A stretch of DNA of 64,000 nt. Origin: an uncultured Bacteroidales bacterium. GTDB taxonomy: Bacteria; Bacteroidota; Bacteroidia; Bacteroidales; Salinivirgaceae. Positions 1-64,000 of the stretch are shown one piece after another. The first letter of the stretch is position 1, and the number at the start of each line of letters is the position of its first letter. A program made the position numbers and the translations under genes. The stretch is taken from assembly GCA_964413185.1 (NCBI GenBank), contig CAYPSX010000001.1, positions 2,883 through 66,882 of the forward strand, read 5' to 3'. The notes under the pieces are model-generated. The model had not been told where the DNA came from. It searched no databases and worked only from the letters and a program-made list of their open reading frames with translations.

Positions 1-2
1 AA

Positions 3-347
3 ATTGTAAGCTTAGATGAAATACTTGATATCTTTTTCACTATTCACGACCCCACGCAAAAAAACCGTCAGGGAGCCGATGTGGGAACGCAATATCGCTC
101 TGCGATTTATTATTCAGACCCTGCAGACCGCCAAATAATCGATGAAAGCATCGAAAAGCTAAACAAAAGCGACCGTTTCGAAAAAGATGCCGTGACTGAA
201 GTAAAACCGTTAGATACGTTTTACAAAGCCGAAGTGAGCCATCAGGATTACTACGAAAAAAATGAATTTGCGCCTTATTGCAGTTATACTATCAAACCCA
301 AAGTACGAAAATTTAAAAGCAAGTTTCCGGGTTTAATTGAGCGGTAG
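3..347 (+). CDS. msrA: Peptide-methionine (S)-S-oxide reductase, 5' truncated by the window edge
   Basis: The frame is open from base 3: IFFTIHDPTQKNRQGADVGTQYRSAIYY...FYKAEVSHQDYY, which are MsrA motifs. The ORF-track GTG at 81 is internal. Confidence 0.93.
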   Translation: MVSLDEILDIFFTIHDPTQKNRQGADVGTQYRSAIYYSDPADRQIIDESIEKLNKSDRFEKDAVTEVKPLDTFYKAEVSHQDYYEKNEFAPYCSYTIKPKVRKFKSKFPGLIER

Positions 348-427
348 AGGCTGTTATACTGCGAGATAAAGGTTTTGTTCTAAGATTTTGAAAACCAGCA
401 TGATGAAACCACATGTTATTTTGTCCA

Positions 428-467
428 CAAAAAGCAAAGGCTGCCTTTTCAGACAGCCTTTGTTTTT
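428..467. terminator. Bidirectional intrinsic terminator
   Basis: Stem CAAAGGCTG (435-443) / CAGCCTTTG (454-462), flanked by A and T runs, between convergent genes. Confidence 0.75.
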
Positions 468-470
468 ATA

Positions 471-920
471 CTATTTTTTGATTTTTGCCAGTTTTGCCTT
501 GGCTTCTACTGTTGTAACTTTATAAATAAATCCAAGTCCAATGGGCTTTTTATCGGTTTTTACGAATGACGGATAAAAAACCACATCGTACCCACTGTTT
601 TTCGACATCATATCGTATAGGGCATAATTATACGTTGGATCCATAACGTAATTACCAATTACAGGAATAGCTGCCAGGTCTATCATTTCAGCATTTCCGT
701 CTTTTTTCACAGATGTTGCTTCTTTTTTAAACAAACGCGCCCAATCGATACCTAAAATTCTTGTTGTGGTGGCTGTTCCGGTTACCTGCTGAGAGAACTC
801 AAAGTCATCTTTCTGAAATTCTACCCTTGAATTGGGTTCACGCATAACTTGATGCGTAGCACTACAACTCGAAAATAAAATGGCTATTACCATTACATAA
901 AAAACATGTTTAATCTTCAT
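471..920 (-). CDS. Lipoprotein of unknown function
   Basis: Signal peptide ending in lipobox FSSC (Cys19). A TATCTTTG promoter element lies upstream. Confidence 0.7.
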   Translation of the reverse strand: MKIKHVFYVMVIAILFSSCSATHQVMREPNSRVEFQKDDFEFSQQVTGTATTTRILGIDWARLFKKEATSVKKDGNAEMIDLAAIPVIGNYVMDPTYNYALYDMMSKNSGYDVVFYPSFVKTDKKPIGLGFIYKVTTVEAKAKLAKIKK

Positions 921-962
921 AATAAAAAATTTTAGTGAATAATTCCATTAAAATAAGTCGCA

Positions 963-970
963 CAAAGATA
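963..970 (-). promoter_or_regulatory. Bacteroidota sigma-A -7 element (TATCTTTG)
   Basis: Matches TAnnTTTG, about 40 nt upstream of the lipoprotein start. Confidence 0.6.
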
Positions 971-1132
971 GAAATATTGAAAACAGAATAGCCAATATTT
1001 GCGAATTTTACTCTTTATTATAACTAAGCAACTGATTGACAGGGCTTTTTTTAAATCTTTTCCGGAACACAGTAATAGAAAGTTATTCAATTGGGATTAC
1101 AGAATTATTTCCAAAAAAAATTCCCATCCGGA

Positions 1133-1161
1133 TGTAACCTTTTGTAAATTTACAGATACTC
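1133..1161 (+). promoter_or_regulatory. Possible ECF-type promoter of the sigma operon, with an embedded palindrome
   Basis: TGTAAC at 1133-1138, perfect palindrome TGTAAATTTACA at 1143-1154, ACTC at 1158-1161. The spacing differs from the two CGTC-type sites. Confidence 0.35.
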
Positions 1162-1179
1162 CTAACAGAACCCGGAAAA

Positions 1180-1710
1180 ATGCATACACAAACCACTACA
1201 GACGAAAAATTGATGCTAAACGTCAAAAATGGCGATCTGGACGCTTTAGCGCCGCTCTTTGAAAAGTATAATGTGCAGTTGTACAATTTTTTCCTTCGTT
1301 TATGTAAATGTAAAGCAACAAGCGAAGATCTTACACAAAATGTATTTCAGCGCATTATAAAATATCGCAGCTCTTTTAGATCAGATTCGCGGTTTCGGCC
1401 CTGGGTTTTTCAGATTGCCCGCAATGTTTTGGCATCGCATTTCAGGTCGAACCCTCAAAAAGTAGAATTTAAGGAAGTTGAAGAGCTTGCAGAAGAAGAA
1501 ACAGATTCAACTGCGGTTCAAGACAAAACGCTTTTTCTGGCTTTGAAACAACTAAGCAAAGAAGAGCAACAAATAATTGAGCTATCGAGGTTTCAGGGAT
1601 TGAAATACAAAGAAATATCTGCCATTACCGGGAATAGCGAGTCGGCAGTTAAAGTAAAAGTACACAGAGCCATACAAAAATTACGCAAACACTATTTTGC
1701 AACCACTTAA
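1180..1710 (+). CDS. ECF RNA polymerase sigma factor (sigma-70 family)
   Basis: Region 2 (SEDLTQNVF, FRPWVFQIARN) and region 4 (LKYKEISAITGNSESAVKVKVHRA); 176 aa. Confidence 0.93.
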   Translation: MHTQTTTDEKLMLNVKNGDLDALAPLFEKYNVQLYNFFLRLCKCKATSEDLTQNVFQRIIKYRSSFRSDSRFRPWVFQIARNVLASHFRSNPQKVEFKEVEELAEEETDSTAVQDKTLFLALKQLSKEEQQIIELSRFQGLKYKEISAITGNSESAVKVKVHRAIQKLRKHYFATT

Positions 1711-1721
1711 AACACACGATT

Positions 1722-2522
1722 ATGAATTGCAATCAAGTACAAAATAAAATCATCGATTATATCGATAAAAATCTTCCTGAACATGAAATGCAGGAAGTAG
1801 AAAAACACCTTGATCAATGCGAGAATTGCAGAGATGCTGTTATTGAAACCGGTAAATTATTTCAGTCCATTGAGAAAAATGAAGACGAAAACCCTTCACC
1901 AACCTTAAAAGACAACTTTTATCAAATGCTGGAGCAGGAAAAAGCTGCGCAAAATACCGAAACGCGACCACAAACCGGTAAAACAAAACATCTTTTTAAC
2001 CGGTCGTCGCTTGCCATTGCAGCACAAATTGTACTGTTGCTCGGCCTTGGATTTCTGGGCGGATATTTTGCCAACAACTCAGGTGGAAACGAAGCTCAAA
2101 TAGCTGCACTTCAGCAGCAGGTTAATCAACTTAGTCAGAATTTGCATTATACATCGCTGAACAAACCAACAGCAAGCCAGCGCATTAAAGCCATCAACTC
2201 TATTCAAACAACTAACAGTTTGCCCAATGAGAAAATGATTGATGCACTCATCAATACAATGAATACGGATGATAATGTAAATGTACGACTTACAGCAATC
2301 TATGCTCTAAGCGATTACAGTAATTCGCCTAAAGTAAAAGATGCATTAATTGAATCTCTCGAAAAACAAACAGACCCTATTTTACAAATCACCCTGATCA
2401 ACATGGTGGCCGGGCTCAATAATGAAAAAAGCCGCGAAGTAATGCGCGACATTATTGAAAACGATAATACAAATGAACAGGTAAAAGATCATGCAAAACA
2501 GACACTTAACGTAAGTATTTAA
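1722..2522 (+). CDS. Anti-sigma factor: zf-HC2 zinc finger, TM helix, periplasmic HEAT-repeat domain
   Basis: HLDQCENC (HxxxCxxC), one TM segment (LAIAAQIVLLLGLGFLGGYF) and HEAT-like repeats (DDNVNVRLTAIYAL, DPILQITLINMV). Lies directly after the ECF gene. Confidence 0.85.
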   Translation: MNCNQVQNKIIDYIDKNLPEHEMQEVEKHLDQCENCRDAVIETGKLFQSIEKNEDENPSPTLKDNFYQMLEQEKAAQNTETRPQTGKTKHLFNRSSLAIAAQIVLLLGLGFLGGYFANNSGGNEAQIAALQQQVNQLSQNLHYTSLNKPTASQRIKAINSIQTTNSLPNEKMIDALINTMNTDDNVNVRLTAIYALSDYSNSPKVKDALIESLEKQTDPILQITLINMVAGLNNEKSREVMRDIIENDNTNEQVKDHAKQTLNVSI

Positions 2523-2552
2523 TACCGTTATTAACCAATAAAACCTTAAATT

Positions 2553-3350
2553 ATGAAAAACTTAGTAATTACAATCGGCCTCATTCTGGCCACAACATTC
2601 GCAGCAAACAAACTTGTTGCGCAAACATTTACTATCGAAAAAGGCACATCAGAAATAGTGAACATTAAACAAGTGCCGGGAAAAATTAACGTTACCGAGC
2701 ACGATGGAAAGACCATAAAAGTAGTGGCCACCAACTTTAAAAAGGAGAAGGCGCCTGAAAAGGCCAAAGGACTGAAACAAATTAATGCCAATGGTGAAGA
2801 CAATACCGGCATTGGCCTGGAAGTGAACAAAACAGGTGAGGAAATTTCCTTTCACTGCCTAGACCACAATGGAAGTGGAAGTACTTATCAATTTAGTATT
2901 CCCAAAGGCATGAGCGTAAAAATAGACAACAACAGCCCCTTTGTAAGAGGAGATGTTTTTGTTAATGGATTCAGCGGCGACCTGGAAATAAACACAATGA
3001 ACCAGGATATAACCATGAAAAATGTAACAGGTCCTTTGACCATAAAAACGATGAATGGCAACATTAACACTGTTTTTAAAGAGGTAAACCAAACGGCTCC
3101 GGTTACGATTACCTCCATGAACAGTGAATTGGATATTTCATTGCCTGCGAACACGCCGGCCGATATAAGTTTAAGTAGCATGACAGGCAAAATTTTCAGT
3201 GACTTCGACATCGACTTTAATCAAAAAGAGAAAGAAAACGGTCTGCACTACATCGGTGGTGGCAGTCAATTAAAAGGAAAAATCAATGGCGGTGGCGTAA
3301 AAATTATGCTCAAATCAATGAACGACAATATCTACCTACGCAAAAAATAA
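2553..3350 (+). CDS. DUF4097-like beta-strand repeat exported protein
   Basis: Signal peptide; repeats LEINTMNQDI / LTIKTMNGNI / VTITSMNSEL / ISLSSMTGKI; ends GGGVKIMLKSMNDNIYLRKK. Confidence 0.75.
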   Translation: MKNLVITIGLILATTFAANKLVAQTFTIEKGTSEIVNIKQVPGKINVTEHDGKTIKVVATNFKKEKAPEKAKGLKQINANGEDNTGIGLEVNKTGEEISFHCLDHNGSGSTYQFSIPKGMSVKIDNNSPFVRGDVFVNGFSGDLEINTMNQDITMKNVTGPLTIKTMNGNINTVFKEVNQTAPVTITSMNSELDISLPANTPADISLSSMTGKIFSDFDIDFNQKEKENGLHYIGGGSQLKGKINGGGVKIMLKSMNDNIYLRKK

Positions 3351-3357
3351 ACCCCAC

Positions 3358-3386
3358 GCAGCCTGATGCTTCATCGGGCTGCTTTT
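3358..3386 (+). terminator. Terminator-like hairpin between the two DUF4097 genes
   Basis: 11-bp stem GCAGCCTGATG / CATCGGGCTGC with one G-U pair, followed by TTTT. Confidence 0.55.
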
Positions 3387-3425
3387 CATTAAACCCTACG
3401 AGTAAAACCTTTAAAACCTAAAAAA

Positions 3426-4106
3426 ATGAAAAACTTAATTATTCTTACCGTAGCAATGCTGATGGGCTTAACTCTGGCAGCACAAAAAAATGTAGAAGTA
3501 CGTGAATCTACAAACAAAACGGATCGCATAATTCTTGATTTCCAATTTGCAGACAATATTGACATTAAATCGTGGAGCAAAAGTGAAGTGTACGTAAAAG
3601 TTTCAGTTAACATCAATGACAACGAAGACAACGACAAATATCGTTTGGAAGCCCGGCGGACAGGTTCGGGTATTGAAATTACTGAAAATATTGATGACAT
3701 GGACGAAATTGGTAAAGAACGAACGGTGTACGATGAGGAAAATGGTACAACCACATACAATGGTCGCCATATCGACATGAAACTGGAATACACCGTTTAT
3801 GTTCCGTCGAACATTACGGTAAAAACCGAAACAATCAGCGGGAATATTAAAGCCAGTGGTCTCATTGGCGCGATGGAACTGAAAAGCATTAGTGGCGACG
3901 TTGATTTATATTGGGGCAAAAATGCCGGCGCAGACTTGGAATTAAAAACCATTTCAGGGAAAATGTTCACCGATTTTGACATCAACACCAGCAAAAAAGG
4001 GAAATTCGCCTACTTTCCACATAATTTAAGCACTCGTTTAAATGGAGGAGGCAATAATGTTGAATTAAACACAATTAGCGGTAATATTTACCTAAGAAAA
4101 AAGTAA
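3426..4106 (+). CDS. DUF4097-like beta-strand repeat exported protein, paralog 2
   Basis: Signal peptide; repeats VKTETISGNI / MELKSISGDV / LELKTISGKM; ends GGGNNVELNTISGNIYLRKK. Confidence 0.75.
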   Translation: MKNLIILTVAMLMGLTLAAQKNVEVRESTNKTDRIILDFQFADNIDIKSWSKSEVYVKVSVNINDNEDNDKYRLEARRTGSGIEITENIDDMDEIGKERTVYDEENGTTTYNGRHIDMKLEYTVYVPSNITVKTETISGNIKASGLIGAMELKSISGDVDLYWGKNAGADLELKTISGKMFTDFDINTSKKGKFAYFPHNLSTRLNGGGNNVELNTISGNIYLRKK

Positions 4107-4134
4107 AACCAAAATAGGTTCTAACTGATTTTAT

Positions 4135-4177
4135 AAAAGATGAGGGTTTCATTTTAAACGGAACCCTCATCTTTTTT
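4135..4177. terminator. Bidirectional intrinsic terminator
   Basis: Perfect 14-bp stem AAAAGATGAGGGTT / AACCCTCATCTTTT between convergent genes. Confidence 0.85.
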
Positions 4178-4194
4178 CATTAATTTTTAGCATC

Positions 4195-5205
4195 TCATTC
4201 AAACACAACAAACACTGGAAAGTGGTCGGAATAACCCCACAAATAGAGCGTGCCTGCATGTGTACGTAACGGGTGATCTTTATATTTGCCCTTTTTTACG
4301 CGAATGTGCTCATCATCATACAAAATTGACTTTTTGAATGAAAGGCCTTTTTCGTCTAACAGCGGTTTGGAAATCAGAATTTGATCGAAAACATACCATG
4401 TGTCCCGATAACAGAGTGTGCCCTTTTTATTCGGGTTCAATTTGTTGGCCAATGGGTTGTAGTAAGTATAATCATCTAAATTCTCTTTGTTTCCTGTGGC
4501 TTTCATAACTTCTGTGATACTTCTGTTGGCCGGATTGTCGTTAAAATCGCCCATGATGATGAGGTTGGCATCTTTTTCGGCTTTTTTTACTGAATCGGCA
4601 ATGTGTTTACACAATTTAGCTGCAGCAATTCGTCGCGGTTCACTTTTTTCCGGTCCGCCACGGCGCGATGGCCAATGGTTTACGATAATATGAACTTTTT
4701 CGCCATTCAGTTTTCCTGATACGAGTAGTTGATCGCGTGTATGATAATCCTCGCCGGGAAAATGAAGTGTATAGGTTGCTGAATTGATAACCTCAAAAAA
4801 ATCTTTTCTGTAAAGCAGCGCGACATCAATTCCCCGATGATCGGGCGAATCGTAGTGCACAATATCGTACCCTGCCTGATCAATAGGTTTGGTTTGGATG
4901 AGATCTTCGAGAACGCGGCGGTTTTCAACTTCGCAAACACCGAGAATAGCCGGACCGTGTTGTTTTTCATCGCCATCGAGTTTGTCGATTACGTAGGCAA
5001 GATTATTGAGTTTTCGCCCATAGCGTTCAGAGTTCCAAATTTTGCCGCCTCCGGGAGTCCAGGCAAAATCGCCGGGCATATCGGAATCCAGCGTATCAAA
5101 TAAATTCTCAAGGTTGTAAAATGCCACTGAATATGACTGTTTTTCCTGGGCATAAACCAGACCGGAAAATAGTAAAATTGTTAAAATTATAGATATTCGC
5201 TTCAT
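4195..5205 (-). CDS. Exported endonuclease/exonuclease/phosphatase (EEP) family protein
   Basis: Signal peptide; AFYNLENLFD, GVCEVEN, NHWPSR, IMGDFND, FDQILIS and YSDHFPV motifs. Confidence 0.88.
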   Translation of the reverse strand: MKRISIILTILLFSGLVYAQEKQSYSVAFYNLENLFDTLDSDMPGDFAWTPGGGKIWNSERYGRKLNNLAYVIDKLDGDEKQHGPAILGVCEVENRRVLEDLIQTKPIDQAGYDIVHYDSPDHRGIDVALLYRKDFFEVINSATYTLHFPGEDYHTRDQLLVSGKLNGEKVHIIVNHWPSRRGGPEKSEPRRIAAAKLCKHIADSVKKAEKDANLIIMGDFNDNPANRSITEVMKATGNKENLDDYTYYNPLANKLNPNKKGTLCYRDTWYVFDQILISKPLLDEKGLSFKKSILYDDEHIRVKKGKYKDHPLRTHAGTLYLWGYSDHFPVFVVFE

Positions 5206-5257
5206 AATGGTATGTTTATCTGAGTTGTATTTAGTGTTTAAATAAATGAACTTTTTT

Positions 5258-8017
5258 TTAATGAGCTTCTAACCAATCTTGCCCGGTCTTTATATCGACT
5301 TTCATTTTTACGTTAAGTGAAATTGCATTTTGCATTGATTCTAATACAATTGCCTTCACTTTTTCTTCTTCATCTTTATGCGTATCGACAATCACCTCAT
5401 CATGCACCTGCATAATCATGCGGCTTTTCAGGTTTTCTTCCCGCAGTTTTTCATGGATTTTTACCATAGCCACTTTTATCATGTCTGCCGATGAGCCCTG
5501 AATAGGTGCGTTAATGGCATTTCGCTCTGCAGCGCCCCTCACCGTTCGGTTGGCAGAATTGATATCGGGCAAAAAGCGTTTGCGACCCATGATGGTTTCT
5601 GCGTAGCCTTTTTCTTTTGCTTTTGAAATGCTTTCATCCATATATTCTTTTACTTGCGGATATGTTTCAAAATAACTGTCGATCAGTTTTTTGGCTTCTT
5701 TGTTCGAAATTCCCGTATTCTGCGATAAGCCGTAGGCTGAAATGCCGTAAATGATGCCAAAATTAACGCCTTTGGCTTGGCCTCGCTGTTCGCGGGTAAC
5801 ATCTTCGGGTTTTACACCAAAAAGTTTTGAAGCGGTCATTTGGTGAATGTCCTCATCGTTTTCAAAAGCATCGAGCATGGCTTTATCCTGACTTAAATGG
5901 GCCATAATTCGAAGTTCAATTTGGCTGTAATCGGCTGCCAGCAGCACATGATCATCATCGCCGGGAATAAATGCTTTGCGAATAATTTTACCTTTTTCGT
6001 CGCGAATGGGAATATTTTGCAAATTTGGATTGGTGCTACTCAGCCGGCCTGTACTGGTAACGGCCTGGTTGTATGATGTGTGTATGCGTCCGGTTTTATT
6101 GTTGACCAGTTTAGGTAGTGCCTCAACATAAGTATTTAGAAGTTTACTCAAGCCGCGAAATTCAAGTATTGCCGGAATAATTTCATGTTTGTCGGCCAGT
6201 TTTTCGAGCACTTCTTCGCCTGTAGCGTATTGTTTTGTTTTGGTGCGCTTGGGTTTATCCGTAACTTTTAATTTTTCGAAAAGCACTTCGCCAAGTTGTT
6301 TCGGAGATGCAATATTAAATTCGGTTCCGGCGATCTTATGAATTTGCCCTTCAAGCTTAATGAGTTCTTTCCTAAGTTCTTCAGCAATTTCATTTAAAGC
6401 TTCACTGTCGATTGTAACGCCATAGTATTCCATATCAGCCAAAACCATGCAAAGCGGCATTTCTACTTCGGTAAAAAGCTTTTCAAGATCGAACTTTTTG
6501 AGTTTTTCTTCGAGCAGTGGTTTAAGTTGCCATGTAATATCTGCATCTTCGCAAGCATAATCTTTTACTTTTTCAGGATTCAGTTGCGCCATGCTCATTT
6601 GATTTTTACCTTTTTTCCCGATGATTTCCTCTGTGGAAATTTTTCGGTAATTCAAATAGCTTTTGGCTATTGCATCAATGTTGTGGGCTAGCTCGGGTTG
6701 AATTAGATAATGCGCCAACATGGTATCGAAAAGATTCGTGCGAATATCCACATCATACCGGCGCATCACTAACATATCGTATTTAATATTTTGTGCGACA
6801 ATTAATTTGGAATCGTCTTCAAGTATTGGTTTAAATAGTTTAATAATATCACCTAATTCCTGCTCGTTATTTTTTACGCTCACATAAAAAGCTTTGCGTT
6901 TTTCCCAGGCAAACGACATACCCACAAGTTCAGCTTGCAGCGGCTTGGCAGAGGTTGTTTCAGTGTCGAAAGCAAATGCTTTCTGTTTTTTTAGTTCTTC
7001 GGCCAATTTCTCACACTCGTCTTTGGTGGTGAGTAGTTTATAATCTACATCCACTTTGTCGAACGATTCAAAATTATCTTCAGGTTCCTCATCTTTTTCT
7101 GCAGCACCGAAAAGTGTACCCTGGGCTCCAACTGCTTCAGCTTTATCGGGGAAAATGCGCTTTTTAACGTTGCGAAACTCCAATTCATTCAATAATTCTT
7201 CCAGCTTTTCTTCATTGGGGTCTTTACGTTCCAAATCGCTGTAATCCTGGTCAATGGGAACATCAACATTAATCGTCACCAATTTTTTGGAAAGATATAC
7301 CTGGTCTTTATTTTCTACGAGTTTCTCTTTTTGTTTTCCTTTCAGGTCGTCGATATTTTCGTACAATCCCTCGACTGTACCATATTTTGCAACTAATTTC
7401 CTTGCAGTTTTTTCGCCAATGCCCGGGGCGCCCGGTATATTGTCAGAAGTATCGCCCCATAGCGCCAAAATATCTATAACCTGCTCAGGATTATCTATTC
7501 CATATTTACTTGTAATTTCTTCAACGCCCAAAATATCAATTCCCTGACCGAAACGTTTGGGTTTATACATTTTGATATTCTCACTTACAAGCTGGCCATA
7601 ATCTTTATCAGGTGTCATCATAAATACCTCTACGCCATTATTTTCTAAACGTTTGGCTAAAGTGCCGATTACATCATCAGCTTCATATCCTTTTTGCTCG
7701 ATGAGGGGAATATTCATGGCTTCGATGAGTTTGCGGATATACGGAATATTTATCCGGATATCTTCGGGCATCTCTTCCCGTGTGGCTTTATATTCTTTGT
7801 ACATTTCGTGCCTGAATGTGGGGGCACTTACATCGAAAACTACGGCCACATGGTCGGGATTTTCGTTTTTGAGCAATTCAAGCAAAATATTCATAAACCC
7901 GAACGAAGCGGAAGTATTCATTCCTTTGCTGTTAATTCGCGGGTTTTTAATAAATGCGAAATATGATCTATAAATCAACGCATAAGCATCGAGTAGGAAA
8001 AGCTTTGGTTTAGACAT
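5258..8017 (-). CDS. polA: DNA polymerase I
   Basis: 5'-3' exonuclease (LLDAYALIYR), 3'-5' exonuclease (FDTETT), motif A (ADYSQIELR), motif B (AKGVNFGIIYG) and motif C (QVHDE). Confidence 0.98.
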   Translation of the reverse strand: MSKPKLFLLDAYALIYRSYFAFIKNPRINSKGMNTSASFGFMNILLELLKNENPDHVAVVFDVSAPTFRHEMYKEYKATREEMPEDIRINIPYIRKLIEAMNIPLIEQKGYEADDVIGTLAKRLENNGVEVFMMTPDKDYGQLVSENIKMYKPKRFGQGIDILGVEEITSKYGIDNPEQVIDILALWGDTSDNIPGAPGIGEKTARKLVAKYGTVEGLYENIDDLKGKQKEKLVENKDQVYLSKKLVTINVDVPIDQDYSDLERKDPNEEKLEELLNELEFRNVKKRIFPDKAEAVGAQGTLFGAAEKDEEPEDNFESFDKVDVDYKLLTTKDECEKLAEELKKQKAFAFDTETTSAKPLQAELVGMSFAWEKRKAFYVSVKNNEQELGDIIKLFKPILEDDSKLIVAQNIKYDMLVMRRYDVDIRTNLFDTMLAHYLIQPELAHNIDAIAKSYLNYRKISTEEIIGKKGKNQMSMAQLNPEKVKDYACEDADITWQLKPLLEEKLKKFDLEKLFTEVEMPLCMVLADMEYYGVTIDSEALNEIAEELRKELIKLEGQIHKIAGTEFNIASPKQLGEVLFEKLKVTDKPKRTKTKQYATGEEVLEKLADKHEIIPAILEFRGLSKLLNTYVEALPKLVNNKTGRIHTSYNQAVTSTGRLSSTNPNLQNIPIRDEKGKIIRKAFIPGDDDHVLLAADYSQIELRIMAHLSQDKAMLDAFENDEDIHQMTASKLFGVKPEDVTREQRGQAKGVNFGIIYGISAYGLSQNTGISNKEAKKLIDSYFETYPQVKEYMDESISKAKEKGYAETIMGRKRFLPDINSANRTVRGAAERNAINAPIQGSSADMIKVAMVKIHEKLREENLKSRMIMQVHDEVIVDTHKDEEEKVKAIVLESMQNAISLNVKMKVDIKTGQDWLEAH

Positions 8018-8038
8018 CTTTAATATTTTTATTCATAA

Positions 8039-8482
8039 TTAAGCATTATCACTTGCATACCATTCGGCATAGCTGGTAGCAGTTTCATATAGTTTTATGC
8101 TGTGTACGGTAATTCCTTCGGGCAGGCGCTTGTTAATTTTCATTGCATAATCGGCTACCAGGTTTTCACATGTTGGCTGGTACGGACTTGCAATGATATT
8201 TTCGAACAAGCGTTTCATTTCTTCCAACCGTTCGTCGTTCTCAGCAACCACAACAGCATGATCGTAAAGGTTTATTATTTCCTCGTTGACCAGTTTTTTT
8301 AGTTGTCCAAAATCCATGAGCATGCCATGTTTGGGACTGTTTATGTCGTTAATTGGCTCGCCAATTATGGTAACATATAATTTGTAAGAGTGGCCGTGAA
8401 TATTGCGGCATGGCCCATCGTAATGGCGCAGTGCGTGAGCCATTTCAAAACTGAATTCTTTTGTAAGACGTATTTTATTCAT
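8039..8482 (-). CDS. queD: 6-carboxy-5,6,7,8-tetrahydropterin synthase
   Basis: FEMAHAL, CRNIHGHSY, PTCEN and LYETATSYA motifs. The start is reassigned to ATG 8482 (MNKIRLTKEF). Confidence 0.92.
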   Translation of the reverse strand: MNKIRLTKEFSFEMAHALRHYDGPCRNIHGHSYKLYVTIIGEPINDINSPKHGMLMDFGQLKKLVNEEIINLYDHAVVVAENDERLEEMKRLFENIIASPYQPTCENLVADYAMKINKRLPEGITVHSIKLYETATSYAEWYASDNA

Positions 8483-8483
8483 A

Positions 8484-9170
8484 TTATTTATTTCTGGTAA
8501 GATCAATCAAGTAATGATATAATAAAACAGGGCTTTTTTGTAATACCCGGGGATGAGTGGAAGATAACTTTTCAACAAAAGGAAAAGTTTGATTTCCAGT
8601 CAGGATTTCTTCCTCGCCAGTCCAATCTATTGTTTCATCAGTATTATTTTGAGATAATTCTTTAATCCAATTATTTATTTTTCCAATCCATTCGTGAGAA
8701 CTTCTACTTTGAATGTATCCAAACATTCCACATACTTTAAGATGAGATGAATGGTGTCCCCTTTTGAACCGCTCAATACCACCGCGTATTCCGCAAACAT
8801 ACTCCTTATTATTTGATGATTCGGAAAATCGTTTAGCTTCGAATTCAATTATCGGTAATGGCTTATGAGTTCGAGACATTACAAAAACACCAATATCTGT
8901 CTCCTTTTCCGATTCTGGTTGGGTTGGATTTTTACTGAATCGAAAAGGGAAATAGCTTTCAGTTTCATTTTTACAAAGCTCAAAATGCATTATTAGTGTA
9001 TCACTTATGCGATTCTCCTTCTCTGAGTCTTTGGTTAATTGGTAGTAGCCGGGGAAATCAGAAATATATTTATCGATAAACGACAATATTATATCGACCT
9101 CGAAATTTGACTCTACACTCAAATCATTCGGTTTTGGGGACTGGTATGATGGTAAAGAATCTCTAAGCAT
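8484..9170 (-). CDS. Hypothetical protein with a PD-(D/E)xK-like nuclease motif, coupled to the methyltransferase
   Basis: ETDIGV...IIEFEAKR resembles D...E-x-K. The likely start is ATG 9170, which overlaps the MTase end by 8 nt. The functional call is an inference. Confidence 0.55.
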   Translation of the reverse strand: MLRDSLPSYQSPKPNDLSVESNFEVDIILSFIDKYISDFPGYYQLTKDSEKENRISDTLIMHFELCKNETESYFPFRFSKNPTQPESEKETDIGVFVMSRTHKPLPIIEFEAKRFSESSNNKEYVCGIRGGIERFKRGHHSSHLKVCGMFGYIQSRSSHEWIGKINNWIKELSQNNTDETIDWTGEEEILTGNQTFPFVEKLSSTHPRVLQKSPVLLYHYLIDLTRNK

Positions 9171-12063
9171 TATGATAACGGGATTTAATATAATCGGCAA
9201 AAGTTTCATCTGCATCCCTTAATGCAATAGATGGTAACCAATAACGTAATTGTTTGGGTTTGGCTAAAATAATTGAGTCGGGTCCATAAGCCATAATAAT
9301 GCGTTGTATATGTGTTTTTTGCTGATTTTCTTTGCGAGTTGGAATTGCTGCTGCAATATATTGCTCTAAATCAGCAGTTTTTTCTTGTTTAGGAACTAAT
9401 TTCTCAGAAGAATAATCAAAATGTAATGCGTAATATTTCCCGGCATCTATAATTTTAAATAGTTGGAATGATTTTTCTTTTTGGTAGATACTGTTGAGCG
9501 TTTTGCAGAAAAATTCATTGTACCTGTAGATTTCGTTTGCAGAAACGATCTTTTCCAAACTGTTTCCGGAACCAGAATTTAAGAAATAATCCATAGCGTC
9601 ATTTAAAATCACTTCTTCAGCCTCTGATAACTTCACATCATTAATATCTTCAGGGTAGGGAATGTTTAAAATATCTTCATCATATAAAGAGGTCGCTTTA
9701 ATTATCTTAACCCGACTACTTGTCGCTAATATAAAAAAACGCAGTAAAGTATCGTTAGACTTAATATACGCTTCTAATCTTTTTAGCTCATCAGAAGAGT
9801 CTATTGGCGAATGTATCGCCAGAATATCACTCTTAAAAACAAGATCTTTCCCAACATATTCAACTATTAGTTGATTTGGAGGTAAAATCTTTCTAATAAG
9901 TAAATGTGGCGCTTTAAAAATATTAGGATTGGTTCTTCTATGAAACTTCTCAATCGAACAACTTTCAACCAAATTGTAGTTTATTCCTTCTTCAGAAAAT
10001 GCACTTGTGGGGAGGTATGGCAGACCTGTAATGTAATCTAAATGTTTCCCTTTCTTGTTTTCAATAAATCCCTCACCTTTTATCCATCCCTCACCTTTTT
10101 TACTGTTTATAAAACTCCCTAGTCTACGTGCTTTGGATAATCGTTCCAGCAATTGTACCAACCTTCCTCCCCCCATTAAATTAGCCTTCCATACATAAGG
10201 ATTATTTATGACAGAATCTTTAGGAACAAAGTGAAAATCATAATGGTCAAATTCTAAAAAAAGCCTATTCGCATTTGAAAATGTTCTGTTTGCAACAAGA
10301 TGTAAAACATCTTTATTGTCAGGTAAGGCTTTTTGAATAAAAACAGCGGCTGTGGCTACAATTTTCCTACCCCAAAGCTTATCGGCCAGCTTTGTAAAAT
10401 CTATTACCTGTAACAAGTTATTTTGAGAAAACAATTCTTGCTTAAAGCGTTGGTCTTTTTGATAAAGGATAGGACCTGATGGTTGAATTAAACATAAAAC
10501 AGCGTCTTCTTTTAGTAATTTCAATGATTGAACAAGGAAGTGTAAGGCAGGATTTTCATCAGGAATATGTAATTTGCTTTCGTATCCAAATTTTTCTTTT
10601 AATTGTTTGAAATGTTTTTTTCTACTTGGCTCTTTGCCATTTACAGGAGGGAGGTTAAACGGCGGATTTCCAATCACTAAGTCGAAATCGGCCTTAGGGT
10701 TATCCGTTATGAAAGCAAAAAAATCGTGCGTAAGAATATTTTGACTTAAGTCGGGGAATTTCAATTTTTCCCAGGTTTGTGAATTTAAATCCACTTCATC
10801 TAAAACGGCTAATGCCAAACTAAAAACAGAAAGACGAACGGCATCCTGCTCAATATCAACACCATGGATGTTTTTTAATAAAAGTTTCTTTAATGTGGTT
10901 AATGATGGTTTAATAAGCTTTCCTGTTTTCTTCCATTGCTCGTACCGCCACCATTGTACAATGCGTTTGTAGGTTTTCACAAGAAATATTCCTGAACCGC
11001 AACTAATGTCAATTAATTTAAAATCATTCTTTGGTTGCTTTAATGGCATGCACTCGTCAACTAAAGTGCTAACAATCATTTCGGGCGTATATACAATATC
11101 TTTGCTGTCGGTAAGTAATTCTTCATAGACCGAGCTTATAACTTCGACCGGAAGGTGTGAAAAAGAGTATAACCGCCATAAAACATATTGATTGTTTTGA
11201 ATGTTACCATCTAGATAATCTGCTAAGTTATTGACTTCCGATTTCTGAATGGCTTCTCTTTCGGCTTCTTCATCCCATTTGAATATTTGCCCATTAAAAT
11301 CTTTTGATAGTTGGTCTAATAAATCAAGAATTTTTCCTTTACGTATTGTGTCGCAGAAATTTGAACATTGAAAATTTCTCTTAAAATATGTGCCTGCAAA
11401 ATATCCACTTGAACTTTTTTCATCCCTTTCCTCAAGGTACTTAACCAACAAACTCTGCACCAACAACTTTAGTGCAACATGCCTGTCTAAACCCGATTCC
11501 TTTTGAAAATCAGAAAAAACCTTTTTGATCCCTCTTATTAAGTCTCTGGCAGCTGATTCTTCAAACCGGAAATCCTTTTTATCGTGTTGCTCATCCCAAA
11601 ATACTCCGGTGTCAAAATCCTTCGCATTAAATTCTTTAATGGCAGCGCCGGTTTTAGTTAATATTTCTTTTGCATAGCTATTTTTTTCTTCTTTAGGTCT
11701 TTTTCTGGAGTCAAATATGCTTACTGAGGATTTCTCAATGATAAGATAAGCCGGAACCTGAAAACCATTCCACATTCGGATGTGAATTTCATTTTTCTTC
11801 TCATTTGTCAGTACATTATCAGTGTAGTCAAATAAATACAATTGAGGGACTGAAGCTCTGCCATCTTGAAAATGACGAAAATATACGGCGTCAGCTTTAA
11901 ATTTTGTTTTGGCGGTTTCTAATGCAAAAAGAATATTGGGAGTTGCTAAGTTTGGGTTGATGTTTTCGTAATCATTTGTCAACAGAATACCACTAGCCTC
12001 ATTATCTTTAATTAATGAGAAGTTTAAGTTAGCTATTTGGTGTTCAAATAATTGTGTCGACAT
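9163..12063 (-). CDS. N6-adenine DNA methyltransferase (gamma class, Type I/IIG-like), 966 aa
   Basis: SAM-binding DISCGSGIFL, HGVDIE and catalytic VIGNPPF; VYTPEMIV; C-terminal TRD-like region; long N-terminal domain. Confidence 0.88.
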   Translation of the reverse strand: MSTQLFEHQIANLNFSLIKDNEASGILLTNDYENINPNLATPNILFALETAKTKFKADAVYFRHFQDGRASVPQLYLFDYTDNVLTNEKKNEIHIRMWNGFQVPAYLIIEKSSVSIFDSRKRPKEEKNSYAKEILTKTGAAIKEFNAKDFDTGVFWDEQHDKKDFRFEESAARDLIRGIKKVFSDFQKESGLDRHVALKLLVQSLLVKYLEERDEKSSSGYFAGTYFKRNFQCSNFCDTIRKGKILDLLDQLSKDFNGQIFKWDEEAEREAIQKSEVNNLADYLDGNIQNNQYVLWRLYSFSHLPVEVISSVYEELLTDSKDIVYTPEMIVSTLVDECMPLKQPKNDFKLIDISCGSGIFLVKTYKRIVQWWRYEQWKKTGKLIKPSLTTLKKLLLKNIHGVDIEQDAVRLSVFSLALAVLDEVDLNSQTWEKLKFPDLSQNILTHDFFAFITDNPKADFDLVIGNPPFNLPPVNGKEPSRKKHFKQLKEKFGYESKLHIPDENPALHFLVQSLKLLKEDAVLCLIQPSGPILYQKDQRFKQELFSQNNLLQVIDFTKLADKLWGRKIVATAAVFIQKALPDNKDVLHLVANRTFSNANRLFLEFDHYDFHFVPKDSVINNPYVWKANLMGGGRLVQLLERLSKARRLGSFINSKKGEGWIKGEGFIENKKGKHLDYITGLPYLPTSAFSEEGINYNLVESCSIEKFHRRTNPNIFKAPHLLIRKILPPNQLIVEYVGKDLVFKSDILAIHSPIDSSDELKRLEAYIKSNDTLLRFFILATSSRVKIIKATSLYDEDILNIPYPEDINDVKLSEAEEVILNDAMDYFLNSGSGNSLEKIVSANEIYRYNEFFCKTLNSIYQKEKSFQLFKIIDAGKYYALHFDYSSEKLVPKQEKTADLEQYIAAAIPTRKENQQKTHIQRIIMAYGPDSIILAKPKQLRYWLPSIALRDADETFADYIKSRYHNA

Positions 12064-12089
12064 ATTAACTATTCAGATAATCGTATTAA

Positions 12090-12097
12090 CAAAAATA
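12090..12097 (-). promoter_or_regulatory. Sigma-A -7 element (TATTTTTG) upstream of the MTase
   Basis: Matches TAnnTTTG, 27 nt upstream of the ATG. Confidence 0.55.
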
Positions 12098-12277
12098 CGT
12101 TTTTTATACATGATTCACTAAAATTAACTATCCATTTTCTATTTGGTCAAAAGGCAACGAATCTGAATTTGATCTTTTTATTAACCTGCATCATTTTTGA
12201 ATAATCTGTAATTTCAACCATAAAATAAACTGAGAGTATATAACAAAATCATTCCCTTTTAAAGCAAATTAAAACTA

Positions 12278-12979
12278 TCACACATTCCGTAAAACTTCGG
12301 CGGCGCAGAAGCATCCGAACACATTGGGCATGTACGAAATTGTGCCCACGTTTGAGGCTTTGTTTGTGCCATTTTCGAGTTGTACGGCTTCTTTTTGAAC
12401 TATTTCGGGCGAAAAAACGGCTTTCACTCCTTTTCTGATGCCTAATTTGTACAACCGCTTGCGCACCATTCGGGCAAGCTGGCAATGATGTGTTTTACTA
12501 ATGTCGGCCACCTGAACCTGCCCCGGATCGGTTTTCCCTCCACTGCCCATGGAGCTGATAATCGGGATGTTCATTTGTTTACAATGATAAATCAGATCAA
12601 CTTTGGGCGTTAATGTATCAATGGCATCCACAACATAATCGAATCCGGTTTCCAACACCTCTTTTATTCGCTGATCGCGCAAATATTCATTAAGAACAGT
12701 CAAGTCAAGTTGTGGATTGATATCCATAAGCCGGGCAGCCATTACATCGACTTTGTTTTTGTCGATGGTTGAATGCAGCGCGGGCAGTTGCCGGTTTATG
12801 TTTGTTGGTTCAACGGAATCTGCATCAACTATGGTTAAATGACCGATGCCGCCGCGCACCAATTGTTCTGCGGTTGATGCACCAACACCGCCAATGCCCA
12901 CCACAAGTACGCGCTTTGATTTCAGTTGATTTAGTTTTTCTTTTCCCAGCAATAAAGCTGTTCGCTCATTCCAGCTCAT
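12278..12979 (-). CDS. tcdA: tRNA threonylcarbamoyladenosine dehydratase (ThiF/E1-like)
   Basis: VVGIGGVG, DADSVEPTNINRQ, DAIDT, SSMGSGGKTDP and C-terminal GTISYMPNVFG motifs. Confidence 0.88.
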   Translation of the reverse strand: MSWNERTALLLGKEKLNQLKSKRVLVVGIGGVGASTAEQLVRGGIGHLTIVDADSVEPTNINRQLPALHSTIDKNKVDVMAARLMDINPQLDLTVLNEYLRDQRIKEVLETGFDYVVDAIDTLTPKVDLIYHCKQMNIPIISSMGSGGKTDPGQVQVADISKTHHCQLARMVRKRLYKLGIRKGVKAVFSPEIVQKEAVQLENGTNKASNVGTISYMPNVFGCFCAAEVLRNV

Positions 12980-13628
12980 GGGACAGGTGTTTAAAAAGTT
13001 TGTTGAAATTTTGTTCTATTTGGTTTTCTAAAGCGGCTAAATCTCCATTAAAAAAGGGCAAAAATGCTTCGTAAACTAATTTTATATCAATATCAGCCTC
13101 ATCGGTTTCAAAAAACACGCGGTTTGCCGGAATTTTTTGAAGCATGTTTTTCATTTTTTTGTGCGGATTTATTATCGCTTCGCCTAATGAGAAAAACACC
13201 GGATAGTCCAGTAATTGTTCCATTTGTTGGTCATTTCCGCGGAATCCGTGAAAGATGAACTTTAAACTATTATATTTTTTGATAAACGGGAAAATATCAG
13301 CTTGTGTTTTAACCTGATGAATAATAACCGGTAAATTTAATTCCCGGGCAAGTTTCAGTTGTTGCTCTAATACATTTTTTTGTTTTTCAAGGTCAGGGCC
13401 TTTTGCACGGTCGAGCCCGCATTCGCCAATAGCTGCCAAACCTTTTGGGCAATTGTTTTTAAATTTTTTGGATAAAATTTCAACATTTTTCGAATTCGAC
13501 CACCACGGATGCTCACCGATAGAAAAAACATTAAATTCTATGTTTTTGGATGACAAAAAATCGGCTGCATGCACGTTTACAATGCACTTCCACGATCGGG
13601 GCCGATGCGTATGAATATCTATCAGCAT
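12966..13628 (-). CDS. TatD family hydrolase
   Basis: IDIHTH, GEHPW, AIGECGLD, PVIIH, IFHGF and FFETD motifs. Confidence 0.88.
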   Translation of the reverse strand: MLIDIHTHRPRSWKCIVNVHAADFLSSKNIEFNVFSIGEHPWWSNSKNVEILSKKFKNNCPKGLAAIGECGLDRAKGPDLEKQKNVLEQQLKLARELNLPVIIHQVKTQADIFPFIKKYNSLKFIFHGFRGNDQQMEQLLDYPVFFSLGEAIINPHKKMKNMLQKIPANRVFFETDEADIDIKLVYEAFLPFFNGDLAALENQIEQNFNKLFKHLSHELE

Positions 13629-13635
13629 AGAAAAT

Positions 13636-14790
13636 TCAGACCTGTTTTAATCGTTCTATAGCTTTTTCCACAGTATCTTGCGGACGGGCAAAGCAAAAAC
13701 GTAAAATTCCGTAATTGGTTTGATCGTGAGAATAAGCTGATAGAGGAATGCCGGCTACACCGTGTTCCTTAATTAATTTCAGCGCCATATCTTTGTCTGA
13801 CAGGTTATCGGGGTTTTCATATTTAACGGGCTGAAAAATACCTGATTTTACCGGTATAGGCTCAAACGAAGTTTCTTTCAGTTTACTAAACAGGAAATCG
13901 CGTTTTTCTGCAAATTTGCGGGCATTTGCGGCAAAATCTACACCGTTTGACAAATATTCATCGAGGGCAAACTGCGCGGGTGTGTTCACATTAAAGGCAA
14001 TATACTGATGCAGTTTCCGGAATTCGTGCATTAAATCTTCCGGGGCAAGGCAATAACCTACGCGCCAGCCGGTAATTTGAAATGTTTTGCCAAATCCGCC
14101 TACCACGAAGCTCCGTTTTATAAGTTCTTTGTTTTTGGCAATGGAGTGATGTTCGTAGCCATCATAAACTAAAAATTGCAAACTTTCATCGGCCAAAATC
14201 ATGATGTCGGTTCCGTTAACTATTCGCTGTAACTCTTCCAGGTCGTGTGCTTTTAAAATTCGGCCTGTTGGGTTGTGCGGATTATTGATGATGATAAACC
14301 GTGTTTTGGGCGAAATTAGACGTTGAACTTTTGACCAGTCAATATGAAAATCGGGTTGTTCGAGCTCTGCGTACACAGGTTTGCCGTGGTTAATTTCAAC
14401 AGTTGGTGCAAAAAGATCGTATGAAGGCTCAAAAACAATAACTTCATCGTTATCGCGAACCATGGTAGACAAAATTGTGTAGATGGCCTGCGATGCACCG
14501 GCTGTAATGGTTATTTCGCTACTCGGGTCGTAGACGCATCCGTATTGCTCTTTAAAAATTTGGCCGATATTTCGCCTGAGCCCCTTATGCCCGTTAGATG
14601 AAAGGTAATAATTGCGATCTTCATCGATATGTTTTTTTAGCAAGCGTGCCAAATCGTGGTTCATTTCAAAATTAGGAAAGCCCCGCGCTAAATCCAACGC
14701 CCTGTATTCGTTAAAAAGCCTGGAGACTTCTGTGAATATCATTGTGCCGTAATCGGCAATTTTTCCTCGGATGGTATGATTAAACTCCAT
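13636..14790 (-). CDS. PLP-dependent class I/II aminotransferase (YbdL-like)
   Basis: ITITAGASQA, INNPHNPTG, ADES and GFGKTFQITGWRVGY (PLP lysine). Confidence 0.85.
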   Translation of the reverse strand: MEFNHTIRGKIADYGTMIFTEVSRLFNEYRALDLARGFPNFEMNHDLARLLKKHIDEDRNYYLSSNGHKGLRRNIGQIFKEQYGCVYDPSSEITITAGASQAIYTILSTMVRDNDEVIVFEPSYDLFAPTVEINHGKPVYAELEQPDFHIDWSKVQRLISPKTRFIIINNPHNPTGRILKAHDLEELQRIVNGTDIMILADESLQFLVYDGYEHHSIAKNKELIKRSFVVGGFGKTFQITGWRVGYCLAPEDLMHEFRKLHQYIAFNVNTPAQFALDEYLSNGVDFAANARKFAEKRDFLFSKLKETSFEPIPVKSGIFQPVKYENPDNLSDKDMALKLIKEHGVAGIPLSAYSHDQTNYGILRFCFARPQDTVEKAIERLKQV

Positions 14791-14861
14791 GAATTATTTT
14801 TTAATGGCATCTGTTATAAAAACAACTTGACATGCATTTCGTTGCAAAAATAGGCAAAGTT

Positions 14862-15572
14862 TTAATGATTAAAAACTTGTTTTAAAATGTCGTAAGATTT
14901 TAATTGATTAACATTCAGGTGGATGCGGTAAAAGTCTAAAATTCGTGATAAAAGTTCCTGCAAAACTTCATGTTTGAGCTTAAGTTTATAAAACGCCGAG
15001 ATTTTTGTTTGCAGTAGTTCATCGAATGGTTCGCTTATGTTTTGAGGTATTGTGTCGTGCATAATTTGGCCTACATACGTGCCCTCGGACGGGGAAAAAT
15101 ATGAAGAAGCCTCACCTCTTTGTCCGGGATAAAAACCCAGAAAACGTGTCAAATGTACGAGAAAAACAACATGAAAAGCATTAAAATTCTCTGTTTGTTG
15201 ATCGTAAAGATGAAAAGCATGGGTAAGAAAAGAAAATAGCTCCGGGTCAGGCTCATGCTCCGGTATTACTTTACCCATAATTTCGGCCAGAAACTGAGCA
15301 ACAGTACCTTTAGCCACAGAAAACGGAATATGGCGGTATGGTGCCGCAAAACGAATCTGGCTGATGCGTTGTATCGCCTTTTGATTTTGGTGGTTTATTT
15401 CAAAACTTAAATGAAAAAGAGGTTGGTAATAGTTGGAACTGCCTTTTTTACGATTTCTGCGCACCATGGCTGCAATTCGTCCAAAATCTTTTGTGTATAA
15501 ATGAAGAATACTTTGGCTGTCGCTGTAACGTATTACCCGTAACACAACAGCTTCGGTTGTTGTGTTGCTCAT
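14862..15572 (-). CDS. recO: DNA repair protein RecO
   Basis: TEAVVLRVIRYSDSQSILHLYTKDFG N-terminus; FLVHLTRFLGFYP; LKSYDILKQVF. Confidence 0.9.
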   Translation of the reverse strand: MSNTTTEAVVLRVIRYSDSQSILHLYTKDFGRIAAMVRRNRKKGSSNYYQPLFHLSFEINHQNQKAIQRISQIRFAAPYRHIPFSVAKGTVAQFLAEIMGKVIPEHEPDPELFSFLTHAFHLYDQQTENFNAFHVVFLVHLTRFLGFYPGQRGEASSYFSPSEGTYVGQIMHDTIPQNISEPFDELLQTKISAFYKLKLKHEVLQELLSRILDFYRIHLNVNQLKSYDILKQVFNH

Positions 15573-17890
15573 TTGCTCACTACAAAAATTTTGGTGGCTC
15601 CGCGTTCCTCCCCTGCAATGGTGGAGGCATAAATCATATAAACCCCTGTACTAACCCGCTGGTTTCTGAAATCGCGCATGTTCCATAGGGCTGTACCACC
15701 TTTGGTTTCTGTTTCAAAAATGATATTCCCGGCAACATCGGCAATCTTCACTTTCATTTTATCTGTGAGTCCTGTGATAGTAATAAATTCGTTGTAATCT
15801 TCGTGCACCGGATTTGGATATGCTCGCATGTTGGAAATAGAGGCATCGGCCTCAATAATTCCGCTGTAGTATGCAATTACGCCTTTATCCGTGGCGAAAT
15901 AGACCCATCCCTTCTGATGATCAATACCGATGTCGCGTATATAATTAGATAACAACGGGCTGTTTTCGGTATTCAGGTTTAAAATTTGTTCTGTACCTTC
16001 TTCTGAAATCAGGAATACTCCGCCCGATACTGTGCCGATCCATTTTTGATTGCCGGCATCAACAGCAATGGCTGATACTGTTTCATGCTCAAGCAAATAT
16101 TGTGCAATGCCGTCTTTTTCAACAATAATTCGCGATGCCTGCAAATCGTAGTCAAAAACCGATTCTGCATCGTAATAAACGCCAATTCCGCCTTCTCCCA
16201 GGCCTAACCAAATATAATTTGTTTTATCGACAGTAAGGGTGGTAATATTGGAACTCAAAACACTATTGTCGCTTCCAATGGCTCTGAAGCGTTTGTATCC
16301 GTTAGCTATATCGCCGGACTTAAGTTTTTCCGGGTCAAAGGCAACCAGTCCGTAGTCATCTTCAATAAACCACAAATGTCCCCAGGGCGTTGTGATTAGC
16401 GACTTTGTATATGCATTGGAAATTGTGCCTCCTAAATTAAAGCTTTCCCATTCGTTGTTGTTTTTGTATACATTAAGTGGATTCATTACACCATTGGTGG
16501 TTACCCACACATCGCCTTGTTGATCGAACTGAATTCCTGTTGTAAGAATGTAATTTCCTACATAATTGTTGATGTTTGCCAATGAGCTGTTTTCTGTATG
16601 AAAATGGTTCAAAACATTAGTGTCGCGCATTTCTACAACTCCAAAACCGTAAGATGAGGCAAAAATATGTGAATTATCTCCCGGGTCGAATGCAGCATAG
16701 TTTAAGTTTTTAATGTTTGCTAATGCTGAAATATTTCTGCCGTTAATGTTTTTCCATTGACCATCAAACAAATACATACCCAAGCCATTTGTTTTAGTGC
16801 CGGGCATTCCTCCGGTTACGAGAACTTTTCCGCGTGAAGTTACAATTTGGTTGGCGCTATTGGAAAACGGGGAGTTGGGAACCAACAGGTATTCATCGCC
16901 ATTTTCTTCGGCTACAACACCATATTCAGGGTCGGCCATAAAAAATCCATGCCTATAAAGGGCATCGGCCGGGGCTCCCCAATAATCATTATACCCCTGG
17001 AACCAATAATTGCCCACGTGATTCATGGAGTTATTGTAGGCGGTAATTCGCTGGTTGGTTATTATGATGTTGTTGTTTCCACGCTGGTCTAACTGGTGCA
17101 CATCAAAATCTAAATCTTCAAGAAAACCGTTGTAATTGCCGTTACGGTACTTGTAAATTTTTTCTGATTCATTTTTATATTCATTTCGTGCAACAAAAAG
17201 GGTATCGCCAATGAGTTCTGCATATAAAAACTCCGCTGAATCGCCATCGGGAATTTTTGTTGCTTTGCTCCAGTTCTGATAATTGTGCAGGTTGATACCT
17301 GTACGTTGTGCCACATACAGCCCTTTATCTGTTGGTACCCAAATGCTGTCAAAGGCAACGGTAACATCGTTCGGAGTTACCGGATTTTGACTTGTACCCA
17401 GGAAGTATGTGCTTTGTATTTCACGTTGCGGCACATTTATTATAACCAAACCAAAGTCGCATGCAAGAAATGCAGTATCTCCATAAAAATGAATGTTTTT
17501 TATCGTTTTGGAACTCAGTGAAGTGTTTTGTTCAATATCAGGTATGGTTTCTACCCGGTCTTCAAATAAATAATCAATGTTTCCGCTGGTATAGCCAATC
17601 ATTAAAAAACCATGATCGCGGGCATATTTAATTTTACTGATGTTGATATCAGAAAGACCTTGTACTGTAGAATAGGTTGTAAACTCTCCCGATTGAATTT
17701 TATATTCAAAAATGTTGTTTGATGTAGCAGCAAATAGTGTATATTCAAATTCCTCAACCTGCGTTACACTTCTATTGGATAGATGGCTGGACCATTGGCC
17801 AATATCGTAATTCTGAGCTTTAACCGGTACGGAAAATAAGAGCGAGATACATGATAATGACCAAAAGATTTGGTGGAGGGTTCTACTCAT
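15569..17890 (-). CDS. porZ: PorZ-like beta-propeller protein with a T9SS C-terminal domain
   Basis: Signal peptide; propeller repeats (WIGTVSGG, NSPLLSNYIRDIGID); CTD (AYPNPV...IADVAGNII...STGVYMIY); 773 aa; overlaps recO by 4 nt. Confidence 0.75.
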   Translation of the reverse strand: MSRTLHQIFWSLSCISLLFSVPVKAQNYDIGQWSSHLSNRSVTQVEEFEYTLFAATSNNIFEYKIQSGEFTTYSTVQGLSDINISKIKYARDHGFLMIGYTSGNIDYLFEDRVETIPDIEQNTSLSSKTIKNIHFYGDTAFLACDFGLVIINVPQREIQSTYFLGTSQNPVTPNDVTVAFDSIWVPTDKGLYVAQRTGINLHNYQNWSKATKIPDGDSAEFLYAELIGDTLFVARNEYKNESEKIYKYRNGNYNGFLEDLDFDVHQLDQRGNNNIIITNQRITAYNNSMNHVGNYWFQGYNDYWGAPADALYRHGFFMADPEYGVVAEENGDEYLLVPNSPFSNSANQIVTSRGKVLVTGGMPGTKTNGLGMYLFDGQWKNINGRNISALANIKNLNYAAFDPGDNSHIFASSYGFGVVEMRDTNVLNHFHTENSSLANINNYVGNYILTTGIQFDQQGDVWVTTNGVMNPLNVYKNNNEWESFNLGGTISNAYTKSLITTPWGHLWFIEDDYGLVAFDPEKLKSGDIANGYKRFRAIGSDNSVLSSNITTLTVDKTNYIWLGLGEGGIGVYYDAESVFDYDLQASRIIVEKDGIAQYLLEHETVSAIAVDAGNQKWIGTVSGGVFLISEEGTEQILNLNTENSPLLSNYIRDIGIDHQKGWVYFATDKGVIAYYSGIIEADASISNMRAYPNPVHEDYNEFITITGLTDKMKVKIADVAGNIIFETETKGGTALWNMRDFRNQRVSTGVYMIYASTIAGEERGATKIFVVSK

Positions 17891-18067
17891 AGCATTATTT
17901 ATTAATCAAATATTTTAAGATAATGTCAATTTTATTTGATGGCAAAGAAAAATACATTATCGTTTTTATTAACTAAAAAACACAAAATTTATTTTGTTTT
18001 GGCCAAACAATGTTTGAGAAACAGAGAATATGTGGAGCAAATTGTATAATTGGTGGCAGCAAGAAAA

Positions 18068-18652
18068 CTACCCGTAGTTTAGTTTTAGATGAGCCACAAG
18101 TCTTTCAAATGCTTTTCCACGGTGACTGAGTTTGTTTTTCTGCTCCGTATCCATTTCTGCAAAGGTAGTGTCATAATTGTCCGGAACAAACACCGGATCG
18201 TAGCCAAAACCTTCGTTTCCGCGGGGTATGGAAATTATTTCTCCATTCACGACACCTTCAAAAAATATGGGTTGGTTATCTTTATCAACAAAACAAATAA
18301 CCGTACGAAAACGTGCTTGCCGGTTGGTTTCACCCTGCATTTCTTTTAGCACTTTTTCCAGGTTTGCTTTGTCGCTTTTGGGTAATCCGGCATAGCGTGC
18401 CGAATACACACCGGGTTTTCCTCCCAGAGCATCTATTTCAAAGCCCGTGTCATCGGCAAAAACCGGTTTTTGAAGTTTTTTGTAAACAAATTGTGCTTTT
18501 TCCAGTGCATTTTCCTGTAATGTGCTGCCATTTTCAGGAATATCTTCTGTAAAACCAACATCTTCGAGGTTTTTTATAGTTGCAAATTTCGAAACCATTT
18601 GTTTGATTTCGTTAGCTTTATGTTGATTGTGGGTTGCGAAAATAATTTCCAT
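18068..18652 (-). CDS. rdgB: Non-canonical purine NTP pyrophosphatase
   Basis: FATHNQHK, ENALEKA, ADDTG, PGVYSARYAG, GFGYDPVF and SHRGKA motifs. Confidence 0.95.
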   Translation of the reverse strand: MEIIFATHNQHKANEIKQMVSKFATIKNLEDVGFTEDIPENGSTLQENALEKAQFVYKKLQKPVFADDTGFEIDALGGKPGVYSARYAGLPKSDKANLEKVLKEMQGETNRQARFRTVICFVDKDNQPIFFEGVVNGEIISIPRGNEGFGYDPVFVPDNYDTTFAEMDTEQKNKLSHRGKAFERLVAHLKLNYG

Positions 18653-18686
18653 AGTACCGGAATTAATCGTGTTAAAAAACTATTAA

Positions 18687-20285
18687 TCAGGAGTTTCTGG
18701 TTGGCGCAGGCCGTTCGTTAATTCCCCATCGGAAAAAAACATAAAAAAATGTAAAAAACAAAGCTCCAGCCTGAGTTTCCAATGTATCTTCATTTATCAT
18801 TGACATAAGAGCAATAATGATGAAAATGATAAATGGCATGTTGAGTGTTTTATTTCGTGCAGCAATAATTATTGGATAAAAAATACCGATCATAAAAATA
18901 ATAAAGCCAATGGAGCCAAAAGTTAATAAAATTGTAAGGTATTGGTTATGTGTCCTTGAGCGCCGTTTTTCTTTTAAAACGCTATTGCTTTCAGTGTAAT
19001 ATTTATCAAAAGCGTCCTGCACATCGCCCGTGCCGATCCCAATTATCGGGTTTTGCAGAAAAATATTCCAACCGGCCTCAAAATAATAAATGCGCTGTAC
19101 AATGGAAAGTCCGGTTGGATTTGAACCGATTTTCATTCGTTCAATTTCCCAAAAAACCCGATACAAGCGGGCATATAAACTAAAATTTTGTAAATAAATA
19201 TGATTGGCAATTCCATTTTCAATAGCTGAGATATCTTTTGGTGTTAGTTTACTAATTCCTACCGAATCTTTTGTCAAGCCTTTTGAAGCCAGGTAGCGAA
19301 TAAGTGTATGTTTTAGCTGATGACCAACTTTATCGCGACCATCAAACTTTAACTCGCTGCGTTCTTCCCATTCTTTTCTTAATTCTTTTGTGCTGATATG
19401 TGAATACACGAAATGTGAGTTTTCGTATATTTGACGCGATAAATGGTGGGTATATTTGTTGCCATTCGCTGTGTATTCCGGAAGTTCGTTTTCAACAGGT
19501 TTGATTCTGTAGTTATACTTTGCCAATGAATGAATGAAGAATGATATGCCTATCAAAACAAACCCTAAAACGGCCATGTAAACAATAAGTCTGAATACAT
19601 AATGCCTTATCAGGGTGGCAAGCCACAAGCTCATAAATACCAGCCCTGTGCCCAAAACAACGATTCCTGTAAGGGAGCGCAAAAGGAGTAAAAATAACAC
19701 AAGCCAAATTGCCAAAGGAATGCCCCAAAATCGAAAATATTTATCTTTTTTACCGGGAAACACAGCTATGTAAATTAATACAAAAATCCCAAGGGCTATC
19801 ATTAATGAAAAGCGTATGTGCGAAATAATTGTGGAAATGTTTCTTGTGGATTGCATTTCTGCAACACCAACAGAAAAATAAATATACACACTGTATAAAG
19901 AAGCTGCAAAGAGCACAACACCAAAAAATTTAAAAACCTGTCTCCAACGGTCAGTTGAAAGCGGCGGGGTTGTAGAAAAAATGATGGGCAAATAAATGAG
20001 TGGCAATTTTACGCGCAGGTCTTTCCAGGCATAATCGAAGTTTTCTGTGTAAAGAAGACCAATAAGATGAATTGTTATGATTCCTAAAAAGGCTAATACT
20101 GTTTTATCCGTAAAAGCTTTGCGAAATTTTTGCGATAGGTTTGTATCAAGCAACCAGTTTAAAATGAGAATCATTTGCCCGATAGACATCATTGCACGCG
20201 AAAACGGCATTCCTGCAAGAATTATGATTATCCCCAGTATGTGGAGATTCTCAATGGACACATATTTACGGAAAGTAGCTATCAT
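18687..20285 (-). CDS. O-antigen ligase-like polytopic membrane protein
   Basis: Many TM helices; GIGTGD and RTHNQYL motifs (Wzy_C-like). Confidence 0.75.
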   Translation of the reverse strand: MIATFRKYVSIENLHILGIIIILAGMPFSRAMMSIGQMILILNWLLDTNLSQKFRKAFTDKTVLAFLGIITIHLIGLLYTENFDYAWKDLRVKLPLIYLPIIFSTTPPLSTDRWRQVFKFFGVVLFAASLYSVYIYFSVGVAEMQSTRNISTIISHIRFSLMIALGIFVLIYIAVFPGKKDKYFRFWGIPLAIWLVLFLLLLRSLTGIVVLGTGLVFMSLWLATLIRHYVFRLIVYMAVLGFVLIGISFFIHSLAKYNYRIKPVENELPEYTANGNKYTHHLSRQIYENSHFVYSHISTKELRKEWEERSELKFDGRDKVGHQLKHTLIRYLASKGLTKDSVGISKLTPKDISAIENGIANHIYLQNFSLYARLYRVFWEIERMKIGSNPTGLSIVQRIYYFEAGWNIFLQNPIIGIGTGDVQDAFDKYYTESNSVLKEKRRSRTHNQYLTILLTFGSIGFIIFMIGIFYPIIIAARNKTLNMPFIIFIIIALMSMINEDTLETQAGALFFTFFYVFFRWGINERPAPTRNS

Positions 20286-20358
20286 ATATACAAAGATAAT
20301 AAATTATCATTCTGACGCATGAATACGAATATACAAAACCGGTTGCTTTTTGGCGTTT

Positions 20359-20577
20359 TTATAGGATTTCAATAGCATTTACCGGGCATTTATTTTTGGC
20401 TTCTGCTAAAGATGCTTCATTCATAAAATGAAATATTTCTGATTGAACCTGTTTTTTTGGTTGTCCGTTAAGTGCAGCTTTACCATCATTCTGGTCCATT
20501 AGAAAAACATCGGGTAATAGTTGGGCGCAAATAGCACAGCCTATGCATTTGTGTCTTTTTAATTGTACTTTTTTCAT
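20359..20577 (-). CDS. Small ferredoxin
   Basis: CIGCAIC...CPVNAI; overlaps the U32 gene by 4 nt. Confidence 0.85.
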   Translation of the reverse strand: MKKVQLKRHKCIGCAICAQLLPDVFLMDQNDGKAALNGQPKKQVQSEIFHFMNEASLAEAKNKCPVNAIEIL

Positions 20578-21860
20578 TGCAGCATGGCATATTTTTGCTT
20601 AACAACTTTATACAACCGGTCGTTTCGTCTTACAATTTCCGGAACTGCAAAACTGATGAATGTTCCCTGCGGTGCTTTTTGCACTGGTTTTCTGTCTAAA
20701 CGGATCTCAGGAACAATCATTTCGATGGTTCCTGTTGTAGGTCCGATGATCAATATCTTGTCGCCAACGGCCAAATCATTAGCTTCGAGTTTAAACTCTG
20801 CTACGCCAATATTAGAAAAATAGTTGGTTGTTTTTCCAACGAGCATTTTCCTTTTTGTGGCCTGTGAACCATAAATGTGGCTCCATTCGCCCATTTTTTG
20901 TCCGAGATAATATCCATCCCAAAATCCGCGGTTAAATACACTCCGAAGCTTGTCCATCCAGCCATCAATCTTTTCCCGGTTATATGTTCCGTTTTCAATG
21001 GCACGAACAGCTTCATCGTAAGTTTTAATTACGGTTTTTACGTATTCGGGACTTCGCGCTCTTCCTTCTATTTTCAATACTTTTACGCCCGCATCCAGTA
21101 TTTTATTTAGAAAGCCAATTGTGCACAGGTCTTTTGGCGACATCAGGTATTCATTGTCGACATCTATTTCGTAACCCGATTCTTTATCTGTAAGAGTGTA
21201 TGACCGGCGACAAGTTTGCATGCAAGCGCCACGATTTGCACTGGCATTGAATTCGTGCAAACTCAGGTAACATTTTCCCGAAATTGCCATGCACAAAGCT
21301 CCGTGCACAAACATTTCTATTTTGATTTGCTCACCTGAAGGGCCTGTAATGTTTTGTTCTTCGATGTTACGCACTAACATGTCAACCTGATTCAGGTTCA
21401 ACTCCCGTGCGAGTACAGCCACATCAACATATTGTGAAAAAAAGCGCAAAGCTTCGGTGTTGCTTATATTGAGTTGGGTTGATGCATGAACTTCCATGTT
21501 TTGTTGTCTTGCATAAACAAGCGCCGCCATGTCTGACACAATTAAGGCATTGATTCCTGCTTTTTTTGCCTGGTCTATTAGCTTTTGAGTCGGTGTAATA
21601 TCATGATCGTACAAAACCGTATTAACTGTCAAATAAGTTTTAGTACCTGTTTTTTCACACCTTTCAACAATTTCCGGCAGGTCTGCAATGCTGAAATTAA
21701 CCGAAGAATGTGCACGCATGTTTAAGTGGCCTACACCAAAATAGACCGAATTGGCTCCTGCATTTATGGCTGTTTGCAGCGATTCGAAATTTCCTGCCGG
21801 AGCCATAATTTCTATTTCATCACGCTTTATCCGGCGATTGTAGGTAATTATTTCACTCAT
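20574..21860 (-). CDS. Peptidase U32 family protein (TrhP/RlhA-like hydroxylase family)
   Basis: EIMAPAG, GANSVYFG, LARELNL, HGALCMAISGKCYLS, NRGACMQTCR, LSPKDLC-like and LKIEGR motifs. Confidence 0.88.
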   Translation of the reverse strand: MSEIITYNRRIKRDEIEIMAPAGNFESLQTAINAGANSVYFGVGHLNMRAHSSVNFSIADLPEIVERCEKTGTKTYLTVNTVLYDHDITPTQKLIDQAKKAGINALIVSDMAALVYARQQNMEVHASTQLNISNTEALRFFSQYVDVAVLARELNLNQVDMLVRNIEEQNITGPSGEQIKIEMFVHGALCMAISGKCYLSLHEFNASANRGACMQTCRRSYTLTDKESGYEIDVDNEYLMSPKDLCTIGFLNKILDAGVKVLKIEGRARSPEYVKTVIKTYDEAVRAIENGTYNREKIDGWMDKLRSVFNRGFWDGYYLGQKMGEWSHIYGSQATKRKMLVGKTTNYFSNIGVAEFKLEANDLAVGDKILIIGPTTGTIEMIVPEIRLDRKPVQKAPQGTFISFAVPEIVRRNDRLYKVVKQKYAMLQ

Positions 21861-22854
21861 CTTTATTCCAATAGGATTTTATCTGGTTAACCATTTTTGG
21901 CACATCTTGTTGCATCATACAATTAAAGTGTTTTTTCGGGCATTTGTCGAATCCAATTTTTGAACAAGGCCGGCATTTGAGTTCGTTCACTTCTGCAATG
22001 TAATACAAATCTTTTTTCTGAGGCATATAAGGATACATTCCCAAAGCTGGCGTAGTGTTTCCCCAAACACTCACAATGGGTTTTTGCAGGGCTGCTGCTA
22101 TGTGCATCATTCCGGTATCCGGTGTAAGTATAACTCTTGATGATTTGATGATTGAGGCTGAATCGTCAATGGTAAGTTTGCCGCATAAATTGACTACCGG
22201 CACTTCCAGTTGATTTGTTAAATCGGTTGAAATTTCGATTTCTTTTGTGCCGCCAATTAATACCGTTGGTTTACCTGTTTTGTTCAGTACATCTGTTAAT
22301 ACTTCGTTGGGTATTTGTTTGGTATAATGATTGGCTCCTAAAACTGTAGTGATGAATCCGTTTTTATGTGTGCCGGGTAATTCGGTTTCCGGAACAAAAT
22401 TTGGATTGAAAAAGTAATCCAGCCCTGCCTTATCGTTTTTAACATTAAAAAGGCTTAATGTTTTCATGTAGCGGTCTACAATATGAATGTCGGGCAAACG
22501 GTTGATTTTAAAACGTACATAAACCCATTTTTTGATGTTGAGCTTATGAAATGAAAAAGAAATTCGGTGCAACGCCCTTTTTACACGCAAAGACCTCAGG
22601 TTTTTATGCAAATCAATTACATAATCAAATTCAATTTCTTTAAGTTGGTTCAACAACTCGGGCAAGTTATTATCAAACGTGTGTATTTTATCGATGTATG
22701 GATTGTTCTCTACAAGCTTGCTGAACTTTTTTTTGGTGAGAAAGTGTATTTCAGTCCCTTCGACCTGTTTTTTTAAGTTGCGTACAACAGGTGTTGTAAG
22801 AACAATATCGCCAATAGAGCTAAATCGAATAATCAGAAAACGTACTTTTTCCAT
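21853..22854 (-). CDS. Glycosyltransferase family 9 (heptosyltransferase-like)
   Basis: IRFSSIGDIVLTTP, DTGMMHIAAA and WGNT motifs. The start is reassigned to ATG 22854 because a TACCTTTG promoter element lies at 22879-22886. Confidence 0.88.
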   Translation of the reverse strand: MEKVRFLIIRFSSIGDIVLTTPVVRNLKKQVEGTEIHFLTKKKFSKLVENNPYIDKIHTFDNNLPELLNQLKEIEFDYVIDLHKNLRSLRVKRALHRISFSFHKLNIKKWVYVRFKINRLPDIHIVDRYMKTLSLFNVKNDKAGLDYFFNPNFVPETELPGTHKNGFITTVLGANHYTKQIPNEVLTDVLNKTGKPTVLIGGTKEIEISTDLTNQLEVPVVNLCGKLTIDDSASIIKSSRVILTPDTGMMHIAAALQKPIVSVWGNTTPALGMYPYMPQKKDLYYIAEVNELKCRPCSKIGFDKCPKKHFNCMMQQDVPKMVNQIKSYWNKDE

Positions 22855-23005
22855 ATTTGCCGGGTTATAATTCGGCCACAAAGGTAATTATTTTTAACTC
22901 GAAAAATTTTTCGAAAAATTCAATATGTGGCATGGGAAATAAAGTGTGGAAAATGGGTTTGAGATTTTGGCAGAGGTGCTTTTGTCAAAAAGCAGAAGTG
23001 AATAC

Positions 23006-23040
23006 AAAAGAAAAACCGCCACATTTGTTTATGCAGCGGT
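23006..23040 (-). terminator. Intrinsic terminator after atpC
   Basis: Minus strand reads ACCGCTGCAT-loop-ATGTGGCGGT followed by TTTTCTTTT. Confidence 0.65.
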
Positions 23041-23047
23041 AGTTGTT

Positions 23048-23293
23048 TTATTCGCTCATTTCTGTGAGCACAATTATTTCGTTGTTTTTCATTTGTATGA
23101 CGCCTCCCGGAATCTCGTAAAAGTCTTCTTCGCCGTGTTTATCTTTAATTCTTACTTGCCCTTCGGTGAGGGTAGAGATTATTGGGGCGTGGTTTTTCAA
23201 CATAGCAAACTTTCCGGCTTTCCCGGGCACTTGTACCAGGGTTACTTTGCCATCGAACAGTATTTCTTCCGGTGTAATTATTTTTAAATGCAT
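23048..23293 (-). CDS. atpC: ATP synthase epsilon subunit (short form)
   Basis: LKIITPE, VQVPGKAGKFAMLKNHAP; 81 aa with no C-terminal helical hairpin. Confidence 0.92.
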   Translation of the reverse strand: MHLKIITPEEILFDGKVTLVQVPGKAGKFAMLKNHAPIISTLTEGQVRIKDKHGEEDFYEIPGGVIQMKNNEIIVLTEMSE

Positions 23294-23300
23294 GCGTTAT

Positions 23301-24830
<1,530 letters not shown>

Positions 24831-24865
24831 CTATAATTTCTTAAAGATAAAAATTAATTAGTAAA

Positions 24866-25837
24866 CTAGCTTTGCCGACCAATTAATTTTTTTGCAACCT
24901 CATACAAAGGTGTTTTTCGGTTTTCGTCTATATTCACCTTTTTCAGATAATTGAATGCTTTTTCGTAATGCTGAAGAATATACTCTTCTGTAATTGTTTT
25001 TATATCTAATTTGTTGTAAATATCGAGTACTTTTTCAACCTTTTCTCTGTCGTCTATTTTAGTGTTTCCTAATAGTGATGTGAGTTCATCATGATAAGCT
25101 CCTTTCGCAAGCTCTAAAGCTTTTAACAGAAGAAAGGTCTTTTTGTTTGCCACAATATCGCCTCCGATTTTTTTCCCGAAGGTTTTTGTTGTGCCATAAG
25201 CATCAAGCAAATCATCCTGTAATTGAAAAGCTAACCCCAGGTGTTCGCCGAAACAATACATGTTTTTGGCATTTTCACTGTCGGCACCGCCAATTATTGC
25301 ACCTATTTGCAATGCTCCGGCAAGTAATACTGAGGTTTTTAACCTGATCATTTTTATGTAATCGGATAAAGATACCTGGTCATCATTTTCGAAATCAAGG
25401 TCGTATTGCTGGCCCTCGCATACTTGTGCTGCGATGTGGTTAAAAACAGTGAGTGCTTCACGAGTATGCAATTCAAGTTTATTAAATTCTTCGTATGCTT
25501 TAATGATCATTAAATCGCCGCTTAATATAGCAATATTGAGGTTCCATTGTTTGTATACGGTGGGTTGGTTCCTGCGCAAATCGGCATTATCCATAATATC
25601 GTCGTGGATCAGCGTTGAATTGTGAAAAATTTCGATACCCAAAGCGGCTGGTATGGCTTTATCGGGTTTTTGACCAAATGCTTCACAAGCCATAAGCAGC
25701 AGTACGGGGCGAACACGTTTCCCGCCCATTCCAAGGGTGTAAATTACAGGGTTTTCCAGATTGGCCGGGCCAATTGCGGGGGAATATCCTTCTAATTCTT
25801 TATTGAATATTTCAAGCAGTTCTTCGAAACTATGCAT
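24866..25837 (-). CDS. Polyprenyl diphosphate synthase (IspA/GGPP synthase-like)
   Basis: GGKRVRP, LIHDDIMD, EGQQYD, FQLQDD and NKKT motifs. Confidence 0.9.
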   Translation of the reverse strand: MHSFEELLEIFNKELEGYSPAIGPANLENPVIYTLGMGGKRVRPVLLLMACEAFGQKPDKAIPAALGIEIFHNSTLIHDDIMDNADLRRNQPTVYKQWNLNIAILSGDLMIIKAYEEFNKLELHTREALTVFNHIAAQVCEGQQYDLDFENDDQVSLSDYIKMIRLKTSVLLAGALQIGAIIGGADSENAKNMYCFGEHLGLAFQLQDDLLDAYGTTKTFGKKIGGDIVANKKTFLLLKALELAKGAYHDELTSLLGNTKIDDREKVEKVLDIYNKLDIKTITEEYILQHYEKAFNYLKKVNIDENRKTPLYEVAKKLIGRQS

Positions 25838-25846
25838 GCGGTTTTT

Positions 25847-26785
25847 TTATTGGTTTTCAAAAAGTCCGATTTTCAGTATTTTATGCAGTCCTTCTTTCAG
25901 GGGGATCAAATCGTGCCCGAGAATTTCTTTCATTGAAGTGTTGTCGGGTTGACGTCTTTTCATATCGCCATCTTTTAAGGGTGGCAGATAAACAATTTCT
26001 GATTGGCTCCCGGTTACATCTATAATTGTTTTGGCCAGTTCATTAATAGTAATTTCGCGGCTTCCGCCAATATTCATCACATCATTCACCACCAGGTTCT
26101 CTTTGAGGTCTTTTAATGTTGTTTCTACATTGTCGTCTATATAACAAAAAGTGCGAGTTTGGGAGCCGTCGCCATATATCGTTATATCCTCATTTTTAAA
26201 GGCTTTCATGAGAAATTTACTAATTACAAAATCTCTCGATTGTTTCGGGCCATAGGTGTTGAAAAAACGATAAATGGTATAATCGAGGTTGTATTCCTGG
26301 TGATAGCTGCGTAAAAATGCTTCTCCGACATTTTTCACAATGGCATAAGGTAATCGTGAATTGAGCGGAGTTGTATATACATTTTGGGGTATTTCTACGG
26401 GTTCGCCGTATATTTCTGATGAGGAGGAAAAGAAAATTCTTTTCACCCCGGTATTTTTACAAAGGCCCAAAATGTATTTGATTCCTTCAATATCGCGAAG
26501 CACATTTACCGGATATTCTTGTGTTCTTTTAACGCCCACTAATGCTGCATAATGAAAAACATAGTCGAATTTGAATCCGAGCATGATTTCGGAGATGTCG
26601 TGATAATTATTGACATCGCATTTGATAAATTTCCAGTTATCTGATTTGTTTTCCGGAAGTTTATTGTAGTCTCCGGTGCTTAAATCGTCAACAATTACAA
26701 CATAATTATCCGGGTCGGCAATGAGCTTTTCAGCCAGTGCGCTTCCTATAAAACCGGCACCTCCGGTAATGAGTATTTTGTTCAT
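25847..26785 (-). CDS. NAD-dependent epimerase/dehydratase (extended SDR)
   Basis: ITGGAGFIG, SSSSEIYG, YAIVK (YxxxK) and RFFNTYGP motifs. Confidence 0.9.
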   Translation of the reverse strand: MNKILITGGAGFIGSALAEKLIADPDNYVVIVDDLSTGDYNKLPENKSDNWKFIKCDVNNYHDISEIMLGFKFDYVFHYAALVGVKRTQEYPVNVLRDIEGIKYILGLCKNTGVKRIFFSSSSEIYGEPVEIPQNVYTTPLNSRLPYAIVKNVGEAFLRSYHQEYNLDYTIYRFFNTYGPKQSRDFVISKFLMKAFKNEDITIYGDGSQTRTFCYIDDNVETTLKDLKENLVVNDVMNIGGSREITINELAKTIIDVTGSQSEIVYLPPLKDGDMKRRQPDNTSMKEILGHDLIPLKEGLHKILKIGLFENQ

Positions 26786-26914
26786 AATAAGATTTTTAAA
26801 TCAACAAAGAAAAATTAACAAAGAAAACCGGACATCGATATTCATGCCGACTTATCTATTTTTGTGCTTTAAAGAAACCAAATTATACATTTTGTGCGTG
26901 AAATACAATACGTA

Positions 26915-29317
26915 TTATCCGCCATTTTTTTCTTCATCATCAATTTCGAGTTTAATTTCGTCAAGCTCCAGATCATCGTCTTCTTCATAAATGTGGATGA
27001 GTGGCTCGCGGAAGGCACGTGTAGTAATAATCTTTTCAAGTGTCATTAATAATGTGGGCAACAAGATAAGATTTGAAAACATGGCAAAAAGCAAAGTTAG
27101 GGAAACAAGTATTCCCAGTGCCTGTGTTCCGCCGAATTCTGAAGCAGAAAAGATAGAGAACCCGAAAAACAAAATCACGCTGGTATACATCATGCTTACC
27201 CCGGTTTCGCGAATGGCTTCAGTTACTGCTTTTGAAATATTCCAGTTAAAAACGGTGAGTTCCTGTCGGTATTTGGCAAGGAAGTGAATGGTGTCATCTA
27301 CAGATATTCCAAATGCAATACTAAAAATTAGTATGGTAGAAACTTTGATGGGAATGCCGAAGTATCCCATAATGGCAGCGGTCAATAAAAGTGGTATGAA
27401 GTTCGGAATCAGTGAGATAACTACCATGCGCCAGGAGTAAAACATAAAAGCCATGAAAATGGCAATAATAACTATTGCAATGGCTAATGAAATAAATAAA
27501 TTGCGTATGAGATAACGGGTTCCTTTGGAGTAAATTACACTGGATCCGGTAATAATTACATCGTATTTGTCAGGTGGGAATATACTGTCTGCTTCCTGCC
27601 TGATTTGTTGTTTAAGGTCCTTCATTTCGTCGGTACCAACATCTTTTACATTCATGCTGATGCGGGTAATTTGACGTGAAGTATCGATAAACGACCTTAT
27701 GAGGCTGTCGCTTTGTTCGGCTCCGCGCAAATATCTGGCTATTCGCACGCGTTCACGTTCTACGGGCATTTTATACCTTCGGGGGTCGCCTCCGCGGTAT
27801 GCCTGTCGCAGGAATTTCGCAGCATCTGAAACAGACATCGACTTGCTGAATTCATCGTATTGTGCAAGCCTGTTTTGTAGTGTATCAATTTTTCTTAGGT
27901 TATCTAAATCCAGCACGCCGCCTTTTTTGCGGGTATTGATCATTATTTCGAACGGAATGATACCGCCAAACTCTTCCTGAAAAAACTCTAAATCGCGGTA
28001 CATGGGATCGTCGTGTGGAATATCGTCAATCATGTACCCCGTTATTTTCATTTGCGTAATTCCAATTATGATTATAATCAATGTAATTCCGGTTACAATG
28101 TATACTTTAGGCCGGTGTTTTTCTGTAATTACAACAAGCTTGTCAATAAATTTTTTGACCAGTTTATAGTCGAGGTGTTTTATATGTTTCCTGCGCGGGG
28201 GTGGCAAAAAACTAAAAATGATTGGAATTAGTGTTAATGCTAAAAGAAAAACGCCCAAAATATTAAGTGAGGCCAATATGCCGAATTCTATAAGTATAGC
28301 GCTTGTTGTTAGTATAAAAGTAGCAAAACCGGATGCAGTGGTCAAATTTGTCAGGAATATTGCATTGCCAATTTTATGAATAACTCGCTGTAAAGCTTTA
28401 ATTTTATTTCCGTGTTTTTTGTATTCTGCGTGGTATTTATTGAGCAGGAAAATACTATTTGGAACACCAATAACAATTAGTAACGGGGGAATCATTCCTG
28501 TGAGAATGGTAATTTCGAAGCCGAACAGAACAATAAACCCAAAAGACCAAACTGCGCCAATGGCAACAACCAAAAGTGAAAAAAACACAACTTTAAACGA
28601 ACGAAAGAAAAGGTATAAAATAATAGATGTGACAAGAAATGCCAAAATCATAAAAATGCCCAGTTCAAACTTGATTTTTTTGGTTATTTCGGTTCGTAAA
28701 TAGGGCAAGCCGGAGTATTCAAGCGTTACATCGTATTTCTCGGCATATTTATCTGTGATGGCATGTATTTTATCAACTACCTCGAGTCGCTTTTCGCTGT
28801 TAAGCACATCTTTGCGAAGCGTTATGGCCATTATATATGTTTTGCTCGAGTCAATGTAAAGCATGTCCCTGTAGAAAGGCAGTTCGTGAAATTGCTCTAC
28901 AAGGCTGTCGAGTTTATGTTGGGTTTTAACGGTATCGGGAAAGACCCGTTTGCTTTCAAAAGATTGATTACGCCGATTAAGGTCAATATTGACAGCTGTT
29001 CCTACAGATACGACTTGTGTTACACCTTCTATCTGGCGGAATTGGTTTGATAATGCCTGCCAGGCGTTGAATTTGTTAAGCTGAAAAAAATCGGGGTCTT
29101 GAACACCCACAATAAATACATTGGCTCCTTCGCCAAAAATTTCTTTAAAGTATTCATTTTCAAGGTAGGTTGTGTCTCCTTCTGGCAGCATTTGCGCATA
29201 TTTGTAAGACATTTGCGCATCTTTACCTTTCCATGCTAAAAATGCTGTAATAATTGCTATTCCAATTAGGAATGCGATCCTGTTCCTGAGAATAATTCTG
29301 GCGATACTAACCCACAT
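26915..29317 (-). CDS. MMPL/RND family transporter
   Basis: Two repeats of TM + large loop + TM bundle; IGVPNSIFL and GISVDDTIHF motifs. Has its own TATTTTTG element at 29335-29342. Confidence 0.85.
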   Translation of the reverse strand: MWVSIARIILRNRIAFLIGIAIITAFLAWKGKDAQMSYKYAQMLPEGDTTYLENEYFKEIFGEGANVFIVGVQDPDFFQLNKFNAWQALSNQFRQIEGVTQVVSVGTAVNIDLNRRNQSFESKRVFPDTVKTQHKLDSLVEQFHELPFYRDMLYIDSSKTYIMAITLRKDVLNSEKRLEVVDKIHAITDKYAEKYDVTLEYSGLPYLRTEITKKIKFELGIFMILAFLVTSIILYLFFRSFKVVFFSLLVVAIGAVWSFGFIVLFGFEITILTGMIPPLLIVIGVPNSIFLLNKYHAEYKKHGNKIKALQRVIHKIGNAIFLTNLTTASGFATFILTTSAILIEFGILASLNILGVFLLALTLIPIIFSFLPPPRRKHIKHLDYKLVKKFIDKLVVITEKHRPKVYIVTGITLIIIIIGITQMKITGYMIDDIPHDDPMYRDLEFFQEEFGGIIPFEIMINTRKKGGVLDLDNLRKIDTLQNRLAQYDEFSKSMSVSDAAKFLRQAYRGGDPRRYKMPVERERVRIARYLRGAEQSDSLIRSFIDTSRQITRISMNVKDVGTDEMKDLKQQIRQEADSIFPPDKYDVIITGSSVIYSKGTRYLIRNLFISLAIAIVIIAIFMAFMFYSWRMVVISLIPNFIPLLLTAAIMGYFGIPIKVSTILIFSIAFGISVDDTIHFLAKYRQELTVFNWNISKAVTEAIRETGVSMMYTSVILFFGFSIFSASEFGGTQALGILVSLTLLFAMFSNLILLPTLLMTLEKIITTRAFREPLIHIYEEDDDLELDEIKLEIDDEEKNGG

Positions 29318-29431
29318 TGCTATAAAATTTCAGGCAAAAATAAACGATAAAGCCAGATTTTCAAAAATATGAAGAAAATGTTGTTGAATATCGTGGCATA
29401 TTGTAGAAACAACTAACTAAAGCGACTTTTA

Positions 29432-30304
29432 CTATTTTCCAAGTGCATTGGCCCCGCTTACAATTTCTGAAATTTCATTCGTAATTGCAGCCTGGCGGGC
29501 TTTATTGTAATTTAGAGTCAGGTCGCGGATAAGGTCTGTTGCATTGTCTGTGGCCTTGTGCATGGCGGTCATCCTCGCACCGTGCTCCGAGGCAAGGGAG
29601 TCAAGCAAAGCACTATGAAATGTAATTTGGAGTATTCTTGGCATGAGATCTTGTATTATTTCATCAGCCGAAGGCTCCAAAATATAGTTTGTATCGTGCT
29701 CTTCTTCGCCGGTCTCAGATTCAAGTTCAACAGGCAGGAAGTCTGTACTGGCTACTTTTTGTACGCCGGCATTTTTAAATGAATTATAGAATAACACAAC
29801 TTTATCGAAATTACCACGGGTAAACTCTTTAACAATTATTTTGGTGGTTTCTGCACTCTGGGCAAATGAATGATCGTCGAGTAAACTATCCATATTCTTC
29901 CAAACATTGAAACCTTCTCGTTTTACAACCTCATGGCCTTTTTTACCAATGGTTAAAAATTCTACAAGGCCTTGTTGCGAAAAGTTTTGCCGCGCATAAT
30001 GAATGGCAGCCTTTGCAATTTGGTAATTAAAAGCGCCACACAAACCTTTATTAGATGTAAAAAGCACAAAAAGTACCCGTTCTACTTCGCGCGATTCTGT
30101 CAACGGACTTTGGTGTTCGTTTTCGGTAGCCGCTGCAATTTGTCTGGCTACTTTATGCAGTTCGTTTGTGTAGGGGCGTATTTTCTGGATGGCATCCTGG
30201 GCTTTCCGTAATTTTGCAGCAGAAACCATTTTCATTGCCGAAGTTACCTGCCGCGTGTTTTTTACCGATGCAATCCGGGTTCGTATTTCTTTTAAATTAG
30301 CCAT
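29432..30304 (-). CDS. atpG: ATP synthase gamma subunit
   Basis: MANLKEIRTRI, NKGLCG, SEHGARM and RQAAITNEISEI motifs. Confidence 0.97.
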   Translation of the reverse strand: MANLKEIRTRIASVKNTRQVTSAMKMVSAAKLRKAQDAIQKIRPYTNELHKVARQIAAATENEHQSPLTESREVERVLFVLFTSNKGLCGAFNYQIAKAAIHYARQNFSQQGLVEFLTIGKKGHEVVKREGFNVWKNMDSLLDDHSFAQSAETTKIIVKEFTRGNFDKVVLFYNSFKNAGVQKVASTDFLPVELESETGEEEHDTNYILEPSADEIIQDLMPRILQITFHSALLDSLASEHGARMTAMHKATDNATDLIRDLTLNYNKARQAAITNEISEIVSGANALGK

Positions 30305-30370
30305 AAAAGTTTGCCTATGTTATGTTTTTCTTACCAAGTGAAAAGGATAAAATTCTGATTTATTTGTTCC

Positions 30371-31954
30371 TTATTTTTCAATATATTTATCAGCAATATC
30401 TTTGGCCACTTCTTTCATTGTTTCTTTTGCCTCATCCGTTAGGTTTCCTTCTCGTATTGTATCAAGTGTTTTGCGATGCGTTGAATTCATCTGGTTCAGG
30501 AATTCTTCTGCAAAAATTTTCACTTTTTCTATGGGAACCTTATTGAGTAAACCATTGGTTCCACAGTATACCAGTGCTACCTGATCTTCAACTTTATAAG
30601 CATTATATTGGGGTTGTTTGAGAAGTTCAACATTGCGTTTACCTTTATCGAGCACGGCCTGGGTTGCTGCATCCAGATCTGAGCCAAATTTCGAAAATGC
30701 TTCCAGCTCGCGGTACTGGGCAAGGTCGATTTTCAATGTGCCGGCAACTTTTTTCATTGATTTGATTTGTGCATTACCACCAACACGTGAAACCGATATA
30801 CCTACGTTAATGGCCGGGCGAACACCTGAAAGAAATAAGTCTGATTCCAGAAATATCTGACCATCGGTAATGGAAATTACGTTGGTTGGGATATATGCAG
30901 AAACGTCTCCTGCCTGGGTTTCAATAATTGGGAGTGCTGTGAGGCTTCCACCTCCTTTAACTTTATCTTTAATGCTTTCCGGTAAATCGTTCATTTGCTG
31001 TGCAACCTTATCGGAGTTGATAATTTTAGCACCGCGCTCCAGAAGACGCGAGTGCAAATAGAAAACATCTCCGGGATAGGCTTCGCGGCCTGGCGGGCGA
31101 CGTAACAGCAGTGATACTTCGCGATATGAAACAGCTTGTTTGGAAAGGTCATCAAAAACTACGAGTGCGTGACGTCCTGTATCGCGGAAGTATTCGCCAA
31201 TTGCTGCGCCGGCCATAGGTGCGTAGAATTGTAATGCGGCCGGGTCGGAGGCATTTGCAGCCACAATTACCGTATAATCAAGTGCCCCGTATTTCTCCAG
31301 TGTGGCAGCGACTTGTGCCACAGTTGAGCCTTTTTGTCCAACGGCAACATAAATACAATAAACGGGTTCACCTTTATCGTAATATTCTTTTTGGTTGATG
31401 ATTGCATCAATGGCAACGGCTGTTTTACCGGTTTGTCTGTCCCCAATAATAAGTTCGCGCTGGCCCCGCCCGATGGGAATCATGGAGTCGATGGCAATAA
31501 TGCCGGTTTGTAATGGTTCACTTACCGGTTCGCGAAAAATTACGCCGGGTGCTTTTCTTTCTAAAGGCATTTCAAACGTTTCACCGCCAATATCGCCTTT
31601 TCCGTCAATGGGGCGGCCTATGGTATCCACGATGCGGCCCAGCATTTGTTCACCAACATTTATCGATGTAATGCGCCCTGAAAGTTTTACGGTGTCGCCT
31701 TCGATTATTGAACCGGTTTCACCCATTAAAACGACTCCGACATTATCTTCTTCCAAATTGAGCACAATACCCATGGTTCCATTGGAAAATTCGACCAACT
31801 CATTGGCTCTGGCATTTTTTAATCCATATACACGGGCTATTCCGTCCCCGATGGTAAGTACGGTACCAACATCTTCAAAACCGGACTCTGAACTTATTCC
31901 GGCTATTTCTTTTTTGAGGATTTCCGATATTTCGGCAGGTTTAATTTCAGCCAT
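30371..31954 (-). CDS. atpA: ATP synthase alpha subunit
   Basis: [30 protein letters not shown] and ISVSRVG motifs. Confidence 0.98.
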
Positions 31955-31974
31955 TATATTTGATGTTTAATGAG

Positions 31975-32511
31975 TTAATTTAATAATTGCTTTTTTATTG
32001 ATTTGAGTTTTCCTTGTATAGATGCATCGAGTTGTTTATCGCCAATACGAAGAATAAACCCACCTATGAGTTCTTTTTCTTGTTTGGTTTCTATCTCGCT
32101 GGATTTGCCTGTTTTATGATCAACAAGAGACCGTATTTGTGCAAGAATTTCCTCGTCAAATTCTATTGCAGCAGTAAGTTCTACTTTTTGTATATTGGCG
32201 TGCACCTGATACATATCTAAAAATGCCCTAATGATATTTTCAAGGTACATTTCCCTGTTTTTTGTGATGAGTAGTTTTAAAAAATTCAGGATATCTTGAT
32301 GAACTTTTCCGGAAAAGAGTTGATCAAAAATATTTTTCTTTTTTGAAATTGTTATTATGGGGTTATCGAGCAAGAAACTAAAATTATCCTCCCGGCTAAC
32401 CACGGTTTGCAGTCCTTTCATTTGGTGATAATAAGTTTCGAGCCTGTTGTTTTCTTTTCCAAGTTTGAACAATGCCCGGGCATATCTCCTAATTATAATA
32501 CTGTCGTTCAT
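31975..32511 (-). CDS. atpH: ATP synthase delta subunit
   Basis: RRYARALF and LIGGFILRIGDKQLDAS motifs; operon position. Confidence 0.95.
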   Translation of the reverse strand: MNDSIIIRRYARALFKLGKENNRLETYYHQMKGLQTVVSREDNFSFLLDNPIITISKKKNIFDQLFSGKVHQDILNFLKLLITKNREMYLENIIRAFLDMYQVHANIQKVELTAAIEFDEEILAQIRSLVDHKTGKSSEIETKQEKELIGGFILRIGDKQLDASIQGKLKSIKKQLLN

Positions 32512-32531
32512 AGGTTATGGCTTTATTGGGG

Positions 32532-33026
32532 CTAATTGATTTTAATATCTTTCATATAGCGCTCGGCCGCTTCTTTCTGCGTCTTTTTATTTTCAAATTC
32601 TTTGCGCAATATTTTTTCAGATATTTGAATGGCATAATCCACAATTTCGTTTTTCATTTCAGCAAAAGCAGTCTCTCTTTCTGATTGAATATCTTTTTTG
32701 GCTTTTTCAATCATTTTGCCGGCCTCATCTTTTGCATTTTCGCTTGCTTCGCTAATAATTTTTGCCCGTGTATCGCGCGCTTCTTTAAGAAGTTGCTCAC
32801 GTTCTAATTTGGCTGCTTTAAGGAGCTCCTCGTTTTTAGCCTGAAATTTCTCCATATCAATGCGTGCTTTATCAGCCGATTTAAGCGCATTGGCAATAGT
32901 TTTATTCCTTTCACTGAGCATTTTCAATATAGGTTTCCACGCATATTTGCGCAGAATGTACCATACGATAAGAAATGCGAGTACAGACCAAAAAATTACC
33001 CCTAATTCAGGCATTATAATTTCCAT
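32532..33026 (-). CDS. atpF: ATP synthase b subunit
   Basis: N-terminal TM, YAWKPILKML, coiled coil; operon position. Confidence 0.95.
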   Translation of the reverse strand: MEIIMPELGVIFWSVLAFLIVWYILRKYAWKPILKMLSERNKTIANALKSADKARIDMEKFQAKNEELLKAAKLEREQLLKEARDTRAKIISEASENAKDEAGKMIEKAKKDIQSERETAFAEMKNEIVDYAIQISEKILRKEFENKKTQKEAAERYMKDIKIN

Positions 33027-33051
33027 AGTTATGCTATTTTTTTGGTTTTAG

Positions 33052-33086
33052 AAAAGGCCCGAACGGCCAATCGCCGAACGGAACCT
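33052..33086 (-). terminator. Hairpin plus U-tract between atpE and atpF
   Basis: Minus strand reads AGGTTCCGTTCGGC-GATTG-GCCGTTCGGGCCT-TTT, an interrupted stem with G-U pairs. Confidence 0.45.
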
Positions 33087-33099
33087 GTTTTGTTTATCC

Positions 33100-33351
33100 T
33101 TACACAAAAAGAATAAGGAAAGTTACAGCAATAGCGAAAAACGCTACTCCTTCAATCAAGGCAGCCGAAACAATCAGATTGGAACGAATATCGTTCGCAG
33201 CTTCTGGTTGACGGGCAATGGCCTCCATGGCTTTACCACCAATGTGGCTAATTCCATAGCCAGCACCGACCACGGAAATTGCGGCTCCAAGACCGGCACT
33301 GAGTTTGCCCAAACCTACACTTGTTGCAAGTAATACTGATAATGATACCAT
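33100..33351 (-). CDS. atpE: ATP synthase c subunit
   Basis: GxGxG helix, ARQPEA loop, ALIEG carboxylate. Confidence 0.96.
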   Translation of the reverse strand: MVSLSVLLATSVGLGKLSAGLGAAISVVGAGYGISHIGGKAMEAIARQPEAANDIRSNLIVSAALIEGVAFFAIAVTFLILFV

Positions 33352-33372
33352 AATAATAATTTTTACGATTTA

Positions 33373-34440
33373 TTAATGATGCTCCTCCACAGCCATTCCA
33401 AAATAAATGGCTGATAGAAGCGTAAATACAAAAGCCTGGATAAATGAAACGAGTACGTCCAATATAATCATGAATACGGTAAGAAGAACAGAAATTGGCG
33501 AAATAACAAAACCAGCAATAGGTGATAATGCACCAAAAATGAAAATCAACGTTATAAACGCCAACATTACTATATGCCCGGCCGTCATGTTGGCAAATAA
33601 ACGAATGGCCAACACAATAGGTTTTGTAAATACACCAACGACCTCTACAAAGGGCATAAGAGGCACAGGAATTTTTAACCACCAGGGAACGCCGGGTGTA
33701 TTAAAAATATGCCCCCAATAATTTTTATTTCCCCGAACCGCAGTTATTGCGAATGTAATAAAAGCCAGCGAGGCTGTAACTGAAATGTTGCCGGTTACGT
33801 TGGCGCCGAACGGGGGAATAGGTATAAGACCCAACAAATTGGCAAAAAACACAAAAAAGAAAACGGTTAAAAGATAGGGTAAAAATTGATGATGCTTTTT
33901 CCCTATAGCGGTCTCTGCAATTTCATCTTTTACAAATAAAATTAAAGGCTCTACAAATGCTAAAACTCCTTTTGGTGGTAAATGAGAACCTCGTTTGGCA
34001 ATTTTTGCAGCCTGAAGAAAAATTATTAATACGATAATAGATGCCACAAAAACCCCCACAACTACCTTGCTGATAGACAAGTCTATAAGGCCGCTTTCGT
34101 AGATTTCTCCATTTTCTTTAAATTCCACAACGCGACCTTTATTGTACCCTTCGTGGGCAATTTTGAAATTTTTGTATGGTTCATGTCCATGATGGAACTT
34201 ACTTGACATAAAAAAATGAAACCCACTCCGGCTGCTGTATAAAATTACAGGTAGCGGGACAGAGACGTGTGTGCCATCCGGAGTAGTAAGGATATGCCAA
34301 CTATAATCATTAACAATATGGCCAATAATTACTTCTTTTACATCCAGCTCTTTTTCTGAATTTTCTTTATGCTCATTATCAGCTGCAATGGCATTAAGCG
34401 AAAAAATAGAGATTAGTATCAATATAAAAATTGCCCGCAT
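33373..34440 (-). CDS. atpB: ATP synthase a subunit
   Basis: ANLLGLIP and LAIRLFANMTAGH motifs. The start is reassigned to ATG 34440 because a TAAATTTG promoter element lies at 34471-34478. Confidence 0.95.
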   Translation of the reverse strand: MRAIFILILISIFSLNAIAADNEHKENSEKELDVKEVIIGHIVNDYSWHILTTPDGTHVSVPLPVILYSSRSGFHFFMSSKFHHGHEPYKNFKIAHEGYNKGRVVEFKENGEIYESGLIDLSISKVVVGVFVASIIVLIIFLQAAKIAKRGSHLPPKGVLAFVEPLILFVKDEIAETAIGKKHHQFLPYLLTVFFFVFFANLLGLIPIPPFGANVTGNISVTASLAFITFAITAVRGNKNYWGHIFNTPGVPWWLKIPVPLMPFVEVVGVFTKPIVLAIRLFANMTAGHIVMLAFITLIFIFGALSPIAGFVISPISVLLTVFMIILDVLVSFIQAFVFTLLSAIYFGMAVEEHH

Positions 34441-34750
34441 GATGGTAGAATTATCAAATTTGTACCCCAACAAATTTAGAAATAATTGGGAATAAAACTA
34501 AACTCTTCATCTTTTTTAATAGGTATTCTGCTGCTTATTTTAATCGTAATTCGGTAACAATCTAATTGATTAACAGTTCCAAATGTTTTATCAATACGGT
34601 AGAAAAATAGTGTTGGTTTCAGGTGTTTTTACGTGGATTTGCAGATAGACTTTTTTATCATTTGCACTTAGTCGCATTGCATTTTATTCATTTTAAACTA
34701 ATTTTTATACTCAGAATTTTTTATCTTGTGCAAAACAAATTTGTGGCCTT

Positions 34751-35839
34751 ATGACAGATACAAATATTCAAATTGTTGGCGACTGGACTTTACCTGACTT
34801 ATTGGAGAAATTGCAAGCCGGGGAAATTAAAATTCCCCGTTTTCAGCGCGATTACGGATGGGAGCGCCCTAAAGTTGTATTGCTGTTGAATAGTATTTTT
34901 ATGCAATATCCAATTGGTACGTTTTTCCTTTGGATTGCTCCTGAAAAGTACCGTCATTTTATACATACTACAGAAGACCTCCTGATTAAACAAAAAGAAA
35001 CCGACGGAGCAACACAATTTATTCTTGACGGGCAGCAAAGAATTCTCTCCCTGTATATGGCACTGAAAGGATTGAAAAACGATAAAGGCAATTATGCGCA
35101 AATTTGCTTCAACCCTGCTGCAGAATCGTTCCGTGTTCCCCGCCGGAAAAATGAAAAATATGCTATTCCTGCATGGAAAATTTTAGATGATGATGCATTT
35201 AAAGAAGTGGCCGAAAAGCTGAAAAACGATTCAGAACGTATTTACACAAACTGGCTCAAAGTGCACGACATTATGAAAAACTACCCCGTAAGTGTCGTAA
35301 AAACACTAAATTATGAGTTGGATGAGGTTGTAGAAATTTTTGAACGTATCAACCAGGGCGGAAAACGCCTCTCTTCTTTTGATTTGGTGCATGCTACAAC
35401 CTGGTCGACAGATTTTGATCTGAAAGAAAAAATTGATGAGGTCAACAGCATACAAAAAATTGAAAAAGCCGGCGGGCTCACAGAAAAAGTTTTTACCCAT
35501 TCATTGGCACTCAATGCTTTTGACGATTGCCGTAACTCATATCAGTTAAAGCTCAATCCGGAACTGGCCGGCAATTTGTGGCACCGTACACAACTCGCCA
35601 TTAGCCGCGCTGTAGATTTATTGTACGATATGCGCATTACCACCGGACTGTCCTCTTATCAAATCCATATTATCATACTGCAATACTATTTTTTTCGTAC
35701 AGATCGCACAGAAATGACTGAAGAAGCACGCAAAAAGGTTGAAAAGTGGTTTTGGGATGCACGCTTTAGTAAGCGCTTCAGCACCAGCACTTACACCACC
35801 ATTAAAGAAGACGCTCAGTGGATTATCAATCTTGACTAA
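34751..35839 (+). CDS. DUF262 (GmrS/ParB-like NTPase) domain protein without a C-terminal HNH domain
   Basis: PRFQRDYGW, LDGQQR and FERINQGG motifs; stops at 362 aa. Confidence 0.8.
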   Translation: MTDTNIQIVGDWTLPDLLEKLQAGEIKIPRFQRDYGWERPKVVLLLNSIFMQYPIGTFFLWIAPEKYRHFIHTTEDLLIKQKETDGATQFILDGQQRILSLYMALKGLKNDKGNYAQICFNPAAESFRVPRRKNEKYAIPAWKILDDDAFKEVAEKLKNDSERIYTNWLKVHDIMKNYPVSVVKTLNYELDEVVEIFERINQGGKRLSSFDLVHATTWSTDFDLKEKIDEVNSIQKIEKAGGLTEKVFTHSLALNAFDDCRNSYQLKLNPELAGNLWHRTQLAISRAVDLLYDMRITTGLSSYQIHIIILQYYFFRTDRTEMTEEARKKVEKWFWDARFSKRFSTSTYTTIKEDAQWIINLD

Positions 35840-35899
35840 ACCGAAGTAGTAATTTTTGCACATATCATTCTCATTTACTCACTACGGCAACAAAAAAGT

Positions 35900-35907
35900 T
35901 ACCTTTG
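35900..35907 (+). promoter_or_regulatory. Sigma-A -7 element (TACCTTTG)
   Basis: Matches TAnnTTTG upstream of the AAA+ regulator operon. Confidence 0.6.
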
Positions 35908-35970
35908 CACCTTCATTTTAGGAATGAAAATTGTAATTTTGTCAGTTGGTTGTAAAAATGACACTAAATT

Positions 35971-37260
35971 ATGGATAAAGATATTCAACGGGTAAAACAA
36001 CGCCACGGAATTATAGGAAACTCAGAGGGTTTACACCGCGCTATCAACATTGCATTGCAGGTTGCACCAACAGATATGGCCGTACTGATTACCGGTGAAA
36101 GTGGAACCGGAAAAGAAACATTTCCGAAAATTATTCACGAAAACAGTATTCGTAAACACGCCAAATATATAGCAGTAAACTGTGGAGCCATTCCTGAGGG
36201 AACCATCGACAGCGAACTTTTCGGACACGAAAAAGGATCGTTTACCGGAGCGCATGAAGGTCGTAAAGGATATTTTGAAGTTGCCAACGAGGGCACCATT
36301 TTTCTGGATGAAGTAGCGGAGTTACCTCTGTCTACACAAGTTCGGTTACTTCGCGTACTGGAATCGGGCGAATACATGCGCGTAGGATCGTCTAAAGTAC
36401 AAAAAACAGACGTTCGGGTAGTGGCCGCAACCAATTTAAACGTAGAAAAAGCCGTGCAGGACGGTAAGTTTCGCGAGGATCTTTATTACCGCTTAAATAC
36501 GGTTCCAATTATTATTCCGCCACTTCGTGAACGCAAAGATGATATCTGGTTCCTTTTTCGAAAATTCGCAACCGACATTGCCGACAAATATGGCATGCCG
36601 CCCATCAGCATTAGTGATGAAGCCATGCGCCTGCTCGAAAATTACAGGTGGCCGGGAAATATCCGTCAGCTGAAAAATATAACAGAGCAAATTGCCGTAA
36701 TTGAGGGCGGCGAAGAAATATCAGCCGAAACCGTTAGGCAGTATCTGCCCGATATCAACATAACACACCTGCCGGCATTGGCAAAAAAAGACGAAGGCCA
36801 ATCTTTTGCATCGGAGCGCGAAATATTGTACAAAGTTTTGTTCGACATGAAAAGAGACATGGCCGACCTGAAGCGTGTTGTGTATAACATGATGGAAAAT
36901 GGCACAGACGATGATACAAATCGTAAAGAAAATGCGCGAATTCTCGATAATATGAATAATCAGGCAACAAACCTGCCATCAGAAATGCCTGAGAAATATT
37001 TACATCCGGGGAACAAGTACGAGAAACCCACAGCCAATTTTAGTAATCCTGTACCCCAACCACAAAGTAAAGACAAAGACATTATCGAAGATACAGAAGA
37101 ATACGTTGAAGAATCATTATCACTGGCCGATAAAGAAAAAGAACTCATAAAAAAAGCACTAGACAAGCATAAAGGCCGTCGTAAACTGGCAGCCAAAGAC
37201 CTGGGGATTTCAGAACGCACGTTGTACAGAAAAATAAAAGAATATGATATTGAAGCATAA
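35971..37260 (+). CDS. Sigma-54-interaction-type AAA+ regulator with a Fis HTH and no N-terminal sensor domain
   Basis: GESGTGKE, ELFGHEKGSFTGA, FLDEV, FREDLYYRL, WPGNIRQL and LGISERTLYRKI motifs. Confidence 0.92.
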   Translation: MDKDIQRVKQRHGIIGNSEGLHRAINIALQVAPTDMAVLITGESGTGKETFPKIIHENSIRKHAKYIAVNCGAIPEGTIDSELFGHEKGSFTGAHEGRKGYFEVANEGTIFLDEVAELPLSTQVRLLRVLESGEYMRVGSSKVQKTDVRVVAATNLNVEKAVQDGKFREDLYYRLNTVPIIIPPLRERKDDIWFLFRKFATDIADKYGMPPISISDEAMRLLENYRWPGNIRQLKNITEQIAVIEGGEEISAETVRQYLPDINITHLPALAKKDEGQSFASEREILYKVLFDMKRDMADLKRVVYNMMENGTDDDTNRKENARILDNMNNQATNLPSEMPEKYLHPGNKYEKPTANFSNPVPQPQSKDKDIIEDTEEYVEESLSLADKEKELIKKALDKHKGRRKLAAKDLGISERTLYRKIKEYDIEA

Positions 37261-37768
37261 AATATACGCCTCATTTATAATTATCATATCTGCGGCAATA
37301 TTTGCAGCCTGCACAGTTTCGTACTCATTTACAGGAGCATCAATTCCCATTGAAGCCAAAACATTTACTGTGCGCGATATTGAAAACGTGGCGCCAACAA
37401 TTAATCCGACTCTGGCAACTGACTTGCAGCAATCAATAACAGAAAAATTGTTGTCTCAAACCCGGTTGGGTCCGGTTGATTTCGATGGCGATTTAATCTA
37501 TGATATAAAAATAACCGGGTATAATGTAGAACCCACATCTGTAACTGGAGGCCAGGTGTCTGTTGCCGAAGAAAACAGGCTAACCATCACTATTAAGGTG
37601 AAATATATGAACCGTTACGACAAGGAAGCAGATTTTGAACAATCGTTTTCGCAGTACGCCGATTACGCAACCACAAGCAATTTTGCAAATGTAGAAGATG
37701 GTTTAGTTGCCACAATTATTGAGAAACTGACCGATGATATTTTCAATTCATCAGTTGTAAACTGGTAA
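37244..37768 (+). CDS. lptE: LPS assembly lipoprotein LptE-like
   Basis: Lipobox FAAC followed by TVSYSFTGASI; ends DIFNSSVVNW. Confidence 0.8.
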   Translation: MILKHKIYASFIIIISAAIFAACTVSYSFTGASIPIEAKTFTVRDIENVAPTINPTLATDLQQSITEKLLSQTRLGPVDFDGDLIYDIKITGYNVEPTSVTGGQVSVAEENRLTITIKVKYMNRYDKEADFEQSFSQYADYATTSNFANVEDGLVATIIEKLTDDIFNSSVVNW

Positions 37769-37776
37769 AGCACAAT

Positions 37777-38643
37777 ATGAAGCCCGACAGATTTTATCAA
37801 TTACTTGAGCAGCCTGCAAACCTTAAACCCGGTGATTTAAATGAAATTGAGCAATTAGTTGAGGAATATCCCTGGTTTCAGGCCGCCCAGGCATTACTGT
37901 TAAAATCGCAACTCATGAACGGTTCGTTTCGTTTCAGTAAGCATTTGCAGCAAATAGCGTTGCAAACCGGCGACCGGCAACATTTGTACGAATGGTTGCA
38001 TATTGAACCCAAAAATGTGGTTTTCGTTTCACAAGAACCACTTGAGGGGCGGGAGCATTTTCAAGATAATTTGCAACAAGTATCTTCAGCAGAGCTACGG
38101 CAACAAGAAAACCGGCTATTACGCAAAAAAGAAATTGAAAACACACTAAAGCAACAAGGTCTTTTGTTTTTTGACTACGAATATATGCCGGAAAAACAAC
38201 CTGATGGCCATGTTAAACAGGAAGAATACAAACGGGAATACGACCTTCAATCGCAAATTGACAAATCAAGTGATGAATTAACAGACGATACAAAAGACTG
38301 GCTGGCGCAAAATATAAAAAAGGCACAACAAAAAGCCGGCAAAAAGAAACCCCAAACAGACAAAAATAATGATATTATAGACCGTTTTATTTCAATTACC
38401 GACAAAAAAAGACGGCGAGATGTAAGCGAAAGTAAAGAGTCTGAAATACAGAAGTATACAAAGGAAAGCACAACTGAAAATGCTGAATTTATGACCGAAA
38501 CAATGGCGAAAATATACATAAAACAAAAATTATATGAAAAAGCCATAGCTACTTATGAAAAATTAAGTTTGAAATATCCCGAAAAAAATACTTACTTTGC
38601 AGCCCGGATTCAAGAAATTAAAAAAATTATCAATAATCAATAA
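37777..38643 (+). CDS. Conserved hypothetical protein with a C-terminal TPR
   Basis: EEYPWFQAAQ at the N-terminus; MTETMAKIYIKQKLYEKAIATYEKLSLKYPEK at the C-terminus. Confidence 0.7.
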   Translation: MKPDRFYQLLEQPANLKPGDLNEIEQLVEEYPWFQAAQALLLKSQLMNGSFRFSKHLQQIALQTGDRQHLYEWLHIEPKNVVFVSQEPLEGREHFQDNLQQVSSAELRQQENRLLRKKEIENTLKQQGLLFFDYEYMPEKQPDGHVKQEEYKREYDLQSQIDKSSDELTDDTKDWLAQNIKKAQQKAGKKKPQTDKNNDIIDRFISITDKKRRRDVSESKESEIQKYTKESTTENAEFMTETMAKIYIKQKLYEKAIATYEKLSLKYPEKNTYFAARIQEIKKIINNQ

Positions 38644-38654
38644 AAGAAGATAAA

Positions 38655-38987
38655 ATGTATTACTTCATTTCAGCATTAATCATTGTAGTGGCGATATTAC
38701 TTGTACTGATTGTTTTGGTACAAAACTCCAAAGGAGGCGGTTTGGCAGCAAATTTTGCTGGTAATACACAAGTTATGGGTGTGCGGAAAACTGCAGATTT
38801 TCTGGAAAAAGCCACATGGGTTCTAATCATTGTATTTTTTGTACTGAATGTATTAGCTGTATATACAATGCCCCGCCCGGAACAAGAGCAGGTAAAATCA
38901 GAGCTTGAAGAACGCGTAAATGTTGAGGCTCCTGTTAATGCACCCTCTCCTGAAAATATTCCCCAGGAAGAAGACAATAACGAATAA
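38655..38987 (+). CDS. secG: Preprotein translocase subunit SecG
   Basis: VLVQNSKGGGLAANF...LEKATW motif. Confidence 0.93.
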   Translation: MYYFISALIIVVAILLVLIVLVQNSKGGGLAANFAGNTQVMGVRKTADFLEKATWVLIIVFFVLNVLAVYTMPRPEQEQVKSELEERVNVEAPVNAPSPENIPQEEDNNE

Positions 38988-39014
38988 AATTTTTACAGCA
39001 TACACAAAATAATT

Positions 39015-39043
39015 AGGCTGTCGGTACAGGGCAGCCTTTTTTT
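39015..39043 (+). terminator. Intrinsic terminator after secG
   Basis: AGGCTGTC / GGCAGCCT stem followed by a T run. Confidence 0.75.
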
Positions 39044-39082
39044 GTATTTATAACTTTCTTTGTTTACTAATATTTCAACACA

Positions 39083-40888
39083 ATGAGTCAACACATTAGA
39101 AACGTGGCAATTATTGCCCACGTAGACCATGGGAAAACCACGTTGGTCGATAAAATATTGCACCAATGTAAAACCTTTGGGGCACACGAAACCCCGGGAG
39201 AACTTATCATGGATAGTAACGATCTTGAGCGGGAACGCGGTATAACCATATTCTCTAAAAACGTTTCTGTGCAATATAACGATATAAAAATCAATATTAT
39301 AGATACGCCTGGCCACAGTGATTTTGGCGGCGAAGTAGAGCGTGTTTTGAATATGGCTGATGGTGTATTGCTATTGGTCGATGCTTTTGAAGGTTGCATG
39401 CCCCAAACGCGTTTTGTATTGCAAAAAGCACTGGAACTGGGATTAAAACCTCTGGTTGTAATTAATAAGGTTGACAAACCCAATTGTCGGCCACTTGAGG
39501 TTCAGGAAGAAGTATTTGAGCTCATGTTCAACCTCGATGGCAGCGATGAGCAATTGGATTTTCCTACTTATTATGGTTCAGCCAAAGAAGGTTGGATGTC
39601 TGACGATGTACAAAAACGGACAAACGACATAACATCATTGCTCGATGGAATTGCAACCCATATTCCGGCCCCTGAAATTGAAAAAGGCCACTTGCAAATG
39701 CGCATCACCTCACTCGATTATTCATCCTACGTGGGGCGTATAGCCATCGGAAAAGTGTTCCGTGGCACACTCAAAGCTGAAGAACAAATTGCGCTGATCT
39801 CAAAAGATAAAACTATTGCCAGGCAAACCATAAAAGAGTTGTTTGTGTTTGACGGATTCAAGCGTAAAAAAGTTGCAAGTGCCGAAGCCGGCGAGATTGT
39901 GGCCATTGTAGGTCTTGAAAAATTTGAAATCGGTGATACAATTGCAGATTTTGAACACCCCGAACAACTGGATCCAATAGCCGTAGATGAACCTACAATG
40001 AGCATGTTGTTTACCATCAATAACAGTCCGTTTTATGGAAAAGAAGGCAAATTTGTAACCTCGCGCCATATTAAAGACCGACTGGAAAAAGAGTTGGAAA
40101 AAAATCTCGCCATGCAAGTACATGAAACCGATTCGGCAGACAAATTTAATGTCTACGGACGTGGTATTCTGCATTTGTCTATCCTTATTGAAAATATGCG
40201 TCGCGAAGGTTATGAAATGCAAGTGGGCCAGCCTCAGGTATTGTACAAAATGATTGGCGCCCAAAAATGTGAACCTTTCGAAGAGCTTACCGTTGACGTG
40301 CCCGATGAATTTTCAGGTACCGTAATTGAAATGGTGAGCCAGCGAAAAGGCGAAATGAAAAACATGTTCAGAAAAGGCGACAGGATCAATATTGAATTTG
40401 AAATACCATCGCGCGGCCTTATCGGTCTAAACAACCAGGTGCTTACATCTACTGCAGGCGAAGCTATTATGAACCACCGTTTTATTGAATACCGCACGGA
40501 AGTTGGTCGAATAAAAGAGCGCCAGAACGGCTCACTAATTGCCATGGAAGGTGGTACTGCTATTGCTTATGCCATTCATAAATTACAAGATCGCGGCCGG
40601 TTTTTTGTTGCCCCGGGAGAAGATGTTTATGCGGGCCAGGTAATTGGACAAAATACCCGTGAAGGCGACCTTGTATTGAATGTTACCAAAACCAAAAAAC
40701 TTACGAACATGCGCGCAAGTGGTTCCGATGAAAAAGTTATGGCAGCACCGCCCATAAAGTTTTCTCTCGAAGATGCCCTGGAGTATATCGAAAAAGATGA
40801 GTATGTGGAGATAACACCCAAAAGTATACGGTTACGTAAAGTTTTACTAAATGAAAATGATCGTAAACGAGCAAAAATGAAAAGCTGA
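39083..40888 (+). CDS. typA: Translational GTPase TypA/BipA
   Basis: AHVDHGKT, ERERGITI, DTPGHSDF, NKVD and EITPKSIRLRK motifs. Confidence 0.97.
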   Translation: MSQHIRNVAIIAHVDHGKTTLVDKILHQCKTFGAHETPGELIMDSNDLERERGITIFSKNVSVQYNDIKINIIDTPGHSDFGGEVERVLNMADGVLLLVDAFEGCMPQTRFVLQKALELGLKPLVVINKVDKPNCRPLEVQEEVFELMFNLDGSDEQLDFPTYYGSAKEGWMSDDVQKRTNDITSLLDGIATHIPAPEIEKGHLQMRITSLDYSSYVGRIAIGKVFRGTLKAEEQIALISKDKTIARQTIKELFVFDGFKRKKVASAEAGEIVAIVGLEKFEIGDTIADFEHPEQLDPIAVDEPTMSMLFTINNSPFYGKEGKFVTSRHIKDRLEKELEKNLAMQVHETDSADKFNVYGRGILHLSILIENMRREGYEMQVGQPQVLYKMIGAQKCEPFEELTVDVPDEFSGTVIEMVSQRKGEMKNMFRKGDRINIEFEIPSRGLIGLNNQVLTSTAGEAIMNHRFIEYRTEVGRIKERQNGSLIAMEGGTAIAYAIHKLQDRGRFFVAPGEDVYAGQVIGQNTREGDLVLNVTKTKKLTNMRASGSDEKVMAAPPIKFSLEDALEYIEKDEYVEITPKSIRLRKVLLNENDRKRAKMKS

Positions 40889-41021
40889 CAATAGGTGGTA
40901 TACCCAAAATCGATATAGAAAACCCACATACAAAAGCTTTGATTAATAATGAATTGTAGCCTTCGTTTTGTAGAGTGGAAGCAGGTATTGGTCAATTTTT
41001 TTGTTGCTCTTTGTTTTTTTA

Positions 41022-41029
41022 TATCTTTG
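41022..41029 (+). promoter_or_regulatory. Sigma-A promoter (-7 TATCTTTG; -33 TTTG at about 41000-41003)
   Basis: Matches both Bacteroidota elements at plausible spacing, immediately upstream of the long hairpin. Confidence 0.65.
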
Positions 41030-41035
41030 ACTCAA

Positions 41036-41216
41036 CGTAAACGAATAAAAATTTAGTAGTCATTCTTCTGTTCCTAAATCGCCAGATTATTTAAAGCCCG
41101 GAAGAAGATATGCTAGTCACCATAAAGGGTGTTTGGCTATTTGGGTTTTATCCAGGGCAAGGTATTTGGCGATACCCGGAACGTGGAAAATCTAAATTTT
41201 GCTGACACCTTTTTTT
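41036..41216 (+). ncRNA. Candidate 6S-like structured RNA
   Basis: Nested stems 41048-56/41192-200, 41070-74/41178-82, 41078-86/41165-73 and 41096-102/41151-58, then a terminal hairpin; internal bubbles; upstream promoter; T7 run at 41210-41216. Confidence 0.5.
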
Positions 41217-41588
41217 ATGGAAGAATATACAGACGTATTAAAAAGCAAAACCTGTTTAATTATTAATATTTACGATTTCGATCGTCTCCTGCTGGAAGAG
41301 GTGCTGGAATCTTCGGGTGTTGATATCGTTTGTACTTCACCCGCCGGCTTCTTCGAAACACCTGTCTCAAAAAAAATTGATGTTGCAATAATTGATTTGG
41401 AAGAGCCTGCTGCGGATGAGCTTGATGCGCTTTTGCAAGAAATATTGAAACGATATAAGTGTCCCATAATTGGCATTACGGGTTACTCCTATTTCCCCTT
41501 AAAAGAAAGTAAAATAAATGCTATTGTCCACAAAATCAACATTGTCCCGAAATTGGTCGAAACCATTTTGCAGTGTATAAAGAGGTAA
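41217..41588 (+). CDS. Stand-alone atypical receiver (CheY-like) domain
   Basis: DVAIIDLEEP, PIIGITG and AIVHK match the receiver D/T/K positions. The start is reassigned to ATG 41217. Confidence 0.6.
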   Translation: MEEYTDVLKSKTCLIINIYDFDRLLLEEVLESSGVDIVCTSPAGFFETPVSKKIDVAIIDLEEPAADELDALLQEILKRYKCPIIGITGYSYFPLKESKINAIVHKINIVPKLVETILQCIKR

Positions 41589-41714
41589 GTTTTGAATATA
41601 ATAAAAGCCCCCGGAAATACAGTATTATTCTCATAAATCGAAAAATATGCTAATCAACGGGGACTTACCATAAGAATTTATTTCGAAAAATTGCGGGCAT
41701 TAGCATACCCGCCA

Positions 41715-41763
41715 GGAATTCATTTTTTTTCTGTTTGGCAGGATAATCATGAAAATGAATTCC
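41715..41763. terminator. Long inverted repeat in a convergent intergenic region
   Basis: Perfect 12-bp stem GGAATTCATTTT / AAAATGAATTCC, next to a GCGGG/CCCGC hairpin. Confidence 0.5.
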
Positions 41764-41780
41764 GGTTTTACATAAAAACA

Positions 41781-41987
41781 TTAATTTTCTACTTCAAAAG
41801 AAATTTTTGCATTTACTGCATAAGAAACAATTTTGTTGTTTTCAACATTTGCATTCATTTCTTTAATGTAAACCGATTTAATGTTTTTTACGGTTTTAGA
41901 TGCTTGTTCTACTGCATTTTGCGTTGCTTCTGTAAATCCTTTATCAGATGCAGCAATAACTTCAATAACTTTAACCATTTTGTTCAT
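41781..41987 (-). CDS. Dodecin family protein
   Basis: 68 aa; VKVIEVIAASDKGFTEATQNAV...YAVNAKISF. Confidence 0.85.
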   Translation of the reverse strand: MNKMVKVIEVIAASDKGFTEATQNAVEQASKTVKNIKSVYIKEMNANVENNKIVSYAVNAKISFEVEN

Positions 41988-42169
41988 AAGAATATTTTTT
42001 TGATTCTACAATTAATTAGTTTTGAATGTATTAATTAGACAAACCTAACTTCATTTTTGTTCAAAAAGATTTCCTGGTTCACACCCCAAAAAGCATCTAA
42101 TAGAAAAGGTTTAGAAAAGCCCGGTAATCTTTAATGGTTTCAAAATTACAGGGCACTTATTAATTACGA

Positions 42170-42469
42170 TTATTCCACGGTGCACTTTCCAATGCATTCA
42201 ATGATATTGCTCAACCGTTCGTGCTTCAAAAAATAATAAGTGTTTTTTCCTTCTCTTTTGGAACACAAAACGCCTTTATCTTTTAGTATTCCCAGGTGAT
42301 GAGAAGTTGTTGATTGTTCGATCTGGAGTTTTTGATGGATTTCAGTAACGGTCATTTTTTTACCGTCTTCCAAAAAACTCAGAATAGCGATGCGCATAGG
42401 GTGAGCAATGGCTTTGAGCATGCTGGCAGCGCTTTCTAATTGGTCAATATTGAGTTCAGATACTTTCAT
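42170..42469 (-). CDS. ArsR/SmtB family transcriptional regulator
   Basis: LKAIAHPMRIAIL, EQSTTSHHLGILK and REGKNTYY motifs. The start is reassigned to ATG 42469 because TATATTTG lies at 42499-42506. Confidence 0.9.
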   Translation of the reverse strand: MKVSELNIDQLESAASMLKAIAHPMRIAILSFLEDGKKMTVTEIHQKLQIEQSTTSHHLGILKDKGVLCSKREGKNTYYFLKHERLSNIIECIGKCTVE

Positions 42470-42542
42470 GATGTGGATTTTTACATATTTATGATATGCA
42501 AATATATGAATATTTTTAGAGTTAACTATGGAATTTTTTATA

Positions 42543-44126
42543 TTACAGAACACATAAAATTTTTACCGTAATAATTAATAGTACCATTGCAATAGGATAA
42601 ATGGTTGCATAAGCCACGTGCGGGGCATTGGTTTTGGTCATGGGATCGACGGCTGCTAGTGCCGGTGTACTGGTAACGGCTCCTGCAAGTGCGCCCAAAA
42701 ATGATAAAATGTTCATTTTCAGCCAAAGACTGTCAACTAAAACAATAAAAATAAGCGGCAGGAGGGTAATGGTTACGCCGTATAAAAACAATTCAATGCC
42801 ATATTGCCGGAAAGATTCTACAATATGGTTTCCGGCATTGGCACCTACTGCGACGAGAAAAAATATAAGCCCCAGTTGGCGCAACAATTGTGTTGCAGCT
42901 CCACTGAGCGTCCATACGAATGGCCCTGTTTTACCGGTTCTGCCCAAAAGTAAACCAATGAGCAAAACGCCGCCGGTTAACCCAAGGCTGAAAGCATAAT
43001 CGCCGAGCGAAACGGAAATATTCCCTAAAACATACCCAAGCACAACACCAATGGCAATTGGTAGAAAATCTGTATCGGAAAGGTCTTTGTTTGAATCGCC
43101 AAAAATGCGCACAATTGAGGGCATATCTGCAGTTTTGGCCGATACAATAATTTTATCGCCCATTTGCAATTTTACTTTCGAGTCGGGCACAATGTCTATT
43201 CCTGCACGGCGAATACGCGTAATAACTGCATTGTACGCCACAAGCATGTTTAGTTCCGGAATTGTGCGGTTTACAACTTCTTTATTGGTTACAAGAAGAG
43301 ACCTGACCGCATGGTTTTTTTCTAGCTTGATTTCTTCCTGCGTTTCCGGCCCCAGGAATTGTTCTATTTTTTCTAAAGATTCAGCAGTTCCAACAGCTCT
43401 GATAATGTCGCCTAAATGCACAACTGTTTCGGCCTGTACAGTTGCAGGTTTTCCTTTGTGTTTTATTCGGCTAATCATGGCTCCGGTAATTTGCCTGATA
43501 TTCAAATCGCGGATTATTTGCCCGTCGACATTTTCATTTTCTACCACAAAGTGTTTTTGGATGATGGCCGGGTGCTCCATTGCTTCTTCTTTTTGGAATT
43601 CTGTCTCGGCAGTTGCAATATCTTTCTTCAATAATTTTGGGAGCAACCTCACAAAAACAATTACGCCAATTACGCCAAAGGGATAAGAGATAGTGTAGCC
43701 GATTGAAGCCATTGGCGATCCGGTGATGTCAATGGCTGCGGCCAATCCGGGAGTACTCGACATGGCTCCGCTAAATAGTCCTACGGCAATATTTGAATCG
43801 ACTCCGAAAAGAGCGATCAGCAACCAGGTTAGCAAACCGCCTGTGAACATCACACCGGCAGCCAGCAGGGCCAACCGCCGACCGTCTTTTTTAAAAGATG
43901 CAAAAAAACCAGGTCCGGCTTGTATGCCAATTGTGTATAGGAACAGCACCAAGCCAATGGTTTGAATGGTGCCGGGTACTTTCAGTCCATAGTGGCCAAA
44001 AATCAGTGCCACAAACATCACGGCTGAAACGCCCAAACTTACGCCTTTTATGTTGATGCGTCCGAGTAAAAAACCGAGTGCAATAATGACGAAAATCAGG
44101 AAATTATCGTCTGTTAAAAAATCCAT
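42543..44126 (-). CDS. Aspartate:alanine exchanger (YidE/YbjL) family transporter with TrkA-C domains
   Basis: GLVLFLYTIGIQAGPGF, GAMSSTPGLAAA and GAVTSTPALAA motifs; two RCK_C domains. Confidence 0.9.
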   Translation of the reverse strand: MDFLTDDNFLIFVIIALGFLLGRINIKGVSLGVSAVMFVALIFGHYGLKVPGTIQTIGLVLFLYTIGIQAGPGFFASFKKDGRRLALLAAGVMFTGGLLTWLLIALFGVDSNIAVGLFSGAMSSTPGLAAAIDITGSPMASIGYTISYPFGVIGVIVFVRLLPKLLKKDIATAETEFQKEEAMEHPAIIQKHFVVENENVDGQIIRDLNIRQITGAMISRIKHKGKPATVQAETVVHLGDIIRAVGTAESLEKIEQFLGPETQEEIKLEKNHAVRSLLVTNKEVVNRTIPELNMLVAYNAVITRIRRAGIDIVPDSKVKLQMGDKIIVSAKTADMPSIVRIFGDSNKDLSDTDFLPIAIGVVLGYVLGNISVSLGDYAFSLGLTGGVLLIGLLLGRTGKTGPFVWTLSGAATQLLRQLGLIFFLVAVGANAGNHIVESFRQYGIELFLYGVTITLLPLIFIVLVDSLWLKMNILSFLGALAGAVTSTPALAAVDPMTKTNAPHVAYATIYPIAMVLLIITVKILCVL

Positions 44127-44130
44127 TGAT

Positions 44131-45477
44131 TTATTGTTTAATCAGTTTTTTGGTGAAAATGTTTTCGCGGTCAATCACTTTCAAAATATATGTGCCAGGG
44201 CTATAATCATGTCCAAAAACAATTTGCGGTGAGTTTTCGGCAGGAATGTTTGTAACGCACTGTCCGGAAATATCATAGACCTTAACAATCGCTTGTGGAC
44301 TTATAGCATTGGTAGTACTAATAATGAAATTACCCTGTGCAGGGTTGGGAAATACGCTGAAATAGTTTTTGGAATCAACAATGCCATTTCCTTCCTCTAC
44401 CGTAATCTGAAACGAGAAATTCACTTCATCGTTTGTTCCGTCCTCTAGTATCGCTGCTAATGAGTATATCCCGGCATCGTTAAAATCAGGAGAAAACTCA
44501 ATATTCACTGTTCCTGATGCGGGTTCTGAAAAACTGATAAAATCAGCATTGCAAAAAATACATTCTATACTAAAGCTTACTGTGTTTAAATCATCATCGT
44601 TAAAGCTGATGGTATAATTTTCGGTTTCGCCTTCAACCATGGTGAAATTATCGATAAAATCTTCAAAATAGGGGGGTGTATTAATGTTTCCCCAAATATC
44701 ATCAACATATTCAGGGTGGTCAATAAACGGGTTTCGGTTATTTTGGATATCGTAAATAGCATTGTTCCGGTCTATTTCTTTTTGGCTCACCGGATCTTGT
44801 TCGTGCCATTTTTTAAGCAGTGCCACACCAACAGTTGTCAAATCTGCACCGTTGACAAGTTCGTTGGAGTCCCAGCCATTATCTTCATTGTAATAGCGCG
44901 TAACCATGTAAAAATAATTGCGGGCAAAATCGCCTTTATAGGCATCGACAGGTTCAAAAACGGTTCCGCTCATATTGGAGAATGATGATTGCCCAACTTT
45001 GGAGCCGTTCAAAGATTCCCAGAAAGGGTCGCGCGTTTCGCCGTAAGGGTGATTGCTTCGTTGCCCATTGACGTAACCATCTGATGGTACAAGGTGAAAC
45101 AGGTCTGTGTCCATCGGGTAGCCCTCGTTGAACCAGCTTTTTGGCCAGGAGTGTTCGCGATTGTAACAATCGCCTTCATTTTGGTAGTTTCCGCATTGGT
45201 CGGAGCCAAATGTGAATTCATACGGCGGAGTGCCACCCGGAACATCAGAGTACATGTCCCATACTTTGCCATTACTTTTTTTGTCTGTATCCTCAAAATG
45301 ATACCAAAGGGAACTGTACGATTGCGAATTATGATTGTCAATAATTTCGTGTAGCGCCTGGCGTAAAGTTGTGCCTGTATGGCCATCTGCATCATCATAA
45401 TATCCTGATGGGATTTGTGAAAAAGCAGTGGTCGAAATAAAAATCAGTGCGAACAGTATGGTTTTATAAAAATACAT
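44131..45477 (-). CDS. Secreted endonuclease I family nuclease with a T9SS C-terminal domain
   Basis: Signal peptide; NREHSWPKSW, DLFHL, KGDFAR and NRNPFIDHP motifs; CTD VFPNPAQG...GTYILKV. Confidence 0.9.
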   Translation of the reverse strand: MYFYKTILFALIFISTTAFSQIPSGYYDDADGHTGTTLRQALHEIIDNHNSQSYSSLWYHFEDTDKKSNGKVWDMYSDVPGGTPPYEFTFGSDQCGNYQNEGDCYNREHSWPKSWFNEGYPMDTDLFHLVPSDGYVNGQRSNHPYGETRDPFWESLNGSKVGQSSFSNMSGTVFEPVDAYKGDFARNYFYMVTRYYNEDNGWDSNELVNGADLTTVGVALLKKWHEQDPVSQKEIDRNNAIYDIQNNRNPFIDHPEYVDDIWGNINTPPYFEDFIDNFTMVEGETENYTISFNDDDLNTVSFSIECIFCNADFISFSEPASGTVNIEFSPDFNDAGIYSLAAILEDGTNDEVNFSFQITVEEGNGIVDSKNYFSVFPNPAQGNFIISTTNAISPQAIVKVYDISGQCVTNIPAENSPQIVFGHDYSPGTYILKVIDRENIFTKKLIKQ

Positions 45478-45555
45478 AAAATAGGTTTTCTAATTTGTTG
45501 CAAAGATAAAGTCTTTTGGTGTGCGGTATAAATATTAAGGAACAATTCTATTCCT

Positions 45556-45593
45556 AAAAACCGGAAAGCCGCACCAGCATAAGCCGGCACGGC
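45556..45593 (-). terminator. Terminator after barrel gene B
   Basis: Minus-strand 11-bp GC-rich stem with G-U pairs (GCCGTGCCGGC / GCTGGTGCGGC), then TTTCCGGTTTTT. Confidence 0.55.
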
Positions 45594-45638
45594 ACCCAAA
45601 AACTTAACCCATGGAAGCTATAGCCTCAAAAGTTCGTC

Positions 45639-48020
45639 TTAAAACAAACCGTTGCCACCATCGCTTTCATATTCTGTGGATCGTTCTAATTTTTTAGGCT
45701 CTTGTCCCCATTTAAAATTGTAAGAAAGGGTAACCATGAATAATTGGCTCACATCTACACGGCCTTCCTGATATGCATAATAATTAGTTCCTGTGCGCTC
45801 GGTAGCATCATATTTGAATTTTTGGCTCATTGGATTGAAAACTGCTTTTACGCTGAAATTGTCTTTTATATCGGCATTTACACCAACTAAAAACAAAACA
45901 TCTCGTGTTCTTACTAATTTGTGGCCCAAACGCGGTCCCATGTACTGGGTTATGGCCATAAAGCTTATGTTTCGTTCTTTCCATGGTGTGAATATGGCTG
46001 ATCCGTTGGCACTGGCACTCCATAACGATTCAGAATAATTGTCTGAACCTCCGACTTTGACATTATAGATACGTCCGAACATATTAAGCCTGAACCAACG
46101 GAAAAAATTGACGGCAGAGGTTAATGATAATCCGTATTCTGTGCGTTCTCCAACGTTTTCTGGTTGTAATATCGTATATCCGGCTTCATTAATTGAATGT
46201 GACTGTTGAATACTGTTGGTCGTGTATTCGAAATAAGCTTTTGGTGCTATGTAGTTCGATTTAAAATTGATGGCGTATTGTAATTCTGCGCGGTTTATAA
46301 GTTGCGGATCCAAATCGGGATTACCGCTATTAATGGTAACGCTGTCGGTAAAGGTTTCAAACGGGTTCATCTGGTTTAAACTGGGGCGTGCTATGCGTCG
46401 GCGGGCGGTAAAGCGTAGCGATTGGCCTTTTTTAATTCCGTACATCAGGCTAAGTTGAGGAAGCCATTCCGTATACGTATTTGTCGCTTTCTGATCAATT
46501 CGATTGCGGGAATATATCATTCGTATACCCGTATTCCACTGTAATTTTCCAAAAGCTCCGTTGCCGTTCACATAGGCTTCTTGTCTGAGTTCATTGTAAA
46601 TAAAGTTACGATTTTGTCCGATTTCATTATTAAAATAGTTATCGTACCACTGGTAGTAACTCCAGTAACCGCCTTTTAGATTATAATTGCCGATTGGTAC
46701 AGCGTAATCGTTGCGCCATTCGACCATTTCGCGATGGTTTTCAATATCTTCGGAACGGTTTAAAATAAAAGGATTCGGTAAAAGGCTATCCAGGTAAGTG
46801 TATAAAAAACCATATTCGTTATTGGCATCTGATTTATACGTGTAGTAGTTTACCTGGCTGGTAAAATTGTGTCTTTTTCCTTTAAAATCGTGTTTATAAT
46901 ACAACGAGTTATACAAACCCCGGCCAATCGATTTCATGTTGGTCAGTAAATCGTACTCAGCAACTAAATTATTGTTGAATTTTTGAATTCCGTGTTCATC
47001 AATATCATCCTGAAAGCTACGATAAATATAGGAACTTCCATAATAGTTGATTGTGTTTTTTTCGTTAATGAAAACATCGAGGCCGTAATTCAAATTATTT
47101 CTTGTCCAGCTTGCATAGCCATCGCCTTCTTGTATCAAGTGAGTTTGATTTCCCGGTTCACCCACACGTGTTTCCTGTTTTGAAAAAGCTTTGTATGATT
47201 GGTAATTGAGGTTGTCTGACAAATAAACCCGAAACTTTTCGCCACCATATTCCAGATTAGCGCGATGATTACTGGCAATTTTTTTCGGATCTGCCAACGT
47301 AAGGCTGATGCCACCGCGACCTCCGGTTGGGCGTTTTTTTAGTACAATGTTGATAACAGCATCAATATCGGCATCGTACTCTACGCCCGGGTTGGTAATT
47401 ACTTCAACTTTGTTAAAATCTGCGGGGTTTAATTGTGCGATGAACTGTTGGTCGCGGGGAATATCATTTACCAGGTATAAAATATTTCCGGTTCCTTCGA
47501 GGGTGATATTATCCTGAAAATCGACACTAACACCGGGAATGTGTTTGAGTACATCTGTGCCGTTTTGCGATAACTTTTGTATTTTTTCATTAACCGTATA
47601 AACGGTGCGGTCTATTTCCTGTTTTCCTTTCAGGCGCTCTTCTTCTACAAGAATTTCGTTTAGTTTTTCTGCACTTGGCTCCAGTTTTATTTGTCCTATA
47701 TCGCACGAACTGTTTTCCGGTGAAACCTCAACGGCAAGAGTACATTTCTGATATCCCAGATAGCTAACTTGTAGTTCGTACCTGGCAAAATCAACGTTTT
47801 CGAGCACAAAAGTACCTTGTTCACTTGAAATTCCGCCGGTAACAATATTATGCGTTTTCAGGTCAATTAAAGCTACATTTGCATAGGGGATTGGCTGGTT
47901 TGAATGCTGCTCAACAATACTTCCGTGAATTTTACCGGGTTTTTCGTTGGCGTAAATATTTGCACTGCAAAAAATGGCGAGCGCAAACATAATTGCAATT
48001 AAAAATTTTTGTGTGTTCAT
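45639..48020 (-). CDS. Outer-membrane beta-barrel/TonB-dependent-receptor-like protein, paralog B
   Basis: Signal peptide, carboxypeptidase-regulatory-like domain, plug (IPGVSVD, VEVITNPG), barrel; 793 aa. Confidence 0.82.
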   Translation of the reverse strand: MNTQKFLIAIMFALAIFCSANIYANEKPGKIHGSIVEQHSNQPIPYANVALIDLKTHNIVTGGISSEQGTFVLENVDFARYELQVSYLGYQKCTLAVEVSPENSSCDIGQIKLEPSAEKLNEILVEEERLKGKQEIDRTVYTVNEKIQKLSQNGTDVLKHIPGVSVDFQDNITLEGTGNILYLVNDIPRDQQFIAQLNPADFNKVEVITNPGVEYDADIDAVINIVLKKRPTGGRGGISLTLADPKKIASNHRANLEYGGEKFRVYLSDNLNYQSYKAFSKQETRVGEPGNQTHLIQEGDGYASWTRNNLNYGLDVFINEKNTINYYGSSYIYRSFQDDIDEHGIQKFNNNLVAEYDLLTNMKSIGRGLYNSLYYKHDFKGKRHNFTSQVNYYTYKSDANNEYGFLYTYLDSLLPNPFILNRSEDIENHREMVEWRNDYAVPIGNYNLKGGYWSYYQWYDNYFNNEIGQNRNFIYNELRQEAYVNGNGAFGKLQWNTGIRMIYSRNRIDQKATNTYTEWLPQLSLMYGIKKGQSLRFTARRRIARPSLNQMNPFETFTDSVTINSGNPDLDPQLINRAELQYAINFKSNYIAPKAYFEYTTNSIQQSHSINEAGYTILQPENVGERTEYGLSLTSAVNFFRWFRLNMFGRIYNVKVGGSDNYSESLWSASANGSAIFTPWKERNISFMAITQYMGPRLGHKLVRTRDVLFLVGVNADIKDNFSVKAVFNPMSQKFKYDATERTGTNYYAYQEGRVDVSQLFMVTLSYNFKWGQEPKKLERSTEYESDGGNGLF

Positions 48021-48240
48021 GGGTTTAGGTTTTAAGGGTTTTTACCGAATTCCCGGGTCAGAAGAATTCAGATTTAAACGGGTTAATTATTTTCTATACT
48101 TTTTGTATAAACTTTTCACACATCGTGCCACACGAGCTTATAGTGCTTATATTCAGTGCTTTGTAAATCCACAAGCAACTTTTTAGGTACTATAAGTGTT
48201 CCTTTTCGGACACACGGAGGATGTTTTGCACAAAAAAAGT

Positions 48241-48276
48241 AGAAAAAGGCCGCTCCGAATTGCTCCGGAAACGGCC
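48241..48276 (-). terminator. Terminator between the two barrel genes
   Basis: Minus-strand GGCCG..TCCG / CGGA..CGGCC stem followed by TTTTTCT. Confidence 0.65.
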
Positions 48277-48329
48277 CTCCCAAAATTAACCCTGCAACTT
48301 AAACGCCATATCCGCAAGAATACGGGCAT

Positions 48330-50711
48330 TTACAAAGTGCCTCCTGTTCCATCTTGCTCGTAATCGGTAGAGCGATTAAGTTTTTTTGGTTTTTTGCCCC
48401 AACTGAATTTGTAAGAAAGTTCTGCAGCAAACAAGTAGGATAGATCAATTTCTCCCACATTTTTATAATAGTAATTATCATCGATTCGTTCTTGTGCCCC
48501 GTATGTAAAATGTCCGTTTATAGGTACAATAAAGGCAGATCCTTTCAGATTCTTGTAAATGGTAGCATCTACCCCGACAAAAAACAGCAAGTCTCGCGAA
48601 TTTTTTTGTTTAAACTGCAACCTCGTTCCCTGATATTGAGCAGAGACCATAAAACCAATCTCCTTCTCACTCCAGGGCGAAACGATTATTGCGCCATTTG
48701 CCCGCCAACTGGCCAGCTCATCTGAATAATTATCGGGCCCTTTTACTTTTGTGTTGAATATGCTTGCGTTCATATTTATTTTTAGCCATTTAAAAGGGCT
48801 TAATGCGGTTGTGAGAGACAGCCCATATTCATAACGTTCCCCAACATTTTCGGGTTGAATAATCGAAATGCCCTCATCGCTTATCCGGGAATTATTCTGC
48901 GCGCTGTTTGTTGTATAGTCAATATAAATTTTGGGGGCAATATAATTTGATTTTATATTGATGGCATATTGTAGTTCGGCCCGATTTAAAATTTGAGGCT
49001 CAAGCTTTGGGTTTCCCCGGTTGATGGTCAAGCTGTCTGTCATGGTTTCGAACGGATTGAGCTGATTCATTCCCGGTCGGTTTATTCTTCTGCGGGCAGA
49101 AAACTTTAACGAAGAGGTTTTAGATAATCCGTATTGCAAGCTCATTTGGGGTAACCATTCCAGATATTCATTGGTGGCCGATGAGTCGATGTTGCTGTGC
49201 GAATAAGCCAGTCGCAAACCACCATTATAATTGAGTTTCCCGAATGAGCCGGCACCACTTAAGTAGCCTTCCTGCCGCAGTTCATTGAATTTAAAATCAC
49301 GGTTGATATTTTGATCTGCCTGAAAGGTATTATTGTACCATTGATAATAACTCCAGTAACCAACCTTCATTTTAACATTTCCGATTACTTTAGAGAAATC
49401 GTTTTTCCATTGTACCATATTCCGGTTGTTATCAATATCTTCAAAACGTTTTACTTGCAGGGGTTCATCGAGTTCAGAATCAATAAAAGTATACGAATAA
49501 TTATATTTATTATTATCGGTTGATTGATAGTTGTAATAATTCATCTGACTGGTGATAGTCATTTTCTTTTCTTTATCGTCATGTTTATAATAAAAAGAGT
49601 TATACAGTCCTCCGCCTTCTGATTCATTATCCATTTGCAAACTATATTCATCTGTCAGCATTCCATTTAATCGTTTTTGCCCATGTTGCAAATAATCAAG
49701 GTGGTTGCTTTGGTGTAAATAATAGCTACCATACAAATTCACGGTATTTTTCTCATTAATAAAGATGTCGATGCCGTAACTGGTGTTATTGTTTAGCCAT
49801 TGTGCTGTGCCCTTTCCTTCTTCATACAAAGAGACTTGATTACCGTTTGTGGTTAACCGTGTTTCGGTTGTTTGAAACGCATTAAAATTCTCAGCATGCA
49901 GCCGGTCTGAAAGAAACACCCGGAATTTATTGTTACCATATTCAATACTGGCACGGTCGTTCATTACATATCCGTTGTGGCTGGGAGCTTGTACCGCAAT
50001 AGCAGCTCGCCCGCCCCTTCGTTTTTTCTTTAACACAACATTGATAACAGCCTGAATATCCGCATCGTACTCAACTCCCGGATTTGTTACGACTTCAACT
50101 TTATTGATATCTTCAGGATGAAGTTGCGCTATAAACTCTTTATCGCGTGTAACTCCGTCAACACGGTAAAGAATATTTCCGGTTCCTTCAAGCGTAATAT
50201 TATCCTGAAAATCGACCGACACGCCGGGAATGTACTTTAACAGGTCAATTCCGTCGGACGATGCATTTCTGACCTGATCATTCACATCATAAACGGTGCG
50301 GTCTACTTCCTGTTTTCCCTTTAAACGTTCCTCAGCTACAACAACCTCATCGAGCTGTTCTGCTGATGGTTCCAGCAAAATTTTTCCAACAGAAAGGGGG
50401 TTGTTTTTCTTTTTTAACTGAATTTCTAACGTTTCCTTTTTATAGCCTAAATACGATATTTCAAGTTCATATTCGCCGTAAGGAACGCTTTTTAGGCTGA
50501 AATGTCCATTTTCATTGGTAATAATGCCGGCCACAATTTCTGTCGTTCCCTTTTGCACTAAAGCAATATTTGCGTATGCAACGGGTTCCTGACTTTTACT
50601 TTCTCTAACTTCTCCTTCTACTATGCCTGGTGCAGGATTGGCATTTGCGACTGCCGAATAAAAAAGACATAAAAAAGACAGTACCGTAAGTATTGTAGTT
50701 TTCGGTTTCAT
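48330..50711 (-). CDS. Outer-membrane beta-barrel/TonB-dependent-receptor-like protein, paralog A
   Basis: Same architecture and length (793 aa); shares IPGVSVDFQDNITLEGTGNILY with paralog B. Confidence 0.82.
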   Translation of the reverse strand: MKPKTTILTVLSFLCLFYSAVANANPAPGIVEGEVRESKSQEPVAYANIALVQKGTTEIVAGIITNENGHFSLKSVPYGEYELEISYLGYKKETLEIQLKKKNNPLSVGKILLEPSAEQLDEVVVAEERLKGKQEVDRTVYDVNDQVRNASSDGIDLLKYIPGVSVDFQDNITLEGTGNILYRVDGVTRDKEFIAQLHPEDINKVEVVTNPGVEYDADIQAVINVVLKKKRRGGRAAIAVQAPSHNGYVMNDRASIEYGNNKFRVFLSDRLHAENFNAFQTTETRLTTNGNQVSLYEEGKGTAQWLNNNTSYGIDIFINEKNTVNLYGSYYLHQSNHLDYLQHGQKRLNGMLTDEYSLQMDNESEGGGLYNSFYYKHDDKEKKMTITSQMNYYNYQSTDNNKYNYSYTFIDSELDEPLQVKRFEDIDNNRNMVQWKNDFSKVIGNVKMKVGYWSYYQWYNNTFQADQNINRDFKFNELRQEGYLSGAGSFGKLNYNGGLRLAYSHSNIDSSATNEYLEWLPQMSLQYGLSKTSSLKFSARRRINRPGMNQLNPFETMTDSLTINRGNPKLEPQILNRAELQYAINIKSNYIAPKIYIDYTTNSAQNNSRISDEGISIIQPENVGERYEYGLSLTTALSPFKWLKINMNASIFNTKVKGPDNYSDELASWRANGAIIVSPWSEKEIGFMVSAQYQGTRLQFKQKNSRDLLFFVGVDATIYKNLKGSAFIVPINGHFTYGAQERIDDNYYYKNVGEIDLSYLFAAELSYKFSWGKKPKKLNRSTDYEQDGTGGTL

Positions 50712-50783
50712 GGGTTTGGGTTTTAAGGGTTAATTAATGTAATCGGAAAATTCGGGTTAAAAATTTGCCGATTCTATTCTTAT

Positions 50784-50810
50784 GACGATCGTTTTATTAG
50801 AATGTTACAG
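50784..50810 (-). promoter_or_regulatory. ECF-type promoter CTGTAAC-N16-CGTC
   Basis: Minus strand reads CTGTAAC attctaataaaacgat CGTC, about 70 nt upstream of paralog A. Confidence 0.6.
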
Positions 50811-50892
50811 ATTCATAAAAAATTTGGTTAGTTAAAAAAAAATTTGTTATTTCAGTTTTTTAAACAATGCTTAATTGATAATTAAAATTATC

Positions 50893-52053
50893 ATGGAATC
50901 TATCCAAGGTCAACGACCAGCCCCAAAAATAAATGACGGTTCATTTTATAATTTTCAAAATCCTAAGTTTTTATCGGCTCATGCTATTGGCTTCTTTTTA
51001 AGGAATTTAAGCCTGACAAAAACTTATATTCGAATAATGCGACAGCAATATAAAGCGCATTTGTTACGTAAAAAACATAGTGAAAATGGGTTGAAGGTTC
51101 CTCCTATATTAATGCTGACAATTACTGCAAAGTGTAATCTCAATTGCACTGGTTGTTATCAAAAGTCAATTGATCACGAAAAGCATAAGGAGTTAACAGA
51201 CGAGAAAATAACCTCCATTTTGCAAGAAGCCAGGGAGTTGGGAACTACATTCGTTTTTATCCTGGGAGGAGAACCTTTCATGCGCGATTTAATCAGCCTT
51301 ACAAAACCATTCGGCGATATGACTTTTCTTGTGTACACCAATGGTACCCTGCTCAATAGTGATGTTATAAACCAAATAAAAAAACAACCTCAGATAATTC
51401 CTTTAATTAGCCTCGAAGGAGAAAAAGAAACAGAAAACAGGCGAGGAGCGGGGGTATACCAAAATGCACTTGAAGTATTTCGCCAACTTAAAAAGCGAAA
51501 AATTTTCTTTGGTCTGTCGGTTACTGTTACACGAAATAACTTCAGGGAGGTTTGCAATAACGAGTACATTAAAGAAATGGTAAAAAGAGGAAATAAAGTA
51601 TTCTCCTTTTTCGAGTATTTGCCTTTCAAGGAAAGTACAAGTGAAATGACCTTAACTGAGGAACAAAAACGCCTTTATTTTGATTTTATTTACAATTTCA
51701 GAAAAAAACATAATCAATTGATATTAAGTTCTGCGATTGAGCAATTTCATGGTGGCTGCATGGGAGCGGGCAATGGCCTGTTTCACATTAATTACAATGG
51801 TCAGGTAGAACCCTGTCCATTTGCGCCGTTTTCTGATATTTCTATACATAACCACTCTTTTAAACAATGTCTTGAATCCCCCTTATTCAAAAAAATACAA
51901 AAAAATCATATGTGGCTTGAAAACCGTAAAAAATGTCACAGTTGTACTTTATTTTACAATAGAGATATTATTAAAAGATTTGAAATTGAAGGCATGGCGG
52001 AAGTCCAAAGTAAAGAGGTTTCAAGTTTAAAAGAGGTAGAAGTACGCAAATAA
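50893..52053 (+). CDS. Radical SAM protein with a SPASM/twitch-like domain
   Basis: CNLNCTGC, LGGEP, YTNGTL and GCMGAG...VEPCPF motifs; likely start ATG 50893. Confidence 0.88.
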   Translation: MESIQGQRPAPKINDGSFYNFQNPKFLSAHAIGFFLRNLSLTKTYIRIMRQQYKAHLLRKKHSENGLKVPPILMLTITAKCNLNCTGCYQKSIDHEKHKELTDEKITSILQEARELGTTFVFILGGEPFMRDLISLTKPFGDMTFLVYTNGTLLNSDVINQIKKQPQIIPLISLEGEKETENRRGAGVYQNALEVFRQLKKRKIFFGLSVTVTRNNFREVCNNEYIKEMVKRGNKVFSFFEYLPFKESTSEMTLTEEQKRLYFDFIYNFRKKHNQLILSSAIEQFHGGCMGAGNGLFHINYNGQVEPCPFAPFSDISIHNHSFKQCLESPLFKKIQKNHMWLENRKKCHSCTLFYNRDIIKRFEIEGMAEVQSKEVSSLKEVEVRK

Positions 52054-52086
52054 TAAAAATTTTTCAGCTACAAAGCAATATTAGAT

Positions 52087-52371
52087 ATGAAACAAATTAA
52101 TGCAGCCATCCAGGTTCTCCCACAAGGCGTTGATGATGTTTATGCAGTGGTCGATTCAGCCATTGCTGTTATTGCCCAAAGCGGCGTTAAATATCGTGTT
52201 TGCCCGTTTGAAACAGTAATTGAAACCGACTGGAAAAATGCTATGCAAATTATTGAAGATGTAAAAAATGAAGTGCTGAAAAAGGCTCCCTCAACACTTA
52301 TCAACTTAAAGCTGCAAGCTGCTGCTGAAAAAGATGTAAGCATTGAGGAAAAGACCGGTAAGTATGATTAG
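52087..52371 (+). CDS. YkoF/MTH1187-type thiamine-binding protein family
   Basis: AAIQVLP...AVVDSAIAVIAQSGVKYRVCPFETVIE...EEKTGKY. Confidence 0.8.
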   Translation: MKQINAAIQVLPQGVDDVYAVVDSAIAVIAQSGVKYRVCPFETVIETDWKNAMQIIEDVKNEVLKKAPSTLINLKLQAAAEKDVSIEEKTGKYD

Positions 52372-52613
52372 TGCTTTAAAATAGATTGACTAAAACGGCT
52401 CTGATTGTTTTGCAATTCAACAATAAAAAAAGCAGCATTTTCTTTAAGTTTTGCTTCATATTTAAACCCGCACTCATAATTTCTTTGTTGAGGTTTTATT
52501 TGCGATGAAAAAACTTTTTTGCCGGCAGAATCATAAATATTCAAGTTAGTTGCGGTTTCCGGCGGGTTGGGTAGCTGAATATGAATTTTGTCGCGAAATG
52601 GCACCGGAGCTGT
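52368..52613 (-). pseudogene. Orphan T9SS C-terminal sorting domain, probable gene remnant
   Basis: TAPVPFRDKIHIQL...LNIYDSAGKKV...FFIVELQ resembles a CTD. It has no signal peptide or cargo domain, and the ilvE terminator lies immediately upstream. Confidence 0.45.
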
Positions 52614-52673
52614 AGATTTTATGCATTTGGAGAGTGATGGCTTTACCCTGAAAGAGGAGTTTTTGTAAAAGTC

Positions 52674-52708
52674 AAAAAAAAGAGGGTTAGGAAAACCAAC
52701 CCTCTTTT
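52674..52708 (-). terminator. Intrinsic terminator after ilvE
   Basis: AAAAGAGGGTT / AACCCTCTTTT stem with a long A run (U-tract on the minus strand). Confidence 0.8.
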
Positions 52709-52724
52709 CAATAATAGTGTTTTT

Positions 52725-53744
52725 TTATTCAATAATTGTAACCCAACCATGCGGATCTTCTTTGTCGCCATATTGAATTGCGCGTAATTCGTTGTAAAGT
52801 TTTTGGCTTACGGGGCCAACATTTCCGTCTTTTGAATATACATATTCGTGTTTTTCGTTGCGGTCTACAATTTTTCCGATAGGTGAAATTACGGCTGCTG
52901 TACCACATGCGCCGCACTCTTCAAAAGTTGAAAGTTCTTCAACGGGAATTGGACGCCTTTCTGCTTTCAGTCCCATATCTTCAGCCAACTGTATTAAGCA
53001 CTTATTGGTTATCGAAGGCAGAATTGAACTTGATTTGGGTGTTACGTAAGTATTGTCTTTGATGGCAAAAAAGTTGGCCGGGCCACATTCATCGATATAT
53101 TTTTTCTCTTTGGCATCAAGGTACAGTGCTGCTGCATATCCCTCATCGTGGGCACGCACACCTGACCTGAGTGATGCAGCATAATTACCACCAACTTTCA
53201 GTGTGCCGGTTCCAAGTGGCGCTGCACGGTCGGCATCGCGTACAATTTGCACACTTACCGGTTTAAAACCTTCTTTGAAATAGGGTCCAACAGGCATTAC
53301 AAAAATGGCGAAAGTGTATTCCGATGAGGGTTTTACTCCCACCTGAGCGCCTGAACCGAATAATACCGGCCTAATGTATAGTGAAGCTTCTGTTTCTCTC
53401 GGGGGCACATAATCTTTATTAAGTTCAATTACTTTAAAAAGCATTTCTTTGAATAGCTTTTCAGGAACCTTGGCCATCATTATTCCTTCTGCGGAGTTGG
53501 TGAGTCGTTTAAAGTTTTCATCCCAACGGAAGAGGCGGATTTTATTGTCTCTTCCGCGAAAAGCTTTCATACCTTCAAAAGCTTGTTGCCCGTAATGTAA
53601 ACCCGATGCGGCTATGCTTACATTGAGCATGTCGCTTTCACTTACTTCAATGTCGCTCCATTTTCCATCTTTATAATATGCACGCACATTGTAATCGGTT
53701 TTATAATAACCAAATCCGAGTTTGCTCCAATCTATATTTTTCAT
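52725..53744 (-). CDS. ilvE: Branched-chain amino acid aminotransferase
   Basis: LHYGQQAFEGMKA, LYIRP, KVGGNYA, ILPSIT and GTAAVISP motifs; TACATTTG promoter element at 53777-53784. Confidence 0.95.
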   Translation of the reverse strand: MKNIDWSKLGFGYYKTDYNVRAYYKDGKWSDIEVSESDMLNVSIAASGLHYGQQAFEGMKAFRGRDNKIRLFRWDENFKRLTNSAEGIMMAKVPEKLFKEMLFKVIELNKDYVPPRETEASLYIRPVLFGSGAQVGVKPSSEYTFAIFVMPVGPYFKEGFKPVSVQIVRDADRAAPLGTGTLKVGGNYAASLRSGVRAHDEGYAAALYLDAKEKKYIDECGPANFFAIKDNTYVTPKSSSILPSITNKCLIQLAEDMGLKAERRPIPVEELSTFEECGACGTAAVISPIGKIVDRNEKHEYVYSKDGNVGPVSQKLYNELRAIQYGDKEDPHGWVTIIE

Positions 53745-53967
53745 AATTTTTTTGTTTTATTTTATAACATTTCTCGCAAATGTAATCAAAAAGGGTGAAT
53801 TTTGCAATGACACTTTTATAGGATATTCCATGTTTGAGAACATTGATTAAGCTTGTTTAATTAAAACACAATTTCATTGATAATAAGCACTATAATTAAT
53901 TTTAGCTTGTAAAAAAACGAGCTTTGGGGGGGTAATAGAAGCAAACCATTTGTATTCGGGCTCTGCT

Positions 53968-53996
53968 AAAAAAAAAGCAGGATACGCATCCTGCTT
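53968..53996 (-). terminator. Intrinsic terminator after the USP gene
   Basis: Perfect stem AAGCAGGAT-acgc-ATCCTGCTT with a 9-nt A run. Confidence 0.85.
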
Positions 53997-54031
53997 ATGT
54001 ATTTTATGCTAAAATATTTTGAATTCGGATA

Positions 54032-54874
54032 TTAAATAAAGCTGGAATATTTCGATAAATCTGCCCTTGGGGGAATACACATAACAGGTGTGTCAAATGA
54101 TTCGTTATTTTTTCCACCCAGCCATTTCAAATAATATTTTGCTGTCATCATGATAATATCGGCTTCAATGATTTGGCCAAATTTGAATATGGCGTCTTTA
54201 AAATGTTCTTTCTTTTTGGCGGTTTTTACACCGTAAACGATTTTTTGTTTATCGAGCATTTTTTTAGTGAAATACACATTATTTGCCAGTTCTTTTTTTC
54301 TGTACTCGTCTGTTAGGAAGGGCTTCATCAAGTTGATGTTGCATCGGTAGTAATTGGCCATGTAAATAATCCAGGCGAGTGATTCGCGGTAACGCCTGTC
54401 GTCATCAATAGGCACAACAATTTCTTTGTAATAATCGTGGGCGGGTGGTTGTTCAACAATAACAAATGGAATAAAGGCACCTTTCAGAATTTTAAGAAAA
54501 TCTCTTACACTCAAGGTGTTTTTATTTCCCTCCACCGCACGGAACATCACCATCAGGTTGGCATTTACTGTGTGAATTACTTCTGTGGCAATTTGTTTGG
54601 CCTTACCCTGGCGCACAAAAGCCCGGCATTCCAGTCCAAAATCCTGGCTTATTTTTTCTGCTTTTGCAGTAAGATCCTTTTCAATTTTGGCAAGCTCTTC
54701 ATCGCTTAGTTTTTTGCTTCTATTTCCAAATATCCCACCTCTAATATTATTGAGATATAAAAGTGCGATACCGTTATTTACAACCTTGGCAAGCTGTACA
54801 GCATGCTTGAGGGCTATTTCTGAACCTTCTGAAAAATCCCACGGTATTACTATGTATTTCTTTTTTGCATTCAT
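54032..54874 (-). CDS. Universal stress protein, tandem USP domains
   Basis: IVIPWDFSEGSEIALKHAVQLA; second domain YKEIVVPID. Confidence 0.8.
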   Translation of the reverse strand: MNAKKKYIVIPWDFSEGSEIALKHAVQLAKVVNNGIALLYLNNIRGGIFGNRSKKLSDEELAKIEKDLTAKAEKISQDFGLECRAFVRQGKAKQIATEVIHTVNANLMVMFRAVEGNKNTLSVRDFLKILKGAFIPFVIVEQPPAHDYYKEIVVPIDDDRRYRESLAWIIYMANYYRCNINLMKPFLTDEYRKKELANNVYFTKKMLDKQKIVYGVKTAKKKEHFKDAIFKFGQIIEADIIMMTAKYYLKWLGGKNNESFDTPVMCIPPRADLSKYSSFI

Positions 54875-54922
54875 AGAATTCGCATTTCTAATGGGTAAAT
54901 CTACGACTTTTTTTCAAAATAT

Positions 54923-56695
54923 CTATTTTTTTAATTGTTTACGAATGTTTTCGAGCTGCTTTTTTTTGTTAACATCACGTAGTTTCTTAGCAGTGTCGGT
55001 AAAATATTGATGACTGCCAATAAATTTTATTTGAATTTGGTTCCATTTGTCGTAGTCATCTTCAATAAAATTGAATTCTACAAGTTCCTTGAACAATGTT
55101 TCAGATACCGGAATAAAATCGGCCCGGCCAAGGTAATCCAGATCGGCATCGCAAATAATTTTTTCGATTTTATTCTTCGGATTAGGAGGTAATTTTGTTG
55201 CATAAATAAGATCTTCAACAGCCTCAATTTGTTTTTCGCTATAATGGAATCGAGGCAACATCTCACGGGCTATTTTAATTCCGAGCAATTCGTGGTCTTT
55301 GTAGCCACGTGTAAAACCGCTATCGTGAAACAATGCTGCCGTTTTTAAAATAAGCATATCGTGTTCGGAAATTTCTTCTTGTCTTCCAATAAGCTCTACT
55401 TGTGTAACTACATCTATGGTGTGTTTGATATTGTGATAATAAAGATTTGATGGAAGTTTTCTTTCAAGCAGGTCCATCACTTCCTCTTCAAGATCGTCGA
55501 AGCGAATGAAGGCGAGTTTGGTGTAAAAGTCTTTATTGGGTGTAAGTTCTAGCTTGGGTTCGGAAAGATTGGGACGGAAGTTTTCAATGAAATACATATC
55601 TACATCGCCGCGGTATTTTACGGGCATGCGTCCGTGATAATTGCACAGGAAGTAGTCGCGAATAAGTTCGTATGTATTTCCGCTTATATTGATTTTTCCT
55701 ATTTCTCCGGATGATTCCATGCGGCTGGCTATATTCACGGTTTCGCCCCAAATATCGTACGATTGCTTTTTGAATCCGTCTTTTCCGGCGAAAACAGGGC
55801 CGGTATGAATACCAATTCTTAATCCCCAAATACGATTCTTTGTATCAGGATACTTGGTTTTAAGTTCGTTGATGTATTTTTGCATTTCTACGGCTGCAAG
55901 AACTACTTCAATGGGGTTGGTGCGATTTTTCTTTGGTATGCCGCCTGCACACATGTAGGTGTCGCCAACGGTTTTTATTTTTTGAATGTTGTATTTTTTA
56001 ACCGTCTGGTCGAATTTAAAAAAGAATTTATCCAGGTCATCGACCAGTTTGTCGGGATTGTCTTTCGAAGTAAGCTTGCTAAAGCCTGATACATCGGAGA
56101 AAAGTACGGTAACCATTTTGTACCGTTTCGATTTTCCGTGTGCTTTGAGCTGTTCAGCCTCTTCTTTTGGAAGTCTTTCGGCTAGTTTTTCTTCGTAGGA
56201 CTGCCGTTGCTCAATCATTCGTTCGGTGGTATTTTGCAGGCGCAATTCCAGATCGAGCCGCTCAACGGAAAAGCGGTATTTGAAATACCGAACAATGGTC
56301 CAGATTATTGAAAGCAGTGTTAGTACGGCAAAAACCCAAAACCAGGGCGTTGGTAGTTCACGGCTTGATATTCGAATTTTTTCTTCTTTTATGGAGCCGT
56401 TGGCAAAACGTATGAATAATTTATGCTCAGCCGGCGCTGCTGTGGAGAAACGGATTATCCCGTTCCGGGTTTTGTGCCACACGGTATCATTATCGAAATG
56501 ATACATGGCGTTATGAGGTATGCCGATTTCCAACAATAAGCTATCGCTTTCCAGTATCTCAATTTCACTTGAAGAGCTTCCTGTAACGAAAATTTTATAC
56601 TGGTCATTGCCCGTGGTTGTTCCAACCAGCGCCAGTATAAAAACCCATATTGCTGTAATCTTTTTCACTTTAATCCGGGAATTTAAGACGAACAT
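54923..56695 (-). CDS. Membrane-anchored class III adenylate cyclase fused to an HD-domain hydrolase
   Basis: TM helix; cyclase motifs LFSDVSGF, KTVGDTYM, IGIHTGPV and YDIWGETVNIASRMES; HD motifs YHNIKHT, LFHDSG and ICDADL. Confidence 0.88.
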   Translation of the reverse strand: MFVLNSRIKVKKITAIWVFILALVGTTTGNDQYKIFVTGSSSSEIEILESDSLLLEIGIPHNAMYHFDNDTVWHKTRNGIIRFSTAAPAEHKLFIRFANGSIKEEKIRISSRELPTPWFWVFAVLTLLSIIWTIVRYFKYRFSVERLDLELRLQNTTERMIEQRQSYEEKLAERLPKEEAEQLKAHGKSKRYKMVTVLFSDVSGFSKLTSKDNPDKLVDDLDKFFFKFDQTVKKYNIQKIKTVGDTYMCAGGIPKKNRTNPIEVVLAAVEMQKYINELKTKYPDTKNRIWGLRIGIHTGPVFAGKDGFKKQSYDIWGETVNIASRMESSGEIGKINISGNTYELIRDYFLCNYHGRMPVKYRGDVDMYFIENFRPNLSEPKLELTPNKDFYTKLAFIRFDDLEEEVMDLLERKLPSNLYYHNIKHTIDVVTQVELIGRQEEISEHDMLILKTAALFHDSGFTRGYKDHELLGIKIAREMLPRFHYSEKQIEAVEDLIYATKLPPNPKNKIEKIICDADLDYLGRADFIPVSETLFKELVEFNFIEDDYDKWNQIQIKFIGSHQYFTDTAKKLRDVNKKKQLENIRKQLKK

Positions 56696-56710
56696 TACAA
56701 AAACCCAAAT

Positions 56711-57880
56711 TTATTTGGTTTTTTGCTCTTTTTTCAATGCAATACGTATAGTCGTTCCTTTTTCCGGTTCCGACCATTTGACAAATATTTTGCCTTTGTG
56801 ATACTGATTAATGATACGTTTACTTAGCGACAATCCAAGTCCCCAACCGCGTTGCTTGGTAGTAATGCCGGGTTGAAATATGCGTTTTTGCTTGCGGCGC
56901 GGTATACCTTTTCCGTTATCTGTAATATCAATTACAATGTGTTTCTTTTCGTCTTCAACAACAATTTCTATCAATCCTTTTCCCGGAAGGGCATCAACCG
57001 CATTGCGCAGTACATTTTCAATTACCCACGTAAATAATGCTTTGTTCAGGGGAACTTCATAAGTTTTGTCTATTTTACGTGTGTAATTGATTTTGATGCT
57101 GTTTGATGTACGTCTTTCCATGTATTTTACGGAATCCTGAATAACCGGATGAAGGCTGACGGGTTTTAATATCGGATGTGCACCTACTTTTGAAAATCGT
57201 TCCACAATTGTTTCGAGACGGCTGAGGTCTTGCTGCATTTCTCCGGCATATTCGTGGCATTTTTGTTCTGCTTTCATGAGTTCTACCCAGGCAATAAGCG
57301 AAGAAATTGGTGTGCCCAGTTGGTGGGCTGTTTCTTTCGACATACCAACCCATACGCGATTTTGTTCTGCGCGCCTTGAAGAACTAAACGCCATGTAGGC
57401 CATGAGCATAAACAATCCAAAAATGGCGAGCTGCACAAAAGGAAACCAAAAGAGCATATTTAGCAGCGTGCTGTCATCGTAGTAAACCCGGCGTTCTATT
57501 TTACCGCCGAGCAAATCAATGATAACCGGGTCGTGCGTTTTTTTCATATCTGCCAGGCGCCGCCTGATATAGGTTGAATCGTCTACGCGGTTGGGGTTCA
57601 GGTTTTTATGCGAAATAATGCTGTCGTTTTCATCGGTGAGAATAACCGGAATATTTTCATTTTTGGTGATTACTTCTGAAACGAATGTTAAATCTTCGTT
57701 GATGTTTGTGGTTTGAGCAAAGCGCCGGGTGGCCTCTGCATATAGCTCTACTCTTTCGCGTTCTTGTTCCGATAGTTTATCCACAAGATAGTTGGAGTAC
57801 CATAGACTCAAGATACTGATTAGTATGGCTGCGCTAATGATTCCTATTTTATAACTGCGTTTATGTGTGTAAATGTTCAT
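56711..57880 (-). CDS. Sensor histidine kinase
   Basis: Two TM helices; ETAHQLGTP, ENVLRNAVDA, DNGKGI and GWGLGLSL motifs. Confidence 0.92.
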   Translation of the reverse strand: MNIYTHKRSYKIGIISAAILISILSLWYSNYLVDKLSEQERERVELYAEATRRFAQTTNINEDLTFVSEVITKNENIPVILTDENDSIISHKNLNPNRVDDSTYIRRRLADMKKTHDPVIIDLLGGKIERRVYYDDSTLLNMLFWFPFVQLAIFGLFMLMAYMAFSSSRRAEQNRVWVGMSKETAHQLGTPISSLIAWVELMKAEQKCHEYAGEMQQDLSRLETIVERFSKVGAHPILKPVSLHPVIQDSVKYMERRTSNSIKINYTRKIDKTYEVPLNKALFTWVIENVLRNAVDALPGKGLIEIVVEDEKKHIVIDITDNGKGIPRRKQKRIFQPGITTKQRGWGLGLSLSKRIINQYHKGKIFVKWSEPEKGTTIRIALKKEQKTK

Positions 57881-57903
57881 CCGTTTGTTTATTTTTGACT
57901 GGT

Positions 57904-60273
57904 TTACATGTCGTCGAATTCAATTTGGAATTTCTTTTTGCCTGGTTTGTTTTCAGCGGGCTCCGGTTCTATCTTCTTGCGTTTAACTTCTTTGAAAGAT
58001 ACTTTATAATCTTCATCCGTTCCTTTTATATCAACGGCTACCATCATCTTGTTATTTTTCTCCCAGGCAAAAGTATTTTTATGCTTTTGCCTTAATTTTT
58101 TGAACAGCACATCAGCCAGGCCCACGGAAAGCTGATAGTCCATAGCATTGTTGAAGGTGTGTGTCCCGCTAAGGTCAAGGTCAATGGCTGAGGATTTGAT
58201 TTCCATGAACGGAATTTTTACGGTTTGGTCGATGATGGTTATTTGGTTTTGCAGTTTATCAAATTGCACATGCTTGAGCTCCTCAACGGAGATGTAACCG
58301 GCCAGTTTTTGAAGTGTTTCATAATTATTGAGTTGCCCGTTTTCAATTAAAATGTCGCTCCAGAGGTAAATTGAGGCCGGACGAACATCAAACTCCGGAG
58401 TAAAAACAAATTCTGAGCGCACCTGTGCCGTAAGTTTTCCGGCTATATGGCGGGCTTTAATTTCTGATTGTCCAAAATTGTTGAACTGATCAAATACTTC
58501 TGAAACTTCAACTTGCTTAAGTTTACCGTTCATCTGTACAAACCACTCATTGTTGGCTTGTTGCACCAGTTTACCTTCGGCACGGACTGTTCCTTGCGCG
58601 GTTTCCATAAACAAAGCGGGCATTTCAATGCGCCTGCCAAATTTGTTTATTTCTGCACTGAAGTTTTTTGCGTTGAATTTATTTTGAACTAACTCCGTTA
58701 TTTCTGCTACTATTTGCAGACGAATGTTGTCGGTAAGTTGAAATGGATTGCCGGGAGTGTTCTCTTCTGAAATAAGCAGGTATTCGTTAAGATTAAAATG
58801 AGAGGCTTTGACGTTGCCTTTGATTTTAAGGGGTTGATTTTCTAATAAATAATTGAAAATGCTGCTAACCTCGCCATTAAAGGCCAATTTGTTCTTGTTG
58901 AATGTGCCATTGAGATTTTTGATCAATATTTTTTCCGGCGTAACATTCATGTTACTATTGAGTTGCCTGATGCTGAAATTATTATCGCGAATATCTAAAC
59001 CAACATTTTGCAAACCAACTTCTCCCTCTTTAAAAAATGATGATATTTCGGTTCCCGGGGCTAAACGGCCATCAACTTGTGCCTGGCCGACAACAATGCC
59101 GGTTATGTTGGTTACGGGCAGTTTTTCCAAATCGGATTGCCAGTCAACCAGGTTTAAACTAAAAGATGTTATGCCACGCACATATTGTTGAGGATAACGG
59201 AAACTACCTTCGAAATGTAGATTGGAGTTGGCATGTAATGCATCAAAACGATCAAAATTAATCAGGGTATTTTTGCCATCGTTTGTCAGTTGACCGTCCA
59301 TTTTTAAAGAAACCCGTTTTTTAAGATACTCTATGTCAGGGTTCCCTTTAAATACAGCATGAATTTGCCAGGTGTTTTTGCCGGCAAAATAATCAAAGCT
59401 TTTTATAAATAATGCTCCGCCTATCAGCTTAAACTGATTGATTTTTTCTTTTCTGAGGAATTTATTTATCGTTGATGTTTGGATTTTAATCTCGCCACTT
59501 TTTACTACCATTGTTTCATCCGGCAGGTTATAGCTTCCCTGCACCTCGGCGGAGAAGTTTTCTGCGCGCAGTTCTCCATTCCATTGAAAAAAACCGTTGG
59601 CGGAGCGGGATATGTTGCCATTCCACGAGTACGTTGAAAAATAGTTGTATCGGGTGGGAATGAGGTTAGTTTTTGCCAGTTTAAGCTGTACATTGAGGTT
59701 GAAAGTATTTGCATTGAGCATGCCCTCAATGTTTGCCGAAATTATTTCATTTTGGTAAAAATCATTTGAACGGTCATCTTTATAATTAACCTGTACATTC
59801 TCCAGTTCAAACGCATCTATTTGGAAATCTTTTTGGGCTTTTTTGGTGGCTGATGGTTCGGGAGGAAAAATATCGTAATTGTTTCTTCCATGTCGGTCTG
59901 TTGCAAGTGTAATGAAACCGTTGACAACGCTTAAGCGACTTATTTTTGGTGTTTGGCTCACCAGGGTTCTAACGTTCAAATCAAAAAACAAATGTTGGGC
60001 AAACAATAGTGTATCGGCTTCTGTGCCGGAATATTCAACAGAACTGTGCACCACTACATCCTGAAATTTGACACTAATACTTGGGAAGCGTTCCCAAAAC
60101 GACATGCTCACTTCGCCAACATCTATTTTTGTATCAACTTTACGGTTGATTTCATTAATGAGCACATCGACAATTTTATCCTGGTTCAGGTAAAAATAGC
60201 CTACAAAGCCGATCATTAAAATGATCAACCCCAAAAAAATTCCCGTAAAAACCTGAAAAAATATCTTCTTCAT
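57904..60273 (-). CDS. AsmA family protein
   Basis: N-terminal TM anchor, long beta-rich body, IKSSAIDLDLSGTHTFNNAMDY C-terminal region. Confidence 0.75.
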   Translation of the reverse strand: MKKIFFQVFTGIFLGLIILMIGFVGYFYLNQDKIVDVLINEINRKVDTKIDVGEVSMSFWERFPSISVKFQDVVVHSSVEYSGTEADTLLFAQHLFFDLNVRTLVSQTPKISRLSVVNGFITLATDRHGRNNYDIFPPEPSATKKAQKDFQIDAFELENVQVNYKDDRSNDFYQNEIISANIEGMLNANTFNLNVQLKLAKTNLIPTRYNYFSTYSWNGNISRSANGFFQWNGELRAENFSAEVQGSYNLPDETMVVKSGEIKIQTSTINKFLRKEKINQFKLIGGALFIKSFDYFAGKNTWQIHAVFKGNPDIEYLKKRVSLKMDGQLTNDGKNTLINFDRFDALHANSNLHFEGSFRYPQQYVRGITSFSLNLVDWQSDLEKLPVTNITGIVVGQAQVDGRLAPGTEISSFFKEGEVGLQNVGLDIRDNNFSIRQLNSNMNVTPEKILIKNLNGTFNKNKLAFNGEVSSIFNYLLENQPLKIKGNVKASHFNLNEYLLISEENTPGNPFQLTDNIRLQIVAEITELVQNKFNAKNFSAEINKFGRRIEMPALFMETAQGTVRAEGKLVQQANNEWFVQMNGKLKQVEVSEVFDQFNNFGQSEIKARHIAGKLTAQVRSEFVFTPEFDVRPASIYLWSDILIENGQLNNYETLQKLAGYISVEELKHVQFDKLQNQITIIDQTVKIPFMEIKSSAIDLDLSGTHTFNNAMDYQLSVGLADVLFKKLRQKHKNTFAWEKNNKMMVAVDIKGTDEDYKVSFKEVKRKKIEPEPAENKPGKKKFQIEFDDM

Positions 60274-60413
60274 CTTTTTTTAATGATGATTTTATTGTGC
60301 CCGTAACTTACTGATTATTCAGCTAAATTAATCAATTCAACTGAAACACTCAGTTAGAAACAGGTAAATAAAGAACGTGTATAATAAAAATTTATGTTGA
60401 AATTTAGTTAAAT

Positions 60414-60442
60414 AAAAAAGGCTGCCTCGAAAAGAGACAGCC
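60414..60442 (-). terminator. Intrinsic terminator
   Basis: Minus strand reads GGCTGTCTC-ttttc-GAGGCAGCC followed by TTTTTT. Confidence 0.75.
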
Positions 60443-60466
60443 CGTACTGAGGTTTTCCATTGCCTG

Positions 60467-61327
60467 CTAAAAAGCAAGGCTAACACCAAGACTTATTGGA
60501 TACAACTCAGGACCTTCGCCTTTTTTAAAGAGCGATTGTAAATTATAATTGCAATATAGGCCGAAATGATCAAATCCTACTTGCGCACGCAAACCATACG
60601 TAAGTGTATTTACGTGAAAGTCTTTCTTTGATTTACTTTTGTCGCCTGTGTTGGTTTCCAATTTTGTATGACTGCCAATTTTTAGTCCGCCATATCCACC
60701 TACTGCAAGCCAAAAGTTTTTATTGCCAAGTGGTTGCTGAATTTCCAGCATTACAGGAACATTCAGGTAAACAGTTGTAAGTTTGTTTTTTGAATAACTC
60801 ATTTCGCCCTGCGCAATTGTGTCTACATAAATAGAATCGCGGTCGTTTTGCAACACAAGTTGTTTGTTGTCGAATTTATAATTGCTCCAGCTAATTCCCA
60901 ATCCGGTAACTATTCCAAACCGGTTTTTTACAATGGGTATGGAAACATCGGCAATGTTCCAGTTGAATTGTATTGAACGAGAGTCATCCAGTTCCATATA
61001 TTCCTTACCTTCAGGAACATCGAGTTGATAATCGGGGTTTAGGTAATTGTTTAAACCGAGTTCAAAACCGGCGTAGTGGCCGTTAAATTTTCGGTTTATT
61101 TTCACATCTATATCCCAGCTTTTGTTGCAAGTGTCATCGTCATCGCTCCAGTTTTCAAATTTTTTGTCAAAATCTGACCGATCTTCAATTACAATGATTT
61201 TTTTTCCTCCTACTTTCAGGTAAGAAGTGTCCATCTTCGATTGTTTGGTTTTAATTGTGTCAGCTTCTTGTGCAAATACACTGGAAGCTGCAAAGATTAA
61301 TGCGAATGTTAAATTGATAAGTTTCAT
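60467..61327 (-). CDS. Outer-membrane beta-barrel (porin-like) protein
   Basis: Signal peptide; alternating strands (GLGISWSNYKF, YLNVPVMLEI, YGLRAQVGF); C-terminal GVSLAF. Confidence 0.8.
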   Translation of the reverse strand: MKLINLTFALIFAASSVFAQEADTIKTKQSKMDTSYLKVGGKKIIVIEDRSDFDKKFENWSDDDDTCNKSWDIDVKINRKFNGHYAGFELGLNNYLNPDYQLDVPEGKEYMELDDSRSIQFNWNIADVSIPIVKNRFGIVTGLGISWSNYKFDNKQLVLQNDRDSIYVDTIAQGEMSYSKNKLTTVYLNVPVMLEIQQPLGNKNFWLAVGGYGGLKIGSHTKLETNTGDKSKSKKDFHVNTLTYGLRAQVGFDHFGLYCNYNLQSLFKKGEGPELYPISLGVSLAF

Positions 61328-61360
61328 AATTTTTCGTTTTAAGGGTTATTTTGCCTATTG

Positions 61361-61387
61361 GACGAGGAGGTTGCTGATAAGTTACAG
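61361..61387 (-). promoter_or_regulatory. ECF-type promoter CTGTAAC-N16-CGTC
   Basis: Minus strand reads CTGTAAC ttatcagcaacctcct CGTC, about 33 nt upstream of the OMP start. Confidence 0.6.
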
Positions 61388-61442
61388 CGAAATGAAAAAA
61401 ATTTTTTCAATTTAGACTCAAACCAGGTATTAATTTCTATAT

Positions 61443-61473
61443 TTGACAAATAATGTCAAGACAATATTATGTC
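61443..61473 (+). promoter_or_regulatory. Tandem inverted-repeat operator (C-box-like) overlapping the HTH start codon
   Basis: TTGACA-aataa-TGTCAA (61443-59) followed directly by GACA-atatta-TGTC (61460-73); the ATG is at 61469. Confidence 0.65.
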
Positions 61474-61780
61474 AATACTGTTTGGTAAAAAAATAAAATT
61501 GCTCAGGGAAGCAAAACAAATGCCTCAGAGGCAGCTTGCTGCTGTGATGGAGATTGATACAGCTACGTATTGTAAAATAGAAAAAGGAGACAGACGAGCT
61601 AAACGAGAACAAGTCATCATGCTTGCAAAGTTTTTGAACGTTGACAAAAAAGAACTTCTTAGGCTTTGGTCAGCCGATAAAATTTATGAGTTAATTGCAG
61701 ATGAAGATGATGCTTCTATGATATTAAGCGTAGTTGCTGAAAACATTGTAAAATACAAACAAAAAACATTGAAAACATGA
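61469..61780 (+). CDS. XRE-family HTH regulator (controller protein-like)
   Basis: FGKKIKLLREAKQMPQRQLAAVMEIDTATYCKIEKGDR; first gene of the R-M operon; 4-nt overlap with the MTase. Confidence 0.85.
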   Translation: MSILFGKKIKLLREAKQMPQRQLAAVMEIDTATYCKIEKGDRRAKREQVIMLAKFLNVDKKELLRLWSADKIYELIADEDDASMILSVVAENIVKYKQKTLKT

Positions 61781-62688
61781 AACCATTAGTCAAATACAGG
61801 GGCGGCAAATCAAAAGAAATACCTCGCATCATAAAGCATATTCCAGAATATAAGGGAAATTATATTGAACCTTTTTTCGGTGGTGGTGCTCTATATTTTC
61901 ATTTAGAACCTAAGAAAGCTATTATTAATGATATTAATTCTAAGCTGATGGCTTTTTACAATGGAGTAAAAAATGATTTTGAGGAACTAAAAAAAGAACT
62001 TGAGAAAATAGGTAAGATTTACAAAACTAATCGACGAAATTTTGAGGAACTAAAATTGAAAACACCTGGACAAAGAGTAAAAGATAATAACGAAACACTT
62101 TATTATCAAATAAGGGAAATGTTTAATGATCTTACTGAAAAAGAATACTCAGATGCGCTTTTATATTTTTTTATAAACAAAACAGCGTATTCGGGAATGA
62201 TTCGCTATAATTCAAAAGGTGAATTTAATGTACCTTATGGGCGTTATGCAAACCTGAATACGTCATTGGTTACAGTATCGCATCACAGATTGCTTTCAAA
62301 TGCACAAATTTATAATCTTGACTATAAAGATATTTTTGAAATGGCAGGAGAAGATGATTTTATGTTTTTAGATCCACCCTACGATTGTATTTTTTCGGAT
62401 TATGGGAATGTAGAATATAAAGAAGATGGATTCAATGAAGAAAACCACAAAGAATTGGCTGGTAATTTTCGTAAATTAAAATGTAAAGCCTTGATGGTAA
62501 TTGGTAGAACTCCATTAACAGAGCAACTTTATGATGATATGATAGTAGATGAGTACGGGAAGTCTTATGCCGTAAACATTAGAAACAGATTTAAATCCTC
62601 TGCAAAACACATTTTGATTTCCAACTATGGTAATGAAGCCAAAAGACGCTTCCCTGAACTTGCGTTTCAACAAGAAATAGCACTATAA
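61777..62688 (+). CDS. Dam-family (D12 class) N6-adenine DNA methyltransferase
   Basis: KYRGGKS, EPFFGGGALYF, IINDIN, FNVPYG and FLDPPY motifs. Confidence 0.92.
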   Translation: MKPLVKYRGGKSKEIPRIIKHIPEYKGNYIEPFFGGGALYFHLEPKKAIINDINSKLMAFYNGVKNDFEELKKELEKIGKIYKTNRRNFEELKLKTPGQRVKDNNETLYYQIREMFNDLTEKEYSDALLYFFINKTAYSGMIRYNSKGEFNVPYGRYANLNTSLVTVSHHRLLSNAQIYNLDYKDIFEMAGEDDFMFLDPPYDCIFSDYGNVEYKEDGFNEENHKELAGNFRKLKCKALMVIGRTPLTEQLYDDMIVDEYGKSYAVNIRNRFKSSAKHILISNYGNEAKRRFPELAFQQEIAL

Positions 62689-62695
62689 ATTTTGT

Positions 62696-64000
62696 ATGGC
62701 AGCAATTGACAGTAAGTTTATATTTGTTACAACTTCCCCAAGAACTCCTGCTAAAATGATTCCTGAAATTGAGTTATTGAATACTCACTTTTCAGGTCAA
62801 AAATGGAATGCCGATACTCAAAGGGCTTTTATGGAGCTATTGAAAGAAAAAAATTTCTTTAATGGTACTGGAGCCAAAGACCCTGCATTTAGTGCAAGAG
62901 ATAGAATAAACCGAGCACCAAAAGCTCTTGGTTTTGTGTCTCTTTCGCCAAAAATACAGCTTACACCAGCAGGATTAGAGTTGGTAACTTCTAAAAGGAA
63001 AGAGGAAGTCTTTTTAAGACAGTTGCTTAAATTTCAAGTTCCCTCTCCATTCCATAAGCCAACAGACAGAGCGGCTGAATTTTGGGTAAAGCCTTATCTT
63101 GAACTATTTCGGTTAATTCAACATTTCGGTTTTTTGAAATTTGATGAATTAAGATTGTTTGGGCTTCAACTAACCGATTACCGCCATTTTAATACAATTG
63201 TTTCAAAAATTGAACAGTTCAGAATTGCAAAAGCAAAGAATCAAGGAAATTATAAGACGTTCTATAAAAAGTATTTATACGCAGAACTACGGTTAATTTA
63301 TTCAGACAGGATTCAATCGGGTGAGACAAAAACAAGAGAAACCAAAGACGCTTCCGTTGCAAATTTTTTAAAGATTCAAGCATCTAATCTCAGGGATTAT
63401 GCTGACGCCTGTGTTCGTTATTTACGAGCAACAGGATTGGTGAACATTTCTCATATTGGGAAGTCATTGGCCATCATCTCCGAAAAAAGAGAGGAAGTTG
63501 ATTACTTTTTGGAACATACCAATCAAGAACCAGCTTTTGTTGATAATGAAAAGCAATATGTTGATTATTTAGGGAATTCAGAACTTCCAAAGCTTCTAAC
63601 CGACAATCGGGATTTACTTGTCAATAAAATTCAATCAGAATTTCCTAAAACAAAAATTAACGATAAAATTAGTCTGAAAACATTAAAAAATATATTGGCT
63701 GACAAATTAGAAAATAGAAAAGAGCAACGCATAACCGATCAAGTACATGCTATAAAAGACTATCAGCTTTTTGAAGAAATTAACGCAACTTTTGACCAAA
63801 TTCTTGAAAATTCTTTATACGACTCACCTTTGATGTTGGAATGGAATACCTGGCGGGCAATGACAATGTTGGATGGTGGCAATATCAAAGCAAACTTAAA
63901 GTTTGATGACTTTGGAAAACCAATGTCCACAGCTCAAGGGAATATGGCAGATATTATTTGTGATTATGGCGATTTTGGATTGACTGTTGAAGTTACAATG
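62696..64000 (+). CDS. AlwI-family type II restriction endonuclease, 3' truncated by the window edge; absent from the ORF track
   Basis: Frame from ATG 62696 in register with the last codon at 64000: TTSPRTPAKMIPE...DPAFSARDRINRAPKALGFV...PMSTAQGNMADIICDYGDFGLTVEVTM. I translated the start, the end and parts of the middle by hand. Confidence 0.8.
   Translation, partial: MAAIDSKFIFVTTSPRTPAKMIPEIELLNTHFSGQKWNADTQRAFMELLKEKNFFNGTGAKDPAFSARDRINRAPKALGFVSLSPKIQLTPAGLELVTSKRKEEVFLRQLLKFQVPSPFHKPTDRAAEFWVKPYLELFRLIQHFGFLKFDELRLFGLQLTDYRHFNTIVSKIEQFRIAKAKNQGNYKTFYKKYLYAELRLIYSDRIQSGETKTRETKDASVANFLKIQASNLRDYADACVRYLRATGLVNISHIGKSLAIISEKREEVDYFLEHTNQEPAFVDNEKQYVDYLGNSELPKLLTDNRDLLVNKIQSEFPKTKINDKISLKTLKNILADKLENRKEQRITDQVHAIKDYQLFEEINATFDQILENSLYDSPLMLEWNTWRAMTMLDGGNIKANLKFDDFGKPMSTAQGNMADIICDYGDFGLTVEVTM

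Follow-up and report, generated by a model that had tools for sequence, protein, structure and literature searches.

The window examined here, that is, the whole analysed stretch of 64,000 nucleotides from an uncultured Bacteroidales bacterium, carries on its reverse strand a cassette of two genes, the larger coding for a gamma-class N6-adenine DNA methyltransferase (MTase) and the smaller for a protein of an unannotated family (Table 1). The genes meet at ...CAT AAT GCT TAG, where the ATG of the small gene (9170-9168) precedes the TAG of the MTase gene (9165-9163) and the two share the eight nucleotides ATGCTTAG. The longest frame of the small ORF (8484..9215) gives 243 aa; we place the start at M16 (position 9170), for a protein of 228 aa, because the homologues all begin MLRDS or MLKDS. 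The strings ETDIGV, IEFEAKR, GGIERFKRG and GMFGYI are all present in this ORF. The AATGCTTAA/AATGCTTAG overlap is kept in related loci, and in distant relatives the genes overlap by 4-11 nt. Upstream of the MTase gene stands the Bacteroidota-type promoter motif TAnnTTTG, here TATTTTTG. The motif by itself is no more frequent in the window than chance predicts (79 occurrences, 90 expected). Of 19 related loci in unrelated contexts, however, 13 carry it at 34-42 nt before the MTase ATG, which indicates that it travels with the cassette.

The region from 8.5 to 12.5 kb has a GC content of 0.33-0.36 versus 0.385-0.42 in the flanks, a real but modest dip of 4-6 points. A tcdA-like and a queD-like gene flank the cassette, queD adjoining it with a gap of 2 nt, and in a genome of the same genus these two genes are adjacent and the cassette is absent, an empty site that marks an insertion into conserved synteny. 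The neighbours in the window look like housekeeping genes, and the cassette lies outside any defence island; among these neighbours we found no hsdR, hsdS, BREX or DISARM gene. The original prediction had described a 966-aa gamma-class MTase with DISCGSG, NPPF and a TRD-like C-terminus, a TAnnTTTG promoter of its own, an 8-nt overlap with a ~228-aa protein containing the strings named above, the lack of those four kinds of gene, and a cassette more AT-rich than its flanks that interrupts housekeeping genes, and in all these respects it agrees with what we observe.

Table 1. Features of the two-gene cassette, in window coordinates
Feature	Position	Strand	Basis or remark
Large-subunit gene: 966-aa gamma-class N6-adenine DNA MTase with built-in TRD, Type IIG-like architecture	9163..12063	-	Pfam, PADLOC
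Small-subunit gene: 228 aa, unannotated family, predicted PD-(D/E)xK nuclease	8484..9170	-	Residue signature and AF2 model
TAnnTTTG (TATTTTTG), Bacteroidota-type -7 promoter motif	12090..12097	-	34 nt upstream of MTase ATG
MTase N-terminal alpha/beta domain, aa 1-130	11674..12063	-	AF2 pLDDT ~80 here
MTase catalytic domain, aa 310-640	10144..11136	-	Motifs I and IV, Pfam
Motif I, DISCGSGIF	10984-11010	-	MTase ORF
Motif IV, NPPF	10657-10668	-	MTase ORF
Hypervariable region, aa 645-850, read as a single TRD	9514..10131	-	Low column identity
MTase conserved C-terminal domain, aa 851-966	9166..9513	-	Column identity 0.77-0.83
8-nt gene overlap ATGCTTAG (small-gene start and MTase stop)	9163..9170	-	Read as translational coupling
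Small-protein signature codons	E52 9015-9017; D92 8895-8897; E111-A-K113 8832-8840	-	Conservation

The two genes do not occur apart. In a set of 33 public genome loci retrieved with the small protein, 32 are informative in that the DNA reaches upstream, and in all 32 the MTase gene lies directly upstream with the same overlap; the only exception among the 33 (L034) is a fragment. Approached from the other side, in a phylum sample of 401 genomes that contains the small protein in 13 and a PDLC03603-like MTase in 19, the next ORF after each of the 20 assessable MTase genes is 206-248 aa long and matches the small-protein profile, one further MTase gene standing at a contig end and outside the 20. 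The pairing is obligate in both directions, and the co-occurrence that had been proposed as a check is without exception. No third gene is common to the 33 related loci. The pair occurs in Bacteroidota, Ignavibacteriota, Chlorobiales and KSB1, and also on alphaproteobacterial plasmids, where it is annotated as 'N-6 DNA methylase' and 'hypothetical protein'. Its distribution is patchy (~3-5% of genomes), the flanking genes differ at every locus, and some copies adjoin conjugative PRTRC genes or other defence genes; together with the GC dip and the empty site, these patterns mark the cassette as horizontally mobile. When 148 neighbouring ORFs were compared with PADLOC, a small minority matched (PDC-S01, PDC-M19, Cas5e, RT_UG29, mad2/mad3 and BrxH), each family in one or two ORFs, and these matches are too weak to count as evidence of a defence island.

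The large protein matches Eco57I (1.6e-16) and N6_Mtase (2.7e-14) in Pfam, both above the cut-offs, and the PADLOC model REase_MTase_IIG PDLC03603 over residues 88-787 (1.1e-32). Neither motif I nor motif IV varies among 20 homologues, and their order, an xxGxGxF motif (DISCGSGIF) ahead of NPPF/Y (NPPF), is that of the gamma class. The N-terminal domain contains the strings AVYFR, PQLYLFD, MWN and VPAYLII, and over the whole family it has no conserved acidic or lysine residue, which bears out the earlier remark that no clear nuclease motif could be recognised there. The protein has no match to MmeI_N or BpuSI_N in Pfam, and hhalign gives the domain a probability of 0.3% of relationship to MmeI_N, which amounts to none. 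Foldseek with the model of the domain returned nothing significant, the best match being the N-terminal region of EcoR124I HsdR (E 0.4), and a few restriction-endonuclease-like folds at E 0.4-7 are suggestive at most. Because the domain has no significant fold match, we offer its role as a docking or pseudo-nuclease domain as a conjecture. Beyond the catalytic domain, mean column identity falls to 0.48-0.58 at aa 645-850 versus 0.74-0.91 elsewhere, and this region is hypervariable between MTase genes that are otherwise 85-91% identical. Pairwise identity within it runs from 0.26 to 0.98, uncoupled from the identity of the core, and from these comparisons the region looks like a single swappable TRD.

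The small protein belongs to a family of 724 clusters at 50% identity and has no match in Pfam, NCBIfam, PADLOC, PHROGs or PDB sequences, whether searched as a single sequence or as a 50-member profile. In 50 diverse members, E52, D92, E111, K113, Y124, R134, H140, W161 and W183 are invariant, and almost every one of the remotest members aligned retains the E/D/ExK set; the small protein thus has the conserved acidic residues and lysine, D...(D/E)xK, that characterise PD-(D/E)xK enzymes. The AF2 model (pLDDT 83, pTM 0.82) has a helix at 49-69, strands at 76-79, 93-97 and 106-115, one or more helices and a strand at 146-153, and it places the set on the classical elements (helix, strand, a strand that begins right after D92, the E111/K113 strand, helix, strand). 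On this motif and predicted topology, we predict that the small protein is a PD-(D/E)xK-type nuclease. The fold check suggested earlier gave a divided answer: the order of secondary-structure elements fits PD-(D/E)xK, but neither Foldseek (PDB, BFVD) nor profile comparison gave a significant match. The best Foldseek matches are spurious, both against the PDB (PTP1B, E 0.03, TM 0.22) and against BFVD (best E 0.013; UL24-type proteins with probability <0.1). A match to BpuSI_N came from 1 of 50 members at E 0.07, which is chance level, and was set aside. Compared with an alignment of MmeI_N from 20 Bacteroidota genes, the small family shows no relationship in hhalign (probability 0.2%), which leaves unsupported the idea of an MmeI-type nuclease domain that has become detached. 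Members of BpuSI_N and PDLC03623 were sought in the phylum as comparison profiles and none were found.

To relate the evolution of the two proteins, we compared their pairwise identities. The identity of the small protein correlates strongly with that of the MTase core (rho 0.89) and of the MTase C-terminus (rho 0.83), but not with that of the TRD (rho 0.07), and we found no sub-region of the small protein that tracks the TRD. The small protein stays 64-88% identical while TRD identity covers its full range. The pair has one hypervariable block of ~200 aa, C-terminal of the MTase domain, with which the predicted nuclease partner does not co-vary, and this argues for one recognition module shared by both subunits.

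We consider it probable that the pair is a self-contained, horizontally mobile two-gene R-M system, in which a Type IIG-like enzyme is split into two polypeptides. The original prediction had proposed such a split, and it is supported by the pairing, by an N-terminal domain lacking catalytic residues and by the absence of co-variation with the TRD; none of the computational tests that could have refuted it went against it. The large subunit would hold the sole DNA-recognition module, a single exchangeable TRD, and its active-looking N6-adenine MTase would mark the host's own sites. The N-terminal domain, which occupies the position of the nuclease in Type IIG enzymes, the conserved C-terminal domain, or both, may dock the small subunit. 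The latter, to judge from motif and predicted topology, would be a sequence-nonspecific PD-(D/E)xK-type nuclease with E52, D92, E111 and K113 as putative catalytic residues, and it would cut foreign, unmethylated DNA only once brought close to an unmodified site by the large subunit. The promoter borne by the cassette would drive both genes, and the 8-nt overlap would couple their translation so that synthesis of the nuclease would always follow that of the methylase. A wider proposal, which we regard as evenly balanced between right and wrong, concerns a widespread clade whose members currently go under the name of 'Type IIG' enzymes, with a single chain, or simply of 'N-6 DNA methylases': these would be obligate two-subunit enzymes, in which a specificity-free PD-(D/E)xK nuclease of an unnamed family is licensed in trans by the MTase-TRD through a catalytically dead N-terminal docking domain, and in which TRD exchange re-programs specificity and leaves the nuclease untouched.

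Alternatively, the large protein may be a genuine one-chain Type IIG enzyme, in which case DNA would be cut by its N-terminal domain through an unorthodox active site and the small protein would play an accessory part, for instance in assembly, in regulation or as the nuclease for the second strand. In favour of this, PADLOC assigns the sister clade to REase_MTase_IIG (PDLC03603, E = 0) at full length, members of the close clade conserve the N-terminal domain with its D79 and E110, and the weak top Foldseek matches include N-terminal regions of restriction enzymes. The PADLOC label, however, follows the names of the models behind it; across the wider family neither D79 nor E110-K-S112 is conserved, the columns of D79 and E110 being occupied by N, K, V, Y, S, Q and R, and there is no conserved lysine; and the invariant E-D-ExK set sits in the small protein instead, so that we think this arrangement unlikely. 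The small protein could also be an independent endonuclease that recognises the methylase's sequence by itself, as in a conventional Type II R-M pair. A PD-(D/E)xK protein of ~230 aa beside an MTase is the commonest R-M layout, and its size is typical of Type IIP enzymes. The specificity of such an endonuclease would need to change whenever the TRD does, yet the TRD is swapped while no region of its partner co-varies, and the large extra N- and C-terminal domains of the MTase would be left unexplained; we therefore judge a conventional pair decidedly unlikely.

Methylation might also mark self DNA for a defence that involves no site-directed cleavage, be it BREX-like exclusion, abortive infection by a nuclease toxin that is set free or switched on once unmodified DNA is sensed by the methylase, or an addiction cassette. 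This would accommodate the weak similarity of the MTase to PglX and MAD2 methylases, and the mobility and coupled translation of the pair are in keeping with a selfish addiction module, but it is improbable given that BREX and MADS partner genes are absent from the window and none is conserved across related loci, that the NCBIfam scores fall far under the PglX and MAD2 cut-offs, and that directed cleavage most simply explains why a single TRD and a conserved nuclease partner occur together in an architecture like that of Type IIG. Highly improbable, in our estimate, is a role outside defence, as an epigenetic or regulatory methylase with a repair- or recombination-type nuclease partner. The setting among housekeeping genes, with queD so close, could be taken in its favour, but the patchy distribution, the spread across phyla and plasmids, the shuffling of the TRD and the empty site in the same genus are hallmarks of mobile R-M systems and not of housekeeping functions.

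If the two-subunit reading is correct, a common and phylogenetically wide R-M architecture has been missed or mislabelled. Current annotation and defence databases see the pair only as a methylase: PGAP calls the partner 'hypothetical', PADLOC would score the sister clade of the large subunit as a complete single-gene Type IIG system, and the small family is without a model in Pfam, NCBIfam, PADLOC and PHROGs, so that naming it would improve the annotation of defence and R-M systems. Such systems would also explain barriers to transforming Bacteroidota, and an enzyme of which one chain recognises and methylates while the other cleaves would be naturally modular and attractive for building TRD-swapped cutters or nickases. 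No new principle of immunity is involved; the pair extends a known continuum of Type IIG-like systems.

Among known systems, Types I and III have a separate HsdS or a helicase-nuclease partner (HsdR/Res); we find neither a helicase nor an S gene beside the cassette in the window, nor is one conserved at the 33 loci. BREX PglX and MADS MAD2 resemble the large subunit as large gamma-class N6A MTases with a TRD that mark self DNA, and they give weak HMM matches, but the NCBIfam scores are 20-36 bits for PglX versus cut-offs of 400-900 and 46.8 bits for MAD2 versus a cut-off of 720, the conserved unit has two genes only, and the other genes of BREX (PglZ and BrxC among them) or of the multi-gene MADS operon are found neither in the window neighbourhood nor conserved across related loci. 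Heterodimeric Type IIS enzymes (BspD6I/Nt.BspD6I, BtsI, BsrDI) have a small nuclease subunit that has no DNA specificity itself and is active only where a large, sequence-recognising subunit places it; those large subunits are themselves nucleases and have no methyltransferase.

The likeness to Type IIG and IIL enzymes (MmeI, Eco57I, BpuSI, DrdV) is closer, extending to the order of modules (N-terminal domain, helical connector, gamma-class N6A MTase, one TRD, conserved C-terminal domain), to the Eco57I and MmeI_Mtase Pfam matches and PADLOC Type IIG models that the large protein matches, and to a TRD whose exchange changes specificity in those enzymes. Type IIG enzymes, however, join endonuclease and MTase in one chain, normally with an N-terminal PD-(D/E)xK motif, whereas in the present protein a D...ExK motif is missing from the N-terminal domain, which also lacks detectable similarity to MmeI_N, and the catalytic-looking nuclease is a separate, translationally coupled protein of 228 aa. 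The 'split Type IIG' HVO_A0006 of Haloferax is no precedent, being a transposon-truncated gene fragment (PMC4389544) and not of this family. A precedent does exist in the 'Type IIG-like' (IIG*) systems of Blow et al. (2016, PLoS Genet), in which MTase/TRD and endonuclease are on separate peptides (PMC4752239). The claim that the cassette matches no standard R-M layout needs qualification in view of this precedent and of PADLOC's filing of the sister clade as single-gene Type IIG. The IIG* systems include AchA6III, with a fused PLD nuclease-translocase, OspHL35III, with a translocase and a GIY-YIG nuclease, and Lsp48III of Leeuwenhoekiella sp. Hel_I_48 (AGCACC, m6A) (PMC4752239), the last an enzyme of which we found no mention in literature text. 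Like AchA6III and OspHL35III, the present pair has an MmeI-like MTase/TRD chain with one TRD and no N-terminal endonuclease motif, beside an endonuclease (here a predicted one) on an adjacent peptide, although this class is descriptive and not a sequence family; it differs from them in having no translocase or ATPase and in its partner, a small PD-(D/E)xK-type protein of an unannotated family. The best reading of the pair is as a further variant of these 'Type IIG-like' split systems.

The original prediction of a two-gene cassette, in which a 966-aa methyltransferase (MTase) and a ~228-aa protein overlap by 8 nt, is confirmed by the open reading frames and by their junction (CAT AAT GCT TAG), where the ATG of the small gene (9170-9168) lies 8 nt within the MTase gene, which ends in TAG at 9165-9163. 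All sequence strings quoted in that prediction are present. The TAnnTTTG motif, proposed as the cassette's own promoter, occurs at chance level across the window (79 found vs 90 expected) and, in 13 of 19 related cassettes, precedes the MTase start by 34-42 nt; because these are found in unrelated genomic contexts, the promoter appears to be part of the cassette, as proposed.

Coordinates of the cassette features
Feature	Position	Strand	Remark
Large ORF, MTase, 966 aa	9163..12063	minus	
Small ORF, longest frame	8484..9215	minus	
Small gene from M16 (MLRDS...), 228 aa	8484..9170	minus	start shared by all homologues
Motif I, DISCGSGIF	10984-11010	minus	large ORF
Motif IV, NPPF	10657-10668	minus	large ORF
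Promoter motif, TATTTTTG (TAnnTTTG)	12090-12097	minus	34 nt before MTase ATG

The cassette was also described as AT-richer than its surroundings and as interrupting housekeeping genes, and both descriptions hold. Its GC content is 0.33-0.36 vs 0.385-0.42 in both flanks, where we identified by eye polA, queD-like, ThiF/TcdA-like, tatD, aminotransferase and recO genes. One complete genome of the same genus has the order aminotransferase, tatD, tcdA-like, queD-like, polA, and since its tcdA-like and queD-like genes are only ~100 nt apart, the two-gene cassette of ~3.8 kb is an insertion into conserved synteny. Only 2 nt separate the TAA of the small gene (8486-8484) from the start codon (ATG, 8481-8479) of the queD-like gene that follows, and this housekeeping gene may now be driven by, or read through from, the inserted cassette.

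The large protein matches the Pfam families Eco57I (1.6e-16) and N6_Mtase (2.7e-14), with MmeI_Mtase slightly under the cut-off, and its top PADLOC model is REase_MTase_IIG (PDLC03603, 1.1e-32, residues 88-787). Matches to NCBIfam MAD2 and BREX PglX are far under their cut-offs, and PDB sequences gave no match. When 20 homologues of 59-78% identity are aligned, residues 1-640 and 851-966 are highly conserved and residues 645-850 are hypervariable (column identity 0.48-0.58 vs 0.74-0.91 elsewhere), with identity as low as 27-32% between genes whose cores are 85-91% identical. We read residues 645-850 as a putative target-recognition domain (TRD), the pattern being that of a swappable one.

The N-terminal domain of the MTase had been noted to contain no clear nuclease motif. 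In the close MTase clade D79 and E110-(K/Q)-S112 are fairly conserved; in the wider family, alphaproteobacterial plasmid copies included, those columns are occupied by N, K, V, Y, S, Q or R, and what is kept is limited to a 'WN...P' element, some positions of hydrophobic character and a small number of Gly/Pro/Trp residues. In an AF2 model of residues 1-310 (pLDDT 76), residues 1-125 fold as an alpha/beta domain, after which come a disordered linker and a helical connector. The model has no significant Foldseek match; the best non-significant rows are the N-terminal region of EcoR124I HsdR (E 0.4) and, at E 4-7, a few folds resembling endonucleases. We therefore do not regard this domain as a conserved catalytic nuclease; it may be a degenerate nuclease fold.

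The small protein has no match in Pfam, NCBIfam, PADLOC, PHROGs or PDB sequences, and its 414 close homologues (63-80% identity) are all annotated 'hypothetical'. A profile search (E<=1e-3) extends the family to 724 clusters at 50% identity, nearly all of 205-250 aa. Across a diverse set of 50 members, whose identity to the query is 24-49%, E52, D92, E111, K113, Y124, R134, H140, W161 and W183 are invariant, and almost all of the most distant members retrieved keep the E / D / E-x-K set. In the AF2 model (pLDDT 83, pTM 0.82), E52 lies in helix 49-69, followed by strand 76-79; D92 directly precedes strand 93-97, E111 and K113 are within strand 106-115, and helices and strand 146-153 follow. This predicted order is the canonical one of a PD-(D/E)xK core. 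Foldseek gave no significant match to the model in PDB or BFVD, profile searches of PDB and Pfam with the family gave nothing, and hhalign against an MmeI_N alignment returned a probability of 0.2%; the nuclease assignment therefore rests on the motif and the predicted topology. The invariant residues and their modelled order support the PD-(D/E)xK-like character originally proposed; Foldseek and hhalign did not confirm it.

The two genes are found together wherever this could be assessed. The small protein was recovered at 33 genome loci. Of these, 32 reach upstream DNA, and in every one the MTase immediately precedes the small gene and overlaps it to the same extent; L034, the other locus, has a small-gene fragment only. 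Clustering of all flanking ORFs revealed no third gene common to the loci. A sample of 401 genomes of the phylum contains the small protein in 13 and a PDLC03603-like MTase in 19; each of the 20 assessable MTases is directly followed by an ORF of 206-248 aa that matches the HMM of the small protein, and one further MTase is at a contig end. Because distant small proteins (~25% identity) are partnered with ~1010-aa MTases that are full-length PDLC03603 members (E = 0), this model, labelled as a single-gene 'Type IIG', describes proteins that always carry a small partner.

Mobilizable and conjugative plasmids of Alphaproteobacteria carry the pair as well, annotated 'N-6 DNA methylase' and 'hypothetical protein'; the phage collection yielded no homologue. 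On Labrenzia sp. CP4 plasmid pBCL1 (L134:1-2185), the genes upstream of the pair are annotated as a radical SAM protein, a 3'-5' exonuclease and an AAA ATPase, with a thermonuclease and tra genes downstream, and this neighbourhood may form a further defence-like cluster. Loci L124-L131 (e.g. L125, JQNJ01000001.1:2932104-2942790), which come from several Flavobacteriaceae genomes and from marine metagenomes, share one identical small protein; together with its 977-aa MTase it adjoins PRTRC-type genes (ThiF, Prok-E2_D, Prok_Ub, PRTRC_E) and a DDE transposase, which suggests carriage by a conjugative or integrative element. Two genomes carry two copies of the pair: G187 (L037, L054) has one from the window's clade and one from the distant PDLC03603 clade, and in G087 (L049, L123) neither copy is close to the window's pair. 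A 939-aa ORF (L118:958-3777; L092 in the alignment) with an MmeI_N-like N-terminus (E 2.4e-22) lies about 2.8 kb downstream of a pair in genome G239; in the alignment it lacks the D...ExK residues, and it may be another nuclease-dead MmeI-like protein of the same island. In a Draconibacterium MAG (OY781971.1, L002:5018-8008) the small gene is intact and the MTase homologue is in two ORFs (5018-6001 and 6098-8008); it is a pseudogene, or else the long-read assembly is in error here. The L034 fragment, from a Dysgonamonadaceae MAG (L034:3833-4192), covers small-protein residues 29-148 at 63% identity with no MTase match and is probably the remnant of a decayed cassette. A 1868-nt contig of a 'Candidatus Woesearchaeota archaeon' MAG (L013, CAZROF010000057.1) has a copy of the bacterial pair with 72% identity, for which misbinning is a likelier explanation than archaeal carriage.

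To relate the two proteins, we compared small-protein identity with that of each MTase region over 190 locus pairs, and found a strong correlation for the core (Spearman 0.89) and the C-terminal domain (0.83) and none for the TRD (0.07; regression coefficient on TRD identity 0.04); none of six small-protein sub-regions tracks the TRD. If the small protein were an independent restriction enzyme, its specificity would have to shift with that of the methylase, and the partner does not do so, which makes this reading unlikely. The small protein most likely depends on the large subunit for target selection. Together with the pairing, this supports the split Type IIG-like system originally envisaged, and we regard the following mechanism as reasonably probable. 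The single TRD of the large subunit would find an asymmetric site, at which an adenine would be methylated; the small subunit, presumably produced by coupled translation, would dock onto the conserved N- and/or C-terminal domain of its large partner and, as the sole catalytic nuclease centre, would cut DNA near unmodified sites. We infer these biochemical steps; the gene-level findings described above are what the sequences show.

Heterodimeric Type IIS enzymes such as BspD6I have a small catalytic subunit, which may be the closest functional analogy to the small protein. The large protein matches the architecture of the Type IIG/IIL enzymes (MmeI, Eco57I, BpuSI, DrdV), but the feature that defines them, a nuclease in the same chain, was tested for and is not found in it. 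To that extent the pair follows no standard layout, as had been claimed; it does, however, fit the descriptive class of 'Type IIG-like' (IIG*) systems, in which MTase/TRD and endonuclease are on separate peptides (Blow et al. 2016, PMC4752239). This class includes AchA6III, with a PLD nuclease-translocase, OspHL35III, with a translocase and a GIY-YIG nuclease, and Lsp48III, an atypical enzyme of a Leeuwenhoekiella (AGCACC m6A) (PMC4752239). The present pair differs from AchA6III and OspHL35III in having no translocase and a small, predicted PD-(D/E)xK-type partner from an unannotated family, and it thus extends known systems rather than introducing a new principle.

Follow-up and report, generated by a model that had tools for sequence, protein, structure and literature searches.

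A widespread, uncatalogued leader-RNA family of Bacteroidota with mutually exclusive covarying pairings, and its diverged copy upstream of an orphan reading frame

The hairpin described here lies in a 64,000-nt stretch of DNA from an uncultured Bacteroidales bacterium (the whole analysed stretch is hereafter called the window), and it is a diverged copy of a leader-RNA family of Bacteroidota that is both uncatalogued and widespread. Covariation within this family backs two mutually exclusive sets of pairings among four successive segments of the RNA: 2:3, which forms the apical part of a long rod, and 1:2 together with 3:4. Judging from the arrangement of the locus and of the family, we lean towards reading the hairpin as the 5' leader of the adjacent 123-aa, faintly receiver-like ORF, that is, as a cis-acting leader of a mobile attenuator type. 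Bacteroidota dominate the human and animal gut, and few RNA regulators are known in them. Their transcription and translation signals are unusual, and the regulators of model bacteria are poor guides to them.

A sequence-only reading of the window had pointed to a promoter followed by nested complementary segments and a T7 run. When the sequence was re-read, every one of the quoted segments was located at its given place (Table 1), and the promoter turned out to be of the Bacteroidota type, as TATCTTTG fits the -7 box TAnnTTTG and is preceded by TTTG. Transcription is predicted to start near 41035. A generic sigma-70 scan of the promoter region gave no match, as expected for Bacteroidota. On the + strand, 41048-41200 folds into a long imperfect hairpin with a minimum free energy of -50.0 kcal/mol versus a mean of -39.1 kcal/mol for shuffled sequences (z = -3.0), and only 1 of 200 shuffles folded as well. 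The - strand reached -38 kcal/mol (z = -0.9). Thus, the fold is better than chance, on one strand only. Since 9 nt separate the base of the rod from the T7 run, the rod itself is no classical terminator; a separate helix, GGGTGT/ACACCT, adjoins the T run directly. The hairpin belongs to a variable segment between typA and arsR that also holds a dodecin gene, the dodecin and ArsR assignments being based on Pfam.

Table 1. Positions of the leader RNA, its pairing segments and the neighbouring features in the window (empty cell, no strand applies).
Feature	Position	Strand	Basis or remark
Variable 1.28-kb segment, typA to arsR	40889..42169		leader RNA, orphan ORF and dodecin gene (41781-41987, - strand)
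Bacteroidota-type promoter	41000..41029	+	TTTG 41000-03, 18-nt spacer, -7 box TATCTTTG 41022-29
Leader RNA, diverged family member	41040..41215	+	score of model R3
Segment 1 (AAAAATTTAGTAGTCATTCTTCTG)	41047..41070	+	pairs with segment 2 (two-hairpin conformer) or weakly with segment 4 (rod base)
Outermost rod helix, AAAATTTAG / CTAAATTTT	41048-56 / 41192-200	+	sequence
P3 helix, TGTTCC / GGAACG	41069-74 / 41178-83	+	sequence
5' strands of core helices P3 (TGTTCC) and P4 (ATCGCCAGAT; family motif AAAUCGCCA)	41069..41087	+	pair with 41164-41183
P4 helix, ATCGCCAGAT / ATTTGGCGAT	41078-87 / 41164-73	+	sequence
Rod helix, GCCCGGA / TCCAGGGC	41096-102 / 41151-58	+	sequence
Segment 2, including 5' strand of the apical hairpin (TCACC)	41098..41122	+	partner is segment 3 (rod) or segment 1 (alternative)
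Apical hairpin, CACC / GGTG	41118-21 / 41128-31	+	sequence
Segment 3 (GGGTGTTTGGCTATTTGGGTTTTA)	41127..41150	+	either 3' strand in the apical hairpin or 5' strand in helix T (terminator-like)
3' strands of P4 (ATTTGGCGAT), conserved ACC and P3 (GGAACG)	41164..41183	+	fold and family alignment
Segment 4 (GAAAATCTAAATTTTGCTGACACCT), then U7 41210-16	41186..41216	+	ACACCT 41205-10 pairs with GGGTGT 41127-32 against the U run
U run	T7 41210-16, then ATG at 41217	+	sequence
Cargo ORF, 123 aa	41217..41588	+	ATG within 1 nt of U7

A model of the single sequence found weak matches sharing AAAUCGCCA...UUUGGCGAUACC, and in an RNAalifold consensus of 11 sequences 11 pairs were compensated. The covariance model R2 detected the family in 119 of the 301 genomes searched from the order, and model R3 did so in 50 of the 401 from the phylum, with 1 to 11 copies per carrying genome. 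Among cultured carriers, Bacteroides finegoldii JCM 13345 has 11 copies, Paraprevotella clara YIT 11840 about 10 and Flavobacterium segetis DSM 19741 two. Carriers include Bacteroides, Prevotellaceae, Alistipes, Flavobacteriales and other groups, as well as predicted prophages. In the case of viral contigs, 72 of the 80 IMG/VR contigs tested carried the family; in one of them a member sits between endolysin and endonuclease genes. The INPHARED phages searched gave no family match and the plasmids searched a single weak one. No Rfam 15 family matches these RNAs, and literature searches with keywords and with strings of conserved sequence brought up no account of them. The suggestion of a new sRNA, which the sequence-only reading had held in reserve, therefore stands as far as a family new to Rfam 15 is concerned, while an independent sRNA is rated below a cis leader. 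A blastn search of the element against 60 relatives gave no homolog. Homologs were found by covariance models only, so sequence search alone would wrongly suggest a species-specific oddity. The 99 copies fall into 53 clusters below 80% identity, and copies in the same genome share conserved sequence blocks.

Membership of the window copy was assessed with R3, which was built from 99 relatives with the window excluded. The copy scored 62.1 bits over the full model length (E 1.2e-11 within the window, 8e-10 genome-wide), the next-best scores in the window being at most 16.5 bits, and both blastn and the covariance model indicate a single copy in its own genome. The family blocks AAAUCGCCA ... 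UUGGCGAUACC are present as AAATCGCCAG (41076-85) and TTTGGCGATACC (41165-76), together with P3; the most conserved block of the family is GGCGAUACC. Altogether, the window retains P3, P4, 1:2, 2:3 and 3:4, with pairing energies of -14.9 (1:2), -7.6 (1:4), -13.9 (2:3) and -19.2 kcal/mol (3:4), and duplex 3:4 spans about 21 pairs. With helix T forced, the whole fold has -46.2 kcal/mol versus -50.0 kcal/mol for the rod, a gap of about 4 kcal/mol. The closing pairs GCG/CGC of P1 are lost: AAA and CAC stand in their place, which are non-pairs in the R3 alignment, and the AAAATTTAG/CTAAATTTT helix replaces them. Promoter box, U7 and downstream ORF are all present, as in the family. Between promoter box and RNA no ATG was found that could open a mini-ORF (a very short ORF seen upstream of many members, see below). 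The window copy is thus of the short-leader class, with the promoter 18 nt upstream and without a mini-ORF.

Among close relatives the distribution is patchy. The element occurs in 3 of 6 genomes of the same genus and in 3 of 7 of the sister genus. At the syntenic typA site of two same-genus genomes (G003 and G005) it is absent, arsR directly follows typA, and homology to them restarts only at 42180-92 of the window. As the regions downstream of typA in 15 relatives held no orthologous element, the segment is variable. Two genus relatives (G001 and again G003) have the same layout as the window, with an ATG just past the U run; in the window and in these relatives the distance is 1-2 nt. The regions downstream of typA in relatives contain unrelated MITE-like hairpins, and the genus as a whole is rich in true MITE-like hairpin repeats.

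The family consensus is about 170 nt long and its structure covaries; compensatory changes in homologs, which were checked for, are abundant. In the structure alignment, pairing holds in 90.4% of the cells and double changes occur at 35 of 40 pairs, a level that none of 500 shuffles reach, with the caveat that alignments fitted by a covariance model lean towards their model. G-U pairs number 332 versus 58 A-C pairs, and the reverse strand scores about 35 bits versus 110-168 bits for the forward strand. P3 reaches 96% pairing, and each of its positions shows 4-6 types of pair. P4 is near-invariant in the pattern-selected set and covaries order-wide, e.g. CCGCC/GGCGG and CUGGU/ACCAG. The core of helix T (7 pairs) is 90.3% paired and shows 30 double-change cells versus 9 in shuffles, with none of 500 shuffles as high; explicit compensations were found in five members (L155, L148, L147, L123 and L152).

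For the alternative pairings, duplex energies of cognate and non-cognate segments were compared with one representative for each of the 53 clusters. A clear cognate advantage was obtained for 1:2 (-12.5 vs -9.1 kcal/mol, p = 5e-13), for 2:3 (-21.0 vs -13.4 kcal/mol, p = 3e-26) and for the extended 3:4 (-21.0 vs -13.0 kcal/mol, p = 2e-23), while the control pairings 1:3 and 2:4 gave none in these clusters. Helix 3:4 ends exactly at the U-tract; its hairpin encloses about 45 nt, and it is no textbook terminator. In a canonical member (L067) the rod has -71.7 kcal/mol versus -54.0 kcal/mol with T forced. Since in canonical members the fold with T forced is much less stable than the rod, switching would need kinetics or a factor. 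In these members the rod base (1:4, GCG/CGC) likewise adjoins the U-tract, which counts against a fixed choice of the 'off' fold. Separately, the 3' internal loop of the rod and the loop of a downstream G-rich hairpin showed a modest cognate advantage (-8.9 vs -7.6 kcal/mol), which was kept outside the model.

Of 157 family loci, 102 have a TAnnTTTG box in the 90 nt upstream and 142 have a U-tract. In 133 of 141 loci (94%) the 200 nt downstream contain the start of an ORF in the same orientation (mode 40-70 nt), as compared with 41 of 144 in a divergent-strand control, and the spacers between RNA and ORF contain 3 promoter boxes in 7.4 kb. This layout suits a cis-regulatory leader, the possibility that the sequence-only reading had set beside its own preference. 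The cargo itself is hypervariable (95 clusters among 135 ORFs) and includes lipoproteins, BspA-like proteins, restriction, Mrr and methylase genes and small HTH proteins. These are kinds of genes typical of lysogenic conversion and defence.

Mini-ORFs, defined as AUG plus 0-5 codons at 12-40 nt upstream, were found in 72 of 154 loci (47%) versus 19% expected from shuffles, with a peak of the ATG at -30 to -26; being present in only this share of members, the mini-ORF is not obligatory. Mostly they have 1-3 codons, often a bare start-stop, and they end about 25 nt before segment 1, which is too distant for a terminating ribosome to mask this segment. Among the family mini-ORFs, none encodes a leader peptide that would be translated across segment 1.

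With regard to the mechanism, the cassette would consist of promoter, leader RNA, U-tract and a variable gene, and the family would travel with such accessory-gene cassettes, the RNA acting as a transcription attenuator in cis. When segment 2 captures segment 3, the long rod would form and segment 4 would be left essentially free, so that RNA polymerase could read into the gene. When 1:2 holds, the 3:4 hairpin would act as a terminator at the U-tract, and the RNA set free would be a leader of about 180 nt. The balance might be tipped by ribosomes on the mini-ORF of 1-3 codons that about half of the members have, by a protein or an RNA that recognises the near-invariant AAAUCGCCA/UGGCGAUACC strands, or by the kinetics of transcription. 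A more far-reaching proposal, which we put forward tentatively and hold to be possible rather than probable, is that the family represents an undescribed, phylum-wide class of switch-type leaders, in which a common signal would gate many unrelated accessory genes by refolding between terminator and antiterminator. This signal might be ribosome availability, read through the start-stop mini-ORF, or a host or phage factor on the AAAUCGCCA/UGGCGAUACC strands, and the cargo would be horizontally acquired surface, defence and regulatory genes of Bacteroidota and their prophages. Terminated leaders could also cross-talk in trans between copies.

Several other readings have to be weighed against a cis-acting leader. 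The best of them, which we nevertheless regard as unlikely, is an independent gene for a trans-acting small RNA: the product of about 180 nt would end at the U-tract, the ORF would be a passenger of leaky termination, and the RNA would act by base-pairing or protein binding, for example via the near-invariant strands AAAUCGCCA/UGGCGAUACC. The presence of a promoter and a U-tract of its own speaks for this, as do the multicopy state with conserved blocks common to copies of one genome and the precedent of the multicopy sRNA families FopS and GibS in Bacteroides. However, the tightly spaced co-oriented ORF without its own promoter box in 94% of loci and the ATG next to the U run in the window and its genus relatives argue for coupling in cis, and the conserved strands are paired in the rod, not exposed. 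Action in trans would in any case be compatible with the cis model, as attenuator-derived RNAs such as rnTrpL can act in trans (PMC6614838).

Less likely again is a static 5' stem-loop that would stabilise, insulate or direct the processing of the mRNA of an acquired gene without any switching, e.g. as an RNase III substrate or a 5' protective hairpin, like transcribed Correia or ERIC elements. The long, stable and highly paired rod at the 5' end of diverse cargo mRNAs speaks for this reading, as does the stability of the rod over the alternative fold in canonical members. A static hairpin would, however, have no need for the observed covariation of 1:2 and 3:4, two pairings that the rod excludes and of which 3:4 is kept against a conserved U-tract.

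The window copy could also be a decaying remnant, or a MITE-like DNA palindrome, left by an inserted cassette and without present function, which we consider improbable. Consistent with decay, its score of 62 bits is below the 80-130 bits of typical members, and the GCG/CGC closing pairs, the mini-ORF and the downstream G-loop hairpin have all been lost from it. In addition, the ORF that it precedes is an orphan, and the genus abounds in MITE-like repeats. On the other side, the copy is single, no signs of terminal repeats or target duplication were seen at it, the fold is confined to one strand and shows a G-U bias, the copy has kept its promoter box intact, and G001 and G003 share the layout. 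Moreover, P3, P4, 2:3, 1:2 and 3:4 are kept despite sequence change, with canonical CCCACGC/GCGUGGG having become ACACCU/GGGUGU. A MITE- or REP-type repeat was rejected as an identity on account of the single copy in the genome, the excess of G-U over A-C pairs and the low score of the reverse strand.

Finally, the sequence-only reading had favoured a 6S RNA. 6S RNA is a single long hairpin of about this size with a central bubble that mimics an open promoter. That the hairpin serves this organism as its 6S RNA, or binds RNA polymerase in the manner of 6S, is very improbable and was rejected on model match, structure and distribution. Its size of about 180 nt and rod-like predicted fold agree with 6S, and the three Rfam models recognise none elsewhere in the 90%-complete genome. 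However, the window had no 6S-type match at the Rfam gathering score, nor did 40850-41350 at E <= 10, and the best genome-wide matches of RF00013, RF01685 and RF01693 lie elsewhere and far below the cut-off. No large central bubble is present (loops of 1-9 nt in the minimum-energy and centroid folds, the largest internal ones 3-9 nt, and likewise small in the family consensus). The element is missing from half of the genomes in its genus and from most of those in the sister genus, other species have up to 11 copies, also on prophage contigs, and the RNA is tightly coupled to variable downstream ORFs.

Returning to the cis-acting leader, its features can be compared with those of known systems. 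Classical attenuators comprise the ribosome- or factor-dependent trp, his and pyrBI leaders and the protein-mediated PyrR and TRAP types. The present family resembles them in its four successive segments (1:2 plus 3:4 versus 2:3), in 3:4 being followed by a U-tract, in its place between promoter and ORF, and in a short upstream ORF, here in about half of the members. In contrast, this ORF has only 1-3 codons, ends about 25 nt before segment 1 and is without regulatory codons; two additional helices, the long and strongly conserved P3 and P4, join the loops of 1:2 and 3:4; and the genes are unrelated accessory genes instead of one pathway, with termination only predicted. Mobile attenuators are related terminator-bearing sequences upstream of unrelated genes, linked to mobile DNA and prophages; in Enterobacteria and Bacilli they were reported to be near-identical 3' terminators of IS elements or prophages that had spread recently (Naville and Gautheret 2010, PMC2965389). 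The present family shares with them the related sequences directly upstream of unrelated genes and the link to mobile DNA and prophages, but it is old and phylum-wide, with compensatory evolution, its own promoter and alternative folds.

In the case of 6S RNA (RF00013, 6S-Flavo RF01685, Bacteroidales-1 RF01693), the likeness is limited to the size and the rod-like minimum-energy fold with internal loops, whereas the family has no single housekeeping locus and is coupled to ORFs. FopS and GibS are multicopy, promoter-equipped sRNAs of Bacteroides that also occur on a phage, and FopS consists of a conserved 5' seed (R1), which is single-stranded, and a terminator hairpin behind it, its consensus structure being reported as deposited in Rfam (PMC11697453). 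Like these, the present RNAs are multicopy non-coding RNAs of Bacteroidota with a promoter and were seen on phage; unlike them, as compared by description, they do not follow the much shorter seed-plus-terminator design of FopS. Membership in FopS/GibS was rejected, since the architecture differs and no Rfam family matches the present RNAs.

Prophage morons are promoter-gene-terminator units that are defined by gene layout. The family is similar in its self-promoted accessory genes between phage modules, e.g. after the lysis cassette, and in its conversion and defence cargo, and differs in that one conserved structured RNA precedes many cargo genes. MITEs of the Correia, ERIC and REP type are transcribed palindromic repeats, i.e. 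imperfect intergenic palindromes of about 100-170 bp that are co-transcribed with their neighbours, to which the present element is alike. Unlike them, the family is strand-specific and polar, with the promoter upstream and the U-tract and ORF downstream, and it shows deep covariation and a low copy number, with a single copy in the window genome.

Taken together, one structured leader with two covariation-supported folds stands ahead of about 100 accessory gene families. If the leader gates these genes, lysogenic-conversion and defence cargo would be under one shared layer of control, and the ready-made regulation with which new genes arrive would be explained. Bacteroides engineering would then also gain a portable regulatory part. 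In terms of annotation, a false 6S candidate is removed, and the model can label hundreds of blank intergenic regions.

As for the cargo in the window, the 123-aa ORF is an orphan with a faint similarity to receiver (CheY-like) domains, and it could be non-functional. Pfam gave no match to it, and in a search of 5.8 billion proteins the query itself was the sole protein found. A single-sequence AlphaFold2 model displays beta-alpha alternation; it was low in confidence (pLDDT 49) and was left out of the fold search. Receiver domains in other genomes align with the ORF at 25-35% identity, and in the PDB the RpfC receiver matched it best (E 0.0024).

Sequence comparisons support the view that the hairpin RNA at 41022-41216 (+ strand) belongs, as a diverged copy, to a leader RNA family that accompanies accessory-gene cassettes in Bacteroidota and is widespread, uncatalogued and apparently switch-like. 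Re-reading of the sequence recovered all features that the sequence-only reading had listed in this stretch, each in its place; coordinates are collected in the table. The predicted fold has an energy of -50.0 kcal/mol against a mean of -39.1 kcal/mol for dinucleotide shuffles of the same segment (z = -3.0, 1 of 200 as good), thus the hairpin proposed earlier does better than shuffled sequence. The reverse complement reaches -38 kcal/mol at best (z = -0.9). This difference between the strands indicates that the fold is non-random and that G-U pairs favour the + strand.

Features in and around the hairpin RNA of the window
Feature	Position	Strand	Remark
typA/bipA	39083-40888		upstream of the hairpin
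-7 box TATCTTTG	41022-29	+	fits Bacteroidota TAnnTTTG; TTTG 18 nt upstream
Hairpin	41030-41216	+	single long imperfect hairpin (folding prediction)
GGGTGT	41127-32		pairs with ACACCT at 41205-10, against U7
U7	41210-16	+	ATG of the 123-codon ORF immediately after
123-codon ORF	41217-41588	+	starts right after U7
dodecin gene		opposite	downstream of the 123-codon ORF
arsR, transporter gene			beyond the dodecin gene, downstream of the 123-codon ORF

No homolog of the window element was found by blastn against 60 relatives. A covariance model made from the window hairpin alone (R1) drew weak matches from other families of the order, all of which contain the blocks AAAUCGCCA and UUUGGCGAUACC with covarying stems in between; an Rfam search of these loci returned no family matches. 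Using a second model from 11 sequences (R2), the RNA family was detected in 119 of 301 genomes of the order and 91 of 208 genera, often in several copies per genome and often close to contig ends. An exact search for the two-block pattern matched at least 120 loci in named genomes, including Bacteroidaceae, Prevotellaceae, Alistipes, Muribaculaceae, Dysgonomonas, Paludibacter, Prolixibacteraceae, Lentimicrobiaceae, Flavobacteriales, Chitinophagales and Ignavibacteria, as well as 99 viral contigs in IMG/VR. The model confirmed 72 of the 80 loci tested in the named genomes and likewise 72 of 80 viral contigs, and cultured-phage records held no copy.

The third model (R3, 99 members), from which the window element was left out, scores this element at 62.1 bits (E 1.2e-11); phylum-wide, it detects family members in 50 of 401 genomes. 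Among cultured species, Bacteroides finegoldii carries 11 copies, Paraprevotella clara about 10, Dysgonomonas sp. 4, and Hoylesella loescheii, Chryseobacterium hispalense and Flavobacterium segetis 2 each. In the genus and family of the window the distribution is patchy, with one copy each in the window's own genome and the compared genomes G001 and G003; three further genomes of the genus have none. Literature searches turned up no description of the family, although large catalogues of motifs or sRNA maps of Bacteroides may list it without a name; it could also coincide with a six-member RbpB-bound family located beside transposases.

Pairing patterns indicate that the family element is an RNA, read on the + strand of the window element. 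In an alignment of 72 sequences, 90.4% of cells are paired and 35 of 40 pairs have changes on both sides, as compensatory change in homologs would produce, although fitting an alignment to a covariance model biases it towards the model structure. Each of the five pairing measures is higher than in all 500 shuffles, and the signal is lost when the 3' partners are shifted. G-U pairs outnumber A-C (332 vs 58), and the reverse strand scores about 35 bits against 110-168 bits for the forward strand.

The sequence-only reading had offered a cis-regulatory leader as an alternative, and this is supported and extended by the arrangement of 157 non-redundant family loci. At 133 of 141 loci, an ORF in the same orientation and at least 50 aa long begins no more than 200 nt past the RNA (mode 40-70 nt), compared with 41 of 144 in a divergent-strand control. 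The 90 nt upstream contain a TAnnTTTG box at 102 of 157 loci, while the RNA-to-ORF spacers have only 3 such boxes in 7.4 kb; a U-tract follows the RNA at 142 of 157. Judging from this arrangement, the family element is most likely a leader and not a free-standing gene. The reading put first, that the window element is a 6S RNA, is ruled out: there is no Rfam 15 match at gathering score in the whole window, nor a 6S-type match at E <= 10 around the element, a central bubble is absent from the fold, and half of the genus genomes lack the element. The 6S (RF00013), 6S-Flavo (RF01685) and Bacteroidales-1 (RF01693) models gave nothing over cut-off anywhere in the 90%-complete genome; a genuine 6S RNA of the organism, if it has one, would have escaped these three models.

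The RNA was divided into four segments: segment 1 runs from the 5' end to just ahead of helix P3, segment 2 comprises the apical 5' strand and what precedes it, segment 3 starts with the apical 3' strand, and segment 4 extends from behind P3' to the U-tract. The apical 3' strand GCGUGGG is also complementary to CCCACGC abutting the U-tract. Across 99 sequences, the 7 core pairs of this terminator-like helix T are 90.3% paired; double-change cells number 30 against 9 in shuffles, a count that none of 500 shuffles reached, and explicit compensations occur at L155, L148, L147, L123 and L152. When extended, the complementarity reaches about 15 pairs. Duplex energies were compared among 53 representatives, one per cluster below 80% identity. 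Cognate pairings were stronger than non-cognate ones for 1:2 (-12.5 vs -9.1 kcal/mol, p = 5e-13), 3:4 (-21.0 vs -13.0, p = 2e-23) and 2:3 (-21.0 vs -13.4, p = 3e-26). No cognate advantage was detected for the controls 1:3 and 2:4 or for 1:4, the weak base of the rod. At the level of covariation this shows a putative attenuator logic, with the rod (2:3 plus P3/P4) set against 1:2 plus 3:4 beside the U-tract, the nearest published concept being the 'mobile attenuator' (PMC2965389). We infer that these folds could cause conditional termination, 3:4 acting beside the U-tract when 1:2 plus 3:4 replaces the rod. In canonical members the rod is far more stable than the alternative (-71.7 vs -54.0 kcal/mol).

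The window copy retains P3, P4 and all three switch pairings despite its different sequence (1:2 -14.9, 2:3 -13.9, 3:4 -19.2 kcal/mol), and its rod is only 3.8 kcal/mol below the T-forced fold (-46.2). It lacks a mini-ORF and has its promoter 18 nt ahead of the start of the model, which places it in the short-leader class; the GCG/CGC closing pairs are lost. The G001 and G003 copies have the same layout, with the ATG 1-2 nt past the U run, but a different ORF of 64 aa. This ORF (after L098 and L097, respectively) is conserved and Cys-rich (MNFEKESILYGLLYDCPFGQELPGC...), and has no match in Pfam.

Elsewhere in the family, a mini-ORF 12-40 nt upstream occurs at 72 of 154 loci versus 19% in shuffles, most commonly as ATG-TAA or ATG-NNN-stop, with an ATG peak at -30 to -26. 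These start-stop and 2-3-codon frames (e.g. ATGTAA, ATGACATAA, ATGGTATAA) keep a fixed distance in about half of the members, the reading frame being more conserved than the sequence; they end too far upstream for direct masking of segment 1. The downstream cargo is highly diverse: 135 ORFs form 95 clusters, among them HsdR_N-like, Mrr, N6-methylase, BspA-type LRR, T9SS-sorted, SHOCT membrane and small HTH proteins, and at least 60 of 103 proteins have signal-peptide-like N-termini. On viral contigs the leader-cargo unit lies, for instance, with an endolysin (phrog_435) on one side and an endonuclease gene (phrog_4225) on the other, matching the position and content expected of a prophage moron.

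In the window, the 123-aa product has no Pfam match, and a search of 5.8 billion proteins found only the query's own protein. Its similarity to receiver domains is faint (25-35% identity; RpfC receiver, E 0.0024), and a single-sequence AlphaFold2 model has a pLDDT of 49. Two genomes of the genus have arsR immediately after typA and regain homology to the window only from 42180-92 on; the 1.28 kb with hairpin, ORF and dodecin gene is therefore a variable insert. The content downstream of typA differs in nearly every genus genome (G002, G003, G004, G005 and G007; L024-L028), where typA is followed immediately by arsR, or by other small genes, or by hairpin repeats, and the region looks like a local insertion hot spot. 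A sister-genus genome (G012) carries a family member at C1:47950-48114 (+), just upstream of typA (C-terminal part at C1:45673-46251, - strand), which may be a coincidence or a further sign that this neighbourhood attracts leader cassettes.

A hairpin repeat of another kind, MITE-like and about 170 nt long, lies downstream of typA in a sister species (G004, L024:60-260). The genome of the window carries dozens of copies at 75-95% identity (on C180, C53, C130, C37 and dozens of other contigs), many at contig ends, thus the repeat probably breaks the assembly.

A DUF805b-like motif (RF02914) at L050:92-123 (-) scores 30.8 bits, slightly below cut-off, and similar GAAAGCC...GAGUAGG sequences lie downstream of the RNA in L087, L101, L104 and L105, which suggests that cassette leaders are modular. 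Many members (e.g. L082, L078, L075, L072, L074, L094) have a small hairpin 15-45 nt past the U-tract, absent from the window copy. The stem of this hairpin covaries, and its G-rich loop UUGGGGCUG is the complement of the conserved CAGUUCCCA immediately ahead of the U-tract (in L074, CAAACCC with GGGUUUG). The cognate advantage of this loop pairing is modest (-8.9 vs -7.6 kcal/mol, p = 6e-5).
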